NCBI GenBank assembly: GCA_963711715.1
Contig: CAVQFJ010000018.1
Location: 92,137 to 156,136 of the forward strand
Direction of reading: 5' to 3'
Source of the DNA: an uncultured Actinomycetota bacterium
Lineage (GTDB): Bacteria; Actinomycetota; Actinomycetes; Mycobacteriales; Pseudonocardiaceae
DNA length: 64,000 nucleotides
Shown: positions 1-64,000 of the stretch, in pieces
How positions within the stretch are numbered: position 1 is the first letter of the stretch
How the letters are laid out: every line of letters begins with the position of its first letter
Notes under the pieces: model-generated
Told to the model about the DNA's origin: nothing
Databases searched by the model: none
The model's input: only the letters and a program-made list of their open reading frames with translations
Position numbers and translations under genes: made by a program

Positions 1-123
1 GTTCAGCGGTCCGTCGACGGCCGCGACCCGCGCGAGCTGCACCTCGAGGGCCGCAGCCGACGTGATCTCCCCCCGACGGATGCTCGCGGCCAGCTCGGTC
101 GCCGTGGTGAAGGGGTTGGTCAT
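1..123 (-). CDS. amidase-signature family amidase; only the N-terminal 41 codons are in the window and the gene runs off the left edge
   Basis: Reverse-strand ATG at 121-123 gives MTNPFTTATELAASIRRGEITSAAALEVQLARVAAVDGPLN, a typical amidase N-terminus (ELAxxIRxGEIS motif). It is absent from the ORF track because the window truncates it. Confidence 0.5.
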   Translation of the reverse strand, partial: MTNPFTTATELAASIRRGEITSAAALEVQLARVAAVDGPLN

Positions 124-229
124 CGGGTCGCCTCTCGGTGCCGGCAGGAGGACGAGTATGGCGGGCGGCGGTTCGAACCGCGGGGGGAACGCGGCACGGA
201 CGCCGGCCGTCACGAGCGGACGGACCTCC

Positions 230-763
230 TCACCAGACGTCACCGTCCCGCCAGTCACAGGTGAGCTCGCCGGTCAGGTCCAACGGGATGGTCACGGGCA
301 GCACGAAGACGCACCCGTCCTCGTCCGCAGTGCGCCGGGCTCCGGCCGGGGTAAGGGCGTAGGTCGGCCCCTCCCAGCGCTGCCAACCGAGTGCGGCGTA
401 GAACGCGGCACCGTCGTCGCTCGCCGCCAGGGCCCCCAGCTCGTACGCGCCCCGCACCACACGCTCCAGCGCCCGCACCATCGCGGCGGCGTGCCCGCGG
501 CGGCGCCGGTCCGCCCGTACCCCAACCCCCTCGACGTAGCCGGTTCGCAGGGCCCTTCCGTGATGCAGCAAGCGCCGCTGGACCACGGATGCGTGTCCGA
601 CGAGCTCGTCGCCGTCCCAGGCGAGGGCGTGGATCCCGCCCAGGCAGTGCTCCCAGTCGTCGTCGGTCAGGCCCCCGTCGAAGACGCCGTCCAGGAGGCT
701 GCGGGCCGCGTCGAGGGTGGACGCGTGCAGCTCGGCGGTGTGGTGGGTCCGCACCTCGCTCAT
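230..763 (-). CDS. aac(2'): aminoglycoside 2'-N-acetyltransferase, AAC(2')-I family (GNAT)
   Basis: ORF 230..820 with an internal start at MSEVR (763). It resembles mycobacterial AAC(2')-I end to end, as I recall it: DWEHCLGGIHAL, GYVEGVGVRAD and the C-terminal CDWRDGDVW. Confidence 0.8.
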   Translation of the reverse strand: MSEVRTHHTAELHASTLDAARSLLDGVFDGGLTDDDWEHCLGGIHALAWDGDELVGHASVVQRRLLHHGRALRTGYVEGVGVRADRRRRGHAAAMVRALERVVRGAYELGALAASDDGAAFYAALGWQRWEGPTYALTPAGARRTADEDGCVFVLPVTIPLDLTGELTCDWRDGDVW

Positions 764-820
764 CAGGTGATCGTCGCAGGGTGCGTGCGAGGATCGGTAG
801 GAGCTGGTAGACTCGAACAC

Positions 821-2470
821 GTGTTCGAACAGGTCGCCGTGGACGAGTCGCCCGTGGAGGGCGCCGAGTGGTGGCTGCCCGAGTGGCGCAGTGATCTCGA
901 CGACTCGTGCCTGAAGCCGTCCGACGGTATCGAGCCGCCGTACTCACCGGCGCAGATGCGCCCCTCCGGGTGGCTGGCGCTGGAGCTCGACACCTCCACC
1001 CTGGACGTCGAATCCCTCGACGACCGTGAAGTGGTCGACGCGATCGTCGGGTTCGATCGAGTCGCATCGTGGGCGTCGGCGCGCCAGGCGCGCCTGCTGG
1101 CCGAGTTCGCCCGTCGCCGCCCCGGTGACGACCCGCAGGCGATCAGCTCTGATCGGCCCGCGATCACGAGCCGCTACGCGCCCGACGAGATCGGGCTGGC
1201 GCTGAACCTGTCCCGCGGCACCGCGATGAGCCGGCTCGCGCAGGCCACTCAGCTCGCGAGAACACTGCCCGACACGCTCATCGCATGGGAGGAGGGTCGG
1301 CTCGACCTCCCCAAGGTGCGGGCCATCACCGATGCCACCTGCTTCCTCGCTCCCGACCTCGCCGCGGACGTGCAGGATCGTGTTCTCGCGCGGGCGCCCG
1401 AGCAGACCGCCGCGCAGCTGCGTGCTGCCCTCGCCAGGGCGGTGCTGGCGGCCGACCCCGAGGGTGCTGCCGCCCGGCACCGAGAGGCGCGCAAGGACCG
1501 TCGGGTGTCCGTCGGGCAGGAGAGCGAGGGTATGGCGACGCTCTGGGCCATGCTCTCCGCGCCGGATGCCACCTCCGCCTACCAGTGGCTCACCCGCCTC
1601 GCCCGGGGGCTCGGCGCCGACGATCCCCGCGGCATGGACGCCCGTCGCGCCGACCTCCTGGCCGATCTTCTCACCGGTGGTCTGACGATCGTCCCGGACC
1701 AGTCGGGTCCCATCGAGCAGGACGAGCCGAACAGGGAGCCTGCCGACGGTGGGGGCTGCGTCGCGGAGAGCGGCTCGGCGCCGAGCGCCGGCCCGGAGGA
1801 CGCGGGTCCCGGGCGGACGGTGCTCCGCCCGGTCGCCCCGGGAAAGCCGTTGGTGCATGTCGTCATGCCGTTCGGCACGCTCACCGGCGCCGACGACCAG
1901 CCCTGCGAGCTCGTCGGCTACGGCGCCATCCCGGCCGACGTCGCCCGTGAGATCGCGGCGGACGCCGTGTGGCGGCGCCTGGTCACCGACCCGCAGTCGG
2001 GCGCCCTGCTCGACCACGGCCGCACCGCCTACCACCCGCCTGCGGCGCTGGCCGACTTCGTCCGGGCTCGCGACGTCCACTGCCGCTTCCCCACCTGCCG
2101 CCGCCGGGCCATCGACGCCGAGCTCGACCACGCCGTGCGCTTCCCCGACGGCCCGACGAGCGAGCCGAACCTGTGGGGCGGCTGCACCCACCACCACACG
2201 CTCAAGCACCGAGCCGGCTGGCAGGTCACCCTGCACGACGATGGTCGCCTCACCTGGACCACGCCGACGGGGCACACCTACACCAGCTGGCCGCACGACT
2301 ACCGACCCGACCCACCACGGACGGCCCGCCCGCCCACCGGGCCGGACGTACGGCCGGATCGCCCACGCCCCGCGAAGGGGCCGCCGTCGACGTCGTCCCC
2401 CTGGGACGACATCGGTCTGGCCCGCTCAGCGGTCGTCGACGGTACCGGCGACGATCCGCCACCGTTCTGA
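821..2470 (+). CDS. DUF222-type HNH endonuclease (REP13E12-like family)
   Basis: C-terminal HNH motif HCRFPTCRRRAIDAELDHAVRFPDGPTSEPNLWGGCTHHHTLKH, preceded by a DUF222-like region (VGFDRVASWASARQARLLAEFARRRP). The first ~250 codons of ORF 62..2470 are antisense to aac(2'), so the start is placed at in-frame GTG 821 (GTG 839 is an alternative). Confidence 0.75.
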   Translation: MFEQVAVDESPVEGAEWWLPEWRSDLDDSCLKPSDGIEPPYSPAQMRPSGWLALELDTSTLDVESLDDREVVDAIVGFDRVASWASARQARLLAEFARRRPGDDPQAISSDRPAITSRYAPDEIGLALNLSRGTAMSRLAQATQLARTLPDTLIAWEEGRLDLPKVRAITDATCFLAPDLAADVQDRVLARAPEQTAAQLRAALARAVLAADPEGAAARHREARKDRRVSVGQESEGMATLWAMLSAPDATSAYQWLTRLARGLGADDPRGMDARRADLLADLLTGGLTIVPDQSGPIEQDEPNREPADGGGCVAESGSAPSAGPEDAGPGRTVLRPVAPGKPLVHVVMPFGTLTGADDQPCELVGYGAIPADVAREIAADAVWRRLVTDPQSGALLDHGRTAYHPPAALADFVRARDVHCRFPTCRRRAIDAELDHAVRFPDGPTSEPNLWGGCTHHHTLKHRAGWQVTLHDDGRLTWTTPTGHTYTSWPHDYRPDPPRTARPPTGPDVRPDRPRPAKGPPSTSSPWDDIGLARSAVVDGTGDDPPPF

Positions 2471-2497
2471 TCCGGTAACCGCGGACCCGGGGCTCGA

Positions 2498-3472
2498 TCA
2501 CCCCAGGGAGGCGGCGAAGTCGATGATCCGGGCGCTGACCTCGGCAGGGCGTTCCTGCTGGGTCCAGTGGCCGCACCCCGGTAGCACGACGGCGTCGCGC
2601 AGGTCGACGACCGAGCGTCGGACGGTGCTCGCCAGCGCGTCGACCGGCACCCCGGCCACGACAAGGTCCTCGTCACCCACCACGTAGAGCGCGGGCGGGG
2701 TGATCGGCGCGCCGCTCCACGCCGCCGTCAGCTCCCAGTTCCGGTCGATATTGCGGTACCAGTTCAGCCCGCCGGTGAAGCCCCGCTCGCGGTACTCCCG
2801 CACGTACACGTCCAGGTCGACATCGGTGAGCCACGTCGGGAGCTGCCCGGGCTCGGGGCAGGCGTCGAGGAAGCCGCCGCCCGGCTCCACCATGAGGTCG
2901 GTCGGCGTCGCGCCGCCCGAAGCCCGCGAGAGCAGGCGGCGGAACGTCGCGCGCGGATCGGCGGCCAGCTCCGCGTCGGCGACACCGGGGATCTGGAAGT
3001 GGAGCATGTAGTGGCCAGGGCCGTGGCGCGCGGCGAGGCCCTCGGTGGGAGGGGAACCGCTGCGCGGCAGGAACGGCACCGACAACCCGATCACGCCCCG
3101 CACCCGGTCCGGCCGCAGCAGCGCGGTGTGCCAGGCGACCGGCGCTCCCCAGTCGTGCCCGACGACCACCGCCCGCGCGGTGCCGAGGACGTCGAGCACG
3201 CCCACCGCGTCCCCGACGAGGTGGAGGATCGTGTAGGCCTCGACAGCAGCCGGCGCGTCGCTGCGCCCGTAGCCACGCTGGTCGGGGGCGACCACGCGAA
3301 GGCCGGCGGCCGCGAGCGCCGTGAGCTGGTGGCGCCACGAGTACCAGCACTCCGGGAAGCCGTGCAGGAGGAGGACGACAGGCCCGTCGGGCGGTCCGGC
3401 CTCCGCGAGGTGCAGCCGCAGACCGTTGACCTCGACCGTGCGGTGGGTGATCTCGAACGTCGTGGTGTCCAT
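2498..3472 (-). CDS. epoxide hydrolase-type alpha/beta hydrolase
   Basis: C-terminal 324 codons of ORF 2498..4981, starting at MDTTTFEI (ATG 3472). Motifs: HGFPECWYSWRHQ, nucleophile elbow GHDWGA, C-terminal GCGHWTQQE. Confidence 0.8.
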   Translation of the reverse strand: MDTTTFEITHRTVEVNGLRLHLAEAGPPDGPVVLLLHGFPECWYSWRHQLTALAAAGLRVVAPDQRGYGRSDAPAAVEAYTILHLVGDAVGVLDVLGTARAVVVGHDWGAPVAWHTALLRPDRVRGVIGLSVPFLPRSGSPPTEGLAARHGPGHYMLHFQIPGVADAELAADPRATFRRLLSRASGGATPTDLMVEPGGGFLDACPEPGQLPTWLTDVDLDVYVREYRERGFTGGLNWYRNIDRNWELTAAWSGAPITPPALYVVGDEDLVVAGVPVDALASTVRRSVVDLRDAVVLPGCGHWTQQERPAEVSARIIDFAASLG

Positions 3473-3556
3473 CGGCCGCGAACCTACGCGGGACGGCGGC
3501 GTGCGGGATGGCGGCGAGGCGAGACCGGCACGCAGTGGCGCACCCATACTGCGGGG

Positions 3557-3814
3557 ATGCGCGACGACGTCTGGGTGGCCGAGGTGGGCGTGGACAATGC
3601 GGCGTGGCTCGCGGCGGAGAGCCGCACCGCCCGGCTCGCCAGGGAGTACCGGCCCCGCGACCTCGGCGACGGTCGGGTCGAGCTGAACGCCCGCGCTCTC
3701 GGCGCATCGCGCGAGCTCGGCGAGGAGGAGGACGGCTACATCACCGACGACGGCGACGGCCTCCGGGTGTGGATCGGCGACGATGCGTTCGAGCTGGAGC
3801 TCGTCGAGCGCTGA
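3557..3814 (+). CDS. hypothetical acidic small protein (85 aa)
   Basis: In-frame ATG inside ORF 2999..3814 with strong GC3 codon bias. It occupies the gap between the hydrolase and gltD. I recognise no domain. Confidence 0.35.
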   Translation: MRDDVWVAEVGVDNAAWLAAESRTARLAREYRPRDLGDGRVELNARALGASRELGEEEDGYITDDGDGLRVWIGDDAFELELVER

Positions 3815-3837
3815 GCTGCTCGTGCACTGTCGTCTGT

Positions 3838-5292
3838 TCAGACCAGTGGACGGTCCGTCGGCGCGATCGGGCGCGGGAGGACGTCGCGACCGGTGAGGTA
3901 GGCGTCCACTCCAGCGGCCGCTGCTCGGCCCTCCGCGATGGCCCACACGATCAGCGACTGCCCACGTCCCATGTCCCCTGCGCTGAAGACACCGTCGACG
4001 CTGGTCATGAAGTCGGCGTTGCGCGCGACGTTGCCCCGCTCGTCGAGCTCGACGCCCAGCTCGGAGAGCAGCTTGCCCTTCTCCGGCCCGACGAAGCCCA
4101 TCGCGAGGAGCACGAGCTGGCACTCCAGCTCCCGCTCCGTGCCGTCGACCGGCACGAAGCGACCGTTCTCGTCGCGGCTGACCTCGACGAGCCGCAGCGC
4201 CCGGAGCTTCCCGTCCCCGTCGGCGACGAACTCGGTGGTGTTCACCGAGTACAGCCGCTCGCCGCCCTCCTCGTGGGCCGACGACACGCGGTAGACCATG
4301 GGGTAGGTGGGCCACGGCATCATGTCGGTGCGGTGTTCCGGGGGAGTGGGCATGATCTCGAGCTGGGTGACCGAGGCGGCGCCCTGGCGGTGCGAGGTGC
4401 CGAGGCAGTCGGCGCCGGTGTCGCCGCCGCCGATGATCACCACGTGCTTGCCCTCGGCGGTGATCGGCGGCGCGTCGATGTCGCCCTGCTGCACGTGGTT
4501 CGCCCACGGCAGGAACTCCATGGCCTGGTACACGCCCTCGACCTCGCGGCCGGGCACCGGGATGTCGCGCCACGCCGTGGCCCCGCCCGCGAGCACGATC
4601 GCGTCGAACTCCGCGCGCAGGCGGTCGACGGTGACGTCGACCCCGACGTCGACCGAGGGGCAGAACCGCGTGCCCTCGTCCTCCATCTGTTGCAGCCTGC
4701 GGTCGAGCCGCTTCTTCTCCATCTTGAACTCGGGGATGCCGTAGCGGAGCAACCCGCCGATCCGGTCGGAGCGCTCGAACACCACGACGTCGTGCCCGAC
4801 CCGCGTGAGCTGCTGCGCGGCGGCGAGCCCGGCCGGCCCGGATCCGACGACCGCCACCCGCTGACCGGTCCGCACGGCGGCGGGCTGGGGCGGAACCCAC
4901 CCCTCGTCCCAGGCCCGATCGATGATCTCGATCTCGACCTGCTTGATGGTGACCGCATCGCTGTTGATCGCCAGGACGCACGCGGCTTCACACGGCGCAG
5001 GGCAGAGCGTGCCGGTGAACTCGGGGAAGTTGTTGGTGGCGTGCAGGCGCTCGGTGGCCTCGCGCCAGTCGCGCCGGTAGACCAGGTCGTTCCACTCCGG
5101 GATGAGGTTGCCCAGCGGGCACCCCTCGTGGCAGAACGGGATGCCGCAGTTCATGCAGCGTCCCGCCTGCTTCTCCAGGTGGTCGTGCGGGAAGTCCTCG
5201 TACACCTCGCGCCAGTCCCTCAGGCGGAGGTCGACGGGGCGCCGCGTCGGGGCCTGGCGGGGGGTGGTCATGAACCCCTTCGGGTCACCCAT
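3838..5292 (-). CDS. gltD: glutamate synthase small subunit (NADPH)
   Basis: [52 protein letters not shown]. The start at 5292 overlaps the gltB stop by 8 nt. Confidence 0.95.
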
Positions 5293-8200
5293 GCGCCGCC
5301 TCCATGATGGCTTCATTGACGTCACGGCCGTCGCGCTCGGCCGCCTCCCGGGCCTGGAGCACCCGCTTGTAGTCCTTGGGCATGACCTTGCCGAAGCGCT
5401 CGACGGCGTCGTCCCACTCGGTGAGCAGCGCACGCGCCACCGCCGAGTCGGTCTCGATGTGGTGGCGCTCGACGGTGTCGCGCAGGAAGGCGCGGTCGTC
5501 GTCGTCGAGCGGCTCGATGTCGACCATCTCCGGGTTCACGCGCTCGCCGGCCTGGCTACCGGGAGCGAGGTCGAGGACGTAGGCGACGCCGCCGGACATC
5601 CCGGCGGCGAAGTTGCGGCCGATCCCGCCGAGCACGACCACACGGCCACCGGTCATGTACTCGCAGCCGTGGTCACCGACACCCTCGACGACGGCCAGCG
5701 CGCCCGAGTTGCGCACGCAGAACCGCTCGCCGACCACGCCACGGACGAAGATCTCGCCGGACGTGGCCCCGTAGAGGATCACGTTGCCCGCGATGACGTT
5801 GTCCTCGGCCGCGAACGGCGCGGACGGGTCGGGCCGCAGCGTGAGCCGCCCGCCGGAGAGGCCCTTGCCGAAGTAGTCGTTGGTATCGCCGATCAACCGC
5901 AGGGTGATGCCGCTGGGCACGAAAGCCCCGAAGCTCTGCCCGGCCGAACCCGTGAGCGTGACGTCGATCGTGCCGTCCGGCAGCCCCTCCCCGCCCCAGC
6001 GGCGGGTGAGCTCGTAGCCGAGCATCGTGCCGACCGTGCGGTTGACGTTGCGCACCGGCAGGTCGAGCCGGACCCGGTCGCCCGAGGACAGCGCGCCCTC
6101 GCACAGCTGGATCAGCGTGTTGTCCAGCGCCTTCTCGAGCCCGTGCTCCTGGTTCCGGGTGCGGTGCCTCAGGGTGCCGGGCGGCAGCTTCGGGGTGTGG
6201 AAGATCGGTGAGAGGTCGAGCCCCTCCGTCTTCCAGTGCCGGACGGCGTCGTCGGTGTCGAGCACCTCGGCGTGCCCCACCGCCTCCTCGACGCTGCGGA
6301 AGCCGAGCGCGGCCAGGTACTCCCGCACCTCCTGGGCGATGAACTGCATGAAGGTGACGACGTACTCCGGGCGGCCGTCGAACCGCTTGCGCAGCTCGGG
6401 GTTCTGCGTGGCCACGCCCACCGGGCAGGTGTCGAGGTGGCAGACGCGCATCATGATGCAGCCGGAGACCACCAGCGGTGCGGTCGCGAATCCGAACTCC
6501 TCCGCGCCGAGCAGGGCGGCGATGACGACGTCGCGCCCGGTCTTGAGCTGGCCGTCGGTCTGCACGACGATGCGGTCGCGCAGCCCGTTGGACAACAGCG
6601 TCTGCTGCGTCTCGGCGAGTCCTAGCTCCCACGGCCCGCCCGCGTGCTTGATCGACGACAGCGGCGAGGCGCCGGTGCCGCCGTCGTGCCCGGAGATGAG
6701 CACGACGTCGGAGAACGCCTTGGCCACCCCGGCCGCGACCGTCCCGACCCCGATCTGCGATACCAGCTTCACGTGGATGCGGGCCCGCGGGTTGGCGTTC
6801 TTCAGGTCGTGGATGAGCTGCTTGATGTCCTCGATCGAGTAGATGTCGTGGTGCGGCGGCGGCGAGATCAGCCCGACCCCTGGCGTGGAGTACCGGGTCT
6901 CGGCGATCCAGGGGTAGACCTTGCTCCCGGGGAGCTGGCCGCCCTCGCCGGGCTTGGCCCCCTGCGCGATCTTGATCTGGATGTCGTCGGCGTTCACGAG
7001 GTACTCGCTGGTGACCCCGAAGCGACCCGAGGCCACCTGCTTGACGGCGCTGCGTCGGGAGTCGCCGTTGGGGTCGGGTGTGTAGCGGTCGGAGTCCTCG
7101 CCGCCCTCGCCCGTGTTGGACCGGCCGCCGAGGCGGTTCATCGCGATCGCGAGCGTCTCGTGCATCTCCTTCGAGATCGATCCGTAGGAGATCGCGCCGG
7201 TGCCGAAGCGCGTGACGATCGACTCGACCGGCTCGACCTCCTCGATCGGCACCGGCGGGCGTCCGCTGTCGGCGAAGGTGAAGAGCCCGCGCAGCGTCAT
7301 CAGCCGGTGCGACTGCTCGTCGACGGCGCGGGTGTAGGACTTGAAGACGTCGTAGCGACCCTGTCGCGTGGAGTGCTGCAGCTTGAAGACGGTGGCCGGG
7401 TTGAACAGGTGCAGCTCGCCCTCGCGCCGCCACTGGTACTCGCCACCCACATCGAGCGACCGGTGGTGGGCCCGCACCTCGTCGCGGGGGAAGGCCCGCC
7501 GGTGCCAGCGCAGCACCTCCTCGGCGAGGACGTCGAAGCCGACGCCACCCAGGCGCGACGTGGTACCGGTGAAGCAGGCCTCGATGACCTCGGGACCGAG
7601 CCCGACGGCCTCGAAGATCTGCGCGCCGGTGTAGGACGCCACGGTGGAGACGCCCATCTTCGACATCGTCTTCCGCACGCCCTTGCCCAGCGCCTTCACC
7701 AGGTTCTTGGCCGCAGTCGGTGGGTCCACTCCCGGGATGTCGCCCCGCTCGGCGAGGTCCTCGACGGTGGCCATGGCCAGGTAGGGGTTGACCGCCGCCG
7801 CGCCGTACCCGATCAGCAGCGCGATGTGGTGCACCTCGCGGGCGTCGGCGGACTCGACGATCAGTCCGACGCGCGTGCGTGTGCGCTCGCGGGTCAGATG
7901 GTGGTGCACGGCCCCGGTGAGCAGCAACGACGGGATCGACGCGCGGTTCCTGTCGATCCCACGGCTGGACAGGATGAGCAGCCGTGCGCCGTCCTCGATG
8001 GCCTGCGACACCTCGGCGCGGATCTCGTCGAGCCGACGGCGCAGCCCGCCGCCCCCTTCGGCGGCGTCGAACGTGCCGCGCACCGTGTAGGAGCTGAACC
8101 CGGGGTAGTCGCCGTCGTCGTTGACCCCGATGATCCGGGCGAGGTCGTCGTTGCCGAGCACCGGGAACGGGAGCACGATCGTGCGGCAGCTGGCGGCCGT

Positions 8201-9850
8201 GGCGTCGAGCAGGTTCTGCTCCGGTCCGAGCTGGCTCTGCAGGGAGGTGACGAGCTCCTCGCGGATGGCGTCCAGCGGTGGGTTGGTGACCTGCGCGAAC
8301 AGCTGCGTGAAGTAGTCGTAGAGCTGCCGCGGTCGTTCCGAGATCGGGGCCAGTGGCGCGTCGTTGCCCATCGAGCCGATCGGCTCGGCACCGGAGGCGG
8401 CCATCGGCTTGAGGAGGACGTTGAGCTCCTCCTCGGTGTAACCGACCGACTGCTGGCGGTGGGTGAGCGCGGCGTGGGTGGGCACCTCGCGCTCGCGGTC
8501 CGGGAGGTCGTCGAGCCGGATGAGGCCGGCGTGCAGCCAGTCGGCGTAGGGGTTCTCGGCGGCCAGCGCGTTCTTGACCTCGGCATCGTCGACGATGCGA
8601 CCGGCAGCGGTGTCGACGAGGAACATGCGGCCGGGCTCCAGCCGACCCTTGCGGATCACGGCGGACGGCTCGACGTCGAGGACGCCGACCTCGGAGGCGA
8701 GAACGACCGTGCCGTCCTCGGTGACCCACCAGCGGGCCGGGCGGAGACCGTTGCGGTCGAGCACGGCGCCGATGAGGGTGCCGTCGGTGAACGTGATGAG
8801 GGCGGGTCCGTCCCACGGCTCCATCAGCGTGGAGTGGAACTCGTAGAACGCCCGGCGCGCCGGGTCCATCTCGGCGTGGTTCTCCCACGCCTCGGGGATC
8901 ATCATGAGCACCGCGTGCGGCAGGCTCCGCCCTCCGAGGTGCAACAGCTCGAGGACCTCGTCGAACGTGGCCGAGTCGCTCGCGTCGGGTGTGACGATCG
9001 GGCTGAGCCGCTCGAGGTCGCCGGGGATCAGGTCGGACCGCAGGAGGGCCTCGCGGGCGGCCATCCAGTTCCGGTTGCCGCGGAGCGTGTTGATCTCACC
9101 GTTGTGGGCGACGTACCGGTACGGGTGCGCGAGCGGCCACGCCGGGAAGGTGTTGGTGGAGAAGCGCGAGTGGACCACGGCCAGCGCGCTGGTGACGCGC
9201 TCGTCGGCGAGATCCGGGTAGAACGCCACGACCTGCGGCTCGGCCAGCATGCCCTTGTAGACGATGGTGCGGGGCGACAGGCTCGGGAAGTAGACCCCCG
9301 TGGCGTGCTCGGCGCGCTTGCGCAGGCAGTAGGTGCGGCGCTCCAGCTCGATGCCGGAGGGCGGGTCGGCATCCGTGCCACCGGTCTCGACCCCGGCCAC
9401 GAACAGCTGGCGGAACGACGGCATCGCAGCACGCGCGGTGGGTCCGATGTCGGCGCCGTCGGGGTCGACGGGCAGCCCGCGCCACCCGAGCACGCGGAGG
9501 CCCTCCTCGGCGGCGAGCCGGTCGATCTCGGCCACCGAGGCGTCGGCGTCGGCCTGCTCGACGGGGAGGAACGCGATGCCGACGGCGTAGGCGCCGGCGG
9601 CCGGGAGGTCGAAGTCGACGACCGCGCGGAAGAACTCGTCGGGGATCTGGATGAGGATGCCCGCGCCGTCACCCGTGTTCACCTCGCTGCCCCGCGCGCC
9701 GCGGTGCTCCATGCGCAGCAACGCTGTGATCGCCTTGCGCACGATGCCGTGATCGCGGCGTCCGGTGAGGTCGGCGACCATGGCGACGCCGCAGGCGTCG
9801 TGCTCGAAGTCGGCGGCGTAGAGCCCCTTCGACGGCGGGTTGGCAGCCAA
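5285..9850 (-). CDS. gltB: glutamate synthase large subunit
   Basis: [14 protein letters not shown] amidotransferase N-terminus plus FMN and GXGXG domains. Start assigned to TTG 9850, which has AGGAGG 5 nt upstream. The longer ORF extending to 10183 has an implausible Arg/Pro-rich extension. Confidence 0.93.
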
Positions 9851-10247
9851 CGGAGCCTCCTGTCGTCGCAGTACCCGACGGTGGGCGTCGGAGACGATGT
9901 GGTGGGTGGACGGGGGACCGAGCCGCACACCCGGCGGACAGGAAAGTTCTGCCCGGGCGAGTGGCATGACACCGTGCCGGAACCCGGTTGTGAACGCCCG
10001 GACGCCGGCACGACGACCGGTGCCCGTGGTGGGGCGTCGGCCTGCTGTGACACGCGGGTGCGAGCGCACGCGTCGGCGGGTGCGGGATCGCGGAGAACAA
10101 TGTCGCACGCCACCGCGACGATTCGCCAGTGATGCGTGTAGTGACCACGGTGACCAGCTACGGAGCCGCCCCGGGATCCGCACCGCAGGTATCGTGTTGC
10201 GTCACCGCCGGGCGGACGCGCGCGATGCGTCGGGGGAGGATGGCGGG

Positions 10248-10970
10248 GTGGATGCGCGCGGGGTGCTCGCCGACGTCGCCGGGTTCGGGGCGTTCTTCGT
10301 CGTCGGCACCGATCCCGCCGAGGTCGCCGACCCGACGTGGCGGCCGGTCGACGATCTGTGGAACGACCCGCAGCCGCTCCGCGACCGGATCGCGCACGTG
10401 CGACGAACCCTCGGAAGCGATGACCGAGTGGCTGCCTCGATCGCCTTCCAGGGCCTCGCGGCGCGGCTGGTCTCGGCACCGTTCGCGGCCGTCGTCGGGC
10501 ACGGGGTGCTGCCCCGGCTGACCGCCCGGGCCCTGCACTGGAGGCCGTCGGCGTCCGGGCCGTGGCCGTTGTGGTGCGCCGACCCCGCCCTCGTTCCGGT
10601 GCCTGACGCCGACGAGGCGGCCGACGCCGTCACCGCCGCCGTCGTCGACGAGCAGCTCACCCCGCTGGTCGCGGCGGTGCGGGAGCGGGTCCCGATCGCG
10701 GACCGGGTGCTCTGGGGGAACGCGGCGTCGGCGGTCGCCAGCGGCAAGCGGCTGGTGGCTGCGCAGCGTCCGGCGCTGGCCGACCGGGCCGCGGCGGTGG
10801 CGGAGCGGCTCCTCGCGACCGGTCCACTCGCCGGCACCGGGAAGTTGCGCCCGCCCGTCGGCCCGGACCGGCACTGGTCGTTCCGTCGACGGAGCTGCTG
10901 CTTGTACTACCGCGTGCCCGGCGGCGGGCTGTGCGAGGACTGCGTGCTGATGGACCGGCGCGCGGGCTGA
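10248..10970 (+). CDS. FhuF-like (2Fe-2S)-binding protein / ferric-siderophore reductase family
   Basis: The C-terminus CCLYYRVPGGGLCEDC fits the FhuF C-C-x10-C-x2-C cluster motif exactly. GTG 10248 is in frame and follows GGGGGAGGA. Confidence 0.7.
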   Translation: MDARGVLADVAGFGAFFVVGTDPAEVADPTWRPVDDLWNDPQPLRDRIAHVRRTLGSDDRVAASIAFQGLAARLVSAPFAAVVGHGVLPRLTARALHWRPSASGPWPLWCADPALVPVPDADEAADAVTAAVVDEQLTPLVAAVRERVPIADRVLWGNAASAVASGKRLVAAQRPALADRAAAVAERLLATGPLAGTGKLRPPVGPDRHWSFRRRSCCLYYRVPGGGLCEDCVLMDRRAG

Positions 10971-11006
10971 GCGAGCGCGCGCTCCGGCGACCCGGAGATG
11001 TCGTGG

Positions 11007-11390
11007 TCAGTCGAGGAGGACCTCGGCGACGGTGACGCTCACCGCGACGTCCAGGCCGGTGTAGGCGGCCACCGCCGCGGCCACCTCGCGCTGCACGCTC
11101 CCGATCAGGTCGCGGCAGTTGTGGCCGAGCCGCGTCACGATCGTCACGGAGACCTCGACGGATCCGGCGTCCCCGCCGACGCTCACCCCGTCCGCCGGCA
11201 ACCAGGAACCCTCCTGCCCGAGCACGGCATCGGCGATCCCGAGCAGGGCCTGGGCCAGGTCCGCACGCAACGCCACCACGCCGGGCATCCCGCGGGCGGT
11301 GTGCGCCGCCACCTTGGCGAGGACCGCGTCCCCCACGTGCACCCGCACGGCCGGGGGCCCGCCGACCGGGCCCCTCGCCAGCTCGGTCAT
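11007..11390 (-). CDS. Asp23/Gls24 family envelope stress protein
   Basis: MTELARGP..VLAKVAAHTARGMPGVVAL..VEVSVTIVTRLGHNCRDLIGSVQREV. ATGA overlap with the upstream gene. Confidence 0.75.
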   Translation of the reverse strand: MTELARGPVGGPPAVRVHVGDAVLAKVAAHTARGMPGVVALRADLAQALLGIADAVLGQEGSWLPADGVSVGGDAGSVEVSVTIVTRLGHNCRDLIGSVQREVAAAVAAYTGLDVAVSVTVAEVLLD

Positions 11391-11974
11391 GTCGGCCCGT
11401 CCCCGAACACGTCGACCACGGCGATGTCCACCCGCACCACGGGCATCCCGAGCGCCTGCTCGCCCGCCGCGATCACCATCTGGCGCACCCGGGCCGTGAC
11501 CGACGCCAGGTCGACCCCGAAGCGGGCGGCCACGGTCATCGCCACGGTCGCGGCGTGCGGCGGTGCGCCCTCCTCCGCGAGCTGCTCGATGCGGCAGCTC
11601 CGTGCCCGGAGCCCGACCATCCGGTCCACCGTGTGCCGCAGGACGGCGGCGGCGGCGGGACGGCTCAGCCGGGCCGGGCCGTGCGGCGAGGGCAGTGTGA
11701 GGACGTCCTGGGAGCGGAAGTCGGTCAGCACGGCACCCATGACGCGGTTCAACACCGACGGTGGCGGTTCGAGCTCCTGCGCCGCCATCCGGTGCACGAT
11801 CGAGTCCAGGCTCCGTGCGTCGGCGAACGCTGCGGTGCAGTGCGGGCAGCCCCGCTCGTGGTCGTCGAGCGGCGTCCCGGCCCTGGCGCGGTCCCACACC
11901 GTCGCGGCATCCCGTCCGCACGCCAACGGCTCGATCGGGCTGCCGGCCGCACGGTCGTTCGCTCGCGGTCTCAT
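11387..11974 (-). CDS. putative anti-sigma factor: N-terminal ZAS zinc motif fused to an Asp23/Gls24 domain
   Basis: HERGCPHC fits H-x3-C-x2-C. The C-terminal half is Asp23-like (AAAAVLRHTVDRMVGL..VAMTVAARFGVDL). Its start overlaps the ECF sigma stop (ATGA at 11971-11974). Confidence 0.65.
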   Translation of the reverse strand: MRPRANDRAAGSPIEPLACGRDAATVWDRARAGTPLDDHERGCPHCTAAFADARSLDSIVHRMAAQELEPPPSVLNRVMGAVLTDFRSQDVLTLPSPHGPARLSRPAAAAVLRHTVDRMVGLRARSCRIEQLAEEGAPPHAATVAMTVAARFGVDLASVTARVRQMVIAAGEQALGMPVVRVDIAVVDVFGDGPT

Positions 11975-12567
11975 CGCCACGATCGCATCACCCCAGCCAG
12001 CCGCACCCGCGCGCGGTGGATCCGCCCGCGCACCGCATCCTCGCTCGCGCCGGTGATGTGTGCGATGTCCGAGTAGCCCAGGCCCTCCAGCTCGCGCAGC
12101 ACCCAGGCGATGCGCAGGTCGTCGCGCAGGTCCTGCACGGCCCGTCCGAGCGCGGCCATCCCGGCGTCGAGCTCGGCGGTGCGTTCGGGGGAGTCGGGCG
12201 CGGGCACGCGGTCGGCGACCACCTCGACGGGCACGGGTCGGCGACGGCGCAGCATGGCGACACACCGGTTGGTGAGGATGCGGTACATCCACGTGGAGAA
12301 CGCCGCATCGGCGCGGAACCGGCCGATCCGGCGCCACGCGTCGAGCAGGGCCTCCTGCAGTGCGTCCTCGGCCTCGCCGGGGTCGCCCATCACGCGCACG
12401 GCCAGTCGGTAGAGCGCCGCCTGGTGCCGCCGGGCGAGCGCCTCGAACGCCCGGGCGTCGCCCTCCTGCGCCCGCACGACCAGCGTGGGTTCGTCGAGCA
12501 GCTGGTGGGGGAGGGTCGGGAGCTCGGCCGGCGGTCCCCGGTCCACCCAGCCGCTGATCGCAGCCAC
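11971..12567 (-). CDS. ECF-type RNA polymerase sigma-70 factor
   Basis: Region 2 (EDALQEALLDAWRRIGRFRADAAFSTWMYRILTNRC) and region 4 (LRIAWVLRELEGLGYSDIAHITGASEDAVRGRIHRAR). Confidence 0.9.
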   Translation of the reverse strand: MAAISGWVDRGPPAELPTLPHQLLDEPTLVVRAQEGDARAFEALARRHQAALYRLAVRVMGDPGEAEDALQEALLDAWRRIGRFRADAAFSTWMYRILTNRCVAMLRRRRPVPVEVVADRVPAPDSPERTAELDAGMAALGRAVQDLRDDLRIAWVLRELEGLGYSDIAHITGASEDAVRGRIHRARVRLAGVMRSWR

Positions 12568-12706
12568 CGAACTCCGTTCGCCTGAGCGGGACGCCGGCGC
12601 CCGTCGTCGAGCCGGCGTGCCACACGGTAGTCCTCGGCCGACGCCCTGTCCGACATCTCGCGCGGCCAGTCAGGACGCCTCGCAGCCGCCCTGACCGTTC
12701 CCGGAG

Positions 12707-12742
12707 CACGGCACCTCCGCGAACCACGGCACCTCCGCGAAC
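12707..12742. repeat. perfect 18-bp tandem duplication (CACGGCACCTCCGCGAAC x2) in the divergent sigma/Asp23 intergenic region
   Basis: Read directly: unit 1 is 12707-12724 and unit 2 is 12725-12742. Confidence 0.9.
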
Positions 12743-12794
12743 CACTGCGGATCGCCTCGACCACTGCCCGGACCACCGCATCTACACTGCGACG

Positions 12795-13115
12795 ATGTCC
12801 GAAGCCGGCACCGACGACGCGAGCCGGGTGGCCGAGGCCGTGCTCGCGCACCCCGCCGTGGCCCGCCTGGACGGCGGGCCGTTCGGCACGGTCGCCTCCC
12901 TGCTACCCGGACGTCGTGTCGTGGGTGTGCGGATCGGCATCGGCGACGAGCCCGTCGAGCTGGCCGTCGTCGCCCGGTTCGGCATCCCGCTGCCGCTGCT
13001 CGCCGAGGAGCTCGGGGCCGTGGTGCGCGGGCTGCTCGGCCCGGTGGCGGTGGACGTGACGTTCTCCGACGTGGTGTCCCCGCCCGCCACCGCCGTGCGG
13101 GTCGAGCGCCGCTGA
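12795..13115 (+). CDS. Asp23/Gls24-like small protein
   Basis: RVAEAVLAHPAVARLDGGPFGTVASLLPGRRVVGVRIG..VELAVVARFG. Divergent from the ECF sigma operon. Confidence 0.6.
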   Translation: MSEAGTDDASRVAEAVLAHPAVARLDGGPFGTVASLLPGRRVVGVRIGIGDEPVELAVVARFGIPLPLLAEELGAVVRGLLGPVAVDVTFSDVVSPPATAVRVERR

Positions 13116-13293
13116 GCGGGCTGCTCGACGGCGCCGGCCGGGCGCCGGTCGGGCGGGCGCCGTCGGCTGCGGCGTCTCGCCTAGACTCGCGAGGACGACC
13201 GGCCGCGCGCTGTTCGCGCCGGCGCCCGCGGATCCGGTCGAACGCGGTCGGCACTGCCGCCATCCGAGATCGTCACACCGAGGAGCACCCACC

Positions 13294-14736
13294 GTGAAGA
13301 GCACCGTCGAGCGGCTGAGCCCGACGCGAGTCCGGATCAACGTCGAGGTGCCGTTCGACGAGCTCAAGCCGGACTTCGACCGCGCGTACAAGAAGATCGC
13401 GAAGCAGGTCCGCGTCCCCGGGTTCCGCCCGGGCAAGGTGCCGGCCCGGATCATCGAGGCCCGGCTGGGCCGCGGCGTGGTGCTCGAGGAGGTCGTCAAC
13501 GGCGCCGTGCCGGCGAAGTACTCCGAGGCCGTCACGGCGGCCGAGGCGCTCACCCCGATCGGGCGCCCGGACATCGAGGTCACCGAGATCGCCGACGGCG
13601 ACAAGCTCGCGTTCACCGCGGAGGTGGACGTCCGGCCCGACATCACGCTCCCCGAGCTGGACGGGCTGCGGGTCACGGTGGACGACGTCGAGGTCACCGA
13701 CGCCGACGTCGCCGAGCAGCTGGAGAACCTCCGCGCCCGCTTCGGCACCCTCACCGGAGTGGAGCGGCCCGCGAGCAAGGACGACTTCGTCCTCATCGAC
13801 CTCTCCGCCACCGTGGACGGACAGCCCGTCGAGGAGGCCACCACCAGCGGTTTCTCCTACCAGGTCGGCCAGGGCGGGCTGATCGACGGCATCGACGAGG
13901 CCGTCGAGGGCCTGTCGGCGGGCGAGTCGGCCACCTTCCCCACCACGTTGGTGGCGGGCGAGCACGCGAACTCCGAGGCCGACGTCACGGTCACGGTCAC
14001 GGCGGTGAAGGAACGCGAGCTGCCGGCCGCCGACGACGAGTTCGCCCAGCTCGCCAGCGAGTTCGACACCCTCGACGAGCTCACCGCCGACCTGCGCGAG
14101 CGCTTCGGCCGGGTCCGCAGGATGGAGCAGGTCACGCAGGCCCGCGACCGGGTGCTCGACGCGCTGGTGGACGGCACCGAGGTGCCATTGCCGGAGAGCG
14201 TCGTCACCGCCGAGGTCGACTCCCGCCTGCACGACGCCGTCCACGGCTTCGACCACGACGAGGAGCGGTTCGCCGAGTTCCTCTCGGGCCAGGACAAGAC
14301 GCGCGAGCAGTTCGACGCCGAGGCCCGCGACGACGCCGAGAAGTCGGTGCGCACCCGGCTGGTCCTCGACGCGCTCGCCGACGCCGAGCAGGTCGCGGTG
14401 AACGACCAGGAGCTCACGGAACGGATCATCTTCCAGGCCCAGCAGTACCAGATGCCGCCCGAGGAGTTCGTGAAGCGGATCCAGGAGGCCGGCCAGCTCG
14501 GCGCGATCTACGCGGACGTCCGGCGCAGCAAGGCGCTGATCGCGGCCGTCCGGGCGGCCACCGTCACCGATGCGTCCGGATCCCCGGTCGACATGTCCGA
14601 GCTGCTCGGCGACGACGACGACACGGACGTGGCCGAGGTGTCCGACGACGAGGTCGCCGGCGACACCGCGGCGGAATCCGATGTGGACACCGTTGCCGGC
14701 GCCTCGAGCGGGGAGCCGGCACCCCGCTCCGGCTGA
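13294..14736 (+). CDS. tig: trigger factor
   Basis: VKSTVERLSPTRVRINVEVPFDELKPDFDRAYKKIAKQVRVPGFRPGKVP. It sits in the canonical position upstream of clpP1P2X. Confidence 0.95.
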   Translation: MKSTVERLSPTRVRINVEVPFDELKPDFDRAYKKIAKQVRVPGFRPGKVPARIIEARLGRGVVLEEVVNGAVPAKYSEAVTAAEALTPIGRPDIEVTEIADGDKLAFTAEVDVRPDITLPELDGLRVTVDDVEVTDADVAEQLENLRARFGTLTGVERPASKDDFVLIDLSATVDGQPVEEATTSGFSYQVGQGGLIDGIDEAVEGLSAGESATFPTTLVAGEHANSEADVTVTVTAVKERELPAADDEFAQLASEFDTLDELTADLRERFGRVRRMEQVTQARDRVLDALVDGTEVPLPESVVTAEVDSRLHDAVHGFDHDEERFAEFLSGQDKTREQFDAEARDDAEKSVRTRLVLDALADAEQVAVNDQELTERIIFQAQQYQMPPEEFVKRIQEAGQLGAIYADVRRSKALIAAVRAATVTDASGSPVDMSELLGDDDDTDVAEVSDDEVAGDTAAESDVDTVAGASSGEPAPRSG

Positions 14737-14754
14737 GCGCGCCACATCGCTCCA

Positions 14755-14768
14755 CGCCCACAGCGAAC
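14755..14768. promoter_or_regulatory. candidate ClgR operator (reverse strand reads GTTCGC-N5-GCG)
   Basis: CGCCCACAGCGAAC lies about 140 nt upstream of clpP1. The consensus is recalled from Streptomyces/Corynebacterium ClgR work. This is a single half-palindromic hit only. Confidence 0.3.
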
Positions 14769-14910
14769 AACCGGGCCGCACGCGGCGGGTCTCCCGCCCG
14801 CCCGCGTAGGGTCGAACCGAGAGCACGCGAGCTGACCAGCACAGATGAGCAGAGAAGCAGAGAAGAGAAGGCAGGGTGACGTGAAGCAGCAGGAACCCGC
14901 GGGAGCGGCC

Positions 14911-15522
14911 ATGCGGCGGGGCGGCGCGCCGTCGTCGATGACGCTGTCCGACTCGGTGTACGAGCGGCTGCTGCAGCAGCGGATCATCGTGCTCGGCCAG
15001 CAGGTCGACGACGACATCGCCAACCGCATCGCCGCGCAGATGCTCCTGCTGTCCGCCGAGGACCCGACGGCGGACATCTCGCTCTACATCAACTCGCCCG
15101 GTGGGTCGGTCACCGCCGGGATGGCCATCTTCGACACGATGGAGTTCATCGAGTGCGACGTGGCCACCTACGCGATGGGGCTGGCCGCCTCGATGGGGCA
15201 GTTCCTGCTCTCGGCGGGGGCGCGAGGCAAGCGCTACGCGTTGCCCCACTGCCAGATCCTCATGCACCAGCCCTCGGCCGGAGTGGGCGGCACCGAGTCC
15301 GACATCTCCATCCAGGCGGAGCTGTTCAAGCGCCACAAGCGTGAGATGGCCGAGCTGATCGCCGGGCACACCGGCCAGACCGTCGAGAAGATCGTCGCCG
15401 ACTTCGACCGGGACCGCTGGTTCTCCGCGCAGGAGGCCCTCGAATACGGTTTCGTCGACCATGTGATCTCCCGTGCCGGCCAGCTGCCGGACGCGGTGAG
15501 CGAGAACGGGAGTGCCCGGTGA
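14911..15522 (+). CDS. clpP: ATP-dependent Clp protease proteolytic subunit 1
   Basis: [50 protein letters not shown]. The start is uncertain: ATG 14911 follows GGGAG, and GTG 14881 or ATG 14845 are also possible. Confidence 0.9.
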
Positions 15523-16142
15523 GTTTCGAGATGCCCACGTCTCGCTACGTGCTGCCGTCCTTCGTCGAGCGCACGAGCTACGGGGTCAAGGAGTCCAACC
15601 CGTACAACAAGCTGTTCGAGGAGCGCATCATCTTCCTCGGCGTGCAGATCGACGACGCGTCGGCCAACGACGTCATGGCGCAGCTGCTGTGCCTGGAGTC
15701 GGCCGATCCGGACCGCGAGATCAGCATGTACATCAACTCGCCGGGCGGGTCGTTCACGTCGCTCATGGCCATCTACGACACGATGCAGTTCATCCGGCCC
15801 GACATCCAGACGGTCTGCCTCGGGCAGGCCGCGTCGGCGGCGGCCGTGCTGCTCGCGGCGGGCACCCCCGGGCGCCGGCTCGCGGTCCAGAACGCGCGGA
15901 TCCTGATCCACCAGCCCGCCACCGAGGGCTTCTACGGCCAGGTCTCGGACCTCGAGATCCAGGCGGCGGAGATCTCGCGGATGCGCAAGCTGCTGGAGTC
16001 CACCCTCGCCAAGCACAGTGGGCGCACGCCCGAGCAGGTGCGCGAGGACATCGAGCGCGACAAGATCCTGACGGCCGAGGAGGCCAAGGAGTACGGGATC
16101 GTCGACGAGATCATCCAAAGCCGAAAGCTCTCCGCGGCCTGA
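15519..16142 (+). CDS. clpP: ATP-dependent Clp protease proteolytic subunit 2
   Basis: [38 protein letters not shown] closely matches mycobacterial ClpP2 as I recall it. GTGA overlap with the clpP1 stop. Confidence 0.93.
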
Positions 16143-16187
16143 CGGCGCCGGCTCGGTACGGGCCGATCCGCCGATCGCGACCGCCCG

Positions 16188-16239
16188 CCGACACGTGCCG
16201 AATCTCCCGGGAGCTGGTGCTCCCGCCGGGACGTGTCGG
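16188..16239 (+). terminator. long nested hairpin between clpP2 and clpX (possible terminator or attenuator; no U-tract)
   Basis: CCGACACGT...ACGTGTCGG form the outer 9-bp arms, enclosing CGGGAGC-tggt-GCTCCCG. Confidence 0.35.
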
Positions 16240-16317
16240 ACGGGTACGGTCACGATGGCCGCGCCTGCCGGGCACGCCGGACGGGGTAGCGCTAGATGAG
16301 AACTGGGGTCTGCACTC

Positions 16318-17598
16318 ATGGCACGCATCGGTGACGGCGGTGACCTGCTCAAGTGCTCGTTCTGCGGGAAGAGTCAGAAGCAGGTCAAGAAACTGATCGC
16401 CGGCCCGGGCGTCTACATCTGCGACGAGTGCATCGATCTGTGCAACGAGATCATCGAGGAGGAGCTGGCCGAGGCCGGTGAGGTCAAGCTCGACGAGCTG
16501 CCCAAGCCCGCCGAGATCCACGACTTCCTCGACCAGTACGTGGTAGGGCAGGGCCAGACCAAGCGCACGCTCTCGGTGGCGGTCTACAACCACTACAAGC
16601 GCATCCAGGCCGGCGACAAGGGCCGCGGGGCCGACGGCGACGGCGTCGAGCTGGCGAAGTCGAACATCCTCATGCTCGGCCCCACCGGCTGCGGCAAGAC
16701 CTACCTGGCGCAGACGCTCGCCAAGCTGCTCAACGTCCCGTTCGCGATCGCCGACGCCACCGCGCTCACCGAGGCCGGGTACGTCGGCGAGGACGTCGAG
16801 AACATCCTGCTCAAGCTGATCCAGGCCGCTGACTACGACGTCAAGCGGGCCGAGACCGGGATCATCTACATCGACGAGGTCGACAAGATCGCCCGGAAGT
16901 CGGAGAACCCGTCGATCACCCGGGACGTGTCCGGCGAGGGCGTGCAGCAGGCACTGTTGAAGATCCTCGAGGGCACCACGGCGAGCGTGCCCCCCCAGGG
17001 CGGCCGCAAGCACCCGCACCAGGAGTTCATCCAGATCGACACCACCAACGTGCTGTTCATCGTGGCGGGGGCGTTCGCGGGGCTCGAGAAGATCATCGGC
17101 GACCGCGTCGGCCGCCGCGGGCTGGGCTTCGGCGCCGAGATCCGGTCGAAGAACGACCTGGACTCGGCCGAGAGCTTCGGCGACACCATGCCCGAGGACC
17201 TCATCAAGTTCGGCCTGATCCCCGAGTTCATCGGCCGCCTGCCGGTCGTGGCCTCGGTGACGTCGCTGGACAAGGACGCCCTGGTCAAGATCCTCACCGA
17301 GCCGCGCAACGCGCTGGTGAAGCAGTACCAGAAGCTCTTCGAGATGGACGGCGTCGAGCTGGAGTTCACCGACGACGCCATGGAGGCCGTGGCCGACCAG
17401 GCCATCCTCCGGGGCACCGGCGCCCGTGGCCTGCGGGCGATCATGGAGGAGGTCCTCCTGCCGGTGATGTACGACATCCCGAGCCGCGATGACGTGGCCA
17501 AGGTGGTCGTCACCGAGCAGACGGTGCGCAGCAACGTCAACCCGACGATCGTCCCGCGCACCCCCGCCCGCCGCGAACGCCGCGAGCGGTCCGCGTAG
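16318..17598 (+). CDS. clpX: ATP-dependent Clp protease ATP-binding subunit ClpX
   Basis: Zinc finger [27 protein letters not shown], Walker A GPTGCGKT, and the IGF-loop region. Confidence 0.97.
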
Positions 17599-17779
17599 CC
17601 CGGATCACGTCGCGGTCGGGGTCGGCCCGCTCGGCATGCGGTAGCGCCGCGCCGAACCGTTGTGGCTGACGATCAGGGGCTTCGACGTCCGAGGCCCGTG
17701 ATGCCAGCGGTTGCAGGGTGCCCGACCCCCACCTAGCGTCACGCCGACCTGTGACCGCGACGACGCGAAGGGGTTTCCC

Positions 17780-19171
17780 ATGGCCGCCGGGTTCCTGCAA
17801 CGCGAGCGGATCGTCGCGCCGCCGGGGTGGAGCCGCTGGCTGATCCCGCCGGCCGCGTTGTCCATCCACCTCGCCATCGGCCAGGCCTACGCGTGGAGCG
17901 TGTTCAAGACAGCCCTCGAGTCGACGCTCCTGGAGGGCAACCCCAATGCGGGCGTCCTCAGCGCGCTCCCGTTCACCCTCGGCATCATCATGCTCGGCCT
18001 GTCCGCCGCGCTGTTCGGGACGAAGGTGGACGCGAACGGCCCGCGCTGGGCGATGGCGGCCTCCTCCGCGTTCTTCGTCGGCGGCTTCTTCATCTCGGCC
18101 ATCGGCATCTGGCTCGGGCAGTACTGGCTGGTGATCGTCGGGTACGGGTTGGTCGGCGGCATCGGACTGGGCATCGGCTACATCTCACCGGTCTCCACGC
18201 TGATCAAGTGGTTCCCCGACCGGCCGGGGCTGGCTACGGGGATCGCGATCATGGGCTTCGGCGGCGGCGCACTGATCGCCTCGCCGCTCACCACCCAGCT
18301 GCTCAAGGCCTTCGGTGGCTCCGGCGAGAACGCCCAGGCCGGCGGCGTCGCGTGGACCTTCCTCGTCATGGGGCTCATCTACCTGGCCTTCATGTCGGTG
18401 GGTTGGCTGCTGATCCGGGTGCCGGCCGAGGATTGGAAGCCGGCCGGCTGGGACCCCGCGCACGCCCCGAAGGGCGTCATGATCAGCACCGGCGACGTCT
18501 CGGCCGCCAACTCCATCAAGACGCCGCAGTTCTGGCTGCTGTGGGTGGTGCTGTGCTTCAACGTCACCGCGGGCATCGGCATCCTCGAGCGGGCGTCGCC
18601 GATCTACCGGGACTTCTTCCCCGACGCCTCGTCACCGGAGGCTCTCGCCGCGGCCGCGGCCGGGTTCGTCGCGATGCTGTCGCTGGCGAACTCGATCGGC
18701 CGCATCCTGTGGTCGAGCACGTCGGACTACCTCGGTCGCAAGAACATGTACCGGATCTACCTCGGCGTGGGCGCGTTGCTCTACCTGGCCCTCACGCTCA
18801 TCACCAACACGAACAAGGTCGTGTTCCTGCTCTGCTCGATCCTCATCCTGTCGTTCTACGGCGCGGGGTTCGCGACCGTGCCGGCCTACCTGCGTGACCT
18901 GTTCGGCACCTACCAGGTGGGCGCGATCCACGGCCGGCTGCTGACGGCGTGGTCCGTCGCGGGTGTGCTCGGTCCGCTCATCGTCAACGCGATCGCCGAC
19001 GCGCAGATCGCGGCGGGCGTCGAGGGACCGGGCCGCTACACCACGGCGTTCTACATCATGATCGCGCTGCTGGTGATCGCGTTCGTCTGCAACGAGCTGA
19101 TCAAGCCCGTGAACGACAAGTTCCACGAACCGAAGAGCGGGACATCCACCACGGCAGGAGCACAGGCATGA
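17780..19171 (+). CDS. MFS transporter, oxalate/formate antiporter (OFA) family
   Basis: About 12 predicted TM segments. N-terminus RWLIPPAALSIHLAIGQAYAWSVFK is typical of OFA-type MFS. ATG 17780 is in frame. Confidence 0.8.
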   Translation: MAAGFLQRERIVAPPGWSRWLIPPAALSIHLAIGQAYAWSVFKTALESTLLEGNPNAGVLSALPFTLGIIMLGLSAALFGTKVDANGPRWAMAASSAFFVGGFFISAIGIWLGQYWLVIVGYGLVGGIGLGIGYISPVSTLIKWFPDRPGLATGIAIMGFGGGALIASPLTTQLLKAFGGSGENAQAGGVAWTFLVMGLIYLAFMSVGWLLIRVPAEDWKPAGWDPAHAPKGVMISTGDVSAANSIKTPQFWLLWVVLCFNVTAGIGILERASPIYRDFFPDASSPEALAAAAAGFVAMLSLANSIGRILWSSTSDYLGRKNMYRIYLGVGALLYLALTLITNTNKVVFLLCSILILSFYGAGFATVPAYLRDLFGTYQVGAIHGRLLTAWSVAGVLGPLIVNAIADAQIAAGVEGPGRYTTAFYIMIALLVIAFVCNELIKPVNDKFHEPKSGTSTTAGAQA

Positions 19172-19305
19172 GTACACGGGCGGAGTCGGCGGACGGGGCC
19201 GTGAACCCCGTGCTCATCGGGCTGGCGTGGCTGTGGGTGCTGATCCCCCTCGGTTACGGTCTCTACCAGCTGGTGATCAAGATCCCGGCGCTGTTCGGGA
19301 CCTGA
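19168..19305 (+). CDS. 45-aa single-TM protein, putative MFS small subunit
   Basis: MSTRAESADGAVNPVLIGLAWLWVLIPLGYGLYQLVIKIPALFGT. ATGA overlap with the transporter stop, and GGCAGGAG upstream. Confidence 0.55.
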   Translation: MSTRAESADGAVNPVLIGLAWLWVLIPLGYGLYQLVIKIPALFGT

Positions 19306-19352
19306 CGTCACTCGAAGGGGCGATCCCGGGGCCATCCGATTAGGGTCGACCC

Positions 19353-19667
19353 GTGAGTGAGAGCAGCGACGCGACCGCCCTGTCCGAGTGGGTCACCGCC
19401 GTGGTGCAGCAGGTGGGCCTCGAAGGGGCCCTGGACAGCGGGACGACCGTCGACATGGTGCTGGACCTGACCTCCGACGTCGCCCACGGCGTCAGTCGGC
19501 CGGCCGCTCCGGTGACCGCGTTCCTCATCGGGGTGGCCGCGGGTCGCGCCGACGACCCGGCCGTCGCCGCCCGGGACTACGCCGAGAAGGTCGGTCACCT
19601 GGCCGAAGGATGGAGCAGCGACACCGAGCGCGCTGCCCCGGCCAACGACCAGGCGCAGCGGGCGTGA
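19353..19667 (+). CDS. hypothetical protein (DUF6457-like)
   Basis: ORF with GC3 bias. LSEWVTAVVQQVGLEG..DMVLDLTSDVAHGVSRPAAPVTAFLIGVAAG resembles small actinobacterial proteins of unknown function. Confidence 0.5.
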   Translation: MSESSDATALSEWVTAVVQQVGLEGALDSGTTVDMVLDLTSDVAHGVSRPAAPVTAFLIGVAAGRADDPAVAARDYAEKVGHLAEGWSSDTERAAPANDQAQRA

Positions 19668-19720
19668 CCTGGACGGTGATCACGTAACTGGCCGCGGTGC
19701 CCGATCGGAACGCCTGATGC

Positions 19721-20155
19721 TCAGGCCGTGACGTCGAGCTCCGCGATGATCCTGCTCGGCCGCAGCCGGACGAGGAGCTCCCCCGGTACCCCGTTGCGGC
19801 GGCCGAACTCCTCCGCCCGGTCCGGGCCCATGTAGCGCGCCCCGATCGCGGTGGCCACGCGCACCAGCTCGTCGAGGTCCTCCGACACCTCCGCCGTGCC
19901 CTGCACCTGCACGAACGCGTAGGGCGGCTCCTCGAGGTCCACGCAGAGCGCGAGTCGCGGGTCGCGTCCGATCGCCCGGCCCTTGGCCGTGTCGGCACCC
20001 GTGGTGAACAGCAGCTCGGGGCCGTCGTCCGGGCCCTCGACGACGAACCACACCGGCGCCACCAGCGGGCGGCCGTCGCCGGCGGCGAAGCCGAGCTTGC
20101 CGGTGCGGGTGCGTGCGGTCAGGAACGCGCGGGCGTCGGGGGAGAGTGTCGCCAT
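19721..20155 (-). CDS. PPOX-class (pyridoxamine 5'-phosphate oxidase-like) probable F420-dependent oxidoreductase
   Basis: LSPDARAFLTARTRTGKLGFAAGDGRPLVAPVWFVVEG..LLFTTGADTAKGRAIGRDPRLALCVD. Confidence 0.7.
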   Translation of the reverse strand: MATLSPDARAFLTARTRTGKLGFAAGDGRPLVAPVWFVVEGPDDGPELLFTTGADTAKGRAIGRDPRLALCVDLEEPPYAFVQVQGTAEVSEDLDELVRVATAIGARYMGPDRAEEFGRRNGVPGELLVRLRPSRIIAELDVTA

Positions 20156-20236
20156 CGGTGCACTGTAGATCGGACCCGGAAGTCCGGGACGCTGACGGGC
20201 ATGGCGTGGCCTCCGGCCCGGGGGGAGGATCGCGGT

Positions 20237-21004
20237 ATGCGAACGGTGTGCGGGACGGCGCGGAGGGTGCAGACGCTGATCGGGCGCGGCCGGTCACCGG
20301 GCCCCGCCATCCCGCAGGTGCGCCCCCTCGCCGGCGGGCGACGGCCGCTGCTGACCGACCGGCCCGGCGAGCAACGCCGTGGCGGCGCCCGGTTGGACCA
20401 GGTCGACGGCACCACGTGCGGCAGTGTCGTGCTCGTCGCGCTGTCCGCGTGGGCCGATCCGGCCGAGACACTGCGCCTGGACGGGACACTGCGCCTGGAC
20501 GGGACACTGCGCCTGGACGGGGAGCGCACCGCAGGCGCGGTCACCGGATCGGGGGCCGCGGCCGGGGCGACGGCCGGCGTCGCGGTGGGGTTCGGGGCCC
20601 GCTTCGACGCACGTCAGAAGCAGGTGCACCGGGAGTCGACGAGGTTCTGGCCGCAGTCGCTCGGCACGACGCCGTGGGGGATGGTCGGGTGGCTGCGGCG
20701 GCACGCGCCCGGCGCCGGGCCGTACCGGGTGCGCCTCGTCGACGACGTCTCCGCGCCGGATCTCACCGACGCGCTCGACGCGGTCGGGGGTGCGCTCTCC
20801 GCCGCCCGGCCGGTGCCGCTGCTCGTGGGGTCGCTGGTGCCGCGGCACTACGTGCTGGCGCTCGGACCGCAGGACGGCGACTGGCTGGTGTACGAGCCGA
20901 CGAGCGGGCAGGTGCGGGTGCTCTCGCCGGATCTGGTGCGGTCCCGTCGGCTCGCCCCGGTGCTCGGCTTCGACCGCCTCCACGCCGTCCTGCTCCCGGC
21001 CTGA
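20237..21004 (+). CDS. hypothetical protein, possible papain-fold (C39-like) cysteine peptidase, with an internal tandem repeat
   Basis: LDQVDGTTCGSVVL (Gln/Cys) and later PRHYVLALG..DGDWLVYEP (His/Asp) fit a Cys-His-Asp arrangement. ATG 20237 follows GGAGGA. Confidence 0.45.
   Translation: MRTVCGTARRVQTLIGRGRSPGPAIPQVRPLAGGRRPLLTDRPGEQRRGGARLDQVDGTTCGSVVLVALSAWADPAETLRLDGTLRLDGTLRLDGERTAGAVTGSGAAAGATAGVAVGFGARFDARQKQVHRESTRFWPQSLGTTPWGMVGWLRRHAPGAGPYRVRLVDDVSAPDLTDALDAVGGALSAARPVPLLVGSLVPRHYVLALGPQDGDWLVYEPTSGQVRVLSPDLVRSRRLAPVLGFDRLHAVLLPA
20467..20520 (+). repeat. perfect in-frame 18-bp x3 tandem repeat (GACACTGCGCCTGGACGG) encoding (TLRLDG)3
   Basis: Read directly: units at 20467, 20485 and 20503. 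Confidence 0.95.
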
Positions 21005-21070
21005 GCGGGCGCGTGCGGAACAACCCCGCCGTGGACGACCCCGCCGTGGGCGGCTCGTAGACTCGTCGGG

Positions 21071-23698
21071 GTGACCGAGACCCTCCCACCGCGCACGGCC
21101 GACCTCCCCGCCCAGTGGAACCCGGGCGAGGTGGAGGGCGGGATGTACCAGCGGTGGGTGGACGCCGGCTACTTCACCGCCGACGTGCACAGCGACAAGC
21201 CGCCGTTCAGCATCGTCATCCCGCCGCCCAACGTCACCGGCAGCCTGCACATGGGCCACGCCTTCCAGCACTCGCTGATGGACGCGCTGTGCCGGCGCCG
21301 TCGCATGCAGGGCTACGAGGTGCTCTGGCTACCCGGCATGGACCACGCTTCGATCGCCGTCCACGCGCTGGTCGAACGGGCCCTGGCCGAGGAGGGCACC
21401 AGCCGCCGCGAGCTGGGCCGCGACGCGTTCGTGGAGCGCACCTGGCAGTGGAAGGCCGAGCACGGCGGCAAGATCCTGGCCCAGATGCGCCGGCTCGGTG
21501 AGGGCGTCGACTGGACCCGTGAGCGGTTCACCATGGACGAGGGCTCCAACCGCGCCGTCCACACCATCTTCAAGCGGCTCTACGACGACGGGCTGATCTA
21601 CCGCGCGAAGCGGATGGTCAACTGGTCGCCCGAGATGCGCAGCGTGCTGTCGGACGCCGAGGTCATCCACCGGGAGGTGGAGGGCGAGCTGGTCTCGATG
21701 CGCTACGGGGACGGGGACTCGAGCGTCGTCGTCGCCACCACTCGGGTCGAGACGATGCTCGGCGACACCGCCGTCGCCGTCCACCCCGACGACGAGCGCT
21801 ACGCCCACCTCGTCGGGCGGGAGATCGAGCTGCCGCTCGTCGGGCGGATGATCCGGATCGTCGCCGACGAGCAGGTCGACCCGGCCTTCGGCACGGGCGC
21901 GGTGAAGGTCACGCCGGCGCACGATCCGAACGACTTCGAGATCGGCCGCCGCCACGACCTGCCGATGCCGACGATCATGGATGAGTCGGGCGTCATCACG
22001 GGCACCGGCACCCCGTTCGACGGGATGGACCGTTTCGCGGCTCGGGTCGCCGTCCGCGAGGCGCTGCGCGCGCAGGGCCGGATCGTCGCGGAGGAGCGGC
22101 CCTACCTCCACAGCGTCGGACACGCCGAGCGGGGCAAGAAGGAACCGGTCGAACCGCGGCTGTCGCTGCAGTGGTTCGTGAAGGTCGACCCGCTGGCCGA
22201 GGCCGCCGGCGACGCCGTGCGCCGCGGGGACGTCACCGTGCACCCGGCGGAGCTGGAACCCCGCTACTTCGCCTGGGTCGACCACATGCACGACTGGTGC
22301 ATCTCCCGGCAGCTGTGGTGGGGCCACCGCATCCCGGTCTGGTACGGGCCCGACGGCGAGGTCGTCTGCCCCGGCCCCGACGAGGTGCCGCCCGCGGGCT
22401 TCGTCCAGGACGACGACGTGCTCGACACGTGGTTCTCCTCGGGTCTGTGGCCGTTCTCCACGCTGGGCTGGCCGGACGAGACGTCCGACCTGGAGCGCTT
22501 CTACCCCACGTCCGTGCTGCTCACCGGCTACGACATCCTCTTCTTCTGGGTCGTCCGGATGATGATGTTCGGGCTCTACGCGATGGACGGCGTCCGCCCG
22601 TTCGACAGGGTCGTGCTCACCGGCATCATCCGCGACGCGCACGGTCGCAAGATGACGAAGTCCAACGGCAACGTCATCGACCCACTGCTGTGGATGGACG
22701 CCTACGGCACCGACGCGCTGCGCTTCGCCCTGGCGCGGATCGCCAACCCGGGCGTCGACGCGGGTATCGGCGATGACAACGTCGCGGCCGCCCGCAGCTT
22801 CGGAACCAAGCTGTGGAACGCCTCCCGGTTCGCGCTGTCGCACGGCGCATCGCCCGCGTTGCCGCTGCCGAGCGAGCCGACCGACGCCGACGCCTGGATC
22901 CTCGGCCGGCTGCGCGAGGTCCGCGAGCAGACCGACGCGCTGCTCGAGGACTTCCAGTTCGCGAAGGCGGTCGACGGGCTCTACCACTTCACCTGGGACG
23001 AGCTGTGCGACTGGTACCTGGAGCTGGCCAAGGTGCAGCTGCGCTCCGACGATCCCGCCACGGCCGACGGCACCCGTGCCGTGCTCGGGCACGTCCTCGA
23101 CGCGCTGCTGCGGCTGCTGCACCCGGTGATGCCGTTCATCACCGAGGCGCTGTGGCAGCCGCTGACGGGTGGGGAGTCGGTCGTCGTGGCGCCGTGGCCG
23201 GTCGACGCCGGGGCGCCGCCGGATCCGGTGGCCGCCGCCCGGGTCGAGAACGTGCAGCGGCTGGTCACGGAGGTCCGCCGGTTCCGCACGGAGCAGCGGG
23301 TGCCCGACGTCCGGCGCGTCGCCGCCCGCATCGTCGGGCTGGACGAGGCCGGCCTCGCCGGGCACCGGGCGGCCGTCTCGTCCCTGGTCCGGCTGGTGGA
23401 GCCGGGGCCCGACTTCGCGCCGACGGCCACCCTGGAGGTCGTCCTGACCACCGGCACCGTCCTCGTCGAGCTGGACACGTCGGACGCCCTCGACGTCGCC
23501 GCCGAACGGGCCCGGCTCGGGCGCGACCTCGCCGCCGCCGAGAAGGAGCTCGAGCAGGCCGAGCGCAAGCTCGGCAACCCGAGGTTCGTGGAGAAGGCGC
23601 CGACCGAGGTGGTCGACGGGATCCGAGCGCGCCGGGCGGCCGCGGTGGCCGAGATCGCCCGGGTCACGGCCCGGCTCGCGGTCCTGCCGGCATCGTGA
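21071..23698 (+). CDS. valS: valine--tRNA ligase
   Basis: HMGH motif ([15 protein letters not shown]), KMTKS motif, C-terminal coiled coil. Confidence 0.97.
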
Positions 23699-23926
23699 CC
23701 GAGCTTGCGAGGTCACCATTCAACACAGCACCGCCGGGCACGGCGGCGACGAGCGTCAGCGGGGAGCAGACGTGACCGAGCTTGCGAGGTCACCATCCAA
23801 CACAGCACCGCCGGGCACGGCGGCGACGAGCGTCAGCGAGGAGCAGACGTGACCGAGCTTGCGAGGTCACCATCCAACACAGCACCGCCGGGCACGGCGG
23901 CGACGAGCGTCAGCGAGGAGCTGACG
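23696..23926 (+). repeat. 77-bp tandem repeat x3 (MIRU-like) filling the valS-folC junction
   Basis: Unit starts at 23696, 23773 and 23850, with the fourth boundary at 23927. There are 3 substitutions among the copies. Each unit carries a GTG...TGA mini-ORF of 26 codons. Confidence 0.95.
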
Positions 23927-25392
23927 TGACCGGGCCCGAGGGTGACGGCGAGGTCCCGACCCACGAGGACGCCGTGATCTCCCACGTCCTCGACGCGATC
24001 CGCGGGAGCGATACCCCCGACGTCGTCCCCGAGACGTCCAGCGTGGCCGACTTCGCGGAGTTCCTCGCCGTCGAGGCCGCCCTGGACCGGCGCTGGCCCG
24101 AGACGGTGATGACGCCGTCGCTCGACCGGATCTCCGCGCTCGTCGACGTGCTGGGCGAGCCGCACCGCGGCTACCCCGTCGTGCACCTGACCGGCACGAA
24201 CGGAAAGACGTCGACCGCGCGGATGATCGACGCCCTGCTCACGGAGATCGGCCTGCGCACCGGGCGCTACACCAGCCCGCACCTGCAGCGCGCCACCGAG
24301 CGGATCAGCATCGACGGCCGACCCGTCACGCCCGAGCGCTACGTCCAGGTCTACCGGGACGTCGCGCCCTTCGTCGAGCTGGTCGATGCGGGCGAGAGCG
24401 AGCAGTTGTCGAAGTTCGAGGTGCTCACGGCGATGGGCTTCGCGGCGTTCGCCGACGCGCCGGTCGAGGCCGGGATCGTCGAGGTCGGACTGGGCGGGCG
24501 CTGGGACGCGACCAACGTCGTCGACGCCGGCGTCGCCGTGGTCACCCCGATCGGCCTGGACCACGCCGAGTTCCTGGGGCTCGACGTCGTCGCGATCGCG
24601 AAGGAGAAGGCCGGGATCATCAAGGCGGGAGCGGTGGCGGTGCTGGCCGCCCAGGAGGACAAGGCCGTGGCCGAGGTGCTGCTGGAGCGCTGCGTCGAGG
24701 TGGACGCCCAGGTGGCGCGCGAGGGCGCCGAGTTCGGGGTGCGCGAGCGCGAGATCGCGGTGGGCGGGCAGCGCATCACGCTGCAGGGTCTCGGCGGCAC
24801 GATCGACGACATCTTCCTGCCGCTGCACGGGGAGCACCAGGCCCGCAACGCGGCGCTGGCGCTGGCCGCCACCGAGGCGCTCGTCGGGGCCGGACCGCAC
24901 CAACCGCTGGACCCGGACGTCGTCCGCGCGGCCTTCGCCGGAGTGTCCTCACCCGGCCGGCTCGAGCGACTGGCCGCCGGTCCGGGGGTGCCGACCGTGC
25001 TCTGCGACGCCGCGCACAACCCGCACGGAGCCCGCGCGCTCGCGGCCGCCCTCACCACCGAGTTCCGGTTCACGCGGCTCGTCGGCGTGATCGCGGTGAT
25101 GCGCGACAAGGACGCCAGGGGCATGCTCCAGGAGCTGGAACCAGTGCTCGGCGAGGTCGTGGTCACGGCGAACTCCTCGGCGCGCACCATGGACCCCGAC
25201 CAGCTCGGCGCGCTCGCGGTCGAAGTGTTCGGCGGTGACCGCGTCAGCGTCGAACCGGTGTTCGCCGACGCCGTCGCGCAGGCCGCCGAGCTGGCCGAGG
25301 AAGGCGGCGAGTCCGGGGTGGGTGTGATCGTCACGGGTTCCGTCGTGACCGCGGGTGAGGCACGTGCGCTGTTCGGGAAGGAGCCGTCGTGA
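23926..25392 (+). CDS. folC: bifunctional folylpolyglutamate synthase / dihydrofolate synthase
   Basis: HLTGTNGKTSTARM P-loop and Mur-ligase-type domains. The start is placed at GTG 23926, which overlaps the last mini-ORF stop. The upstream in-frame part of ORF 23782..25392 is repeat sequence. Confidence 0.9.
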   Translation: MTGPEGDGEVPTHEDAVISHVLDAIRGSDTPDVVPETSSVADFAEFLAVEAALDRRWPETVMTPSLDRISALVDVLGEPHRGYPVVHLTGTNGKTSTARMIDALLTEIGLRTGRYTSPHLQRATERISIDGRPVTPERYVQVYRDVAPFVELVDAGESEQLSKFEVLTAMGFAAFADAPVEAGIVEVGLGGRWDATNVVDAGVAVVTPIGLDHAEFLGLDVVAIAKEKAGIIKAGAVAVLAAQEDKAVAEVLLERCVEVDAQVAREGAEFGVREREIAVGGQRITLQGLGGTIDDIFLPLHGEHQARNAALALAATEALVGAGPHQPLDPDVVRAAFAGVSSPGRLERLAAGPGVPTVLCDAAHNPHGARALAAALTTEFRFTRLVGVIAVMRDKDARGMLQELEPVLGEVVVTANSSARTMDPDQLGALAVEVFGGDRVSVEPVFADAVAQAAELAEEGGESGVGVIVTGSVVTAGEARALFGKEPS

Positions 25393-25781
25393 GTCAGCCC
25401 GCGCGAGTGGGTCCCGACCCGATGAAGGGGCTGCGGGGTGTCTTCGCCGCCACCCTCGTGCTCGAGTCCATCGTGGTGCTGCTCGCGCTGCTGGTGCTGC
25501 CGAAGTTCGGCGGTGGCGGCACCCCGGCCGGGCTCGGGGTCATCGCCGCCGTGGCCGTCGCCATGATCGTCGCTGCCGGGTTGCAGCGGCGCCCGTGGGG
25601 GCTGGGTCTGGCGCTCGGCCTGCAGGTGGCGATGATCGCGTGCGGTCTGCTCGTTCCCGCGCTGGGTGCGCTGGGCGTCGTGTTCGCGCTCGTGTGGGGT
25701 GGGCTGCTGCTGCTGCGTCGCGACGTCGCCGGGAAGATGGCGCGCGGCGAGCTGCCCGCTCAGCAGATCCGGGAACCGTAA
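25389..25781 (+). CDS. DUF4233 family membrane protein
   Basis: GLRGVFAATLVLESIVVLLALLV and about 4 TM segments. GTGA overlap with folC. It occupies the conserved folC-X-ndk position. Confidence 0.75.
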   Translation: MSQPARVGPDPMKGLRGVFAATLVLESIVVLLALLVLPKFGGGGTPAGLGVIAAVAVAMIVAAGLQRRPWGLGLALGLQVAMIACGLLVPALGALGVVFALVWGGLLLLRRDVAGKMARGELPAQQIREP

Positions 25782-25816
25782 GAACATCCGCCTGCCGGAC
25801 CGGGCACAGTGGGGGA

Positions 25817-26389
25817 ATGGCCACGTCCACTTCCACCTCCACGTCCACGCGCCCGCGCTACCGCCGCCCCGTCGTACTGGTCGGGCTCGCCGTCGGTGCC
25901 GTGCTCGCGGTGGTGGCGCTGTCGCTGTTCCAGCCCTGGAAGCTCGTCGTGGACCAGAGCGTGGACGAGGCCCCGCCGCTCGCTGCGGCGCCGTTCGCGC
26001 CCGTCCCCGCTGCACCCGAGGCGGCGCCCGTGGTCCTCGCGCGCGGGGAGTTCCTCAGCCACGAGCACGCGACCACCGGCTCGGTGGTGGTCCTGGGCCT
26101 GCCCGACGGTTCCCGGGTGCTGCGGCTGGAGGACCTCGACACCAGCAACGGGCCGCTGCTCAAGGTGTGGATCACCGACGCGCCGGTGGTCGCGGGCCGG
26201 GCCGGCTGGAACGTGTTCGACGACGGTCGGTGGGTGGACCTCGGTGATCTGAAGGGCAACGTCGGCAGCTCGAACTACCCGCTGCCGGCCGAGGTGGACC
26301 TGGCGGAGCTGTCCAGCGTGAGCATCTGGTGCGAGCGGTTCAGCGTCTCGTTCGGCGCCGCCGCCCTGGAGCCAGCCGCAGCGGGGTGA
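25817..26389 (+). CDS. DM13 domain-containing protein (N-terminal TM anchor)
   Basis: [61 protein letters not shown]. The N-terminus contains a (TS)n run. Confidence 0.6.
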
Positions 26390-26433
26390 CGGGCGGCCAC
26401 GGCGCGGGCACCGGTCGTCGATACGCTCGGCGG

Positions 26434-26844
26434 GTGACGGAACGCACCCTGGTCCTGGTCAAGCCCGACGGCGTCGAGCGCAAGCTGATCGGCGAGGTCC
26501 TCGCCCGCATCGAGCGCAAGGGCCTCGACATCGTCGCCCTCGAACTGCGCACCGTCGACCGTGAGCTCGCGAGCCAGCACTACGCCGAGCACGACGGCAA
26601 GCCCTTCTTCGCGTCGCTGCTCGACTTCATCACCTCCGGTCCGGTGCTCGCCGCGGTGGTCGAGGGTCCGCGGGCCATCGCCGCCTGGCGCCAGCTCGCC
26701 GGCGGCACCGACCCGGTGGACAAGGCGACGGCGGGCAGTCTGCGCGGCGACTTCGCCCTGGAGACGCAGTCGAACCTCGTGCACGGCTCGGACTCCGCCG
26801 AGAGCGCCGCCCGCGAGCTGAAGCTCTGGTTCCCGCACCTGTAG
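26434..26844 (+). CDS. ndk: nucleoside-diphosphate kinase
   Basis: [36 protein letters not shown] (active-site His). Confidence 0.95.
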
Positions 26845-26929
26845 GCGCCGCCGGCCGCGGGATCGACCGTGACCGGAGCTCGGCTGCGAGCCGGGCGTCC
26901 TGTCGGGGCCGCGGGCTACCGTTCCTGTC

Positions 26930-27853
26930 GTGGGGGACGGGCTGGTCCAGGCCAGGGGGCTGCGCAAGCAGTTCGGTGACGTCGAGGCCGTGCGCGGCAT
27001 CGACGTCGACGTCGCCAAGGGCGAGGTGTTCGGCTTCCTCGGCCCCAACGGTGCGGGCAAGTCGTCCACGATGCGGATGATCGCCTGTGTGTCACCACGC
27101 ACCGGCGGCACGTTGCAGGTGCTCGGCATGGACCCCGGGCCCGACGGTCCGCGCATCCGCGCCCGCATCGGCGTGGTCCCGCAGCTCGACAACCTCGACA
27201 ACGAGCTGACCGTGCGCCAGAACCTCCAGATCTACGGCCGCTACTTCGGGTTGCCGCGGGCGCTGGTGCGGGCCAGGGCCGCCGAGCTGCTCGAGTTCGC
27301 GCGCCTCACCGAGCGCGCCGACGAACCGGTCGAGCCGCTCTCGGGCGGGTTGAAGCGGCGGCTCACCATCGCCCGCTCGCTGATCAACGACCCGGAGCTG
27401 CTGCTGCTGGACGAGCCCACGACCGGGCTCGATCCGCAGGCTCGCCACCTGCTGTGGGAGCGGCTCTACCGGCTCAAGCGCGAGGGCGTCACCCAGATCA
27501 TCACCACCCACTACATGGACGAGGCCGAGCAGCTCTGCGACCGCCTCGTCGTCATGGACGACGGCGTGATCGTGGCGGAGGGCTCGCCCGCCGAGCTCAT
27601 CGGCCGGTACTCCACCCGCGAGGTCCTGGAGCTGCGGTTCACCCCCGAGCTGCGCCCGGCGATCGACGCGCTGTCGCCGCAGGTCGAGCGGGTGGAGGAG
27701 CTGCCCGATCGGCTCCTGCTCTACACCGGCGACGGCGAGCACGCGCTCAGGGAGGTGCAACGCAACGGGGCACGTCCGCTCTCGGCGCTGGTGCGCCGCT
27801 CCACGCTCGAGGACGTGTTCCTGCGCCTCACCGGTCGACGCCTGGTGGACTGA
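26930..27853 (+). CDS. ABC transporter ATP-binding protein (DrrA-like, ABC-2 exporter)
   Basis: Walker A GPNGAGKSST, signature LSGGLKRR, Walker B LLLLDEPT. Confidence 0.9.
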   Translation: MGDGLVQARGLRKQFGDVEAVRGIDVDVAKGEVFGFLGPNGAGKSSTMRMIACVSPRTGGTLQVLGMDPGPDGPRIRARIGVVPQLDNLDNELTVRQNLQIYGRYFGLPRALVRARAAELLEFARLTERADEPVEPLSGGLKRRLTIARSLINDPELLLLDEPTTGLDPQARHLLWERLYRLKREGVTQIITTHYMDEAEQLCDRLVVMDDGVIVAEGSPAELIGRYSTREVLELRFTPELRPAIDALSPQVERVEELPDRLLLYTGDGEHALREVQRNGARPLSALVRRSTLEDVFLRLTGRRLVD

Positions 27854-28680
27854 TGGTCGTCGTGGACGGCACCCGGCCGGACCGGGCGGTCCCCGGCCAC
27901 GGGCAGGGCGTGCTGCTCGTGATCGAGCACTTCTGGACCTGGTACCGGCGCAACTGGCGGGCCACTGCCGTGTCGTCGGTCCTGCAGCCGCTGCTGTTCC
28001 TGCTGGCGTTCGGCGTGGGCTTCGGGTCGCTCGTCGAGGGCACCGGCCGGGTCGCCGAGGCCACCGGGGGCGTGGAGTACCTGGTGTGGCTGGCGCCGGC
28101 GCTGTTGGCGGTGTCGGCGGTGCAGAGCGCAGCCTTCGAGTCCACCTACCCCGTGCTGTCGGGGTTCAAGTGGTCGCGGATCTTCCACGCCATGACGGCC
28201 GGCCCGATCACGCCAGGGCAGATCGCGCTGGGTCAGATCGGATGGACGGCGGCGAAGATCGCCGGTTCCGGGGCGATCTACGTCGTCGTGATCGCGGCGG
28301 TCGGAGGGGTCACGAGCCCGGGCATCGTGGTCTCGCTGCTGGCGGCGGTGCTCACCGGCACGGCGGTCGCCGCGCTGGTCACGGCGTTCTCGGCCACGGT
28401 GCAGAGCGAAGGTGCGGCCTTCGCCGCGATCTTCCGGTTCGTCGTGATCCCGATGACGCTGTTCTCCGGCACGTTCTTCCCCGTCGACCGCCTCCCCGAC
28501 TGGATCGAGCCCATCGCCTGGGTCTCACCGCTGTGGCACGGCACCGTCCTGGCCCGATCGGCCGCGCTCGGACAGTGGGAGCCGCTGGCCGCGCTCGGTC
28601 ACCTCGCCTACCTGGTCGCGCTCGTCGCGGTCGGAGCCGGTCTCGCCACCCGCCTGTTCACCAGGCGGCTGACCCGATGA
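27853..28680 (+). CDS. ABC-2 type transporter permease
   Basis: Six-TM profile. ATGA-type overlap with the ATPase stop. Confidence 0.8.
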   Translation: MVVVDGTRPDRAVPGHGQGVLLVIEHFWTWYRRNWRATAVSSVLQPLLFLLAFGVGFGSLVEGTGRVAEATGGVEYLVWLAPALLAVSAVQSAAFESTYPVLSGFKWSRIFHAMTAGPITPGQIALGQIGWTAAKIAGSGAIYVVVIAAVGGVTSPGIVVSLLAAVLTGTAVAALVTAFSATVQSEGAAFAAIFRFVVIPMTLFSGTFFPVDRLPDWIEPIAWVSPLWHGTVLARSAALGQWEPLAALGHLAYLVALVAVGAGLATRLFTRRLTR

Positions 28681-29501
28681 CTGAGCTCGTGCCCCGTGCG
28701 CCGTCGGCCGTGGTCTGGTTGCTGCCGGCGGGCAGCTATGCAGGCCGCTCCCGCGCGTTGCTGGTCCGCTCGGCGACGGCGTCTCGCCGGGCCTGGCTGA
28801 CGTTCGTGTCCGGCTTCTTCGAGCCGGTGTTCTACCTCCTCGCGATGGGTCAGGGCCTCGGCTCGCTCGTCGGCACGCTGCCGGGTCCGGACGGCGCCCC
28901 GATCAGCTACGCCGCGTTCATCGCGCCGGGCCTGCTCGCGGCGTCGGCCATGAACGGTGCGGTGTTCGACTCGACGTTCAACGTGTTCTTCAAGCTCAAG
29001 TACGCCCGGCTGTACGACGCGATGCTGGCCACGCCACTCGGACCGGTCGACGTCGCACTCGGCGAGATCGGTTGGGCACTCATCCGGGGCGGGCTCTACG
29101 CCGTCGGCTTCCTGACGGTGATGGCCGGGTTCGGGCTGATCGTCTCGCCGTGGGCGCTGCTCGCGCTGCCCGCCGCGCTGGTGGTGGCGTTCGCGTTCGC
29201 CGCCGTCGGGATGGCCGCGACGTCGTACATGCGGTCATGGCAGGACTTCGATCTGGTCACCCTCGTGGTGCTGCCGATGTTCCTGTTCGCCACCACCTTC
29301 TACCCGCTGTCGGTGTACCCGCGGTGGCTGCAGATCGTGGTGGAGTGCCTGCCGCTGTTCCACGCGGTCGAGCTGATGCGCGCACTCACCACCGGCGTCG
29401 TGCACGTCGGACTGCTCGGGCACCTCGCCTACTTCGCGGTGATGATCGCGGTCGGGATCGCTGTGGCGGCCCGACGGCTGGAGGTCCTCCTGCGACGTTG
29501 A
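28677..29501 (+). CDS. ABC-2 type transporter permease (second subunit)
   Basis: Paralogous to the preceding permease (FFPV/FYPLS..W..PL.H motif region). 4-nt overlap. Confidence 0.8.
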   Translation: MTELVPRAPSAVVWLLPAGSYAGRSRALLVRSATASRRAWLTFVSGFFEPVFYLLAMGQGLGSLVGTLPGPDGAPISYAAFIAPGLLAASAMNGAVFDSTFNVFFKLKYARLYDAMLATPLGPVDVALGEIGWALIRGGLYAVGFLTVMAGFGLIVSPWALLALPAALVVAFAFAAVGMAATSYMRSWQDFDLVTLVVLPMFLFATTFYPLSVYPRWLQIVVECLPLFHAVELMRALTTGVVHVGLLGHLAYFAVMIAVGIAVAARRLEVLLRR

Positions 29502-29568
29502 CCCTCCGATCCGACCACCCGGCGTGGCACGGGTGGCTGGGCGCGCGCGGGGGGTCGAGAATGGCGCC

Positions 29569-30360
29569 ATGACGGTCACCTCGCGGCGCCCCGCCCTCGC
29601 CGATCTCGTGCGGAGTGCCGTCGTCGCGCTGCTGGCCGTCATGCAGGTCGTCGTGTCGGGCATCGGGGGCAGCGGTGTCGGAGGAGAGTCGGTGGGCGTG
29701 GTGGCCAACGACTACGCCACCCCGCTGCTCGCCGCCGGCTGGGCCTTCGCGATCTGGGCGCCGATCTACACCGGATTCCTCGCCTATGCGGTCTACCAGC
29801 TGCTCCCGAGCCAGCGCAGCCGCCCGATCCACCGCATGACGGGCTGGTGGCTGGCCGCGTCGGCGGTGTTCAACGCGGGGTGGATCGTGGCCTTCGCCGC
29901 GCGCTGGCTGCCGCTGGCCGAGCTGCTGATCGTCGCCCTGCTGGTCACCCTCGCGGTCGTGTTCGGTCGGTTGAGCCGAGAGCCGGCCAGCGGCGTGCTC
30001 GAACGGGTCGTCCTGCGCGGGACCGTTGCGCTCTACACCGGGTGGGTGTCGCTGGCCACGGTGCTCGGTACCGCCGCCACCGGCGTCTGGATCGGCCTGC
30101 CGGGCGAGGGGGCACTGGCGGTGGTGGCCGCGGTCGTCGTGCTGCTGGTCGCGGCCGCGATCGTCGCGTGGGTCGTCCTGTCCGCCACCGCGGTGGTGGC
30201 CTACGCCGCCGCGTGCGTGTGGGCACTGACGGGCATCGCGCTGAACGACCCGCCGGCGGCCGTGGTCGTCACCGGAGCCGTCGCGATCGTGGTCGTGCTC
30301 GGGGCGACCCTCCGCCGGGTGACCACGGCCGGCAACCCGGTCCGCGCCGCCTGGGGCTGA
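29569..30360 (+). CDS. integral membrane protein, TspO/MBR-like (tryptophan-rich)
   Basis: ANDYATPLLAAGWAFAIWAPIYTGFLAYAVYQLLP and multiple TM segments. The start is uncertain (29524 or 29569). Confidence 0.5.
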   Translation: MTVTSRRPALADLVRSAVVALLAVMQVVVSGIGGSGVGGESVGVVANDYATPLLAAGWAFAIWAPIYTGFLAYAVYQLLPSQRSRPIHRMTGWWLAASAVFNAGWIVAFAARWLPLAELLIVALLVTLAVVFGRLSREPASGVLERVVLRGTVALYTGWVSLATVLGTAATGVWIGLPGEGALAVVAAVVVLLVAAAIVAWVVLSATAVVAYAAACVWALTGIALNDPPAAVVVTGAVAIVVVLGATLRRVTTAGNPVRAAWG

Positions 30361-30383
30361 GCCGGGGGCTACCCTGGGCCAGC

Positions 30384-32402
30384 GTGACCGGCGACCTCGC
30401 AGTTCCCCGAGAGGGCCCGCCCTCCGCGGCCGCCGACTCGCGCTCCGCGTCGGTGTTCCCCGTCCTCGAAGCCCTGTTGCCGCGGGTCGCCAAGCCCGTG
30501 CAGTACGTCGGCGGTGAGCTGAACGCGCACGTGAAGGACTGGGCAGCGGCCGCGGTGCGGTGGGCGCTCATGTATCCCGACGCGTACGAGGTGGGGCTGC
30601 CCAACCAGGGTGTTCAGATCCTCTACGAGGTGCTCAACGAGCGGGCCGACGCCCTCGCCGAGCGGTGCTACGCCGTGTGGCCCGACCTCGAGGCCCTGAT
30701 GCGCGAGCACGGCGTGCCGGCGTTCACCGTCGACGGCCACCGTCCGCTCGGCGCGTTCGACCTCGTCGGGGTGAGCTTCGCCACCGAGCTCGGCTACACC
30801 AACCTGCTCACGGCGCTCGACCTCGCCGGGATCCCCCTGCACGCCGTCGAGCGGTCCGCCGACCATCCCGTCGTGGTCGCGGGCGGGCACGCCGCCTTCA
30901 ACCCCGAGCCGGTGGCCGACTTCGTCGACGTCGCGGCGATCGGCGACGGCGAGGAGATCGTCGGCGAGATCACCGACACCGTCGCCGGGTGGAAAGCGGA
31001 CGGGAGCCCGGGTGGGCGTCGGGAGCTGCTGCTCCGGTTGGCGGCCGTCGAGGGCTGCTACGTGCCGTCGATGTACACCGTCGACTACGCCGACGACGGC
31101 GCCATCTCCGCGGTCACGCCGGCGCACGAGCGGGTCCCGCGCACCGTCACCAAGCGCACCACCACCGACCTGGACTCCTGGCCGTACCCGAAGGCCCCGC
31201 TGGTGCCCCTGGCCGAGACCGTGCACGAACGGGCGAGCGTCGAGATCTTCCGCGGCTGCACCCGCGGCTGCCGGTTCTGCCAGGCGGGAATGATCACGAG
31301 GCCGGTGCGGGAGCGGTCGCTGCGGGGGATCGGCGAGATGGTCGACGCCTCGGTCCGCGCCAGCGGGTTCGACGAGGTCGGGCTGCTGTCCCTGTCCAGC
31401 GCCGACCACTCCGAGATCGCGGACATCACCAAGGGCCTGGCCGACCGCTACGAGGGCACCAACACCTCGCTGTCGCTGCCGTCCACCCGCGTCGACGCGT
31501 TCAACATCGACCTCGCCAACGAGATCAGCCGCAACGGCCGCCGCTCCGGGCTCACCTTCGCGCCCGAAGGCGGGTCCGAACGGATCCGGCGGGTGATCAA
31601 CAAGATGGTGTCGGAGGACGACCTGATCCGCACCGTGTCGGAGGCGTTCGCGCAGGGCTGGCGGCAGGTCAAGCTCTACTTCATGTGCGGGCTGCCCACC
31701 GAGGAGGACGCCGACGTCCTCGAGATCGCCGGGATGGCGCACCGGGTGATCCGGGCCGGGCGGGAGGCGTCCGGGCGCAACGACGTGCGCTGCACCATCT
31801 CCATCGGCGGGTTCGTGCCCAAGCCGCACACCCCGTTCCAGTGGGCTGCACAGGCCCACCCCGACGTGGTCGACCGTCGGCTGCGCGGGCTGCGCGCCGC
31901 GGTCAACGCCGACCGGAAGATCGGCCGCAACATCGGGATGCGCTACCACGACGGACAGCCGTCGTTGATCGAAGGCCTGCTCGCCCGCGGGGACCGGCGC
32001 GTCGGGCGGGTGATCGAGCGGGTCTGGCGCGAGGGCGGTCGGTTCGACGGTTGGAGCGAGCACTTCTCCTACGACCGCTGGACCGCCGCCGCCGCCGGCG
32101 AGCTGGAGCCGCTCGGCGTATCGCTGGCCTGGTACACCACGCGCGAGCGGAGCCGCGACGAGGTCCTGCCCTGGGACCACCTCGACTCGGGGCTGGAGCG
32201 CGACTGGCTCTGGGACGACTGGCAGGATGCGCTCGACGGGCGTGAGCAGGACGACTGCCGCTGGACGCCGTGCTTCGACTGCGGGGTGTGCCCGTCCACG
32301 GGCACCGACATCGAGGTCGGGCCGAGCGGCACCACGCTGCTCCCCCTGACGGTGGTCGACTCGGCGGCAGGCGCGGCACGCGGTGCCGGCGCGGGCCGCT
32401 GA
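30384..32402 (+). CDS. B12-binding-domain radical SAM protein (TIGR03960-like)
   Basis: CTRGCRFCQAGMITRP (CxxxCxxC) after an N-terminal B12-like domain. In-frame GTG 30384. The earlier part of ORF 29847..32402 overlaps the previous gene. Confidence 0.85.
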   Translation: MTGDLAVPREGPPSAAADSRSASVFPVLEALLPRVAKPVQYVGGELNAHVKDWAAAAVRWALMYPDAYEVGLPNQGVQILYEVLNERADALAERCYAVWPDLEALMREHGVPAFTVDGHRPLGAFDLVGVSFATELGYTNLLTALDLAGIPLHAVERSADHPVVVAGGHAAFNPEPVADFVDVAAIGDGEEIVGEITDTVAGWKADGSPGGRRELLLRLAAVEGCYVPSMYTVDYADDGAISAVTPAHERVPRTVTKRTTTDLDSWPYPKAPLVPLAETVHERASVEIFRGCTRGCRFCQAGMITRPVRERSLRGIGEMVDASVRASGFDEVGLLSLSSADHSEIADITKGLADRYEGTNTSLSLPSTRVDAFNIDLANEISRNGRRSGLTFAPEGGSERIRRVINKMVSEDDLIRTVSEAFAQGWRQVKLYFMCGLPTEEDADVLEIAGMAHRVIRAGREASGRNDVRCTISIGGFVPKPHTPFQWAAQAHPDVVDRRLRGLRAAVNADRKIGRNIGMRYHDGQPSLIEGLLARGDRRVGRVIERVWREGGRFDGWSEHFSYDRWTAAAAGELEPLGVSLAWYTTRERSRDEVLPWDHLDSGLERDWLWDDWQDALDGREQDDCRWTPCFDCGVCPSTGTDIEVGPSGTTLLPLTVVDSAAGAARGAGAGR

Positions 32403-32471
32403 CGAGCGGCGCGGAGATCGCCGACGAGCGACGTGGCGCCGGTCCCATCGGCCGGCTCCTAGAGTGACGTC

Positions 32472-33266
32472 ATGGCCCGCGTGCGTCCCGGCGAGGCGGC
32501 GAACCCCGCCCCGCCTACCGTGCAACGCGTCCGCGTGCGGTTCGCGAAGCGCGGCCGGATGCGGTTCCTGTCCCACCGCGACGTGGCGCGCAGCGTCGAG
32601 CGCGCGGTCCGCCGGGCCGCACTACCGGTCGCCCACTCGCACGGCTTCAGCCCGCATCCGCGCCTGTCCTGGTTCGGCGCGGCGCCCACCGGGTCGGCGA
32701 GCGAGGCCGAGTACCTGGAGATCGGCCTGACCCGTCCGGTCGATCCCGCCGCGCTGGTCACCGCGCTGGATGCAGCCTTGCCCGACGGCCTGGACGTGCT
32801 CGACGCGGCGGTGGCCGGCGGGGCCGCGCTGGCCGAGCGCATCGACGGGAGCCGCTGGCGTATCGAACTGCCCGGTGTCGAGCCGGATGTGCTGCGCACG
32901 GCCATCGCGGCGCTCGTGGCGCGGGATTCGGTCGTGATCGAGCGGGTCACCCCCTCCGGGCGCCGCCAGATCGACGTGCGGGCGGCGCTCGTCCGGGCCG
33001 AGGTCACCGACCCGCCGACCCCGCCGTCGGCCGGCGCGCGCCCGACGACCGCCGGCCGTGAGGGAACCTGTGCGACAATGACGGCGGTCGTGCGGCAGAC
33101 GACACCCGCCGTTCGACCCGACGACGTGTTGGGTGCACTCGACGTTGTCGCAGGCCTCAGGCCACCGGTGCCCGCGAAGGCGACCCGGATGGCCCAGGGA
33201 CTGCTCGACGACCGAGGCGAGCTGGCCGATCCACTCGGCTCCGACCGGGCCACCCCCCGGGCCTGA
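32472..33266 (+). CDS. radical SAM-associated protein (DUF2344 / TIGR03936-like)
   Basis: QRVRVRFAKRGRMRFLSHRDVARSVERAVRRAALPVAHSHGFSPHPRLSW. It is the conserved partner of the preceding gene. Confidence 0.8.
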   Translation: MARVRPGEAANPAPPTVQRVRVRFAKRGRMRFLSHRDVARSVERAVRRAALPVAHSHGFSPHPRLSWFGAAPTGSASEAEYLEIGLTRPVDPAALVTALDAALPDGLDVLDAAVAGGAALAERIDGSRWRIELPGVEPDVLRTAIAALVARDSVVIERVTPSGRRQIDVRAALVRAEVTDPPTPPSAGARPTTAGREGTCATMTAVVRQTTPAVRPDDVLGALDVVAGLRPPVPAKATRMAQGLLDDRGELADPLGSDRATPRA

Positions 33267-33297
33267 GCCGGCAGGTCGGCACCGGCGCCCCTGCCGG
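33267..33297 (+). terminator. hairpin immediately after the radical-SAM operon stop (8-bp stem CCGGCAGG/CCTGCCGG)
   Basis: Read directly. There is no U-tract. It could also be part of the rne 5' leader. Confidence 0.3.
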
Positions 33298-33440
33298 TAC
33301 CGAGGCGCCGTCGAGGACGAACCGCCCCACGGGGCGGAGCCGGACCAGAGATGTGCTCTCCGCGCACCGCGCGGGGAGAGAACTGAACGTGCCCCTGCGC
33401 GGCCGCCTCCACCGGAGGCGCCCGGGGGCGGAGGAGTTGG

Positions 33441-36400
33441 ATGTCGAACAACGATGCGCCCGCCGGTGGTCCCGGCGGGCCGGTCACCGTACCCGCGCTG
33501 GCCGAGCTGCCCAACCGGATGCGGGTGCACGCGCTGGCCCGGCTGATCGGGCGCACCAGTCGCGAGGTCATGGCCGCTCTTGCCGAACTGGGCGTCGAGG
33601 TGCGCAGCGCACAGTCGAGCGTCGACCGCACGGCGGCCGAGCAGGTCGTGGCGGCGCTCTCACCGGCGGTGGGTGAGCCGGCGCCGTCGGACGCCGAGCC
33701 GGTGACCACCGATGCCCCGGACGACGACCCGGCGGCCCCGCTCGTCCCGCTCTTCGCGCCCCCCACCCCGGTGTTCCAGCCGCCCACCCGGCCCGCGCGC
33801 TCCCGTCGGCGGGCCGCGGCGCCGGAGGTTCCGGCCGGCGTCGACACCTCCGAAGGGGACACTCCGTCGCAGGACGGTCCTGCGGCTGCTGCCGTCGAGG
33901 AGCCGGGGCCTGCCACCGTGCCCGTGGCCGAGCCCGAGGACGACGAGGACGCCGCGGCGCGACGGCGCCGACGCCGCGGTCGCCGCGGCCGGGGCCGTGG
34001 GCGCGGGGCGGAGGGCGACGACGCTGACGAGGGCGGCGAGAACGGCGGCGCCGACGCCGGCACGCCGACCGACCAGCCCGACGACGAGTCCGCGGACGGC
34101 ACTGACGACAGCACCGAGGACGCCGCCGACGACCCGGGTGAGACCGACGGCGAGTCGGCGGGATCACGCCGGCGCCGCCGCCGTCGCCGCCGGAAGGGTG
34201 CGGGCGACGACAACGGCGCGCTCGCCGACGATGTCGACCCGCCCAACACGGTCGTGCGGGTCCGCCAGCCCCGCGAGCAGCGATCCGACGACGCCGACGG
34301 CGACGGCGTGCAGAGCGTCCGCGGGTCCACGCGGCTCGAGGCCAAGCGTCAGCGCCGCCGGGACGGTCGCGACGCCGGTCGGCGTCGGGTGCCGATCCTG
34401 TCCGAGTCGGAGTTCCTGGCCCGTCGCGAGTCGGTGGACCGCTCGATGGTCGTGCGCGAGCGCGGCGACCGCGTCGAGATCGCGGTGCTCGAGGACGAGA
34501 TCCTCGTGGAGCACTTCGTCGCCACCCGGGGCGGGGCCGGCGAGTCCATGGTCGGCAACATCTACCTGGGTCGGGTCCAGAACGTGCTGCCGAGCATGGA
34601 GGCCGCGTTCGTCGACATCGGCCGCGGTCGCAACGCCGTGCTCTACGCCGGCGAGGTCGACTGGGACGCGGCTGGGCTCGGCGGCAAGGCTCGCCGCATC
34701 GAACAGGCCCTGAGCAGTGGTGACAGCGTGCTCGTGCAGGTCACCAAGGACCCCATCGGCCACAAGGGCGCCCGGCTCACCACGCAGATCAGCCTGGCCG
34801 GCCGCTTCCTCGTCTACGTGCCCTCCGGTGGAGCGGCCGGGATCAGCCGCAAGCTGCCCGACATCGAGCGCAAGCGGCTCAAGGACATGCTCAAGGAGAT
34901 CGTTCCCAGCGAGGCCGGAGTGATCATCCGCACCGCCTCGGAGGGTGTGAGCCACGAGGCACTGGAGCGCGACGTCCGGCGCCTGCAGGCCCAGTGGGAG
35001 GTCGTCAAGGGCAAGGCCGAGCAGACCGGGCCGAGCAAGCCCAAGGCGCCGGTGCTGCTCTACGAGGAGCCGGACCTGCTGATCAAGGTCGTGCGCGACC
35101 AGTTCAACGAGGACTTCTCCCGCCTCGTGGTCGAGGGCGACGACGCCTGGGACACCCTGCAGAACTACGTCGGGCACGTCGCGTCCGAGCTCGCCGACCG
35201 CCTGCACCGGCATGTCGGGGTGAAGGACGTCTTCGCCGAGTACCGCATCGACGAGCAGCTGCTCAAGGCACTCGACCGCAAGGTGTGGCTGCCGTCGGGC
35301 GGCACGCTGGTGATCGACCGCACCGAGGCCATGACGGTCATCGACGTCAACACCGGCAAGTTCACCGGCTCCGGGGGCAACCTCGAGGAGACGGTCACGC
35401 GCAACAACCTGGAGGCGGCCGAGGAGGTCGTCCGTCAGCTGCGGCTGCGCGACATCGGCGGCATCATCGTCATCGACTTCATCGACATGGTGCTCGAGGC
35501 CAACCGGGACCTCGTCCTGCGCCGCCTCACCGAGTGCCTCTCGCGGGACCGCACTCGCCACCAGGTGGCCGAAGTCACTTCGCTGGGCCTGGTGCAGATG
35601 ACGCGCAAGCGCGTCGGCGGTGGCCTGCTCGAGCACTTCTCCACGCCGTGCGAGCACTGCCGCGGCCGCGGGGTGGTCGTCACCGCCGAGCCGATCACGG
35701 AGGAGAAGCGGCCCGACGCCGGGCGCGGGGACGGCCGACCCGAGCGTGAGCCCTCCGGCCGCCGCGCCCGGGGTGGCCGCGCCCGCCGCGGAGACGACGA
35801 GGACCGCGTGGGCCCGGACAGCGGGCGGGACCGACGCCGCGCCGGTCGGGCCGAGGACGAGGTCGATCCCGGCGATGCGTCGGTGGACGTCGGGGCACCC
35901 GCGGCCGAGCCGGCCGCCCGCCCGACCCCGGCGCCCCCCACGGTGGCTGTGGAGGCGCCGGTCGTGGAGGTGCCTGATCCGTCGGCCGCCGACGCTCCGG
36001 TCGTGGACGCTCCCGCGGTCGACGGGCCGGTCCTGGATGTGCCGGTCACGACCGCGGTGCCCGACACCGAGCCGCCGGCTGTGCCCGTCGGGGTCGAGGC
36101 GGTCACGCACGACTCGGTGGCCGATCCGGTGGCCGACGCGGTCGAGGAGGTCGTCGTCGAACGTTCGATGGCCGAGCAGACCGGCCGCGCGGACGCCACC
36201 GGCGTCGACTCCGCCGTCACCCCCGACGTCGACTCGGCCCCCGGCGGGGCCGAGGGGAGACAGAACGGACACGCCCGACCGCCGCGTCAGCGACGTGGCC
36301 GGGTCACCCGCACGGCGGGCGCACCCTCGGCGACCGGCGGTGACGCGCCCACCGTCGCGGTGGTCACGGTGCCGGCCGCGCCGGAGGACGAGACGATCGC

Positions 36401-36593
36401 TTCCGTCCCGGCCGTCGTCGCAGCGCCGCAGCCGGCGCCGGCCGCCACCCGGCCCCGGCGCGGCCGCCGGGCCGCATCACGCCCGGCCGGCCCGCCGCCC
36501 GCCACGGAGGGTGGCGGCGGTGTCACCACCGACACCGGTGCCGCGGCCGATCCGTCCGCCGGCAGCGGCGCCACCGGGGGAGACCCGGTTTGA
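33441..36593 (+). CDS. rne: ribonuclease E (Rne/Rng family) with long Arg/Asp/Glu/Pro-rich flanking regions
   Basis: S1 and catalytic core ([48 protein letters not shown]). ATG follows GGAGGAG. Confidence 0.93.
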
Positions 36594-36657
36594 CCCTGCT
36601 CGCCGACCTTCCGTACCCTGGGACACCTGCGCCGCGCTCTGTCGATGGGCGCGGCTC

Positions 36658-36677
36658 GCGCAGGAGTGATCCTGCGC
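36658..36677 (+). terminator. hairpin GCGCAGG-agtgat-CCTGCGC followed by TTCGT, in the rne-rplU spacer (terminator or rplU leader element)
   Basis: Read directly. A second 7-bp hairpin lies at 36631-36655. Confidence 0.3.
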
Positions 36678-36709
36678 TTCGTCCCCCGAGCTCCAGGAGC
36701 AGTGCGTCG

Positions 36710-37018
36710 ATGTACGCGATCGTCAAGACCGGCGGCAAGCAGTACAAGGTGGCCGTCGACGACGTGCTCACGGTCGAGAAGATCGACGGTGCACCTGGCA
36801 CGGAGATCACGTTGCCGGCTCTGCTCCTGGTGGACGGTGACGACGTCACGACCGACGCGGAGGCGTTGGCCGGCGCGTCGATCACCGCCACGGTCGTCGA
36901 GCACACCAAGGGTCCGAAGATCCGCATCCACAAGTTCAAGAACAAGACCGGGTACCACAAGCGCCAGGGGCACCGTCAGCCGCTGACGAAGGTCCAGGTC
37001 ACCGGCATCGCGACGTAG
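36710..37018 (+). CDS. rplU: 50S ribosomal protein L21
   Basis: [30 protein letters not shown]. Confidence 0.97.
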
Positions 37019-37032
37019 AGGGAGACGCAGCC

Positions 37033-37290
37033 ATGGCACACAAGAAGGGTGCGTCCAGCTCACGCAACGGGCGCGACTCCAACGCGCAGCGGCTCGGTGT
37101 GAAGCGCTTCGGTGGTCAGGTCGTCGGGGCGGGTGAGATCCTCATCCGCCAGCGCGGCACCAAGTTCCACCCGGGCAACGGGGTCGGCCGCGGCGGCGAC
37201 GACACGCTGTTCGCGCTGGTCGAGGGCGCGGTCGAGTTCGGGTACACCAAGGGCCGCAAGGTCGTCCACGTGGTGCCGGCGCAGGCCTGA
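37033..37290 (+). CDS. rpmA: 50S ribosomal protein L27
   Basis: [29 protein letters not shown]. Confidence 0.98.
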
Positions 37291-37318
37291 GGTCGGTCGC
37301 ACACACCAGTTCTGCATC

Positions 37319-37346
37319 GGCGGGCCGCCCTCGTGGGTGGCCCGCC
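37319..37346 (+). terminator. hairpin GGCGGGCC-N12-GGCCCGCC followed by GTTCGTCGT, between rpmA and obg
   Basis: Read directly. 8-bp GC stem. Confidence 0.35.
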
Positions 37347-37368
37347 GTTCGTCGTCCGAGAGGGAGTC

Positions 37369-38856
37369 ATGGCCAGGTTCGTGGATCGCGTGGTGCTGCA
37401 CGCCACCGCGGGCGCGGGCGGCAATGGCTGCGCCTCGGTGCACCGCGAGAAGTTCAAGCCGCTCGGCGGCCCTGATGGCGGCAACGGCGGGCGCGGCGGC
37501 TCGATCGTGCTGGTCGTCGACCCCGGCGTGCACACCCTGCTCGACTTCCACCACCGCCCGCACGCGATGGCGCGCAACGGCAGGCAGGGGCAGGGTGGGT
37601 TCAAGGCCGGCGCGAACGCGGAGGACCTGGAACTGCGGGTCCCCGACGGCACGGTCGTCTTCTCCGCCGCCGACGGGGAGATCATCGCCGACCTCGTCGG
37701 CCCCGGCACCCGGTTCGTCGCGGCCGAGGGCGGCCGTGGCGGGCTGGGCAACGCCGCACTCGCCTCGGCGGCGCGCAGGGCACCCGGGTTCGCGCTCCTC
37801 GGCGAGCCGGGGGAGGCCCGCGAGCTCGTGCTGGAGCTGCGGTCGATGGCCGACGTCGGGCTGGTCGGTTTCCCGTCGGCCGGCAAGTCGTCGCTGGTCG
37901 CGGCGCTGTCCGCGGCCCGCCCGAAGATCGCCGACTACCCGTTCACCACGCTGGTGCCCCAGCTCGGGGTGGTCCGCGCCGGCGGCGACGCCGAGGTGTT
38001 CACCGTGGCCGACGTTCCGGGGCTGATCCCGGGGGCGTCCGAGGGTCGTGGTCTCGGGCTGGACTTCCTGCGCCACATCGAACGCTGCTCGGTGTTCGTG
38101 CACGTCGTCGACTGTGCGACGTTCGAACCCGACCGCGATCCCGTCGCCGACGTCCAGGCACTCGAGGACGAGCTGGCCCGCTACACCCCGGCGCTGGGCG
38201 GCGAGCTGTCCGACCGGCCACGGCTGATCGCCCTCAACAAGATCGACGTGCCGGACGCGCGCGAACTGGCCGAGCTCGTCACCCCCGAGCTGACCGCGCG
38301 GTTCGGTTGGCCGGTGCTCCCGATCTCCACCGCGAGCCGGTCCGGGCTGCGCGAGCTGACTTTCGCCATGGCCGAGCAGGTGCGGGCCCACCGGGCGGCG
38401 CAGCCGGTCCTCGAGGCCACCAGGATCGTTCTCCGTCCCACGGCCGTCGACGACGCCGGTTTCACGGTCGAGGCCGACCAGGCGCTGCCCGGTGGATTCG
38501 TCGTGCGCGGGACGCGGCCGGAACGCTGGATCCGCCAGACGTCCTTCGACAACGACGAAGCCGTGGGCTACCTCGCCGACCGGCTGGCCCGGCTCGGGGT
38601 GGAGGAAGCGCTCGCCGAGGCCGGCGCCGAGCCGGGGGCGCCGGTCACGATCGGCGAGGTGACCTTCGACTGGGAGCCGAGCACCCCTGCGGGCGTGGCC
38701 GTGCTGATGTCCGGTCGGGGCACCGACCGGCGGCTCGACCGCACCAGCCGGGTCGCCGCGGCCGCGCGCAAGGCGGCCCGGATCGAGCGGCGCCAGCACC
38801 ACACCGACGAGGAGCTGCTCGCCGACCGGCCGGACGAGGCCCCCACCGACCCATGA
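37369..38856 (+). CDS. obgE: GTPase Obg/CgtA
   Basis: [44 protein letters not shown]; G1 motif GFPSAGKSS. Confidence 0.95.
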
Positions 38857-38902
38857 GCCGCCGCCATGACCGGCCCAGCTGTCGTCGCGCGGAGGAGGAC
38901 CG

Positions 38903-40024
38903 GTGACCGCGCGCGCGCAGCTCGCCCGGGCCCGGCGGCTGGTCGTCAAGGTCGGGTCCTCCTCGCTCACGAGCCTCGACGGCGGGATCGATCCGTCCCG
39001 CCTCGACGCACTCGTCGACGCGCTCGCGGCGCGCCGGGCGGCGGGCAGCCAGGTCGTGCTGGTGTCGTCGGGGGCGATCGCCGCGGGGCTCGCGCCACTC
39101 GGGCTCTCCCGCCGGCCCCGGGACCTCGCCACGCAGCAGGCCGCCGCGGCTGTCGGGCAGCTCCTGCTCGCACAGGCCTACGGGGCGTCGTTCGGTCGGC
39201 ACGGTCACGCGATCGGCCAGGTGCTCCTGACGGCCGATGACATGGTCCGCCGGGCCCACTACCGCAACGCCCAGCGAACGCTCGAGCGACTACTCGGGTT
39301 GGGCGTGCTGCCGGTGGTCAACGAGAACGACACGGTGGCCACCGACGAGATCCGAGTCGGTGACAACGACCGGCTGGCCGCCCTGGTGGCGCACCTGGTC
39401 GGCGCCGACGGACTCGTCCTGCTCTCGGACGTCGACGGACTGTACGACGGGGATCCGCGACGTCCGGGTGCGCGGCAGCTCGCCGAGGTGCAGGTGCCCG
39501 CGGACCTGGACCCCGTGCGGGTCGCCGCGCCGGGTGCGGCCGGCCTGGGCCGTGGCGGGATGGCGACCAAGATCACCGCCGCGACCATGGCGGCGGCGTC
39601 GGGCATCCCGGTCCTGCTCGCCGCGGCCGAGGACGTCGCGGCCGCCCTCGACGTCTCGGACGAGGGCCCGAAGACCGGCACGGCCTTCCGGCCGTCGGGC
39701 CGGCGGCTCTCGGCGCGCCGGTTCTGGTTGCGGCACGCCGCCGACGTGCGCGGGTCGCTCCACCTGGACGCCGGCGCGGTGGCGGCGGTCATCGACCACC
39801 GGCGGTCGCTGCTGGCGGCCGGCATCCACGGGATCTCCGGTGACTTCGTGGCAGGTGACGTCGTGGACCTCGTCGGGCCGCACGGGGTCGTCGTCGCGCG
39901 CGGCGTGGTGGGTTTCGACGCGGCCGAGCTGCCGGAGCTGATCGGCCGCCGATCCCGGGACGTCGCACCCGAACAGCGCCGCGAGGTCGTCCACGCCGAC
40001 GACCTGGTCCCGCTGCTCCCCTGA
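38903..40024 (+). CDS. proB: glutamate 5-kinase
   Basis: RLVVKVGSSSLT..VLVSSGAIAAG..NENDTVATDEIRVGDNDRLAA, plus a C-terminal PUA domain. Confidence 0.95.
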   Translation: MTARAQLARARRLVVKVGSSSLTSLDGGIDPSRLDALVDALAARRAAGSQVVLVSSGAIAAGLAPLGLSRRPRDLATQQAAAAVGQLLLAQAYGASFGRHGHAIGQVLLTADDMVRRAHYRNAQRTLERLLGLGVLPVVNENDTVATDEIRVGDNDRLAALVAHLVGADGLVLLSDVDGLYDGDPRRPGARQLAEVQVPADLDPVRVAAPGAAGLGRGGMATKITAATMAAASGIPVLLAAAEDVAAALDVSDEGPKTGTAFRPSGRRLSARRFWLRHAADVRGSLHLDAGAVAAVIDHRRSLLAAGIHGISGDFVAGDVVDLVGPHGVVVARGVVGFDAAELPELIGRRSRDVAPEQRREVVHADDLVPLLP

Positions 40025-40094
40025 CCCGTTCTGCGCCCGTTCTGCGCTCGCGTCGAGGTTGTCGTCCGCCGCCGGCCCGACCACACTCGGGCGG

Positions 40095-41327
40095 ATGGCC
40101 GCCGCCGACCGCGCCCGCGCCCGGCTGGCCGACGCGCTCCGCACGGCGCAGCGCATCCGCACGCCGGCGGTCGAGGAGGCGTTCCGGACGGTCCCGAGGC
40201 ACCTGTTCCTGCCCGACGTCTCGACGGCGGAGGCCTACGCCGACGAGGCCGTGGCCGTGCAGCACGTCGACGGCGTCGCGACGAGCTCGGCGTCGCAGCC
40301 ATCGATGGTGGCGATCATGCTCGAGCAGCTCGGGCTGCGGCCCGGGCACCGCGTTCTCGAGATCGGCGCCGGCACCGGCTACAACGCGGCGCTGATGGCG
40401 CGGATCGTGGGCCCGGCGGGTGCGGTCGTGGCGGTCGACATCGACCCCGAACTCATCGGGTCCGCCGGTCGGCACCTGGACGCGGCCGGCTGCCACCGTG
40501 TCGAGCTGATCTGCGCGGACGGGGCGCTGGGCCATCCGGCGGGAGCGCCGTACGACCGGATCGTGCTCACCGTCGGGGCCGCGGACATCCGCCCGGACTG
40601 GGTGGCGCAGCTCGCGTCCGGTGGCCGGTTGCTGCTGCCGCTGGCGGTGCGCGGCAGCCAGCTGTCGGTGGCGCTCGACCTCGGTCCGGACGGGCTGCTG
40701 CACAGCGACTCCGTGCGCAGCTGCGCCTTCATCCGGCTGCGCGGGATCGGGGCGGGCACGGACGCCACCGTCCGCCTCGCGAACGGCCTGCTCGCGCAGG
40801 TGCCCGACGACGCTCCCGTGCCCGTCGATCCCGATGCGCTCGCCGTGGCCCTCGAGGATCCCGGCCCGGAGCGCGGGGCGCCGGTCCCGCTGACGCTCAT
40901 GGACGTGTGGGACGGGTTCGGGCTGTGGCTGGCGCTCACCGAGCCGGGCACGGTCCGCCTGCTCACCGACGGTGGCCATCCGCTCGACCAGCGGACGTTC
41001 CGGCCCGGATCCGGTGGTGGTGCGACCGTCGCGCTCGTGGAGGACGCCGGGGCCGCCGTGGTCGTGCGCGGCCGGCGAGGGACGGCGGTGCAGGCCTACG
41101 GCCGGCGTGGCGAGGTCCTCACCGAGCGCGTGCTGGGTGGTCTGGAGCGCTGGAACGGGGCGGGGTCCCCGAGCTCCGCGGAGCTGGAGATCCTCGTCGC
41201 GCCCCGGACGCACCCCGGGCCGGGGGACCGGGCCGGGACGGCGAGGGTGCAGAAGGAGCACTCGACGGTTCTGGTGCGTTGGTCGCACCCGGCCAGCCGA
41301 TCCGATCCGGCCCGTTCGGCACCCTGA
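40095..41327 (+). CDS. protein-L-isoaspartate O-methyltransferase (PIMT)-like SAM methyltransferase with a ~200-aa C-terminal extension
   Basis: FRTVPRHLFLP..SSASQPSMVAIMLEQL..VLEIGAGTGYNAALMA..YDRIVLTVGA, then an extension with no domain I recognise. Start at ATG 40095 or TTG 40059. Confidence 0.7.
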   Translation: MAAADRARARLADALRTAQRIRTPAVEEAFRTVPRHLFLPDVSTAEAYADEAVAVQHVDGVATSSASQPSMVAIMLEQLGLRPGHRVLEIGAGTGYNAALMARIVGPAGAVVAVDIDPELIGSAGRHLDAAGCHRVELICADGALGHPAGAPYDRIVLTVGAADIRPDWVAQLASGGRLLLPLAVRGSQLSVALDLGPDGLLHSDSVRSCAFIRLRGIGAGTDATVRLANGLLAQVPDDAPVPVDPDALAVALEDPGPERGAPVPLTLMDVWDGFGLWLALTEPGTVRLLTDGGHPLDQRTFRPGSGGGATVALVEDAGAAVVVRGRRGTAVQAYGRRGEVLTERVLGGLERWNGAGSPSSAELEILVAPRTHPGPGDRAGTARVQKEHSTVLVRWSHPASRSDPARSAP

Positions 41328-41347
41328 TCGGGCCCGTGACGGGGACG

Positions 41348-41779
41348 TCAGGAGCCGGGCGTGAGCAGCACCAGCGGGATCTCGCGCTGCGTGCGCATCT
41401 GGTATCCCGCGTAGTTCGCGTACCTGCCCGCGATCTGTGGCCACATCCGCGCGCGTTCCTCGGCCGTGGCGATGCGCGCGCGGGTCGGCTGACGCGGGCC
41501 GCCCTGGACGGCGACCTGGACGTCGGGCCGGTCGCGCAGGTTGAGGAACCAGGCCGGATGGTGGTCGTCGCCCCCGCGCGACGCGACCACCACGTAGGCG
41601 TCACCCTCCCGCAGCGGAGCGGTGAGCAGCACCGAGCGGGGCTCGCCGCTGCGCCGGCCGGTCGTGGTGAGCTCCAGGACCGGCATCCCCCCGAAGTCGT
41701 AGCCGAACCGCCCGCCGGTGATCTTCAGCAGGAGCCGGTGCACGGTGTTCATGGACTTCAGGACGGTGTCGGAGGGCAC
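41348..41779 (-). CDS. nitroreductase-family deazaflavin (F420)-dependent oxidoreductase (Ddn-like)
   Basis: NTVHRLLLKITGGRFGYDFGGMPVLELTTTGRRSGEPRSVLL..GGDDHHPAWFLNLRDRPDVQV. Confidence 0.85.
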   Translation of the reverse strand: MPSDTVLKSMNTVHRLLLKITGGRFGYDFGGMPVLELTTTGRRSGEPRSVLLTAPLREGDAYVVVASRGGDDHHPAWFLNLRDRPDVQVAVQGGPRQPTRARIATAEERARMWPQIAGRYANYAGYQMRTQREIPLVLLTPGS

Positions 41780-41820
41780 CCGGCCGACTATAGGCGGACT
41801 GCTGACCCTCCCGGTGCGGG

Positions 41821-43926
41821 TCAGAGCAGTTCGGCGATCAGTGTCGCGGCGTGCGTGGCACCGTGCGTCCCGACCGGGCGGTAGTCGACGGTGGAACCGA
41901 TCTCCTTCTCGATGGCCGTGGCGATGTCGTCGATCGTGGCGGTGGCGTAGTCGAGGTGCCGGCCGGCCCGGTGGCGCTCGAGGCGGTGCCGGACGTGGAA
42001 GTTCTGCTCGAAGTGGTGCGCCAGCGGGAAGTACAGGAACGGTCGCCGCCCGGCCGTCAGCTCCATGCAGGTGGTCAGCCCACCCTGCACCACGGCGAGA
42101 TCACAGGCCGCCAGGTGCAGGTGCAGGTCGGGCACGTAGCCGCGGACCTCCAGCCCGGGGTGGGTGGGCAGCGACATCGGGTCGATCCGCGGGCCGGCCA
42201 CCACGACGGTGCGCAGCCCGTCGATGCGGCGGGCCGCGACCGGGTGCGCGGCGATGACCTTGCGCAGCAACGCCTCGCCGACGTCGGTGCCACCGACCGT
42301 CACCAGGCACACCTGCTCGTCCGGCGCGTAGCCGAGCTCGGCGCGGAGCGCGGTGCGATCGGCGTGCGCGGCGGGGTCGAAGCCGGTGACGTACCCGGCG
42401 AACTCGAAGTTCTCCTCGGTCCACTCCCGGATCGTCGGCAGTCCGGGGCCGAAGCTCGCCGGCACGACGTCCTCCGGGTCACCGATGAAGATCGACCGAT
42501 CGCGGATCCGGCGGAACCGCGCCCGCTGCTCGATCATCTCGGCGTTGTAGTCGGCAGTGAGGCGCGCCTCGGCGTCGCCCCCGTCGGGCATCGGCAGCCA
42601 GCCCACGAAGTCGGTCATCCAGACGAACGAGGTGTTCTTCAGCTCGGGGTTCTCGTGCAGGAAGTAGTCGATGTCCCACGCCTCGTCCCCGAGCCACGCG
42701 TCGTACGGCTCGTCGGCGACCAGGTCGGCGAAGACCATGAAATTGTTGACGAGCGTGTCGTCCATCCGCCGGATCGCCTGGAACGCGTGCAGGTCGTGTT
42801 CGGCCGCTTCGCTCTCCAGGGCGGCCGACTCGCTGGCGAGGAAGGCCGACGCCGGGTGGATGCGCTCCCCGTGGGCGGCGAGCACCGTGGTGACCGGGTG
42901 CTGGGCCAGCCAGTCGATCTGCAGATCGGGCTGCAGCCGGCGCAGCTCGTCGGCGATCGCCACGTCACGACGGGCGTGTCCCAGACCGAGCGGCGAGGAC
43001 ACGTACAGCACTCGCCGGGGCCGGCGCATCGCCCGCGTCCACGCGCTGTTCCGCGGTGGTGGAAGGACCACCGAGTCGACGAACTGGCGCACCAGCCGGT
43101 TGACGACCACCGGATCCCGACCATGCGGGCAGTGGCCGCCACCCTCCACCGTGACCAGGGCGCCGCCGGTCACCTCGGCCAGCCGTTCGCCGCGGGCGTG
43201 CGGCATGATCGCGTCCTCGTCGCCGTGCACCACGAGCACCGGGCAGCTGACCTGCTCGCACACCGCGGCGAAGCTCTGCCGCCCGCACGCGGTGAGACCG
43301 TAGGTGGCGTCCACGAGCGTGCCGGGATCGGTCTCCTTCCCCCACCCCACACAGTCCTCGATCTGCTTGGTGGAGTGGGGCTCGGTGAAGGCCTTCTCGA
43401 AGAAGAACTGCAGGAAGTCCTCGTAGTCCTGGTGCCAGTAGTACGCGTTGTACTTCGCCCACCCGTCGGTCACGTCGTAGTGCTCGTTGAACCGGTACAC
43501 CTTCCGCTCCGGGCTCTGCGATGCCAGCGGCACGGCAGGAGTGATGGCGAACAGCCCCAGCACCCGCTCCGGATGGTCGACGGCCAGCTGCACCCCCCAC
43601 AGCCCGCCGCAGGAGACCGAGACCAGCACCGCCTTCGGGGTGTCGGTCGCGTCCAGGACGGCCAGCGCATCGGCGGCGAACTCCACGTGGGTGTAGTTCT
43701 CCGAACCCCGGGGCCGGTCGGATGCGCCGGTGCCGCGGCCGTCGAACGTCACCACCCGGTAGTGCCGGGCCAGGTAGGGGATCTGCGCCTTCCAGAACCG
43801 CGAGGGTACGACCGACCAGGTCGGCAGCAGCACGACAGTGGGATCGCCCTCGCCGTACACCTCGTAGTGCAGAGTGACACCGTCGCGCTCGACGAACCCG
43901 TCGCGCACCGGCTCGAGTGCTCGCAT
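41821..43926 (-). CDS. fusion protein: N-terminal alpha/beta hydrolase plus C-terminal glycosyltransferase (GT-B fold, UDP-glycosyltransferase-like)
   Basis: One stop-free frame of 701 codons. Residues 1-~290 are a hydrolase (VVLLPTW..VSVSCGGLWG nucleophile elbow..VVHGDEDAIMP..GGGHCPH). From MRRPRRVLYVSSPLGLGHARRD onward it is a GT (..VVQGGLTTCMELTA). Confidence 0.7.
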   Translation of the reverse strand: MRALEPVRDGFVERDGVTLHYEVYGEGDPTVVLLPTWSVVPSRFWKAQIPYLARHYRVVTFDGRGTGASDRPRGSENYTHVEFAADALAVLDATDTPKAVLVSVSCGGLWGVQLAVDHPERVLGLFAITPAVPLASQSPERKVYRFNEHYDVTDGWAKYNAYYWHQDYEDFLQFFFEKAFTEPHSTKQIEDCVGWGKETDPGTLVDATYGLTACGRQSFAAVCEQVSCPVLVVHGDEDAIMPHARGERLAEVTGGALVTVEGGGHCPHGRDPVVVNRLVRQFVDSVVLPPPRNSAWTRAMRRPRRVLYVSSPLGLGHARRDVAIADELRRLQPDLQIDWLAQHPVTTVLAAHGERIHPASAFLASESAALESEAAEHDLHAFQAIRRMDDTLVNNFMVFADLVADEPYDAWLGDEAWDIDYFLHENPELKNTSFVWMTDFVGWLPMPDGGDAEARLTADYNAEMIEQRARFRRIRDRSIFIGDPEDVVPASFGPGLPTIREWTEENFEFAGYVTGFDPAAHADRTALRAELGYAPDEQVCLVTVGGTDVGEALLRKVIAAHPVAARRIDGLRTVVVAGPRIDPMSLPTHPGLEVRGYVPDLHLHLAACDLAVVQGGLTTCMELTAGRRPFLYFPLAHHFEQNFHVRHRLERHRAGRHLDYATATIDDIATAIEKEIGSTVDYRPVGTHGATHAATLIAELL

Positions 43927-44543
43927 CAGAACGTCCTCCTCGCGTCCTCGCCGTCCTCCCATGCGCGGATCAGCGCGCCCACGCGGCGCAGCGACGAGCG
44001 GATGGGGATGGTCTGTCGGTCGACCCCGAGCAGCAGCAGCGCCTCGGACCCGAGGAAGGCGTTGCCGATCAGGCCGGCCACCTCCTCGGCGGTGAACGGC
44101 CCCAACGGCCCGTGGTCCGCCTCGGCCCGGCGCAGGGCGTCGACCATCACCTCGTACCAGCCGACCAGCATCACCCGTACCGCCTCGCCCACCTGGGGCT
44201 CCGACCAGCCGGCGGCGATCATCTCCTGCAGGACGCGGACGTAGCCGGACTCGAGGTCGTCCTCGAGGTAGTCGCAGGCCTGCTCGTAGCGCTGCCACAG
44301 CGGCCTGTCGTCGGAGTACATCGCACGCTGACGATCGAGGCGGCGTCGTGTCTCCGTCTCGAGCAGCGCGAGGATCAGCCCGTTCTTCGACCCGAAGTGG
44401 TAGTGCAGCTGGGACAGCGGCACTTCGGCCTCGGCCGCCACCTTGCGGGTGGACATGTTGGCGTAGCCGTCGGCCAACAGTCGCGTGCGCGCCGCGTCGA
44501 GGATCGTCGTGCGGGTGCCGCCCTCCAGCTGTTCCGTGGTCAT
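43926..44543 (-). CDS. TetR/AcrR family transcriptional regulator
   Basis: HTH region TTILDAARTRLLADGYANMSTRKVAAEAEVPLSQLHYHFGSK. Its stop overlaps the start of the hydrolase-GT gene (ATGA). Confidence 0.9.
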   Translation of the reverse strand: MTTEQLEGGTRTTILDAARTRLLADGYANMSTRKVAAEAEVPLSQLHYHFGSKNGLILALLETETRRRLDRQRAMYSDDRPLWQRYEQACDYLEDDLESGYVRVLQEMIAAGWSEPQVGEAVRVMLVGWYEVMVDALRRAEADHGPLGPFTAEEVAGLIGNAFLGSEALLLLGVDRQTIPIRSSLRRVGALIRAWEDGEDARRTF

Positions 44544-44553
44544 CCGCGTCCCT

Positions 44554-44569
44554 TCGATCGATCGACCGA
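44554..44569. promoter_or_regulatory. candidate TetR operator, copy 1 (TCGATCGATCGACCGA; one mismatch to copy 2)
   Basis: Lies 11 nt upstream of the tetR start codon. Read directly. Confidence 0.5.
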
Positions 44570-44642
44570 CTGGAGTCTGAACCACATTTGCCTTCTCCAC
44601 AAGGCTTGACAGCTCCGTGGGCCGTCGGCACCCTGGGCTCGC

Positions 44643-44658
44643 TCGGTCGATCGACCGA
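44643..44658. promoter_or_regulatory. candidate TetR operator, copy 2 (perfect 16-bp palindrome TCGGTCGATCGACCGA)
   Basis: Lies 32 nt upstream of the osmC ATG and downstream of a TTGACA hexamer at 44606-44611. Confidence 0.5.
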
Positions 44659-44689
44659 ATACCGACAGATCATTCTTGAGGAGCACGAG

Positions 44690-45262
44690 ATGACCACCAC
44701 CACCGAGAGCAACCCGGTCCGCAACGGGGTCGACACCGCAGCGCTGTTCGGCACCATCGATGCCGTCAAGGGCCAGCCCGAACTGGCGGCGTTCCGGTTC
44801 CGGGTGTCCAACGAGTGGCAGCGCGGCACCCACAGCCGCAGCACGATCAGCGGCTTCTACGGCGCCGGGCAGGAGCTCGAGCACGAGCAGGTCACCCGAC
44901 ACGACGCCGACCACCCCAAGGTCCTGACCGGCGCCGACAACGGGCCGTCGCCCGTCGAGTACCTCCTGCACGGCCTGGCGGCCTGCCTGACCGCCGGGAT
45001 GATCAACATCGCCGCGGCGCGCAACATCGCCCTCACCGAGGTCACCTCGACCGTCGAGGGGGACATCAACCTGCTCGGCATCCTGGGCCTGTCCGACCAG
45101 GTGCGCAACGGCTACGAGCAGATCCGGGTGACGTTCATGGTCACGGGGGACGCGCCGGAGGAGAAGCTCCGCGCGCTCGTCGAGCAGTCCCGCGCGCGCT
45201 CGGCGGTCTACGACGTGATCACTAACGGCGTGCCGGTGAGCATCGACGTCCGGACCGGCTGA
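44690..45262 (+). CDS. OsmC family peroxiredoxin-like protein
   Basis: GADNGPSPVEYLLHGLAACLTAGMINIAAARNI..RSAVYDVITNGVPV (conserved Cys). Confidence 0.85.
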   Translation: MTTTTESNPVRNGVDTAALFGTIDAVKGQPELAAFRFRVSNEWQRGTHSRSTISGFYGAGQELEHEQVTRHDADHPKVLTGADNGPSPVEYLLHGLAACLTAGMINIAAARNIALTEVTSTVEGDINLLGILGLSDQVRNGYEQIRVTFMVTGDAPEEKLRALVEQSRARSAVYDVITNGVPVSIDVRTG

Positions 45263-45292
45263 GCCCGGGTCCGGTCGACAGGAGCAGCGGCG

Positions 45293-46588
45293 ATGCGTTC
45301 CCACCGCACCGAGACGGTCATCATCGGCGGCGGCCAGGCCGGGCTCGCCGTCAGCGCCCATCTCACCGGTGCGCAACGCGACCACGTCGTCCTGGAGCGA
45401 GGACGGGTCGGGGAGCGGTGGCGCACGCACGGCTGGGACTCGCTGCGGCTCCTCACGCCGAACTGGATGAGCCGGCTGCCCGGGTGGTCCTACCGCGGCG
45501 ACGAGCCGGACGGCTACATGCCGCGGGCGGAGCTCGTCGACCACCTCCAGGGGTACGCCGACGCGTTCGGCGCGCCGGTGCGCCCGCACACCGAGGTGAG
45601 GTCGGTGAGCCAGGACGGCGCCGGCTACCGGGTGCGCACCGACCGGGGGGACTGGTCCACCCGCCACGTCGTGGTCGCGAGCGGGGCGTGCGCGCAGCCG
45701 TTCGTCCCGGCGGCCGCGACGCCGCTGACCGCCGAGGTCGTGCAGCTGAGCCCGCGCGGGTACCGCAACCCGGACCGGTTGCCGCCCGGCGGCGTTCTCG
45801 TCGTCGGCGGTTCGGCGTCCGGTGTGCAGATCGCCGATGAGGTCCGACGGTCCGGGCGCTCGGTCGTGTTGTCCACCGGCCGGCACACCCGCGCGCCGCG
45901 CAGCTACCGGGGCATGGACATCTGGTGGTGGCTCGAACAGCTCGGTCGCCTGGACCGGACGATCGAGCAGATGCGGTTCCCGGGTCGGGCGCGCCGAGAA
46001 CCGTCCCTGCAACTGACGGGCCGCCGGGGTGAGGACCTCGACCTGGCGGTGCTCGCCGAGCGGGGCGTCGTGGTCACCGGCCGGCTGGTTCAGGCCGAGG
46101 GCTGCTACGTGCGGTTCGCCGATGACCTGCACCGCACCACCGCAGCCGCGGACGCCGGACTGCGGCGGCTGCTCGACGCGATCGACTCGCACGTGGTGCG
46201 GCACGGCCTGGCGGCCGAGGTGCTGGCCCCCGCGGCCTACTGTCCCGTGCACCTCGCCACCGGACCCCGGGGCCTCGACCTCGTGGGGGTCGGGATCCGC
46301 ACCGTGATCTGGGCCACGGGCTACCGACCGAGCTATCCCTGGCTGCACGTGCCGGTCCTCGACCGGCTCGGGCAGATCCGCCAGCACCGGGGCGTGACCC
46401 CCGCGCCCGGGCTCTACGCCGTGGGGCTGCGATTCGGCCAGCGCCGCAGCTCCGGCCTCCTCGACGGGGTGCGCCACGACGCGCGGGCGGTGGTCGCACA
46501 CCTCACCGGCCGGCCCACCGTCGGGGACCCGGATACCGGCCCGTTGCGGGACACCGGCGCTCGGGCCTGCGGCGCATTCCGGGCCTGA
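45293..46588 (+). CDS. NAD(P)/FAD-dependent oxidoreductase (flavin-containing monooxygenase-like)
   Basis: VIIGGGQAGLAVSAHL dinucleotide fold, and a second GxGxxG (VVGGSASGVQIADE). Confidence 0.8.
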   Translation: MRSHRTETVIIGGGQAGLAVSAHLTGAQRDHVVLERGRVGERWRTHGWDSLRLLTPNWMSRLPGWSYRGDEPDGYMPRAELVDHLQGYADAFGAPVRPHTEVRSVSQDGAGYRVRTDRGDWSTRHVVVASGACAQPFVPAAATPLTAEVVQLSPRGYRNPDRLPPGGVLVVGGSASGVQIADEVRRSGRSVVLSTGRHTRAPRSYRGMDIWWWLEQLGRLDRTIEQMRFPGRARREPSLQLTGRRGEDLDLAVLAERGVVVTGRLVQAEGCYVRFADDLHRTTAAADAGLRRLLDAIDSHVVRHGLAAEVLAPAAYCPVHLATGPRGLDLVGVGIRTVIWATGYRPSYPWLHVPVLDRLGQIRQHRGVTPAPGLYAVGLRFGQRRSSGLLDGVRHDARAVVAHLTGRPTVGDPDTGPLRDTGARACGAFRA

Positions 46589-46604
46589 CGACGATCGGCG
46601 CTCC

Positions 46605-48776
46605 TCAGCTGGCCTGCGCGAGTGCGAACGGCAGCACTGCGGTGGCTCCGGCCCGGCGCAGCAGGCGCGCAGCCACGGTGATCGTCCAGCCACTGTCGAT
46701 GACGTCGTCGACGAGGAGCACGGGACCGTCCGGCACGGCGAAGCCCGGCTCGTCGAACGCGTGCCACACCGCCGCCAGGCGCTGTGCCGAGTTGGCGTGC
46801 TCGCCCGGCTGCGGCCCGGCCGGCGCGAGCATGCCCAGCAGCGGAATGCGCCCGATCTCGGAGATCCGGCGGGCCAGGTGTTCGAGCTGGTACGGACGGG
46901 TGCGCGAGCCGATGCCCACCACGCCGACCGGCCGCTCGACCCACCCCCACCCGGCGAGCACCCGCACGCAGGCGTCGAGCACGTCCTTCGGGACCGGCGC
47001 GTCGGTGACGTCGGTGCCTGGGCCTGCGCGCTGCGGCCCCGAGGCGCCCACGAGCTCGCGCAGCCGCGTGCCCCACCCGATGTCGGAGAGCCGCCCGATC
47101 ACCCGGCCGGTCTCGGACAGCTCGCCGGTCGAGATCCGTCCGGAGACGGGTAGGCCCAGCTCCGCCATGCCGGACGGCCACTGCTTGCGGGGCGGCACCT
47201 CGACGCCGGGGCGGGCGAGCCGCTCCCCGGCCGCGGCGGCGGCTCCGGCATCGACGTCGGCACTCCACGCCGGACCGGCGCAGTTGTCGCAGCGCCCACA
47301 GGGCGCGGCGTCGGGGTCGTCGAGCTGGCGGCGCAGGAACGCGAGCCGGCACTCGCGGGTGTCCAGGTAGTCGAGCATGGCCTGCTGCTCGACGCGGCGG
47401 GCCTCGGCGATGCGGCCGTGCCGTTCCTCGTCGTAGACCCACTCCCGCCCCGTGGTGACCCAACCGCCCGTGACCCGCCGCGCGGCCCCGTCGGAGTCGA
47501 GCACCTTGAGCAGCATCTCCAGGCGTGTGCGCGAGAGGTCCACGCGCGTCTCGATGGTCGCGGTGGACAGTGGCTCGGGACCGAGGACCCGCAGCGTCTG
47601 GCGGACCAGCGGCTCGGGCGGGAAGGCGAGGGAGGCGAAGTACGCCCAGATGTCCCGGTCCTCCCGGCCTGGCAGCAGGACGACCTCCGCCCGTTCCACG
47701 GCGCGGCCGGCCCGGCCGATCTGCTGGTAGTACGCCACCGGGGAGGCCGGCGCTCCCAGGTGCACGACGAAGCCGAGATCGGGCTTGTCGAAGCCCATGC
47801 CCAGCGCGCTGGTGGCGACGAGGGCCTTGACCCGGTTGGCCAGCAGGTCGCGTTCGGCGGCCAGGCGCTCCTCCGGCGCGGTCTTGCCGGTGTAGGACGC
47901 GACCGGGTACCCGCGCTCCCGCAGGAACTCGGCCACCTCCTCGGCCGCTGCCACCGTGAGCGTGTAGACGATGCCGGCGCCGGGCAACGCGTCGAGCTGC
48001 GCGGCGAGCCATCCGAGGCGCTGCGCCGCCGTGGGCAGCGCCACCACCGCCAGCCGGAGGCTCTCGCGGTCGAGCGACCCCCGCAGCACCAGCGTCTCCC
48101 GACCGTCGCCGCGATCCGCCCGACCCAGCCCGAGCTGCTCGGTGACGTCGGTGACGACCCGGTCGTTGGCCGTGGCCGTGGTAGCCAGCACCGGGATCCC
48201 GGGGGGGAGCTCGGCGATGAGCGCCCGCAGCCGGCGGTAGTCGGGCCGGAAATCGTGGCCCCAGTCGGACACGCAGTGGGCCTCGTCGACGACGAGCATG
48301 CCGGCACTGGCGGTGAGCCGGGGCAGCACGCGATCACGGAAGTCGGGGTTGTTCAGCCGCTCCGGGCTGACGAGCAGGACGTCGACCTCGCCCGCCTCGA
48401 CCGCGGCGTAGGTGCGCTCCCACTCGGCGGTGTTGGCGGAGTTGACGGTGGCCGCGCGGATGCCGGCCAGGGCTGCGGCGTCGATCTGGTTGCGCATGAG
48501 CGCGAGCAGCGGCGAGACGATCACCGTCGGGCCGGCTCCGGCGGCCCGCAGCAGTGCGGTGGCCACGAAGTACACCGCCGACTTCCCCCAGCCGGTGCGC
48601 TGCACGACAAGTGCGCGCCTGCGGTGCTCGACCAGCGCGCGGACCGCTGTCCACTGGTCGTCCCGCAGCCGGGCGGCCGGGCCGGCCAGGGTGGCCAGCA
48701 CGGCCTCGGCCCGCGCACGGAGATCCTGCGGCGTCGGAGCGCGCTCGGTCGGGAGGACGTGCGGTGTCGTCGTCAC
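46605..48776 (-). CDS. RecQ-family ATP-dependent DNA helicase with a C-terminal ComF/phosphoribosyltransferase-like domain (RqlH-type)
   Basis: Walker A TGWGKS, DEAH box (VVDEAHCVSDWGHDFRPDY), Zn cluster (C..CGRCDNC). The C-terminal LLVDDVIDSGWTITVAARLL is a PRTase motif. GTG start. Confidence 0.88.
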   Translation of the reverse strand: MTTTPHVLPTERAPTPQDLRARAEAVLATLAGPAARLRDDQWTAVRALVEHRRRALVVQRTGWGKSAVYFVATALLRAAGAGPTVIVSPLLALMRNQIDAAALAGIRAATVNSANTAEWERTYAAVEAGEVDVLLVSPERLNNPDFRDRVLPRLTASAGMLVVDEAHCVSDWGHDFRPDYRRLRALIAELPPGIPVLATTATANDRVVTDVTEQLGLGRADRGDGRETLVLRGSLDRESLRLAVVALPTAAQRLGWLAAQLDALPGAGIVYTLTVAAAEEVAEFLRERGYPVASYTGKTAPEERLAAERDLLANRVKALVATSALGMGFDKPDLGFVVHLGAPASPVAYYQQIGRAGRAVERAEVVLLPGREDRDIWAYFASLAFPPEPLVRQTLRVLGPEPLSTATIETRVDLSRTRLEMLLKVLDSDGAARRVTGGWVTTGREWVYDEERHGRIAEARRVEQQAMLDYLDTRECRLAFLRRQLDDPDAAPCGRCDNCAGPAWSADVDAGAAAAAGERLARPGVEVPPRKQWPSGMAELGLPVSGRISTGELSETGRVIGRLSDIGWGTRLRELVGASGPQRAGPGTDVTDAPVPKDVLDACVRVLAGWGWVERPVGVVGIGSRTRPYQLEHLARRISEIGRIPLLGMLAPAGPQPGEHANSAQRLAAVWHAFDEPGFAVPDGPVLLVDDVIDSGWTITVAARLLRRAGATAVLPFALAQAS

Positions 48777-48863
48777 GTGGCCATGGTGGAGGACGGCACC
48801 GACAGTCCTCCGGGCGGTCCGGTCGACGTGTCACAGTTGTGAACGACTCCGTCGATGGCCGTG

Positions 48864-48960
48864 CTCCCGGTGATCGGGGCTCCCGGTGATCGGGGCTCCT
48901 GGCGATCGGGGCTCCTCGCGATCGGGCGCCCGGCGATCGGGGATCTGGGCCGATCGGCAG
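48864..48960. repeat. degenerate ~16-bp tandem repeat x6 (core GATCGGGGCTCC) in the helicase/moxR divergent intergenic region
   Basis: GATCGG cores at 48872, 48888, 48904, 48920, 48935 and 48952 (spacings 16, 16, 16, 15, 17). Confidence 0.85.
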
Positions 48961-48981
48961 GACCCGGGGCAGGATGAGGCC

Positions 48982-49857
48982 GTGAGCGCATCCCAGCCCC
49001 CGCTCTTCCGGTCGGTCACCGACGTGGCCGAACGGCTCGAGGGCGTGGGCTACCTGGCCTCGACCGCCGTCGCCACCACGGTGTACCTGGCCGACCGCCT
49101 CGGCAAGCCGTTGCTCGTCGAGGGTCCGGCCGGTGTCGGCAAGACCGAGCTGGCGAAGGCGGTCGCCGAGGCCACCGGGGCCGGGCTGGTGCGGCTGCAG
49201 TGCTACGAGGGGATCGACGAGGCACGAGCGCTGTACGAGTGGAACCACGCCAAGCAGCTGCTGCGGATCACCGCCGGGCAGGGCCGGGAGTCCTGGGACG
49301 AGACGCGCGACGACGTCTTCTCCGAGGAGTTCCTGCTGCCGCGGCCGCTGCTCACGGCGATCCGCCGCTCGGAGCCGACGGTGCTGCTGGTCGACGAGAT
49401 GGACAAGGCGGACGTCGAGGTCGAGGGGCTGCTGCTCGAGGTGCTGAGCGACTTCCAGGTGACCGTGCCCGAGATGGGCACCATCACCGCCACCCGCCGG
49501 CCGTTCGCGCTGCTCACCTCGAACTCCACGCGCGAGCTGTCCGAGGCGCTCAAGCGCCGTTGCCTGTTCCTGCACCTCGACTTCCCCGACGCCGACCTGG
49601 AACGCCGCATCGTGCTGTCCCGGGTGCCCGACCTCGCGGAGTCCCTCGTCGACGCCCTGGTGCGCACCGTCCGGGTGCTGCGCGGGTTGGAGCTGCGCAA
49701 GTCGCCCTCGGTGGCCGAGACGATCGACTGGGGCCGCACGTTGCTCGCCCTCGGCCTGGACACCCTCGACGACGCGGCCGTGCGCGCGACCCTGGGCGTC
49801 GTCCTCAAGCACCAGTCGGACGCGGTCAAGGCGGCGGCCGAGCTGCGGCTCAACTGA
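48982..49857 (+). CDS. MoxR-family AAA+ ATPase (CoxD-like)
   Basis: Walker A GPAGVGKT, Walker B LLVDEMDK. GTG 48982 is in frame; the earlier part of ORF 48886.. is repeat sequence. Confidence 0.88.
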   Translation: MSASQPPLFRSVTDVAERLEGVGYLASTAVATTVYLADRLGKPLLVEGPAGVGKTELAKAVAEATGAGLVRLQCYEGIDEARALYEWNHAKQLLRITAGQGRESWDETRDDVFSEEFLLPRPLLTAIRRSEPTVLLVDEMDKADVEVEGLLLEVLSDFQVTVPEMGTITATRRPFALLTSNSTRELSEALKRRCLFLHLDFPDADLERRIVLSRVPDLAESLVDALVRTVRVLRGLELRKSPSVAETIDWGRTLLALGLDTLDDAAVRATLGVVLKHQSDAVKAAAELRLN

Positions 49858-49901
49858 GTCCGGCCCGTTCCGACCGCCGCCGGGCCGGGCATGATGGCAC
49901 C

Positions 49902-51335
49902 GTGGACGTGGCGGCGAGGATCGGGTCCGAGCACGGGTTGCCCGGTCACCTCGTCGAGTTCGTCGCGGCGCTGCGCCGGCACGACGTCGCGGTCGGCCCG
50001 GGCGAGACGATCGATGCGGCGCGCGTCCTCGGGGCGCTCGACCTGCTGTACCGCGAGCAGGTCCGCGAGGGTCTGGCGGCCGCCCTGCTCCGCCGCTCCG
50101 GCCAGCGGCAGACCTTCGACACCCTCTTCGAGCTGTACTTCCCGCGCGCGGTGGGGGTGGGCAGCGGCGAGGTCGAGGTACCGCGCGTCGGGGACGCCGA
50201 GGAGGGCCCGGTCGACGTCGATGCCCTGCGCGACGTCCTGGCCGACCTGCTGCGCGACGGCGACACCGCCGCGCTCGCCGAGCTGGCCCGCGCGGTCGTC
50301 GACGCGCTCGGGCGCTCCGGCGCCGCCGGCTCCGGCATCCGCGGAGCCGGCGGGCAGCCGAGCTGGTCGGCCTACCAGGCCCTGCGGGTGCTCTCGCCGG
50401 AGACGCTGCTGGCCCGGATCATCGCCGATCTCACCGACGGTTCCGACGAGCAGGGCGCGTTCGCCGACGAGGTGCTGCGCCGCGAGATCCGCGATCGGAT
50501 CGCCCGGTTCCGCTCCATGATCACCGACGAGGTGCGTCGGCGCACCGCGGAGATCCGCGGCCGGGAGCAGGTGGCGAAGACCGCGGTGCCCCGCCAGATC
50601 GAGCAGGTCGAGTTCCTCTCCGCGCACGCCGAGCAGCTCGCGCAGCTGCGGCGCACGGTGCACCCGCTGGCGCGGCGGCTCGCGTCGCGGTTGGCCGTGC
50701 GCCGCAAGCACAGCAAGCGCGGGGTCCTCGACATGCGCCGCACGCTGCGCCGGTCGATGTCCACCGGTGGGGTCCCGATGCGGCCGGCGTTCCGCACCCG
50801 CCGTCCGGGGCGACCGGAGCTGGTGGTCCTCTGCGACGTCTCGGGCTCGGTCGCGGGGTTCAGCCACTTCACGCTGCTGCTGGTGCAGGCCCTGCGCGAG
50901 CAGTTCAGCAAGGTGCGGGTGTTCGCCTTCGTCGAGCGCGCCGACGAGGTCACCCACCTGTTCGCGCCGGGGGCCGAGCTGTCCGGCGTCATGCAGCGGG
51001 TGCTGCGCGAGGCCGACCTCGTCGCGTTCGACGGTCACAGCGACTACGGCAGTGCTCTGGGCAGCTTCGCCGAGTTCCACGGCGATGCGATCACGTCGAG
51101 GAGCTCGCTGCTGATCCTCGGCGACGCCCGGACGAACTACCGCGACCCGAACCTGCGAGTGCTCGGGCGGCTGGTGGGACAGGCGCGGCACGCCCACTGG
51201 CTCAACCCGGAGCCTCGCCGGCAGTGGGGCAGCGGCGACTCCGCCGCGCTGCGGTACGCCGACGTGCTGCCGATGCACGAGTGCCGCACCGCGGCCCAGC
51301 TCGCCGTCGTCGTGGAAGCGCTGCTCCCGGGCTGA
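49902..51335 (+). CDS. VWA domain-containing protein (CoxE-like)
   Basis: MIDAS motif VVLCDVSGSV, and HWLNPEPRRQWGSGDS near the C-terminus. Canonical partner of MoxR. Confidence 0.85.
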   Translation: MDVAARIGSEHGLPGHLVEFVAALRRHDVAVGPGETIDAARVLGALDLLYREQVREGLAAALLRRSGQRQTFDTLFELYFPRAVGVGSGEVEVPRVGDAEEGPVDVDALRDVLADLLRDGDTAALAELARAVVDALGRSGAAGSGIRGAGGQPSWSAYQALRVLSPETLLARIIADLTDGSDEQGAFADEVLRREIRDRIARFRSMITDEVRRRTAEIRGREQVAKTAVPRQIEQVEFLSAHAEQLAQLRRTVHPLARRLASRLAVRRKHSKRGVLDMRRTLRRSMSTGGVPMRPAFRTRRPGRPELVVLCDVSGSVAGFSHFTLLLVQALREQFSKVRVFAFVERADEVTHLFAPGAELSGVMQRVLREADLVAFDGHSDYGSALGSFAEFHGDAITSRSSLLILGDARTNYRDPNLRVLGRLVGQARHAHWLNPEPRRQWGSGDSAALRYADVLPMHECRTAAQLAVVVEALLPG

Positions 51336-51425
51336 TGCGGCCGCGGGTCTTGACGGCGGTGCGGCTCCCTCGGCAAGGTCCCGGCCGGGGGCCGGCTCGC
51401 GCCGGGGTCGGGTCACCGGGCGGAG

Positions 51426-53006
51426 GTGGCCATGACCGCAGTGCGCACATCGCGTTCGGCGCGGATCGCGATCGGCTCGGTCGTCCTGCTGGCCGCTCTC
51501 GCCGGGCCGCTGCTGGCCGTGCCGACGGCGGGGGCTGCCCCGTCGTCGGCGCCGACGGCGGATGCCCCGAGTGGCTGTGACGAGCCTCAGGGCGCGGTGG
51601 AGGAGCTGCTGGAGTGCGTGACGCTGGAGGGCGTCCGCCGGCATCTGCTGGCCTTCCAGGACATCGCCGACGCGAACGGCGGGACCAGGGCGTCGGGCAC
51701 ACCCGGCTACGACGCGTCCGCCGAGTACGTGGCCGACGAGGCCCGCCGCGCCGGCCTTGACGTCACCACCCAGGACGTCGAGTTCCCGTTCTTCGAGCTG
51801 AACAGCGCCGCGTTCGCGCAGGTCACGCCGACGTCGATCACCTACGCCGACGGAACGGACTTCGCCACCGCGACCTTCTCGGGCAGCGGCGACGTCACCG
51901 GCACCGCGGTGCCGGTGGACGTGGTGCTGCCGCCCACCGGCGGTTCGACCAGTGGCTGCGAGGCCACCGATTTCGCCGGCTTCCCGCCGGGCGCGGTCGC
52001 GCTCATGCAGCGGGGCACGTGCGAGTTCGGGGTCAAGGCCACCAACGCGGCCGCAGCGGGCGCCGCCGGTGCGGTGATCTTCAACGAGGGCGACGCACCC
52101 GACCGCACCGGGGTCGTCGAGGGCACGTTGGGTGCGCCGATCGCGATCCCGGTCGTCGGCACGACGTTCGCGATCGGGGAGTCGTTGCCGAACACCGAGG
52201 TGCGGCTGCAGATCGACGCGATCAGTGAGAACCGCACCACCACCAACGTCCTCGCCGACACGCGTGACGGGCGAGGGGACGGCCCGGTGCTGATGGTCGG
52301 GGCGCACCTCGACTCGGTCACCGAGGGCCCGGGGATCAACGACAACGGCAGTGGCAGCGCCGCGATCCTCGAAGTGGCGACGTCGATCGCGCAGGACACG
52401 GCCGTCGGCGTGCGTTTTGCCTGGTGGGGGGCCGAGGAGCTCGGGCTGATCGGGTCGACGTTCTACATCGGGTCGCTCCCGCCCGCCGAACGGCAGCGGA
52501 TCGTCGGCTACCTCAACGCCGACATGGTCGGCTCGCCCAACCCCGTGCGCTTCGTGTACGACGGCGACGACTCCGACCTCGTCGGAGCGGGCCCCGGCCC
52601 CACCGGATCAGCCGCGATCGAGGACGTGTTCGAGACGTTCTACGCCGACGGCGGGCTCGCCTACGTGGGCACCGACTTCGACGGCCGCTCGGACTACGGA
52701 CCGTTCATCGAGGCCGGTATCCCGGCCGGCGGGCTGTTCACCGGCGCGGAGGACGTCAAGAGCCCCGAGCAGGCCGCGACGTTCGGGGGCACGGCGGGGA
52801 CCGCGTACGACCCGTGCTACCACCAGGCGTGCGACACGATCGCCAACATCGACGACTCCGTGCTGGACCAGAACGCGGACGCGCTCGCCTTCGCCACGCT
52901 GACGCTGGCCGCCGGTCCGGGTGTGCTCACGGCCGGACCAGCGCCGCCCGCGTCGCCGGGACCGGCGGGCGGAGGTGGCCTGGCTCCGGCCGGCGCACGG
53001 TCCTGA
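51426..53006 (+). CDS. secreted M28 family aminopeptidase with a PA domain
   Basis: Signal peptide (AALAGPLLAVPTAGAAP). Zn ligands in MVGAHLDSV..GINDNGSGSAAILE..WWGAEELGLIGS..CYHQACD. Confidence 0.85.
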   Translation: MAMTAVRTSRSARIAIGSVVLLAALAGPLLAVPTAGAAPSSAPTADAPSGCDEPQGAVEELLECVTLEGVRRHLLAFQDIADANGGTRASGTPGYDASAEYVADEARRAGLDVTTQDVEFPFFELNSAAFAQVTPTSITYADGTDFATATFSGSGDVTGTAVPVDVVLPPTGGSTSGCEATDFAGFPPGAVALMQRGTCEFGVKATNAAAAGAAGAVIFNEGDAPDRTGVVEGTLGAPIAIPVVGTTFAIGESLPNTEVRLQIDAISENRTTTNVLADTRDGRGDGPVLMVGAHLDSVTEGPGINDNGSGSAAILEVATSIAQDTAVGVRFAWWGAEELGLIGSTFYIGSLPPAERQRIVGYLNADMVGSPNPVRFVYDGDDSDLVGAGPGPTGSAAIEDVFETFYADGGLAYVGTDFDGRSDYGPFIEAGIPAGGLFTGAEDVKSPEQAATFGGTAGTAYDPCYHQACDTIANIDDSVLDQNADALAFATLTLAAGPGVLTAGPAPPASPGPAGGGGLAPAGARS

Positions 53007-53051
53007 TCGCATCGATCGAACTGATGTTCGATCGATGGTACGGTCGACTCC

Positions 53052-53669
53052 GTGACGCACGATCTGGCCTGGCAGCCCTCGCTGCTCGACGACGCCGTCG
53101 TCGAGATCCCTGCGGGCTTCCACGGGGTGCGGCGCCGAGAGCTCGCCGACGGCGCGTGGGTCGATCACGGGCCGTGGTGGTACCGCGGGGCCGACGCGCT
53201 GTTCGCCCGGTTGCTCGCCGACACCCCCTGGTCGGGACGCGACGTGCGGATGTACGACCGGATCGTCACCGAGCCGCGGCTCACGCACCGGTGGCACCTC
53301 GACCACGGTCCGTCGCCGCCCCCGGAGCTGCGCGAGATGGCGATCGCCCTGGGTGAGCGGTACGGGGCCGAGTTCACCCAGGTCGGTGTCAATCTCTACC
53401 GGGACGGGTCCGACAGCGTCGCGTGGCACGGTGACCGCGTCGCCCGCGAGCTCGCCGAGGCCACCGTCGCCCTCGTCTCGCTGGGCGGCGTCCGGCCGTT
53501 CCGACTGCGGCCCGCCGGTGGCGGTCCGTCCCTCACGTTCCTGCCCGGGCCGGGGGACCTGCTGGTGATGGGCGGCAGCTGCCAGCGCACCTGGCAGCAC
53601 TGCGTGCCCAAGACGCGGGTGGCGGGGCCGCGGATCAGCGTCCAGTTCCGGCACGCCTACCCGGAGTGA
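53052..53669 (+). CDS. alkB: alpha-ketoglutarate-dependent dioxygenase AlkB
   Basis: [18 protein letters not shown] (HxD), WQHCVP (His), RISVQFR (Arg pair). Confidence 0.88.
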
Positions 53670-53728
53670 CAGGGCCCAGATCGACAGGGCCCCGGAGTGA
53701 CAGGGCCCCCGGAGTGACAGGACCGGAG
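53661..53728 (+). repeat. degenerate ~16-bp tandem repeat x4 (GGAGTGACAGGGCCC) starting on the alkB stop codon
   Basis: GACAGG cores at 53668, 53683, 53699 and 53716. GGAGTGA occurs three times. Confidence 0.85.
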
Positions 53729-53755
53729 CGCGATCTCCGCGAGTACGCTCCGCGG

Positions 53756-54379
53756 GTGCAGCGCAAGATCGGCGTGATGGGCGGCACCTTCGACCCGATC
53801 CACCACGGGCACCTGGTGGCGGCCAGCGAGGTCGCCGGCCGCTTCGGCCTCGACGAGGTCGTCTTCGTCCCGACCGGACAGCCGTGGCAGAAGGTCGAGC
53901 GCGAGGTGAGCCGCGCCGAGGACCGGTACCTCATGACGGTGATCGCCACGGCGTCGAACCCGCGGTTCTCGGTCAGTCGCGTCGACATCGACCGCGACGC
54001 CCCCACCTACACCGCCGACACGCTGACGGACCTGCGCGCCGAGCACCCCGACGCCCGGCTGTTCTTCATCACCGGCGCCGACGCCCTGGCCCAGATCCTG
54101 TCCTGGCACAAGGTCGACGAGCTCTTCGAGCTGGCGCACTTCGTCGGCGTCACCCGCCCCGGCTACGAGCTCGGTGACGACCACCTGCCCGACGGGTCGG
54201 TCACGCTCGTCGAGGTGCCGGCGATGGCGATCTCCTCGACCGACTGCCGGCGCCGAGTCGTCGAGGGCCGGCCCGTCTGGTACCTCGTGCCCGACGGCGT
54301 GGTGCAGTACATCTCCAAGCGCCGCCTGTACCGGACGGGCCGGGGGGCTGGTCCGAGGTCGTCCGGTCCGTCGCCCTAG
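53756..54379 (+). CDS. nadD: nicotinate-nucleotide adenylyltransferase
   Basis: [25 protein letters not shown]. Start set at GTG 53756 by comparison with the usual NadD N-terminus. The ORF is open back to GTG 53666, inside the repeats. Confidence 0.9.
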
Positions 54380-54801
54380 CGCGGGGGGACGCGCACGCTG
54401 GTCATCAGCACCGTCGTGCCCGCGGGGTCACGGGACAGTTCCACGGCGTCCATGCAGGCGTGGATCATCAGCAGGCCGAACCCCGGGTCGGGGTCCGCCG
54501 GGCGGGAACGCCGGCGGTCGTCCGACACGCCGACGACGACGCGGCGACCCCCGTCGGCCTCGGCGAACCGCCGGGCGGCCACCCGCACCTCGGCGCCGAC
54601 GGGCGCCTGCTCGACGGCGTCCGACACCGCCTCGTTGACGGCCGTCACGATGTCGTCGACCTCCCGCGGCGGCCAGCCGAGCGCCGCCAGCCACCGTCGG
54701 AACCGCTCGCGCACCACCGAGAGCGACACCGGGTCGGCCATCAGGACCATCGAGATCACGTCGTCCGCGATGGGCGGACCTCCTGCGACGAGCACCGGCA
54801 C
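54376..54801 (-). CDS. anti-sigma regulatory factor (RsbW/SpoIIAB-like HATPase_c Ser kinase)
   Basis: [51 protein letters not shown]. It is convergent with nadD, and the two stop codons share a CTAG. The start may be an internal Met. Confidence 0.65.
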
Positions 54802-54807
54802 TCCCGC

Positions 54808-55143
54808 TCAGCCCGCCACGGCCTCGTCGATGGTGGCGAACAGCGAGAGCACGTCGTCCAACGCCATCGTCCGGATCGGGTGCATCACCGAGCGGGTGCC
54901 GGTGGCGACGATCCGCAACGGTGCACCGGAGCGGCGCGCCTCCTCGTCGAGCGCGACGAGCAGCCCCAGGCCCGATGAGGACAGGAAGTCCACCGCCGAC
55001 AGGTCCAGGACCACGGGCCGCCCGGGCGCCTCCTGCAGCGCCGTGCTCCCGGCCTCCATCAGCCGGCTCCCCGTGCTCAGGTCGACCTCCCCGTGCACGA
55101 CGAGCACCGGGCACCCGTCCCGGTCGTCACGGGTGATCGTCAT
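54808..55143 (-). CDS. STAS-domain anti-anti-sigma factor
   Basis: VLVVHGEVDLSTGSRL..VVLDLSAVDFLSSSGLGLLV (phosphorylatable Ser). Alternative start at 55185. Confidence 0.75.
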   Translation of the reverse strand: MTITRDDRDGCPVLVVHGEVDLSTGSRLMEAGSTALQEAPGRPVVLDLSAVDFLSSSGLGLLVALDEEARRSGAPLRIVATGTRSVMHPIRTMALDDVLSLFATIDEAVAG

Positions 55144-55350
55144 CAGCAGTTCGGTGGGCGGCACGCCACCGAGCGGGCCAGTCATGGGGGCGAAGCGTAC
55201 AGATGCCTGCTCGCGGCCCGTCCGGAGCGGTACCGGCTCCGGCATCGACTCCCGTGGAGGACCGGGCGGCCGACTCCGGGTCGTGCCGCCCGAGCTGGGA
55301 TGATGGTGGTGACGAGGTGGTCCGCACCGGCCCACCGGAGAAGGGGAACG

Positions 55351-55740
55351 GTGACGGCGACCGACCAGGCGCTCGACATGGCCCGCGTGGCGGTGTCCGC
55401 GGCGGCGGACAAGAAGGCGCAGGACATCATCGTGCTCGACGTGTCCGACCAGCTGGCGATCACCGACTGCTTCGTGATCGCGTCGGCGCCGAACGAGCGG
55501 CAGGTCCAGGCGGTCGTCGACGGGGTCGAGGAGAAGCTCCGCGAGCACGGGGCCAAGCCGACCCGGCGCGAGGGCGCCCGGGAAGGGCGCTGGGTGCTGT
55601 TGGACTTCGTCGACGTCGTGGTGCACGTCCAGCACACGCAGGAGCGCGGCTACTACGGGCTCGACCGGCTCTGGAAGGACTGCCCGCGCATCCGGTTCCC
55701 CGAGGCCGACGGGCCGGTGGCCGAGGACGGCGACGGGTGA
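55351..55740 (+). CDS. rsfS: ribosome silencing factor RsfS
   Basis: AADKKAQDIIVLDVSDQLAITDCFVIASAPNERQVQAV..WVLLDFVDVVVHVQH. Confidence 0.92.
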   Translation: MTATDQALDMARVAVSAAADKKAQDIIVLDVSDQLAITDCFVIASAPNERQVQAVVDGVEEKLREHGAKPTRREGAREGRWVLLDFVDVVVHVQHTQERGYYGLDRLWKDCPRIRFPEADGPVAEDGDG

Positions 55741-56357
55741 TACGGCGCCTGGTCCTGCTGCGCCACGGCCAGACGGACTTCAACGTCGCGGGCCGGATGC
55801 AGGGCCACCTGGAGTCGATGCTCACCGACTCGGGCCGGGCCCAGGCGTTCGGCGTGGCCCCGGAGATCGCGCGGATGGGGCCCGACCGGCTGATCAGCTC
55901 GGACCTGCGGCGCGCCGTGGACACCGCCGACGTGGTCGGCAGCGCCTGCGGTCAGCCCGTCAAGCTCGACTCCCGGCTCCGCGAGACCCATCTCGGTAAA
56001 TGGCAGGGTTCGACGGTCGCCGAGATCGAGCAGGCCTGGCCGGGGGCGATCTCGACGTGGCGCTCCGACCCGATGTGGGCGCCGCCGGGTGGGGAGTCGC
56101 GGGTCGACGTGGTCCGGCGCTCGCGGCCGGTCGTCGACGAGCTGGACGAGGAGTTCGCGACCGATCCCGATGCCACGGTCGTGCTCGTCGCACACGGCGG
56201 TCTGATCGCAGGGCTGGTCAGCGGCCTGCTCGCGCTTCCGACGTCGGCCTGGCCGTCGATAGGCGGGATCGGGAACTGCCGGTGGGCGACGCTCGCCCGC
56301 CGACACGACCACCCGCGGTGGAGGCTCGCCGGTTACAACGTCGGCGCCGTTGCGTGA
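55737..56357 (+). CDS. histidine phosphatase family protein (GpgP/Rv2419c-like position)
   Basis: RLVLLRHGQTDFN (RHG motif)..VLVAHGGLI. GTGA overlap with rsfS. Confidence 0.85.
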   Translation: MIRRLVLLRHGQTDFNVAGRMQGHLESMLTDSGRAQAFGVAPEIARMGPDRLISSDLRRAVDTADVVGSACGQPVKLDSRLRETHLGKWQGSTVAEIEQAWPGAISTWRSDPMWAPPGGESRVDVVRRSRPVVDELDEEFATDPDATVVLVAHGGLIAGLVSGLLALPTSAWPSIGGIGNCRWATLARRHDHPRWRLAGYNVGAVA

Positions 56358-56460
56358 TCGAGTCCGCGAGGTCACCCTCCGACCTGGCCTGCGCCGACCT
56401 GCGGAGCGCGCTCGGCGGCGGCCACTCGGCCGTTGCGTGCCCCGTGCTCTAGGGTGCGCC

Positions 56461-57309
56461 GTGCCCGTCACCGTCGTGACCGACTCGACCGCCTACCTGC
56501 CCGCGGGAGTCGTGGAGGAGCGGGGCATCCGGGTGGTGCCGTTGGAGGTCCGGCTCGGAGCCCGCGTGGGCCGCGAGGGCGTCGACATCGGCGCGGCCGA
56601 CGTCTGCGCCGCCCTCACCGATCGGCGCGTCGACGTGCAGACCTCACGCCCCACCCCGGCCGAGTTCGTGGCCTGCTACCGCACCGCGCTGGACGCCGGG
56701 GCCGACGCCGTGGTCTCGGTGCACCTCTCGCGGGAGCTGTCCGGGACGTGGGAGGCGGCGCGGCTGGCCGCGGAGGAGATCGGTGCGGAGCGGGTCCGGG
56801 TGGTCGACTCGCGCGCAGCCGGCATGGGCCTGGGCTACGCGGTGCTCGCCGCGACCGACGCTGCCGGCGCGGGAGCCGACGCGCCGCTGGTGGAGTCGGC
56901 CGCGGCGGAGGTGGCGGCCCGCTGCCGGATGTTCTTCTCGGTGGACACGCTCGACCGGCTGCGTCGTGGCGGCCGGATCGGTGCGGCCACTGCGCTGCTC
57001 GGGACCGCACTCGCGGTGAAGCCGCTGCTGCACGTCGTGCAGGGCCGGATCGTGCCGCTGGAGAAGGTGCGCACCACGGCGCGGGCTGCGCAGCGGCTGG
57101 TCGAGCACGCCGTGCGCGCCGCTGGGGACGGGCCGGTGGACCTGGCCGTGCACCACCTGGGAGCGGCCGCCCGGGCGGACGAGGTGGCGGCGCGGCTGCG
57201 GGAGCGGCTGCCCGACGCGGCCCGGCTGCTGGTGTCGGAGGTCGGCGCGGTGATCGGTGCGCACGTCGGCACGGGGTTGCTCGCCGTCGTGGTGGTGCCC
57301 GGGCGCTGA
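56461..57309 (+). CDS. DegV family fatty-acid-binding protein
   Basis: VTVVTDSTAYLP..TSRPTPAEF..SVHLSRELSGTWEAA..FSVDTLDRLRRGGRIG. Confidence 0.9.
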   Translation: MPVTVVTDSTAYLPAGVVEERGIRVVPLEVRLGARVGREGVDIGAADVCAALTDRRVDVQTSRPTPAEFVACYRTALDAGADAVVSVHLSRELSGTWEAARLAAEEIGAERVRVVDSRAAGMGLGYAVLAATDAAGAGADAPLVESAAAEVAARCRMFFSVDTLDRLRRGGRIGAATALLGTALAVKPLLHVVQGRIVPLEKVRTTARAAQRLVEHAVRAAGDGPVDLAVHHLGAAARADEVAARLRERLPDAARLLVSEVGAVIGAHVGTGLLAVVVVPGR

Positions 57310-57491
57310 GCCGCGGGATGCCAGGTGGTGAGGGGGTGGGCGCCGCCCCCCGGTGACCAGTCTGGCGGTGGAGGCCGACGGGTCCGTGCAGGCTCGGTCG
57401 GGGGGTGCCGAGTTGTCCCCAACGCGGCCCGGTGGTCCACAGGTCCGACCGGCGCCGAGGCCGGGCGGGATCCCGGACCTAGCGTCGAGGC

Positions 57492-58391
57492 GTGCCTCGA
57501 CGCGACTCCGTCCCCCGGCTGGTGTCCGTGCTGGGCGGGGGCGGCAGGCCTCCACCTCCGGAGAGCCCGTCCACGCGGCGGGGCCGATGGGGGAGCCACG
57601 ATCCGCCGACGGTTCCTCTCGTCGTCGAGCCCCTCGTCGGTGCCTCGCCACCGGCGGGTGGGGCCCGCGGACCGGTCGGGCTGCTGCGGCGGCTGCTGCC
57701 CGTCGCCTGGCAGGGCGCGCGGATCGACCCGGGGCGGCCGGGAGCCACGGCTCTCGCGCTCGTCGCCGCGGCGGCCGCGGTCGTAGCGGCCGTCGGGGTC
57801 TGGACGGATCGGCCGCAGGCGGAGCCCGTGGGCGGGTTGCCCGCCGTCGTCGTCGGCGAGGGGCAGAGCGCCGCCGCGCCCGGCGCGGTGCCCGGTGCCT
57901 CCCCGGCCCCGCCCGCCCCTGCCGGCCCGTTGGTCGTCAGCGTGTCCGGCAAGGTCGTCCGCCCGGGGCTCGTCGAGGTGCCTGAGGGAGGCCGGGTCGC
58001 CGACGTCCTGGCGGCCGCGGGTGGTGCCCTGCCGGGCACCGACCTCACCACGCTCAACCTGGCCCGCCGGGTCTCCGACGGCGAGCAGGTCGCGGTCGGC
58101 GTGCCGGCCGCCCCCGACGCCGCTCCGGGGCCCGTGGCCGGCGCGAACCCTGGCTCGTCGGCGGGCAGCGGTACGGGCGGAGGTGCGAGCGGACCCGCCG
58201 CGAAGGTCGATCTCAACGCGGCCTCGGCCGAACAGCTCGACGGCCTCCCCGGGGTCGGTCCGGTCACCGCCCAGCGCATCCTCGAGTGGCGCACCCGGCA
58301 CGGCCGGTTCGCCCGGGTGGAGCAGCTCCGCGAGGTCGAGGGCATCGGCGAGCGACGGTTCGGGCAGCTGCGCGAGCTGGTGACGGTCTGA
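57492..58391 (+). CDS. comEA: ComEA family DNA-binding protein (helix-hairpin-helix)
   Basis: SLBB-like VVSVSGKVVRPGLVEVPEGGRVADVL and HhH VDLNAASAEQLDGLPGVGPVTAQRILEWR. The start is uncertain (see the hairpin finding). Confidence 0.85.
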   Translation: MPRRDSVPRLVSVLGGGGRPPPPESPSTRRGRWGSHDPPTVPLVVEPLVGASPPAGGARGPVGLLRRLLPVAWQGARIDPGRPGATALALVAAAAAVVAAVGVWTDRPQAEPVGGLPAVVVGEGQSAAAPGAVPGASPAPPAPAGPLVVSVSGKVVRPGLVEVPEGGRVADVLAAAGGALPGTDLTTLNLARRVSDGEQVAVGVPAAPDAAPGPVAGANPGSSAGSGTGGGASGPAAKVDLNAASAEQLDGLPGVGPVTAQRILEWRTRHGRFARVEQLREVEGIGERRFGQLRELVTV

Positions 58392-60923
58392 TGCGTTCCG
58401 CCGAGCCGGAGGAGCCCCGACGCCCACCCGACCTGAGACTGGGCCTCGCGGCCCTGTCGGCGTGGGCGGTCGTCCTGATCGGGGTCGAGCTCGGCCCGGT
58501 CGCCGGGCTCTGCGCCACCCTGCTGACCGGAGCCACGGCGATCGCCGCCGGGCGCAGAGGGTGGGCGCCGGCCGTCCTCGCCGCGACCGGATGCGCCGCC
58601 GCCGCCGGCCTGACGGTCACAGCCCACACCGCGCTCGTCGTCCACCACCCACTGCGCGCCTCCGCCGAACGCGCTGCGGCGGCCACGGTCCAGGTGGTGG
58701 TGCGTGATGATCCCCGACCGGTCCGCGGCCACCGGCCCGGCTCCCGGCCGGGCAGCGAGGCACAGTTCCTGGTACCGGCGGTGCTCACGCGGGTCGAGGT
58801 CGGCGACGACCGGTGGACGACGGGGGGCCGGGTGCTCCTGATCGTGCCCGCGGAGGGGTGGAGCGCACTGCTTCCCGGGCAGGCCGTCACGGCCGACGGT
58901 CTGTTGGCCCCGGCCGGCCGCCGCGACCTCACGGTGGCGGTGCTCCGCGTGCGGGGTCCGCCACGCGAGGTGACACCGCCGTCGTGGTGGCAGAGCGCGG
59001 CGGGCGGGCTCCGCACCGGGCTTCGGGAGGCCTCCGGTGTTCTCCCGCCCGCGCCGGCGGGGCTGCTGCCCGGGCTCGCGATCGGGGACACCGCCGGGCT
59101 CACCACGGAGGTCGAGGACGACTTCCGGACCGCGGGTCTCACCCACCTGCTCGCGGTCTCCGGCGCCAACCTCGCCATCGTGGCCGGAGCGGTGCTCGCG
59201 CTGATGCGGCTGCTGCGGACCGATCCGCGGCTCGCCGCCGTGCTGAGCGGGGCCACGATCGTGGGGTTCGTGGTGCTGGCGAGACCGTCGCCGAGCGTCG
59301 TGCGGGCCGCCGCGATGGGGGCTGTCGTGCTGCTCGCGTTGGCGCTGGGCCGCGACCGCTCCGCGCTCCCGGCGCTGGCGGTGGCCGTGCTGGTGCTGCT
59401 GCTCGTCGATCCGGCACTGGCGGTCGACCCCGGGTTCGCCTTGTCCGTTTCGGCCACCGCGGCCTTGGTGCTGCTGGCGCCCGGTTGGGCCGACGCGATG
59501 CGCCGCCGAGGGATGCCGGGCTGGGCCGCGGAGGCGCTCGCGGTCCCGGCCGCCGCCTTCCTCGTCACTGCGCCGCTGGTGGCCGGGTTGAGCGGAGCGG
59601 TCAGCCCGATCGCCGTGCTCGCCAACCTGCTCGCCGTGCCCGCGGTGGCCCCGGCCACCGTGCTCGGAGTGCTCGCCGCCGTGCTCTCGCCGCTGGGGAC
59701 GACCGTGGCCGCGGCGTGCGCCTGGGCGGCCGGGCCGGCGGTGTGGTGGCTCGTGGAGGTGGCGGACCGGGCAGCGGCGGTACCGGGGGCGGCGCTGCCG
59801 TGGCCGGCCGGGGTCCTCGGTGCGGTGTTGCTCGCGGTGCTCGTGCTCGGCCTGCTCGGGCTCGGTCGTTCGCCGCGGTGGCGGGCTGTGCTGTTCGCGG
59901 TGGTGCTCGGGACTCGGGCTCGTGGTGGTGCCCACCCGGCTCGTGACGCCGGGCTGGCCCCCCACCGGATGGGCCGTGGTGGCCTGCGACGTCGGGCAGG
60001 GTGATGCCGTCGTCCTGGCGACGGGTCGGCCCGGGTGGGCGGTCCTGGTCGACACCGGACCGGAGGACGGGCTGGTCGACGCGTGCCTCGACCGTCTCGG
60101 GGTGCAGGCGCTGGCGCTGGTCGTGCTCAGCCACCTCCACGCCGACCACGTGGGTGGCTTGGACGGCGCGCTGCGCGACCGCCCTGTGGCGGCAGTCGCC
60201 GTCGGACCGGTCCGCGAGCCGCACTGGGCGCTGCGCGAGGTGGCGCGCAGCGCGGCCACCGCCGGCGCACCGCTGCTGGCGCTGGCGGCCGGGCGCCGCC
60301 TGCAGTGGCCCGGGCTCACACTCGACGTGCTCGGCCCACAGCACCCGGATCCGTGGACCGACCCCGATGACGGCAGCGCGGTCAACGACGGCTCGCTGGT
60401 GCTGCGTGCGTCCACGGGCATCGGTACGGCGCTGCTGACCGGCGACGTCGAGCTGGCCGCCCAGGCCGACCTGCTGGCGTCCGGAGTCGACCTCCGCGCC
60501 GACGTGCTGAAGATGCCGCACCACGGCTCCCGCTACACGTCGGTGGCATTCCTCAACGCCGTCGCGCCGCGCGCCGTGCTGGTCAGCGTGGGGGCCGGGA
60601 ACCGCTACCGGCATCCCGACCCGGGCCTGCTGGGCGGGCTGGAGCGGGCCGGGATCGCCGTTCGCCGGACCGACACGGGCGGGGACGTCGCGGTCGTGGG
60701 CCGGTCGGGCGGCGCCGACGGCACGCCGACGGCGGGCGGGCCCGCTCCGGGCGGCTCCCCGGCGGACGCCGAACTCGTCACCCGGGGCGATCCGCTTCCC
60801 GCCCGTCGCCGGCGGGCGGCGCTCAGACCCCGCGGCCCTCCAGCGCCTCGCGGACGGCCCGACTGGTGGCGGGCACGGTCGCCGTGGGACCGATCTGGCC
60901 GGCGACGGCATCCAGCGTCTTGA
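58391..60923 (+). pseudogene. comEC: ComEC/Rec2 competence channel, interrupted by a +1 frameshift near 59912 (or a sequencing error)
   Basis: The N-terminal competence domain is in frame 2 (ORF 58286..60004). The metallo-beta-lactamase domain (ACDVGQGDAVVL..SHLHADHVGG..KMPHHGS) is in frame 0 (ORF 59820..60923). Removing the lone A at 59912 (CTCGGG-A-CTCGGGCTC) gives one continuous ..AVVLGLGLVVVPTRLVTPGWPP.. reading frame. Confidence 0.65.
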
Positions 60924-62109
60924 GCCCGTCGCCGGTGATCAGCAGCACGGTCTCGGCGTCGGGGTCGAGCTGTCCGCTCGCGAGGAGCTTCTCCGCGGTG
61001 GCCACCGTGACCCCGCCTGCGGTCTCGGCGAACACGCCCTCGGTGCGGGCGAGCAACCGGATCCCGTCCACGATCTCGGGGTCGCTGACGTGCGCGATCG
61101 CGCCACCCGTGCGACGTACGGCGTCGAGGACGTACGGGCCGTCGGCGGGGTTGCCGATCGCCAGCGAGCGGGCGATGGTGTCCGGGCGCACGGGCTGCAC
61201 CACGTCGTGGCCGTCCTCGAAGGCCCGGGCCACCGGCGAGCAGCCGGTCGCCTGCGCCCCGAACACGCGATAGGGAGTGGGCTCCACCAGACCGAGCGCA
61301 CCCAGCTCGAGGAAGCCCTTGTCGACCTTGGTCAGCTGCGAGCCCGAGGCCACCGGCACCACGACCTGCTCGGGGAGCCGCCAGCCGAGCTGCTCGGCCA
61401 CCTCGTAGCCCAGGGTCTTGGAGCCCTCCGCGTAGTACGGCCGGACGTTGACGTTCACGAACGCCCAGTCCTCGTGGTCCGCGGCGAGTTCCGTGGCCAA
61501 CCGGTTGACGTCGTCGTAGTTGCCGTCCACCGCGAGCAGCGTTCCGTCGTACACCGCGGTGGTGAGCACCTTCGCCTGCTCGAGCGACGACGGGATGAGC
61601 ACCACCGACTCCCAGCCCGCGCGGGCCGCGGCGGCGGCCACGGCGTTGGCGAGGTTGCCCGTGGACGGGCACGCGAGGACCGAGAACCCGAGCTCGCGGG
61701 CGGCCGCGAGCGCTACGGCCACGACGCGGTCCTTGAACGAGTGCGTCGGGTTGCCCGTGTCGTCCTTGATCCACAGGTTGCGCAGTCCCAGCGCCGCACC
61801 GAGGCGATCGGCCTTGATCAGGCGCGTGAGTCCGGGCTCGGTGTTGGGGTGCACCTGCACGTCGGAGGGCACCGGGAGGAGGTGGCGGTAGCGCCAGATG
61901 GAGTTCGGGCCGGCCTCGATCGAGGCGCGGGTGACCGAGCCGAAGTCGTAGGCCACCTCGAGCGGCCCGAAGCACTGCGGGCAGGCGAACTCGGCGGCGA
62001 GCGGGATGTGGTGGCCGCACTCACGGCACGACAGCGCTCGGGCCGGGCCGAGATCGAGGGTGGGGGACGCGGAACCGTCCCCGGACAGGGACGTCACCGT
62101 CAAGGTCAT
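60823..62109 (-). CDS. thrC: threonine synthase family PLP enzyme with an N-terminal zinc ribbon
   Basis: CRECGHHIPLAAEFACPQCFG (CxxC..CxxC), PLP lysine in NPTHSFKDRVV, 428 aa. ATG 62109 is preceded by GAGGAG. The longer ORF to 62505 is leader sequence. Confidence 0.88.
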   Translation of the reverse strand: MTLTVTSLSGDGSASPTLDLGPARALSCRECGHHIPLAAEFACPQCFGPLEVAYDFGSVTRASIEAGPNSIWRYRHLLPVPSDVQVHPNTEPGLTRLIKADRLGAALGLRNLWIKDDTGNPTHSFKDRVVAVALAAARELGFSVLACPSTGNLANAVAAAAARAGWESVVLIPSSLEQAKVLTTAVYDGTLLAVDGNYDDVNRLATELAADHEDWAFVNVNVRPYYAEGSKTLGYEVAEQLGWRLPEQVVVPVASGSQLTKVDKGFLELGALGLVEPTPYRVFGAQATGCSPVARAFEDGHDVVQPVRPDTIARSLAIGNPADGPYVLDAVRRTGGAIAHVSDPEIVDGIRLLARTEGVFAETAGGVTVATAEKLLASGQLDPDAETVLLITGDGLKTLDAVAGQIGPTATVPATSRAVREALEGRGV

Positions 62110-62115
62110 CGAAGT

Positions 62116-62232
62116 CTCCTCATCTTCCCCGCGTTGTGCGGGTCGGAATTGGCACCGTGGTCGGGCGCGTGACGCGCGCTCCGCCGGTTGCCGGGGCTTC
62201 AACGGGCCGTTCCCTCTGCCCCTCTGGATGAG
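62116..62232 (-). promoter_or_regulatory. SAM-I (S-box) riboswitch
   Basis: The minus-strand RNA reads CUCAUCCAGAGGGGCAGAGGGAACGGCCCGUUGAAGCCCCGGCAACC..CCACGGUGCCAAUUCCGACCCGCACAACGCGGGGAAGAUGAGGAG. It matches the conserved SAM-I core (..AUC.AGAG.GGC.GAGGGA..GGCCC..UGAA.CC.GGCAACC..GGUGC.AAUUCC..AGAU.AG). The 3' strand of P1 overlaps the SD. Confidence 0.9.
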
Positions 62233-62368
62233 CCATGTGCAGTTGTGGCCGCGGCACCGGGTGCGGCAGCAATGGTCACGGTACGGGACGCGGGGACGAA
62301 CGCCCACGCCGTCCCGTGATCTGGGAGCCGGCTCACGTCCTGTCGGTGCGGTGCGCGAGCATGGATCC

Positions 62369-63325
62369 ATGGGTCCCGCGCCGGTCCGTCTCCTCCTCGG
62401 CGAGGAGGAGCTGCTGGTGGAGCGCGCGGTCGACGAGATCGTGGCCGAGGTCCGCACCACAGACCCCACCGCCGAGGTGCGCCGCATCCGGGCCGGCGAG
62501 CTCACCCCGGTCGACCTGGCCGAGAGCCTCAGCCCGTCGCTGTTCGCCGACGGGCGCGTGATCGTGCTGCAGGCCGCTCACGAGGTGGGCAAGGACCTCG
62601 CCGCGGCCGTCGTCGAGCAGGCGGCGGACCCGGCGGAGGGCGTCGTGCTCGTCGTCGTCCATGCGGGGGGTGCTCGCAACAAGGCCCTGGCCGACGCGCT
62701 GCGCCGCGGCGGAGCAGTCGTCACCACCTGCGACAAGATCACCCGGTACGAGGAGCGGGCCGACTTCGTCCGGGCCGAGGTACGCAGGGCAGGGGGTCGC
62801 ATCGCCCCGGCCGCCGTCGGGGTGCTCATCGAAGCCGTCGGCTCGGAGCTGCGGGAACTGGCGGCCGCCACCAACCAGCTGGTCGCCGACACCGGGGGCA
62901 CGGTCGACGAGCAGGCGGTCCGGCGCTACCACCGCGGCCGGGCGGAGGCATCAGGGTTCGCCGTGGCCGACAAGGTGGTCGCCGGTGACCGGGTGGGCGC
63001 GCTGGAGGCGCTGCGCTGGGCACAACTGCTCGGGGTGCCGTCGGTGCTGGTGGCCGACGCGCTCGCCGACGCGGTGCGCACGCTGGCGAAGGTCGGTTCC
63101 GCGGGCCGCGGCGATCCGCACCGCCTGGCCGGCGCTCTCGGCATGCCGCCCTGGAAGGTCCGCAAGGCGCAGCAGCAAGTGAGGTCCTGGCGCCCGGAGG
63201 GCCTGGCCGACGCGTTCGCCGCGGCGGCCGAGGTGAACGCCGACGTCAAGGGCGCGGCCGCCGACCCGGGCTACGCCCTGGAATGCGCGGTGCTGCGCAT
63301 GTGCGCGGCCCGCGAGCCGCGGTGA
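62369..63325 (+). CDS. holA: DNA polymerase III subunit delta
   Basis: MGPAPVRLLLGEEELLVERAVDEIV..SLFADGRVIVLQ. Conserved position before rpsT. Confidence 0.88.
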   Translation: MGPAPVRLLLGEEELLVERAVDEIVAEVRTTDPTAEVRRIRAGELTPVDLAESLSPSLFADGRVIVLQAAHEVGKDLAAAVVEQAADPAEGVVLVVVHAGGARNKALADALRRGGAVVTTCDKITRYEERADFVRAEVRRAGGRIAPAAVGVLIEAVGSELRELAAATNQLVADTGGTVDEQAVRRYHRGRAEASGFAVADKVVAGDRVGALEALRWAQLLGVPSVLVADALADAVRTLAKVGSAGRGDPHRLAGALGMPPWKVRKAQQQVRSWRPEGLADAFAAAAEVNADVKGAAADPGYALECAVLRMCAAREPR

Positions 63326-63346
63326 ACGGGCACTCGAGCGGGCCGC

Positions 63347-63613
63347 TCAGGCCGAGAGGGAGGAGACGCGCCGAGCCATCGCCGACTTGCGGTTGGCGGC
63401 CTGGTTCTTGTGGATGACGCCCTTGCTGGCCGCCTTGTCGAGGGCCTTCGACGCGGCGCGCTGCAGCTCCACGGTCTTCTCGGTGTCGCCGGAAGCGGCG
63501 GCCTCGCGGAACCGGCGCACCGCGGTGCGCACCGCCGAGCGCACCGACTTGTTGCGTTGCCGGCGCTTCTCGTTGGTCTTGACCCGCTTGATCTGGGACT
63601 TGATGTTGGCCAC
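63347..63613 (-). CDS. rpsT: 30S ribosomal protein S20
   Basis: [38 protein letters not shown] start at 63613. Confidence 0.95.
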
Positions 63614-63714
63614 GCGAATGCCTCGAGTTCTTCCTGCCGCTGGACTGCACGCTCGTTCTGGTCTGCACCGGCAACGGGGATCGTGCGTGCGCGCCGGGCG
63701 CTCAGCTGTCCATG

Positions 63715-64000
63715 CTACAGCGCGGCGTCGGCTCGACGTGCGCGGCCCAGCGGCAGCAGGGCGAGGAACGCGGCGACCGCGCACGTCCCGGCCACGCCGA
63801 TCGCCCAGCGGTACCCGCCGGTGATGTCGATCAGCAGGCCGCCGAGCGGGGGGCCGAAGAGCGCACCGATCGCGCCCGAGGTGTAGATGAGGCCGACGAG
63901 ACCCCCGAGCCCGCGCACCCCGAACAGCTCGGCGATCACCGTCGGCTGGAGGGCGATCCAGCCGCCGTAGCCGACGCCGAGCACCACCGCGAAGGCGAGC
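63715..64000 (-). CDS. MFS transporter, C-terminal fragment (gene continues beyond the right edge)
   Basis: ..[47 protein letters not shown].. is typical of the last two TM helices of an MFS protein. Stop at 63715. Confidence 0.5.

Follow-up and report, generated by a model that had tools for sequence, protein, structure and literature searches.

The 77-bp tandem repeat between valS and folC in the genome of an uncultured Pseudonocardia actinomycetote is supported as a real element of the MIRU (mycobacterial interspersed repetitive unit) kind, one that belongs to a dispersed, copy-number-variable repeat family. The window, which is the whole 64-kb stretch of DNA analysed, contains one clear unit locus and one possible relic. 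The array is probably a MIRU-type intercistronic repeat that inserted at the folC start and later grew from two to three copies, in a way that would keep folC translationally coupled to valS throughout.

The array between valS and folC

In the window, valS (valine--tRNA ligase, 21071..23698, + strand; NF004349, 1103 bits, and the ORF list) ends in a TGA at 23696-23698 that is overlapped by a GTG at 23695. The folC gene (bifunctional folylpolyglutamate/dihydrofolate synthase, 23926..25392, + strand; NF047860, 685 bits, and TIGR01499) begins at GTG 23926. Tandem Repeats Finder places an array on the + strand at 23694-23932 (period 77, 3.1 copies, 98% matches, score 457), by a wide margin the strongest tandem array of the window, and the direct repeat CGTGACCG bounds it at 23694-23701 and 23925-23932 (+ strand). 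Comparison of the units bears out the original prediction exactly: three units of 77 bp (23696-23772, 23773-23849 and 23850-23926) are separated by three substitutions. Unit 1 alone has TTC at nt 25-27 and reads GGGGAG where the others have GAGGAG. As predicted, all three substitutions change the encoded peptide (F/S, G/E and Q/L in translation); peptides 2 and 3 read ...SPSNTA...SEEQT and ...SEELT. Sub-patterns of 23 and 33 nt each occur three times in the window, against 0 expected from shuffles.

Each unit contains a mini-ORF of 26 codons followed by TGA (23695..23775, 23772..23852 and 23849..23929, all on the + strand). The chain of GTGA overlaps that had been proposed is present in the sequence, with the mini-ORF stops overlapping GTG 23772, GTG 23849 and, through the TGA at 23927-29, the folC GTG at 23926. 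Each mini-ORF start codon is held in a predicted hairpin, P1 (GUGACC-N10-GGUCAC), which folds at 23695..23716 and again at 23772-23793 and 23849-23870 (+ strand). A Shine-Dalgarno-like GAGGAG lies at 23915..23920 (+ strand), 5 nt upstream of the folC GTG. Its equivalents in units 1 and 2 are at 23761-23766 (GGGGAG) and 23838-23843 (+ strand) and correspond to nt 67-72 of the family consensus.

As had been claimed, GTG 23926 lies in frame with folC. The same start appears in independent gene calls (P0001, 488 aa, 100% identical), and the FolC of a relative aligns from this codon (MTNGPDE... vs VTGPEGD...). The nearest FolC homologues are from Pseudonocardia. The folC frame is open from 23776, which is 150 nt upstream of the true start.

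Two relatives carry other alleles at this locus. In L014, whose FolC is 88% identical, the site is empty (..GCGTCATGACGAAC..); the valS TGA overlaps the folC ATG, there is no Shine-Dalgarno box and the native ATGA overlap is kept. The filled site in the window has CGTGACCG on both flanks. Over 7.4 kb, L130 shares 99.7% identity with the window; it has two units where the window has three, a difference read from assemblies rather than clonal long reads. The locus is thus variable in copy number, as predicted, with three units in the window, two in L130 and none in L014. Unit 2 of the window joins a 5' part that matches L130 unit 2 to a 3' part that matches L130 unit 1, which is the recombinant expected from one unequal crossover of a two-unit allele. 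The 77-bp element is an insertion placed precisely on the folC start codon, with CGTGACCG as its context, and the ancestral folC start would have overlapped the valS stop. Amplification from two to three copies probably followed through unequal recombination or slippage.

That the repeat arose in assembly, or encodes an N-terminal extension of FolC, is hardly credible. Units 2-3 are open throughout in frame 1, and the short-read contig of L013, which is 99.8% identical, ends within the last unit. However, the units are not identical to each other, and the element occupies this site in two independent assemblies. FolC homologues, that of the empty site among them, start at the GTG 23926 position, gene callers give a protein of 488 aa, and the same unit precedes dozens of unrelated genes.

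A dispersed family at gene starts

In Pseudonocardiales genomes and soil metagenomes, the family comprises 161 units, grouped into 127 arrays in 129 sequences, at 88 or more distinct flank-defined loci. The original prediction had left dispersal to be checked, and the unit recurs at numerous loci that are not orthologous, in Pseudonocardia, Amycolatopsis, Kutzneria and uncultured Actinomycetota; Actinosynnema also has family matches. In a 20-mer scan of species-representative genomes, 12 genomes are matched, with a single match in each. Six metagenome contigs carry two separate arrays each. Most arrays consist of one unit (100 single, 20 double and 7 triple of 127), and orthologous loci elsewhere have one, two or three units. 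No earlier description of this 77-bp Pseudonocardiales family was found in the literature.

The architecture of the window array recurs across the family. Unit length is 77 nt in 102/130 units. GTGA opens 114/127 arrays, and 99/127 close with GTGA or ATGA. The mini-ORF is exactly 81 nt long in 104/148 units, and its stop is overlapped by GTG in 120 units and by ATG in 7. The terminal start codon opens a long ORF of high GC3 in 84 of the 127 arrays, and in 44 of those 84 the stop of the upstream gene falls within the first GTGA. About one quarter of arrays have no coupling to an upstream gene, and some lie in non-coding palindromes, including a REP-like palindrome of the same metagenomes whose loop hosts copies of the unit. 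The usual site is a gene start that reads NTGACC, with approximately CGTGACC(G) as the flanking direct repeat. In the flank logo, C occupies position -1 at 50/66 loci, and the terminal GTGA is followed by C57, C48 and G40. At such sites the element brings a GAGGAG Shine-Dalgarno box and a new start codon. The genes downstream are functionally unrelated to one another. Frame is preserved where a gene follows: lengths of 77 or 77+3k nt are found in 82/93 distinct units at gene starts vs 0/11 in the non-coding palindrome-loop context.

These features suggest how an insertion at a start codon could be tolerated. Each unit has a duplicated GTG start, a stop-free frame of 26 codons, a GAGGAG box and, 5 nt later, a GTGA that serves both as the stop of the mini-ORF and as the following start. 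The stop/start chain from valS to folC is intact at any copy number, because 77 = 3n-1. Ribosomes that end at the valS UGA would reinitiate on the overlapping GUG. Translation of each mini-ORF would melt the hairpins that enclose the start codons, namely P1 on the 5' side and, on the 3' side, P3 or its local counterparts, and reinitiation would be repeated at every GUGA in turn, up to folC. Such a relay of reinitiations would keep folC translationally coupled to valS, and the insertion would therefore be tolerated. Copy number may tune folC output. At the sequence level, the relay is suggested by the preserved frame at gene starts and by covariation at the start codon.

RNA structure and nucleotide conservation

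Across the family, P1 is paired in 99% of cells and includes the compensated variants GUGAUC/GAUCAC and GUGAGC/GCUCAC. The family alignment also supports a second predicted helix, P3, in which the downstream start codon would be paired to a stretch inside the mini-ORF. P3 is paired in 95% of cells. Its covariation score is 0.240 vs 0.119 in shuffles (0/500 reach it), and partners slid out of register give at most 0.086. The signal persists within subfamily A alone, where the values are 79% vs 61% (0/2000). Column 49 pairs with the first base of the start codon as C-G in 85 units and as U-A in 3, so that ATG starts are accompanied by a compensating T. G-U pairs in P3 greatly exceed A-C pairs, which points to the sense-strand RNA. 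In typical members, the helix is approximately 13-15 bp long and includes GUGACC (z = -3.3 and -2.5).

In unit 3 of the window, P3 spans 23893..23928 on the + strand and encloses the Shine-Dalgarno box (RNAalifold and pair counts over 91 units). Its 5' arm (23893-23901) lies inside the mini-ORF and its 3' arm (23920-23928) consists of the spacer and the folC GUG; 10/11 consensus pairs are possible. The minimum-free-energy fold of the window's own units has P2 and a local 3' hairpin instead of the family P3. Two hairpins per unit had been predicted, and both P1 and P2 (CCGCCG/CGGCGG) are present in this fold. P2 is not conserved in the family and is lineage-specific; no family-wide support was found for it or for the local 3' hairpin.

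P3 also bears on whether the repeat is purely a DNA-level element similar to REP/PATE or MITE sequences, with hairpins and NTGACC ends that serve a recombinase or transposase and with the frame, Shine-Dalgarno box and start codon as incidental survivors of selection. The element shares much with REP/BIME, ERIC and MITE-type repeats, which are likewise short, dispersed, hairpin-forming, devoid of a transposase and often transcribed in operons (PMC3184786). Insertions lie 5' of [G/T]TGACC even in the REP-like palindrome loop, where no gene starts, a direct repeat of 7-8 nt flanks them, and GTGACC/GGTCAC boxes are close to both ends of the unit. IS200/IS605-derived PATE and REP-RAYT systems have subterminal hairpins recognised by a Y1 (HUH) transposase of the genome, and the unit has hairpins near its two ends. 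The window has 103 GTGACC sites, one of which carries a clear unit array. However, P3 is strand-specific by its excess of G-U over A-C, a change of start codon is compensated in its helix, and the frame is kept only where a gene follows. Unlike those repeats, the element is oriented strictly to the downstream gene, has start, Shine-Dalgarno box and stop in a fixed frame, and grows as head-to-tail arrays with a 3n-1 period. Its termini (GTGACCGAGCTT... and ...GCGAGGAGNNNNC) are not mutually inverted when the consensus is inspected, in contrast to those of MITEs, although a direct repeat is present. No copy was found in the viral contigs, phage records and plasmids searched. A purely DNA-level element is improbable.

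Conservation in the family acts on nucleotides and not on the peptide. A role for the 26-residue peptides ([12 protein letters not shown]-x6-TS[AV]SEE-xx) as functional micro-proteins or nascent-chain effectors is very unlikely, even though their 12 N-terminal residues and the TSxSEE motif recur family-wide. There is no codon periodicity, and in genomes whose GC3 exceeds 90%, rare codons (CTT, TCA, CCA, ACA) vary no more at their third position than at the other two. Non-synonymous changes (S/A, F/S, N/S, T/A) are the most frequent variants, and the window's three substitutions are all of this type. The six central residues show no constraint, and nothing in a protein database of 5.8 billion sequences resembles the translations.

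Between orthologous pairs, the 5' module (P1 and CAUUCAACACAGCA) is 92% identical vs 80% at synonymous sites, an estimate from approximately five independent loci. Identity in the 5' and 3' modules together is 92-93%, even at positions that were not fixed by the search patterns, as against 80% both at CDS third positions and in the middle of the element itself. From one genus to another, units are near-identical except in the middle 20 nt, with conservation at nt 13-32 and 65-70 inflated because the scan patterns fixed those positions. The unpaired tract CAUUCAACACAGCA is AT-rich in a genome of 73% G+C. An insertion that is merely tolerated does not explain the strong conservation of the 5' module, and this counts against the MIRU-type reading preferred here.

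The conserved modules could instead belong to a cis-regulatory RNA kept by the host, a coupling valve or leader whose 5' module and P1/P3 are read by a trans-acting factor (a protein, an sRNA or the ribosome). It would gate downstream translation, with copy number as a rheostat and mobility secondary or ancient. This explanation, which overlaps the MIRU-type reading, has a fairly low probability. It is favoured by the identity of the 5' and 3' modules relative to third positions and the element middle, by the covariation of P3 with the start codon included, by the similarity of units across genera and by the AT-rich unpaired tract. On the other side, the downstream genes have no common function, the close relative L014 has no element at valS-folC, and copy number differs between genomes that are 99.7% identical. 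Rfam 15 covariance models give no relevant match at E up to 10 in region 23400-24200. The in-place conservation comes from approximately five independent loci, and gene conversion among copies could mimic its pattern.

Relation to mycobacterial repeats and significance

MIRUs have been used in tuberculosis genotyping for approximately 25 years, and M. tuberculosis has about 40-50 copies. Supply et al. in 1997 reportedly described them as intercistronic tandem repeats of 40-100 bp, a 77-bp class included, with small ORFs that overlap the flanking genes. The MIRU-like character proposed in the original prediction is supported by dispersal, copy number and architecture, as a kind of element and not as shared descent. 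The listed MIRU architecture matches that of the 77-bp element (PMC3184786, PMC12548453). According to a review, MIRU insertion takes place at start codons, with the ORF coupled at a spacing of -4 and with very little effect on the gene (PMC12548453, citing Supply 1997).

The M. tuberculosis senX3-regX3 MIRU (ETR-D/MIRU-4, L129:1856-2090) has a period of 77 bp and three units, like the window array. Units of both elements start with (A/G)TGACC (ATGACC in the senX3-regX3 MIRU), and both lie between co-oriented genes (valS and folC, + strand, in the window). Both have a small ORF (25-26 codons) that overlaps the flanking stop at one end and the flanking start at the other, a relay of mini-ORFs and, toward the 3' end, an SD-like purine box. 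Also common to the two are empty sites alongside filled ones, the latter with a short direct repeat, and variable tandem copy number, and the published reading of MIRUs is the same, a start-codon insertion that preserves translational coupling (PMC12548453, PMC3184786).

Unlike MIRUs, the 77-bp element has hosts in the Pseudonocardiales and not in the Mycobacteriales / genus Mycobacterium. Its junctions are GUGA (4-nt overlap, 26 aa) and those of the MIRU are UGAUG (1-nt overlap, 25 aa). The direct repeat is approximately 7-8 nt, as against the tetranucleotide reported for MIRUs, and the element has a covariation-supported helix on the downstream start, whereas folded MIRU units have z ~0. Significant nucleotide similarity was not found at the single MIRU locus compared. 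There, the family profile (nhmmer) gives no match, Smith-Waterman scores of the unit are reached by 6-34/500 shuffles (p ~0.01-0.07), and in-register identity is 27-29/77 vs 22 expected. The string GAGCGT(C)AGCGA(T)GAGG is common to both elements, at another position in the unit.

The junctions also resemble NUGA-overlap coupled gene pairs with RBS-sequestering structure, which have the same 4-nt stop/start overlap (PMC12548453). In the RNA-unfolding and reinitiation models for such pairs, the downstream start and spacer are paired inside the upstream ORF, as in the element, so translation of the upstream ORF would expose both (PMC12548453). The element differs in that its 'upstream gene' is a mobile, tandem, dispersed cassette of 26 codons and not a resident gene.

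For annotation, such arrays cause wrong start-codon calls and break short-read assemblies; RegX3, for instance, is given lengths of 227-347 aa in public records, and the folC frame of the window is open well upstream of its true start. A broader reading, offered tentatively, is that the Pseudonocardiales element and mycobacterial MIRUs are two branches, deeply homologous or convergent, of actinobacteria-wide mobile 'translational relay cassettes'. These would home to NTGACC start codons by a sequence-specific mechanism. A selected P1/P3 RNA switch would make the downstream gene strictly dependent on translation of the cassette, and the conserved 5' module would be the handle of a trans-acting factor, either a mobilising enzyme or a translational regulator. 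If so, tandem copy number would set the output of essential genes such as folC in a heritable and rapidly mutable way.

The family in non-pathogenic soil actinomycetes is a second one, with no significant sequence similarity to the MIRU locus compared and with the same 77-bp (3n-1) design. New with respect to MIRUs are a helix with covariation support that takes in the start codon, a natural control in which frame is retained only where a gene follows, a defined target motif (NTGACC) and evidence of in-place selection on the 5' module. The new family offers hundreds of natural insertion, empty-site and copy-number variants, which makes comparison and experiment possible. The questions of how MIRUs move, and of whether their mini-ORFs are translated and coupled to their neighbours, thereby become approachable.

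The valS-folC array and its copy number

The window, which has a G+C content of 73%, contains one outstanding tandem array at 23694-23932 (Tandem Repeats Finder: period 77, 3.1 copies, 98% matches, score 457). Its three units (23696-23772, 23773-23849 and 23850-23926) differ from one another by a total of three substitutions. The gene upstream, valS (21071-23698; NF004349 match, 1103 bits), ends in a TGA at 23696-98 that is overlapped by GTG 23695. This GTG opens a 26-codon mini-ORF that ends in a TGA overlapped by the following GTG; the pattern occurs twice more, and the TGA of the third mini-ORF (23927-29) overlaps GTG 23926, the start of folC (matches NF047860 and TIGR01499). Independent gene calls agree on this start, which gives a 488-aa protein (P0001), and the FolC of a relative can be aligned from the residue of GTG 23926. 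Both Tandem Repeats Finder and comparison of the units show the original prediction of three 77-bp units joined by GTGA stop/start overlaps to be exact. Because 77 = 3n-1, copies of the unit can multiply without breaking the stop/start chain.

Sub-patterns of the unit are confined to the array within the 64-kb window (shuffles expect 0). The closest homologues of the window FolC come from Pseudonocardia, and exact look-up of ValS and of the cluster member P0242 returned no record of either. A scan of 23300-24300 found no promoters or terminators and hence nothing to suggest an attenuator or internal promoter. The Rfam scan of the array region gave only noise, with no family match.

In L014, a relative whose FolC is 88% identical, valS and folC overlap directly (...GCGTCATGACGAAC...). 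The TGA stop lies within ATGA, and there is no Shine-Dalgarno (SD) box upstream of the folC start. In the window, the junction is split by 231 bp and the octamer CGTGACCG is present at both sides (23694-23701 and 23925-23932). The start context is duplicated by a cassette inserted at the folC start, and this 77-bp cassette brings a GAGGAG box that lies 5 nt upstream of the new start.

Over 7.4 kb, the 282-kb contig L130 (ENA metagenome) matches the window at 99.7% identity and contains two units compared with three in the window, both being assembly-level counts. In this contig the valS call (294-2850) is split into two ORFs (294-1928 and 2011-2850), probably owing to a frameshift by assembly error, and the same caution applies to its two-unit count. 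The first unit of L130 is of the window unit-1 type (TTC ... CAGAC) and the second is of the unit-3 type (TCC ... CTGAC). The middle unit of the window (TCC ... CAGAC) is the recombinant that one unequal crossover or slippage event between the units of a two-unit allele would produce. L013, a Logan contig from short reads, shows 99.8% identity and breaks within the last unit. Three independent assemblies thus contain the element, with assembly-level copy numbers that differ or are cut short. With three units in the window, two in L130 and none in L014, comparison of the assemblies bears out the predicted copy-number variability of the locus.

Shorter tandem repeats are present elsewhere in the window. 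A 16/17-bp repeat (CCCGGAGTGACAGGGC, ~3.9 copies, 53660-53721, plus strand) lies across the stop of ORF 53025-53669 and ahead of a NadD-like start, and each copy contains a GTGA. A 16-bp repeat in five copies (GCTCCCGGCGATCGGG, 48863-48942) lies between a minus-strand ORF and a plus-strand ORF, and a perfect 18-bp repeat in three copies (GACACTGCGCCTGGACGG) lies at 20467-20521.

A dispersed family and its insertion sites

The first scan, in which one 20-mer from the unit was searched against one genome per species, matched 12 contigs from Pseudonocardia, Amycolatopsis, Kutzneria, Actinosynnema and uncultured Actinomycetota, every match being at a different locus. A degenerate two-block pattern matched 113 metagenome contigs. 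Profile search of 129 sequences yielded 161 units in 127 arrays (100 single, 20 double and 7 triple), and clustering by flanks gave 88 distinct loci. Together, the searches place the unit at many loci and in several genera, an outcome in favour of the MIRU-like reading. At one orthologous locus with identical flanks, L059 contains one unit and L120 two. At others, there are three units in L062 and one each in L051 and L034; three in L084, two in L096 and L069 and one in L116; and three in L075 and one in L105. No copies of the unit were found in viral contigs (pattern scan) or in phage and plasmid records (blastn), and none of these provided a mobile vector. Full-text search of the literature found no paper that contains the unit sequence or describes such an element in Pseudonocardiales. 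As far as this search showed, the family is undescribed; it is not categorically new as a kind.

Most arrays start with GTGA (114 of 127) and end with GTGA or ATGA (99 of 127). The terminal start codon opens a long, high-GC3 ORF in 84 of the 127 arrays. For 44 of these 84, the first GTGA also contains the stop of an upstream gene, giving a full relay of stop/start overlaps as in the window. Most of the remaining arrays of the 84 lie a few to ~100 nt beyond the end of the upstream gene, with an SD-like, G-rich tract ahead of the first GTG. The downstream genes are functionally unrelated and include those for G6PD, RNase J, NuoF, leucyl aminopeptidase, XseA, a Ser/Thr kinase, a type III PKS and a SARP regulator. 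Among 66 independent loci, C is found at -1 in 50, and the three positions after the terminal GTGA are C (57 loci), C (48) and G (40). These flanks bracket the element with approximately CGTGACC(G), which makes its target a gene start of the GTG-ACC form common in actinobacteria. The window contains 103 GTGACC and 40 CGTGACC sites, with clear units at one locus only.

In one subgroup, the units lie in the loop of an unrelated REP-like palindrome (~55 bp), 5' of TTGACC, and the palindrome is also found empty in the same contigs. These copies favour insertion directed by sequence over mere survival at start codons. The palindrome (TTCCAACGAACGGCACTTTCGGTCA-ATAGGTTTG-ATCGAAAGTGCCGTTCGTTGGAA) is separate from the unit and dispersed in its own right, and many of its copies contain one to three units. 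Empty palindromes occur at L016:3729-3790, L071:975-1035, L072:10-70 and L065:56-115, and filled ones in L072, L037, L017, L021, L125, L064 and others. All units found within it have an out-of-frame length. The 24-nt inverted-repeat flanks of this subgroup resemble a MITE with terminal inverted repeats, a reading that was rejected because the unit is nested in an independent palindrome that is also found empty.

Several diverged forms of the unit are present. Sensitive profile search of the window gave a 27-nt partial match to the 5' module, the conserved start of the unit, at 56354 (56354-56452, plus strand; nhmmer E=0.009). The upstream gene (55203-56357) has its TGA overlapped by GTG 56354, which opens a 32-codon ORF (VIESARSPSDLACADL...) that stops ~8 nt short of where a DegV-like gene likely starts. 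The first 27 nt keep the 5' hairpin of the family (P1), and the element may be a decayed second copy. Its ORF contains CCTGCGCCGAC, an 11-mer that is also found in the Mycobacterium tuberculosis MIRU unit, possibly by chance. The relative with the empty valS-folC site, L014, has a diverged 79-nt copy in the tig-clpP spacer (553-631; GTGAGC...GCTCA variant), and the clpP start is the terminal GTG of this copy. Tandem partial duplications of the 5' module only, in 30-33-bp units (GTGACCGAGCTTGCGAGGTCACCATTCAAC), occur at L007:1-133, L016:4309-4410 and in L027 (minus strand; reverse-complement coordinates 1656-1757). The mini-ORF gains 7 or 11 codons from them and stays in frame. In L010:5996-6093 (minus strand; Actinosynnema sp. 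CS-041913) and ~6 metagenome units, the stop of the mini-ORF is lost, and its frame continues into the downstream gene. The resulting ORFs are 909-2130 nt, with N-terminal extensions such as VSEPARSPSNTADRR... on an unannotated downstream gene. The 77-bp element may thus donate N-termini to proteins.

Conservation and RNA structure of the unit

The mini-ORF is exactly 81 nt long in 104 of 148 units, and its peptide consensus is 12 N-terminal letters followed by x6-TS[AV]SEE-xx. Codon periodicity is absent from the conservation. The third positions of CTT, TCA, CCA and ACA, which are rare codons in genomes with GC3 >90%, are as fixed as the first and second positions, and non-synonymous changes are the commonest variants of the unit. 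The constraint is therefore on the nucleic acid, and the frame need only stay open. Since nt 13-32 and 65-70 are fixed by the scan patterns, conservation there was discounted, and conclusions were drawn from the other positions and from five arrays that match neither scan pattern (profile search only). Nucleic-acid-type conservation is also seen for nt 1-12, and two of the profile-search-only arrays (L062:284 and L014:553) are ~85% conserved in the pattern-fixed region. The 74-aa translation spanning all three unit frames has no matches in the protein database. The mini-ORFs are evidently left uncalled by gene callers, and their peptide is without relatives.

Copies in the palindrome serve as a natural control for frame preservation: the unit is 77 or 77+3k nt long in 82 of 93 distinct units at gene starts compared with 0 of 11 in the non-coding palindrome, although the palindrome units may share one ancestor, so that the Fisher p-value overstates independence. 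In orthologous pairs whose CDS third positions are 80% identical, identity is 92% for nt 5-12 and 33-36, 93% for nt 57-64 and 71-77, and 80% for the middle of the unit (nt 37-56). The 92-93% module identity, from about five independent loci, suggests selection, or gene conversion, acting in place.

RNAalifold predicts two helices from 91 distinct units. In P1, nt 1-6 (GUGACC) pair with nt 17-22 (GGUCAC), with the mini-ORF start inside; compensated variants are GUGAUC/GAUCAC and GUGAGC/GCUCAC. P3 is long-range: columns 47-55 of the alignment, within the mini-ORF, pair with columns 74-83 (the spacer and next start codon), enclosing the SD box. Across P3, 95% of cells are paired, and its covariation score is 0.240 compared with 0.119 in shuffles (0/500 reach 0.240) and at most 0.086 with slid partners. 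Within subfamily A alone, the four variable P3 pairs have 79% of cells paired compared with 61% when shuffled (0/2000), and pair 54-75 is G-C in 19 units, C-G in 18, U-A in 7 and G-U/U-G in 10. Column 49 and the first start-codon base form C-G in 85 units and U-A in 3; where the downstream start is ATG, the unit thus carries a compensating T. The frequent G-U and rare A-C pairs make the helix sense-strand-specific. In the typical members L091 and L075, with six extra downstream bases, P3 reaches ~13-15 bp including GUGACC (z = -3.3 and -2.5).

The original prediction also gave each unit two hairpins, and both form in the window's units. P1 is family-wide, with compensated variants, whereas the CCGCCG/CGGCGG hairpin (P2) was rejected as a family feature; it is 60% paired compared with 55% in shuffles and is no better than slid controls. 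P2 is specific to the window's lineage. A local SD hairpin in unit 3 (nt 59-66 with 72-79) was likewise rejected, as family support is absent. In unit 3, 10 of 11 consensus P3 pairs are possible; P2 and the local hairpin both form in folds of the window's units and compete with P3 there.

Relation to mycobacterial MIRUs and the proposed relay

Mycobacterial MIRUs are intercistronic elements of 40-100 bp, present in ~40-50 copies per genome. Their sites occur both empty and filled, with a direct repeat of four nucleotides. Their internal inverted repeats are GC-rich, and their ORFs overlap the flanking genes at both ends (PMC3184786). According to a 2025 review, MIRUs 'insert themselves at start codons', with the ORF coupled at -4 spacing and minimal impact on the gene (PMC12548453, citing Supply et al. 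1997). The senX3-regX3 locus of M. tuberculosis (L129:1856-2090) contains three 77-bp units with an ATGACC start and 25-codon ORFs; its senX3 junction is ATGA, and UGAUG lies between its units.

The architecture and 77-bp period are common to this MIRU and the Pseudonocardiales unit, but the sequences differ. The family profile did not match the senX3-regX3 MIRU, the one MIRU locus compared. Local alignment is marginal (6-34 of 500 shuffles are equal or better), and homology is not claimed. The shared motif GAGCGT(C)AGCGA(T)GAGG occupies a different position within the unit, and the folded senX3-regX3 units have no significant structure (z about 0). With the same architecture and period and a different sequence, the element is therefore filed as a MIRU-kind member in Pseudonocardiales. 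RegX3 is recorded publicly (P0121-P0130) at 227, 229, 245, 248, 256, 262, 277, 318, 344 and 347 aa, the longer calls extending upstream into the MIRU region (e.g., P0123, 256 aa, L129:2001-2771). The folC frame, open from 23776, has the same start-annotation hazard.

In the proposed relay, ribosomes ending at the valS UGA would begin again at the overlapping GUG and go on to translate the mini-ORFs one after another. They would open P1 and then P3 (in the window, P2 and the local hairpin), reinitiating at every GUGA until folC is reached. Reinitiation and RNA unfolding are the two recognised coupling mechanisms, and the inferred steps combine them (PMC12548453). The ancestral valS-folC junction, lacking an SD box, appears to have relied on its ATGA overlap. 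The cassette would preserve this dependence on overlap, so that insertions at start codons are tolerated. Ribosome loss at each step is probable, and copy number could, speculatively, tune FolC.

The element is very probably a MIRU-type dispersed, copy-number-variable insertion. The MIRU-like interpretation first put forward is upheld by the insertion, the dispersed family, the copy-number variation and the shared architecture. It is less certain, but somewhat more likely than not, that the mini-ORFs act as a translational relay. The Pseudonocardiales family has useful properties for attacking open questions of MIRU biology.

Follow-up and report, generated by a model that had tools for sequence, protein, structure and literature searches.

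According to the GapMind 2026 preprint, homocysteine can be formed from O-phosphohomoserine by a thiocarboxylate route that comprises MetM, MetO, Mec and MoeZ, in which MetM is an enzyme "often misannotated" as threonine synthase. The identity between Bacillus subtilis ThrC and MetM is given as 33% in a 2026 preprint. In Streptomyces albulus, a riboswitch-metM-metO operon was published by Hasebe, Adachi, Maruyama and Hamano (Hasebe et al. 2024, Appl Environ Microbiol 90:e01247-24, as summarised in GapMind 2026 and in PMC12172450), and the SAM riboswitch upstream of metM is attributed to this work in PMC12172450; thus, the association of metM with such a riboswitch is already in the literature. 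In addition, the S. coelicolor genes SCO4293 and SCO4294 have been reported to be co-regulated with sulfate-assimilation genes. For a cyanobacterial homologue sharing 51.6% identity with MetM, the main activity in vitro was that of a threonine synthase/deaminase (PMC12172450), illustrating that membership of the family does not by itself fix the activity. A first-pass annotation of the DNA studied here had ascribed the MetM/MetO homocysteine route to a report by Hasebe et al. of about 2021; the route matches Hasebe et al. 2024 as it is summarised in GapMind 2026, while the date was mistaken, the S. albulus study being from 2024.

The window, which is the whole 64-kb stretch of Pseudonocardiaceae DNA that was analysed and derives from a species of Pseudonocardia, resembles the S. 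albulus locus in that both possess a ThrC-homologous PLP enzyme behind a SAM riboswitch, distinct from the housekeeping ThrC, and the reaction of S. albulus MetM is also the one predicted for the window enzyme. The metM-metO architecture of S. albulus is, in addition, the layout of the carrier-linked orthologues of the window gene. However, the S. albulus operon contains metO, whereas the gene of the window lacks a metO at its 3' side, as do those of other Pseudonocardiaceae and of loci from Sporichthyaceae and Nakamurella. No Streptomyces metM was among the matches listed in a genome scan with an alignment led by a Sporichthyaceae protein, none was among those listed in a profile search based on 20 diverse family members, and tblastn recovered none from PLSDB. 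Among sequencing runs, only metagenomes gave matches to the window, and these were partial. The window gene is most likely an orthologue of metM, an assignment based on its architecture and on its relatives in other orders rather than on S. albulus MetM itself. Taken as a whole, we consider it probable that a SAM-I OFF switch acts on the translation of a monocistronic MetM orthologue, which would be served by a carrier encoded in trans or by sulfide.

A SAM-I riboswitch precedes the ThrC-family gene

We searched the 64-kb window with cmscan and found a single match above a gathering threshold, to RF00162 (SAM-I), with a score of 76.5 bits (gathering 44.4; E 3.5e-16) and an alignment that covers model positions 1-108 of 108 without truncation (Table 1). 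To evaluate the conservation of this leader, 12 orthologous leaders were folded together with RNAalifold; P1, P2, P3 and P4 were all recovered in the consensus fold, compensatory changes were present at 4 pairs, in P2 and P4, and the aptamer core was invariant. The orthologue was preceded by the same leader in all of the actinobacterial loci fetched (160/160, nhmmer), and RF00162 reached its gathering threshold in 11/11 orthologous loci from 11 genera, with Rfam scores of 59.8-85.4 bits. The leader, which the first-pass annotation had recognised as a SAM-I riboswitch, is thereby confirmed as a genuine one by sequence and fold, and it is predicted to bind SAM.

Table 1. Positions of the riboswitch and of the gene that it precedes, in window coordinates
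Feature	Position	Strand	Basis or remark
SAM-I riboswitch aptamer, P1-P4 four-way junction, P3 insert longer than usual	62117..62234	-	RF00162
P1 5' strand CUCAUC	62227..62232	-	read from sequence; invariant in 12 aligned leaders
P1 3' strand GAUGAG	62119..62124	-	shares its 3'-terminal GAG with the 5' end of the SD
Shine-Dalgarno (SD) GAGGAG	62116..62121	-	read from sequence; 6 nt (ACUUCG) before AUG
Start codon AUG of the metM-like gene	62107..62109	-	translation; N-terminus MTLT... kept in Pseudonocardia orthologues
metM-like CDS, 428-aa PLP-dependent ThrC-family enzyme, stop codon included	60823..62109	-	PF00291, TIGR00260
Zinc-ribbon motif C28-x2-C31-x11-C43-x2-C46, N-terminal	61972..62028	-	CxxC-x11-CxxC, residues 28-46
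Lys126 codon in SFKDR, predicted PLP Schiff-base lysine	61732..61734	-	alignment with solved threonine synthases
Divergent intergenic region, riboswitch to holA, 134 nt, presumed promoter region	62235..62368	.	gene arrangement

The aptamer belongs to the same class as those of the classical SAM-I (S-box) leaders, such as that of B. subtilis yitJ, and would share with them an OFF logic on a methionine-branch gene, given the methionine role predicted for the window gene. However, Firmicute S-boxes employ a terminator/antiterminator platform, whereas the window leader has no separate expression platform, and its P1 is an invariant 6-bp helix that carries half of the SD. A ribosome-binding site that lies within or abuts the ligand-stabilised structure is a feature that the window leader has in common with SAM-II and SAM-III/SMK.

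Expression platform and proposed translational control

Re-reading of the sequence left the positions that had been proposed for both P1 strands, the SD, the 6-nt spacer and the AUG unchanged. The aptamer ends just 7 nt short of the AUG; a consensus scan of positions 60600-62450 revealed no terminator-like site, in agreement with the earlier remark that no terminator fits the gap, and there was no space for a terminator in any lineage examined. A scan for the sigma-70 consensus also found no match, a result that is uninformative for promoters in an actinobacterium at 73% G+C. The 3' strand of P1, AGAUGAG[G/A][G/A], is nearly invariant, being present in the majority of the 160 leaders of orthologues (no regular-expression match in 17), and the start codon lies 13-25 nt 3' of P1 in the parsed leaders of all lineages, apart from a few mis-parsed exceptions. 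When P1 was enforced in the ViennaRNA ensemble of the window leader, the first 3 nt of the SD were fully paired, and only these 3 of the 6 SD bases lie inside P1. The median cost of enforcing P1 in 118 unique leaders was 2.85 kcal/mol, in keeping with a structure that depends on energy from the ligand. In the thermodynamic model of the window leader, a pairing between the P1 5' strand and the start-codon region was isoenergetic with P1, and the ON state of this leader is thus not cleanly predicted.

Two further candidate elements were considered and rejected. An alternative helix that involves the start codon was discarded as a conserved feature, being present in the minimum free energy structure of only 27 of the 118 leaders, and an upstream ORF beginning at the AUG inside P1 was discarded because neither its frame nor its distance to the main AUG is constant between loci.

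In the mechanism that we propose, the binding of SAM would close the 6-bp P1 (CUCAUC/GAUGAG), pairing the first half of the SD and setting the compact aptamer within the 30S footprint, so that the ribosome could not load; without SAM, P1 would not be the preferred fold and the SD would be free. The riboswitch is therefore best described, in conditional terms, as most likely an OFF switch on translation initiation. A translational action through the overlap of P1 and the SD had also been put forward in the first-pass annotation, of which the anatomy stands as described and is conserved, the function being suggested by that anatomy. A main effect of the riboswitch at the level of transcription or RNA stability, such as Rho-dependent termination or degradation after a block of translation, seems unlikely. 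Such an action would be in line with a P1 that holds only half of the SD, with the position of the best SD of several lineages (AAGGA or AAGGAGG) just 3' of P1 instead of inside it, and with a folding model that lacks a clean ON/OFF contrast; however, the leader has neither an intrinsic terminator nor room for one, the aptamer ends well inside the 30S footprint, and a mechanism of this type would be secondary to translational occlusion rather than an alternative to it. With an invariant 6-bp P1 that contains half of the SD, the leader would represent a compact SAM-I translational switch that is handy for mechanistic study.

The protein differs from canonical threonine synthases

All database sources name the 428-aa protein threonine synthase. 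It matched PALP (PF00291) with 231.7 bits and TIGR00260 (thrC) with 275.9 bits, above the cut-off of 167.1, whereas its score for NF006050, the best-matching specific equivalog, was 278.4 bits and below the cut-off of 303. The GC3 of the CDS is 0.91. The protein is 83-91% identical to Pseudonocardia proteins and 66-73% identical to the MetO-linked orthologues of other actinobacterial orders, while its identity to the ThrCs of B. subtilis, M. tuberculosis and P. nigra is 34-38%, with only 38% to the canonical ThrC of its own genus. The SFK126DR motif is invariant across the family, and its lysine lines up with that of SFKDR in threonine synthases of solved structure. However, the ThrC signatures NPTGSFKDRG, STGNTSAS, SVNPxRxEGQKT and PVGNAGN are replaced family-wide by NPTHSFKDRVV, STGNLANA, NVRPYYAEGSKT and PVASGSQ, respectively (NPTG to NPTH, GNTSAS to GNLANA, SVNPxR to NVRPYY and GNAGN to ASGSQ). 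ThrCs in the PDB align only from about residue 65 onward, and the 65-aa N-terminal extension with its zinc ribbon is absent from the canonical ThrCs of about 350 aa; the earlier description of a zinc-ribbon ThrC-like protein of 428 aa was thus accurate.

The AF2 model of the protein is of moderate confidence (pLDDT 74.8), and no residue-level conclusions were therefore drawn from it. It contains beta strands at 23-28 and 50-54 (pLDDT about 83-86) and has the same fold as the class I threonine synthases (PDB 2d1f, 1uim, 6cgq and 2zsj; TM about 0.8), with which the protein shares the PLP lysine motif and, by prediction, the substrate O-phosphohomoserine. The model also aligned over its full length with the ThrC-family protein CapA2 of Alistipes (9k3c), with a TM of 0.75 and an identity of 20%.

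Genomic context and carrier-linked orthologues

The window gene is monocistronic and lies between a convergent comEC-like gene and the divergent holA (start at 62369, + strand), a placement of the monocistronic gene that recurs in Pseudonocardiaceae. In its Pseudonocardia congeners, the hom-thrC-thrB slot that the first-pass annotation had marked for inspection is filled by a different gene, of 358-362 aa. For example, P. nigra carries hom-thrC(358 aa)-thrB, and on the chromosome of P. dioxanivorans CB1190 (CP002593.1), argS-lysA-hom-thrC-thrB-rho is located at 1.75 Mb, with the gene behind the riboswitch at 2.14 Mb; both proteins are also present in each of P. hispaniensis, P. sp. N23 and P. 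sp. NPDC049635. The metM-like gene is thus a paralogue beside the housekeeping thrC, as seen in these congeners, and differs from canonical thrC in its position outside hom-thrC-thrB and in its predicted regulation by SAM.

In other actinobacteria, an ORF of 91-96 aa ending in IPAVAGG comes directly after 47 orthologues, at a distance of -3 to about +75 nt; the genera with this linked ORF include Actinomadura, Kribbella, Nocardioides, Streptosporangium, Microbispora, members of the Jiangellaceae and others, and the full riboswitch-enzyme-carrier arrangement is found in orthologues of at least 5 other actinobacterial orders. The linked ORF of Thermomonospora matched PF02597 (ThiS), and the closest solved relatives of these proteins are M. 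tuberculosis CysO (3dwg_C, 108.9 bits) and a carrier of A. orientalis (4n6e_B). Amycolatopsis sulfur carriers were reportedly described by Sasaki et al. in 2014. The linked ORFs encode CysO/ThiS-like, that is MetO-like, carriers. In a neighbour-joining tree, the Pseudonocardiales clade is nested within the MetO-linked lineages. We compared the MetO-linked and unlinked proteins and found 169 positions that are invariant in both and only 5 that are conserved differently, with conservative differences.

The view that the gene is MetM-like and not a housekeeping thrC, as first suggested, is supported by the 38% identity to canonical ThrC, the separate thrC operon of congeners and the 66-73% identity to carrier-linked orthologues. 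In this reading, ThrB of the separate hom-thrC-thrB operon would supply O-phosphohomoserine, the MetM-like enzyme would exchange its phosphate for sulfur to yield homocysteine, and homocysteine would feed the synthesis of methionine and SAM, with SAM closing the feedback loop. A homocysteine-forming activity of the window enzyme is what we infer from these comparisons.

It is highly improbable that the gene encodes a genuine second threonine synthase that is repressed by SAM to balance the threonine and methionine branches. The logic would be inverted, as high SAM should favour threonine synthesis and not repress it. The TIGR00260 score is above its cut-off, the nearest solved structures by both sequence and fold are threonine synthases, the databases use this name throughout, and the cyanobacterial homologue possesses threonine synthase and deaminase activity (PMC12172450); however, congeners already have a canonical thrC in hom-thrC-thrB, to whose product the protein shows the low identity given above, the ThrC signature residues are replaced throughout the family, the closest specific equivalog stays under its cut-off (278 vs 303), and orthologues share an operon with a sulfur carrier.

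ThrC-like scaffolds have also been recruited for the reaction of a sulfur nucleophile with a phospho-amino acid in archaeal cysteate synthase (TIGR03844) and in CapA2, although their chemistry, which converts O-phosphoserine and sulfite to cysteate, is unlike the reaction predicted for the window enzyme. Another sulfur-related replacement on a phospho-amino acid, either the plant-type formation of cystathionine from O-phosphohomoserine and cysteine or a cysteate-synthase/CapA-like reaction, was weighed for the window enzyme, and we regard it as very doubtful. The full-length structural match to CapA2 and a weak match to TIGR03844 speak for it, and control by SAM says only that the product feeds the Met/Cys/SAM network. 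However, the TIGR03844 score of 72 bits is far under the cut-off of 325, the identity to CapA2 is low, and the conserved pairing of orthologues with a thiocarboxylate carrier suggests that sulfide is delivered by the carrier, as it is for MetM.

Absence of metO and the sulfur donor

Searches with tblastn found no ThiS/MoaD/CysO-like ORF adjoining the gene or anywhere in the 64-kb window, and five MetO sequences gave only chance matches to it (E at least 0.5), which agrees with the initial observation that no carrier gene adjoins. In about 80 Pseudonocardiales loci, no metO was present within 6 kb on either side. A carrier gene elsewhere in the genome, where the first-pass annotation had proposed to look, was found in relatives: ten Pseudonocardiaceae genomes contain a distant mec-cysO-cysM cluster together with the monocistronic metM-like locus. 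None of the cysO loci retrieved came from the genus Pseudonocardia.

The M. tuberculosis Mec-CysO-CysM system, which makes cysteine from O-phosphoserine, belongs to the chemistry class proposed for the window enzyme, in which a PLP enzyme of fold type II substitutes sulfur, taken from the thiocarboxylate of a ThiS/MoaD-like protein, for a phosphate ester. The two systems are further connected in that the MetO-like proteins beside orthologues are closest to M. tuberculosis CysO and in that Pseudonocardiaceae carry mec-cysO-cysM. However, CysM is a CysK/CysM-type enzyme acting on O-phosphoserine, whereas the window enzyme is of the ThrC type, and, unlike the window gene, none of 80 cysO loci showed a SAM riboswitch. 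Because metO is unlinked in Pseudonocardiaceae, the donor is most likely a carrier encoded elsewhere or free sulfide, and the distant mec-cysO-cysM clusters make a shared carrier or sulfide the likely source of sulfur. The CysO thiocarboxylate would be the first candidate, with free sulfide as the other. We tentatively suggest, as a scenario with slightly less than an even chance, that the dedicated MetO was lost from the MetM pathway throughout the Pseudonocardiaceae, and likewise in Sporichthyaceae/Nakamurella-like lineages, and that the pathway there runs on CysO or sulfide.

A specific form of this loss, in which the Pseudonocardiaceae MetM homologue became a carrier-independent O-phosphohomoserine sulfhydrylase, would leave the riboswitch logic unchanged, and direct use of free sulfide would explain how metO could be lost. 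We consider this form rather unlikely. The four zinc-ribbon cysteines are kept in 47/47 MetO-linked orthologues and are lost only inside the MetO-less clade, in 27 proteins of Amycolatopsis, Saccharopolyspora and relatives, a pattern that favours a sulfhydrylase, as do the lack of metO around the Pseudonocardiales genes and in the window and an in-vitro MetM-type assay with Na2S as the sulfur source (PMC12172450). However, the 169 positions common to MetO-linked and unlinked proteins include the whole active-site signature, Pseudonocardiaceae retain CysO, a carrier that is closely related, together with Mec and CysM, and an unlinked metO paralogue may exist.

Implications for actinobacterial methionine synthesis

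The protein that every database source names threonine synthase is most likely a methionine-branch enzyme, and under this probable misannotation, a route from O-phosphohomoserine to homocysteine would be missing from the metabolic models reconstructed for Pseudonocardia, Amycolatopsis, Saccharopolyspora and relatives, among which are important producers of antibiotics. If the dedicated MetO was indeed lost, the riboswitch would control a single-gene, minimal O-phosphohomoserine route to methionine, the zinc ribbon's subsequent decay within the Amycolatopsis/Saccharopolyspora clade would be a sign of that rewiring, and, in the case of CysO, one thiocarboxylate carrier would feed both cysteine and methionine synthesis. 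The Pseudonocardiaceae, having no linked carrier, provide a natural test of whether MetM needs MetO, borrows CysO or uses sulfide. At least 150 actinobacterial species of several orders carry the Streptomyces-type riboswitch-metM module, and one large family, the Pseudonocardiaceae, has dropped the linked carrier gene and thus carries a variant of the published module.

Riboswitch and ribosome-binding site of the metM-like gene

The whole window was scanned against Rfam, and the SAM-I family (RF00162) gave the sole match above a gathering score (score 76.5 bits, cut-off 44.4, E 3.5e-16). This match covers the full model, is not truncated and ends 7 nt before the start codon of a ThrC-family gene, here called the metM-like gene. 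A consensus scan of 60600-62450 found no terminator-like hairpin. The SAM-I riboswitch that the first-pass annotation had placed before a ThrC-family gene, its claim that no terminator fits, and its positions for the strands of P1 (the closing helix of the aptamer), the Shine-Dalgarno sequence (SD), the spacer and the AUG all agree with these results, and its observation was confirmed in every detail.

Features of the metM-like locus in the window
Feature	Position	Strand	Remarks
RF00162 match	62117-62234	-	SAM-I aptamer
P1 5' strand CUCAUC	62232-62227	-	read from sequence
P1 3' strand GAUGAG	62124-62119	-	read from sequence
SD GAGGAG	62121-62116	-	read from sequence
Start codon AUG of metM-like gene	from 62109	-	6-nt spacer after SD
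metM-like CDS	60823-62109	-	428 aa; matches PF00291 and TIGR00260
Zinc-ribbon motif C28-x2-C31-x11-C43-x2-C46	61972-62028 (residues 28-46)	-	extra N-terminal segment
comEC-like, first ORF	58286-60004	+
comEC-like, second ORF	59820-60923	+
holA	from 62369	divergent from metM-like gene	neighbour on other side

Loci encoding relatives of the metM-like protein were fetched from species-representative genomes. With the window leader as query, nhmmer placed a match directly before the gene in each of the 160 loci. RF00162 passed its gathering threshold in 11/11 loci from 11 genera (59.8-85.4 bits) and was absent at that threshold from one cysO control locus. All four helices, P1-P4, were recovered in the consensus fold of 12 leaders; P2 and P4 show compensatory changes, and P1 is an invariant 6-bp helix, CUCAUC/GAUGAG. 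In the parseable leaders among the 160 loci, the P1 3' strand reads AGAUGAG[G/A][G/A] and is followed by a purine-rich SD sequence, and the start codon lies 13-25 nt past the G of GAUGAG, except in three loci where the start is probably misassigned. In these leaders P1 itself carries or abuts the ribosome-binding site. Its invariance across orders is unusual for SAM-I elements and fits a double constraint, as helix and as SD.

The P1/SD overlap had been proposed to act on translation. The geometry is conserved, no lineage has space for a terminator/antiterminator platform, and repression of translation by SAM is inferred as the mechanism with the best support; it may in turn cause Rho-dependent or decay effects. 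When P1 was enforced in a folding model of the window leader, the first three SD bases were completely paired. Only 19 of 118 unique leaders have P1 as their minimum-energy state, and enforcing P1 costs a median of 2.85 kcal/mol across the 118, as expected of a helix that needs ligand energy. The start-codon region GAUGAC (62105-62110) is a near-repeat of the P1 3' strand and a rival for the 5' strand; in the window leader ViennaRNA makes start-codon pairing and P1 isoenergetic (-63.6 against -63.5 kcal/mol). Because start-codon pairing occurs in the minimum-energy fold of only 27 of the 118 orthologous leaders, it is not conserved and was rejected as part of the mechanism. An AUG inside the P1 3' strand (62120-62122) opens a 5-codon ORF, MRRLR, that ends in a UGA overlapping the main start codon (AUGA). 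A conserved uORF from this AUG is not indicated, as its frame relative to the main ORF varies without pattern among loci.

Difference from housekeeping threonine synthase

The metM-like gene is monocistronic. In the window, where G+C is 73%, degV, comEA and a comEC-like gene run towards its 3' end, and Pseudonocardia dioxanivorans CB1190 has the same arrangement. The comEC-like gene lies in two frames that overlap by about 185 nt, and a sequencing error, a frameshift or a pseudogene might explain this. Of the two ORFs, the second extends about 100 nt beyond the stop codon of the metM-like gene. The corresponding ORF of Saccharopolyspora spinosa is in one piece (801 aa).

Among database proteins the best relatives are from Pseudonocardia (83-91% identity); all carry the name threonine synthase, and they place the window in a Pseudonocardia species. 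By sequence, the nearest solved structures belong to class I threonine synthases (158-172 bits), whose alignment starts no earlier than residue about 65. The protein shares 34% identity with B. subtilis ThrC and 38% with the canonical ThrC of P. nigra; no member of the family exceeds 37% against M. tuberculosis ThrC. An AlphaFold model (mean pLDDT 74.8) resembles threonine synthases at a TM of about 0.8 and matches CapA2 (9k3c), a ThrC-family enzyme of sulfonolipid synthesis, over its full length; the N-terminal segment forms beta strands at pLDDT about 85. Signature motifs of ThrC are replaced at invariant positions throughout the family (NPTG by NPTH, GNTSAS by GNLANA, SVNPxR by NVRPYY, GNAGN by ASGSQ), and the lysine motif SFK126DR is retained.

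Canonical thrC loci of Pseudonocardiaceae were recovered by a genome scan that used four aligned solved ThrCs. In P. nigra, argS, hom (444 aa), thrC (358 aa) and thrB (300 aa) stand in a row, and P. hispaniensis, P. sp. N23, P. sp. NPDC049635 and P. benzenivorans/dioxanivorans appear in the protein lists of both the P. nigra ThrC and the riboswitch-linked protein. The CB1190 chromosome (CP002593.1) carries an argS-lysA-hom-thrC-thrB-rho operon at 1,750,510-1,759,598 and a 421-aa riboswitch-linked gene at 2,137,417-2,150,682. Since both genes are present there, the alternative that the riboswitch-linked gene is the only thrC does not hold in the genus Pseudonocardia. The metM-like protein is most likely not the housekeeping threonine synthase.

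Relationship to the MetM-MetO system

In 47 loci an orthologue (66-73% identical to the window protein) has an ORF of 91-96 aa ending in IPAVAGG behind it, at a distance of -3 to about +75 nt. They come from Actinomadura, Actinoallomurus, Thermomonospora-like bacteria, Streptosporangium, Microbispora, Nonomuraea, Streptomonospora, Kribbella, Nocardioides, Jiangellaceae and others. The small ORF of the Thermomonospora locus has a precomputed Pfam call as ThiS (PF02597), and the closest solved relatives of the carrier are M. tuberculosis CysO (3dwg_C, 108.9 bits) and then an Amycolatopsis orientalis ThiS/MoaD protein (4n6e_B, 96.7 bits). This arrangement of riboswitch, ThrC homologue and carrier is the published metM-metO system. 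According to the summary in the GapMind 2026 preprint, Hasebe et al. 2024 (not about 2021, as the first-pass annotation had it) described a thiocarboxylate route from O-phosphohomoserine to homocysteine via MetO, Mec, MoeZ and MetM. The preprint adds that annotations often call MetM threonine synthase in error. A 2025 paper reports a SAM riboswitch upstream of S. albulus metM, and a 2008 listing places S. coelicolor SCO4293 (putative thrC) and SCO4294 (conserved hypothetical) among co-regulated sulfate-assimilation genes. The suspicion that the gene is MetM-like is thus supported by the carrier-linked orthologues, the replaced ThrC motifs and the canonical thrC of congeners.

In Thermomonospora (L321 6296-9386) the metM-metO unit precedes a cold-shock gene and a Cpn60 (GroEL-family) chaperonin gene. 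SCO4295 and SCO4296, a cold-shock gene and groEL2, would match this order. A cold-shock protein gene follows the metM(-metO) unit in several lineages (fetched loci L100, L106, L081-L083, L111, L114), and this synteny is kept in Sporichthyaceae-like loci that lost metO. Nonomuraea gerenzanensis (NZ_LT559118.1, 11805932-11814204) has adjacent metM and metO and three CysO-like places on its chromosome, so a dedicated MetO coexists there with other CysO-like carrier genes. This 11.85-Mb record, with only 10 annotated features, is filed in PLSDB as a plasmid and is evidently a chromosome.

Loss of metO linkage and the sulfur donor in Pseudonocardiaceae

Rooted on canonical ThrCs, a neighbour-joining tree places lineages with the carrier gene directly downstream (MetO-linked) as basal and paraphyletic and the MetO-less Pseudonocardiales in one nested clade; metO linkage is therefore ancestral and was lost or relocated in Pseudonocardiales. 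Sporichthyaceae- and Nakamurella-like lineages lost it independently. The MetO-linked and MetO-less proteins have 169 invariant positions in common and only five consistent differences, all conservative (A38/G, T118/S, R314/K, I391/N, V419/F), with no sign in the alignment of changed catalytic function. The four zinc-ribbon cysteines are kept in 47/47 MetO-linked orthologues. Other residues, mostly S, E, S and D, take their place in 27 otherwise conserved proteins of one MetO-less clade, from Amycolatopsis, Saccharopolyspora, Prauserella, Thermocrispum, Actinopolyspora and Actinoalloteichus (L045, L050-L058, L060-L067, L069-L078). This weak correlation, from one evolutionary event, may hint that the ribbon is related to carrier docking.

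The metM-like gene had been described as having no adjoining carrier gene; no MetO-like ORF occurs in the whole window, nor within 6 kb on either side in Pseudonocardiales loci. A MetO paralogue may still lie unlinked elsewhere in Pseudonocardiaceae genomes. A genome scan with the A. orientalis carrier listed 80 Pseudonocardiaceae cysO loci, for example one (L190) with mec (JAMM, 135 aa), cysO (92 aa, ...AGGAR) and cysM (316 aa). None of the 80 contains a riboswitch-like sequence, and none is from the genus Pseudonocardia. Ten genomes are common to the metM-like and cysO sets, which indicates that a shared CysO is available in Pseudonocardiaceae; in Amycolatopsis sp. GA6-003, one of the ten, a single chromosome holds both loci, 1.1 Mb from each other. 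The sulfur carriers of A. orientalis, activated by one MoeZ, can reportedly be co-opted by a non-cognate enzyme, so carrier sharing would be plausible. One listed locus, JARAWT010000003.1 (L189), bears the label Streptomyces sp. MN03-5084-2B; the CysO encoded there shares 96% identity with the A. orientalis one and ranks among Amycolatopsis loci, and the record may carry a wrong organism label or be a contaminant contig.

The association of the riboswitch with metM is already published. What is new is modest: at least 150 actinobacterial species share a conserved riboswitch-metM module, the invariant P1 helix of this module doubles as half of the SD, and a whole family carries riboswitch-metM as a single gene without a carrier.
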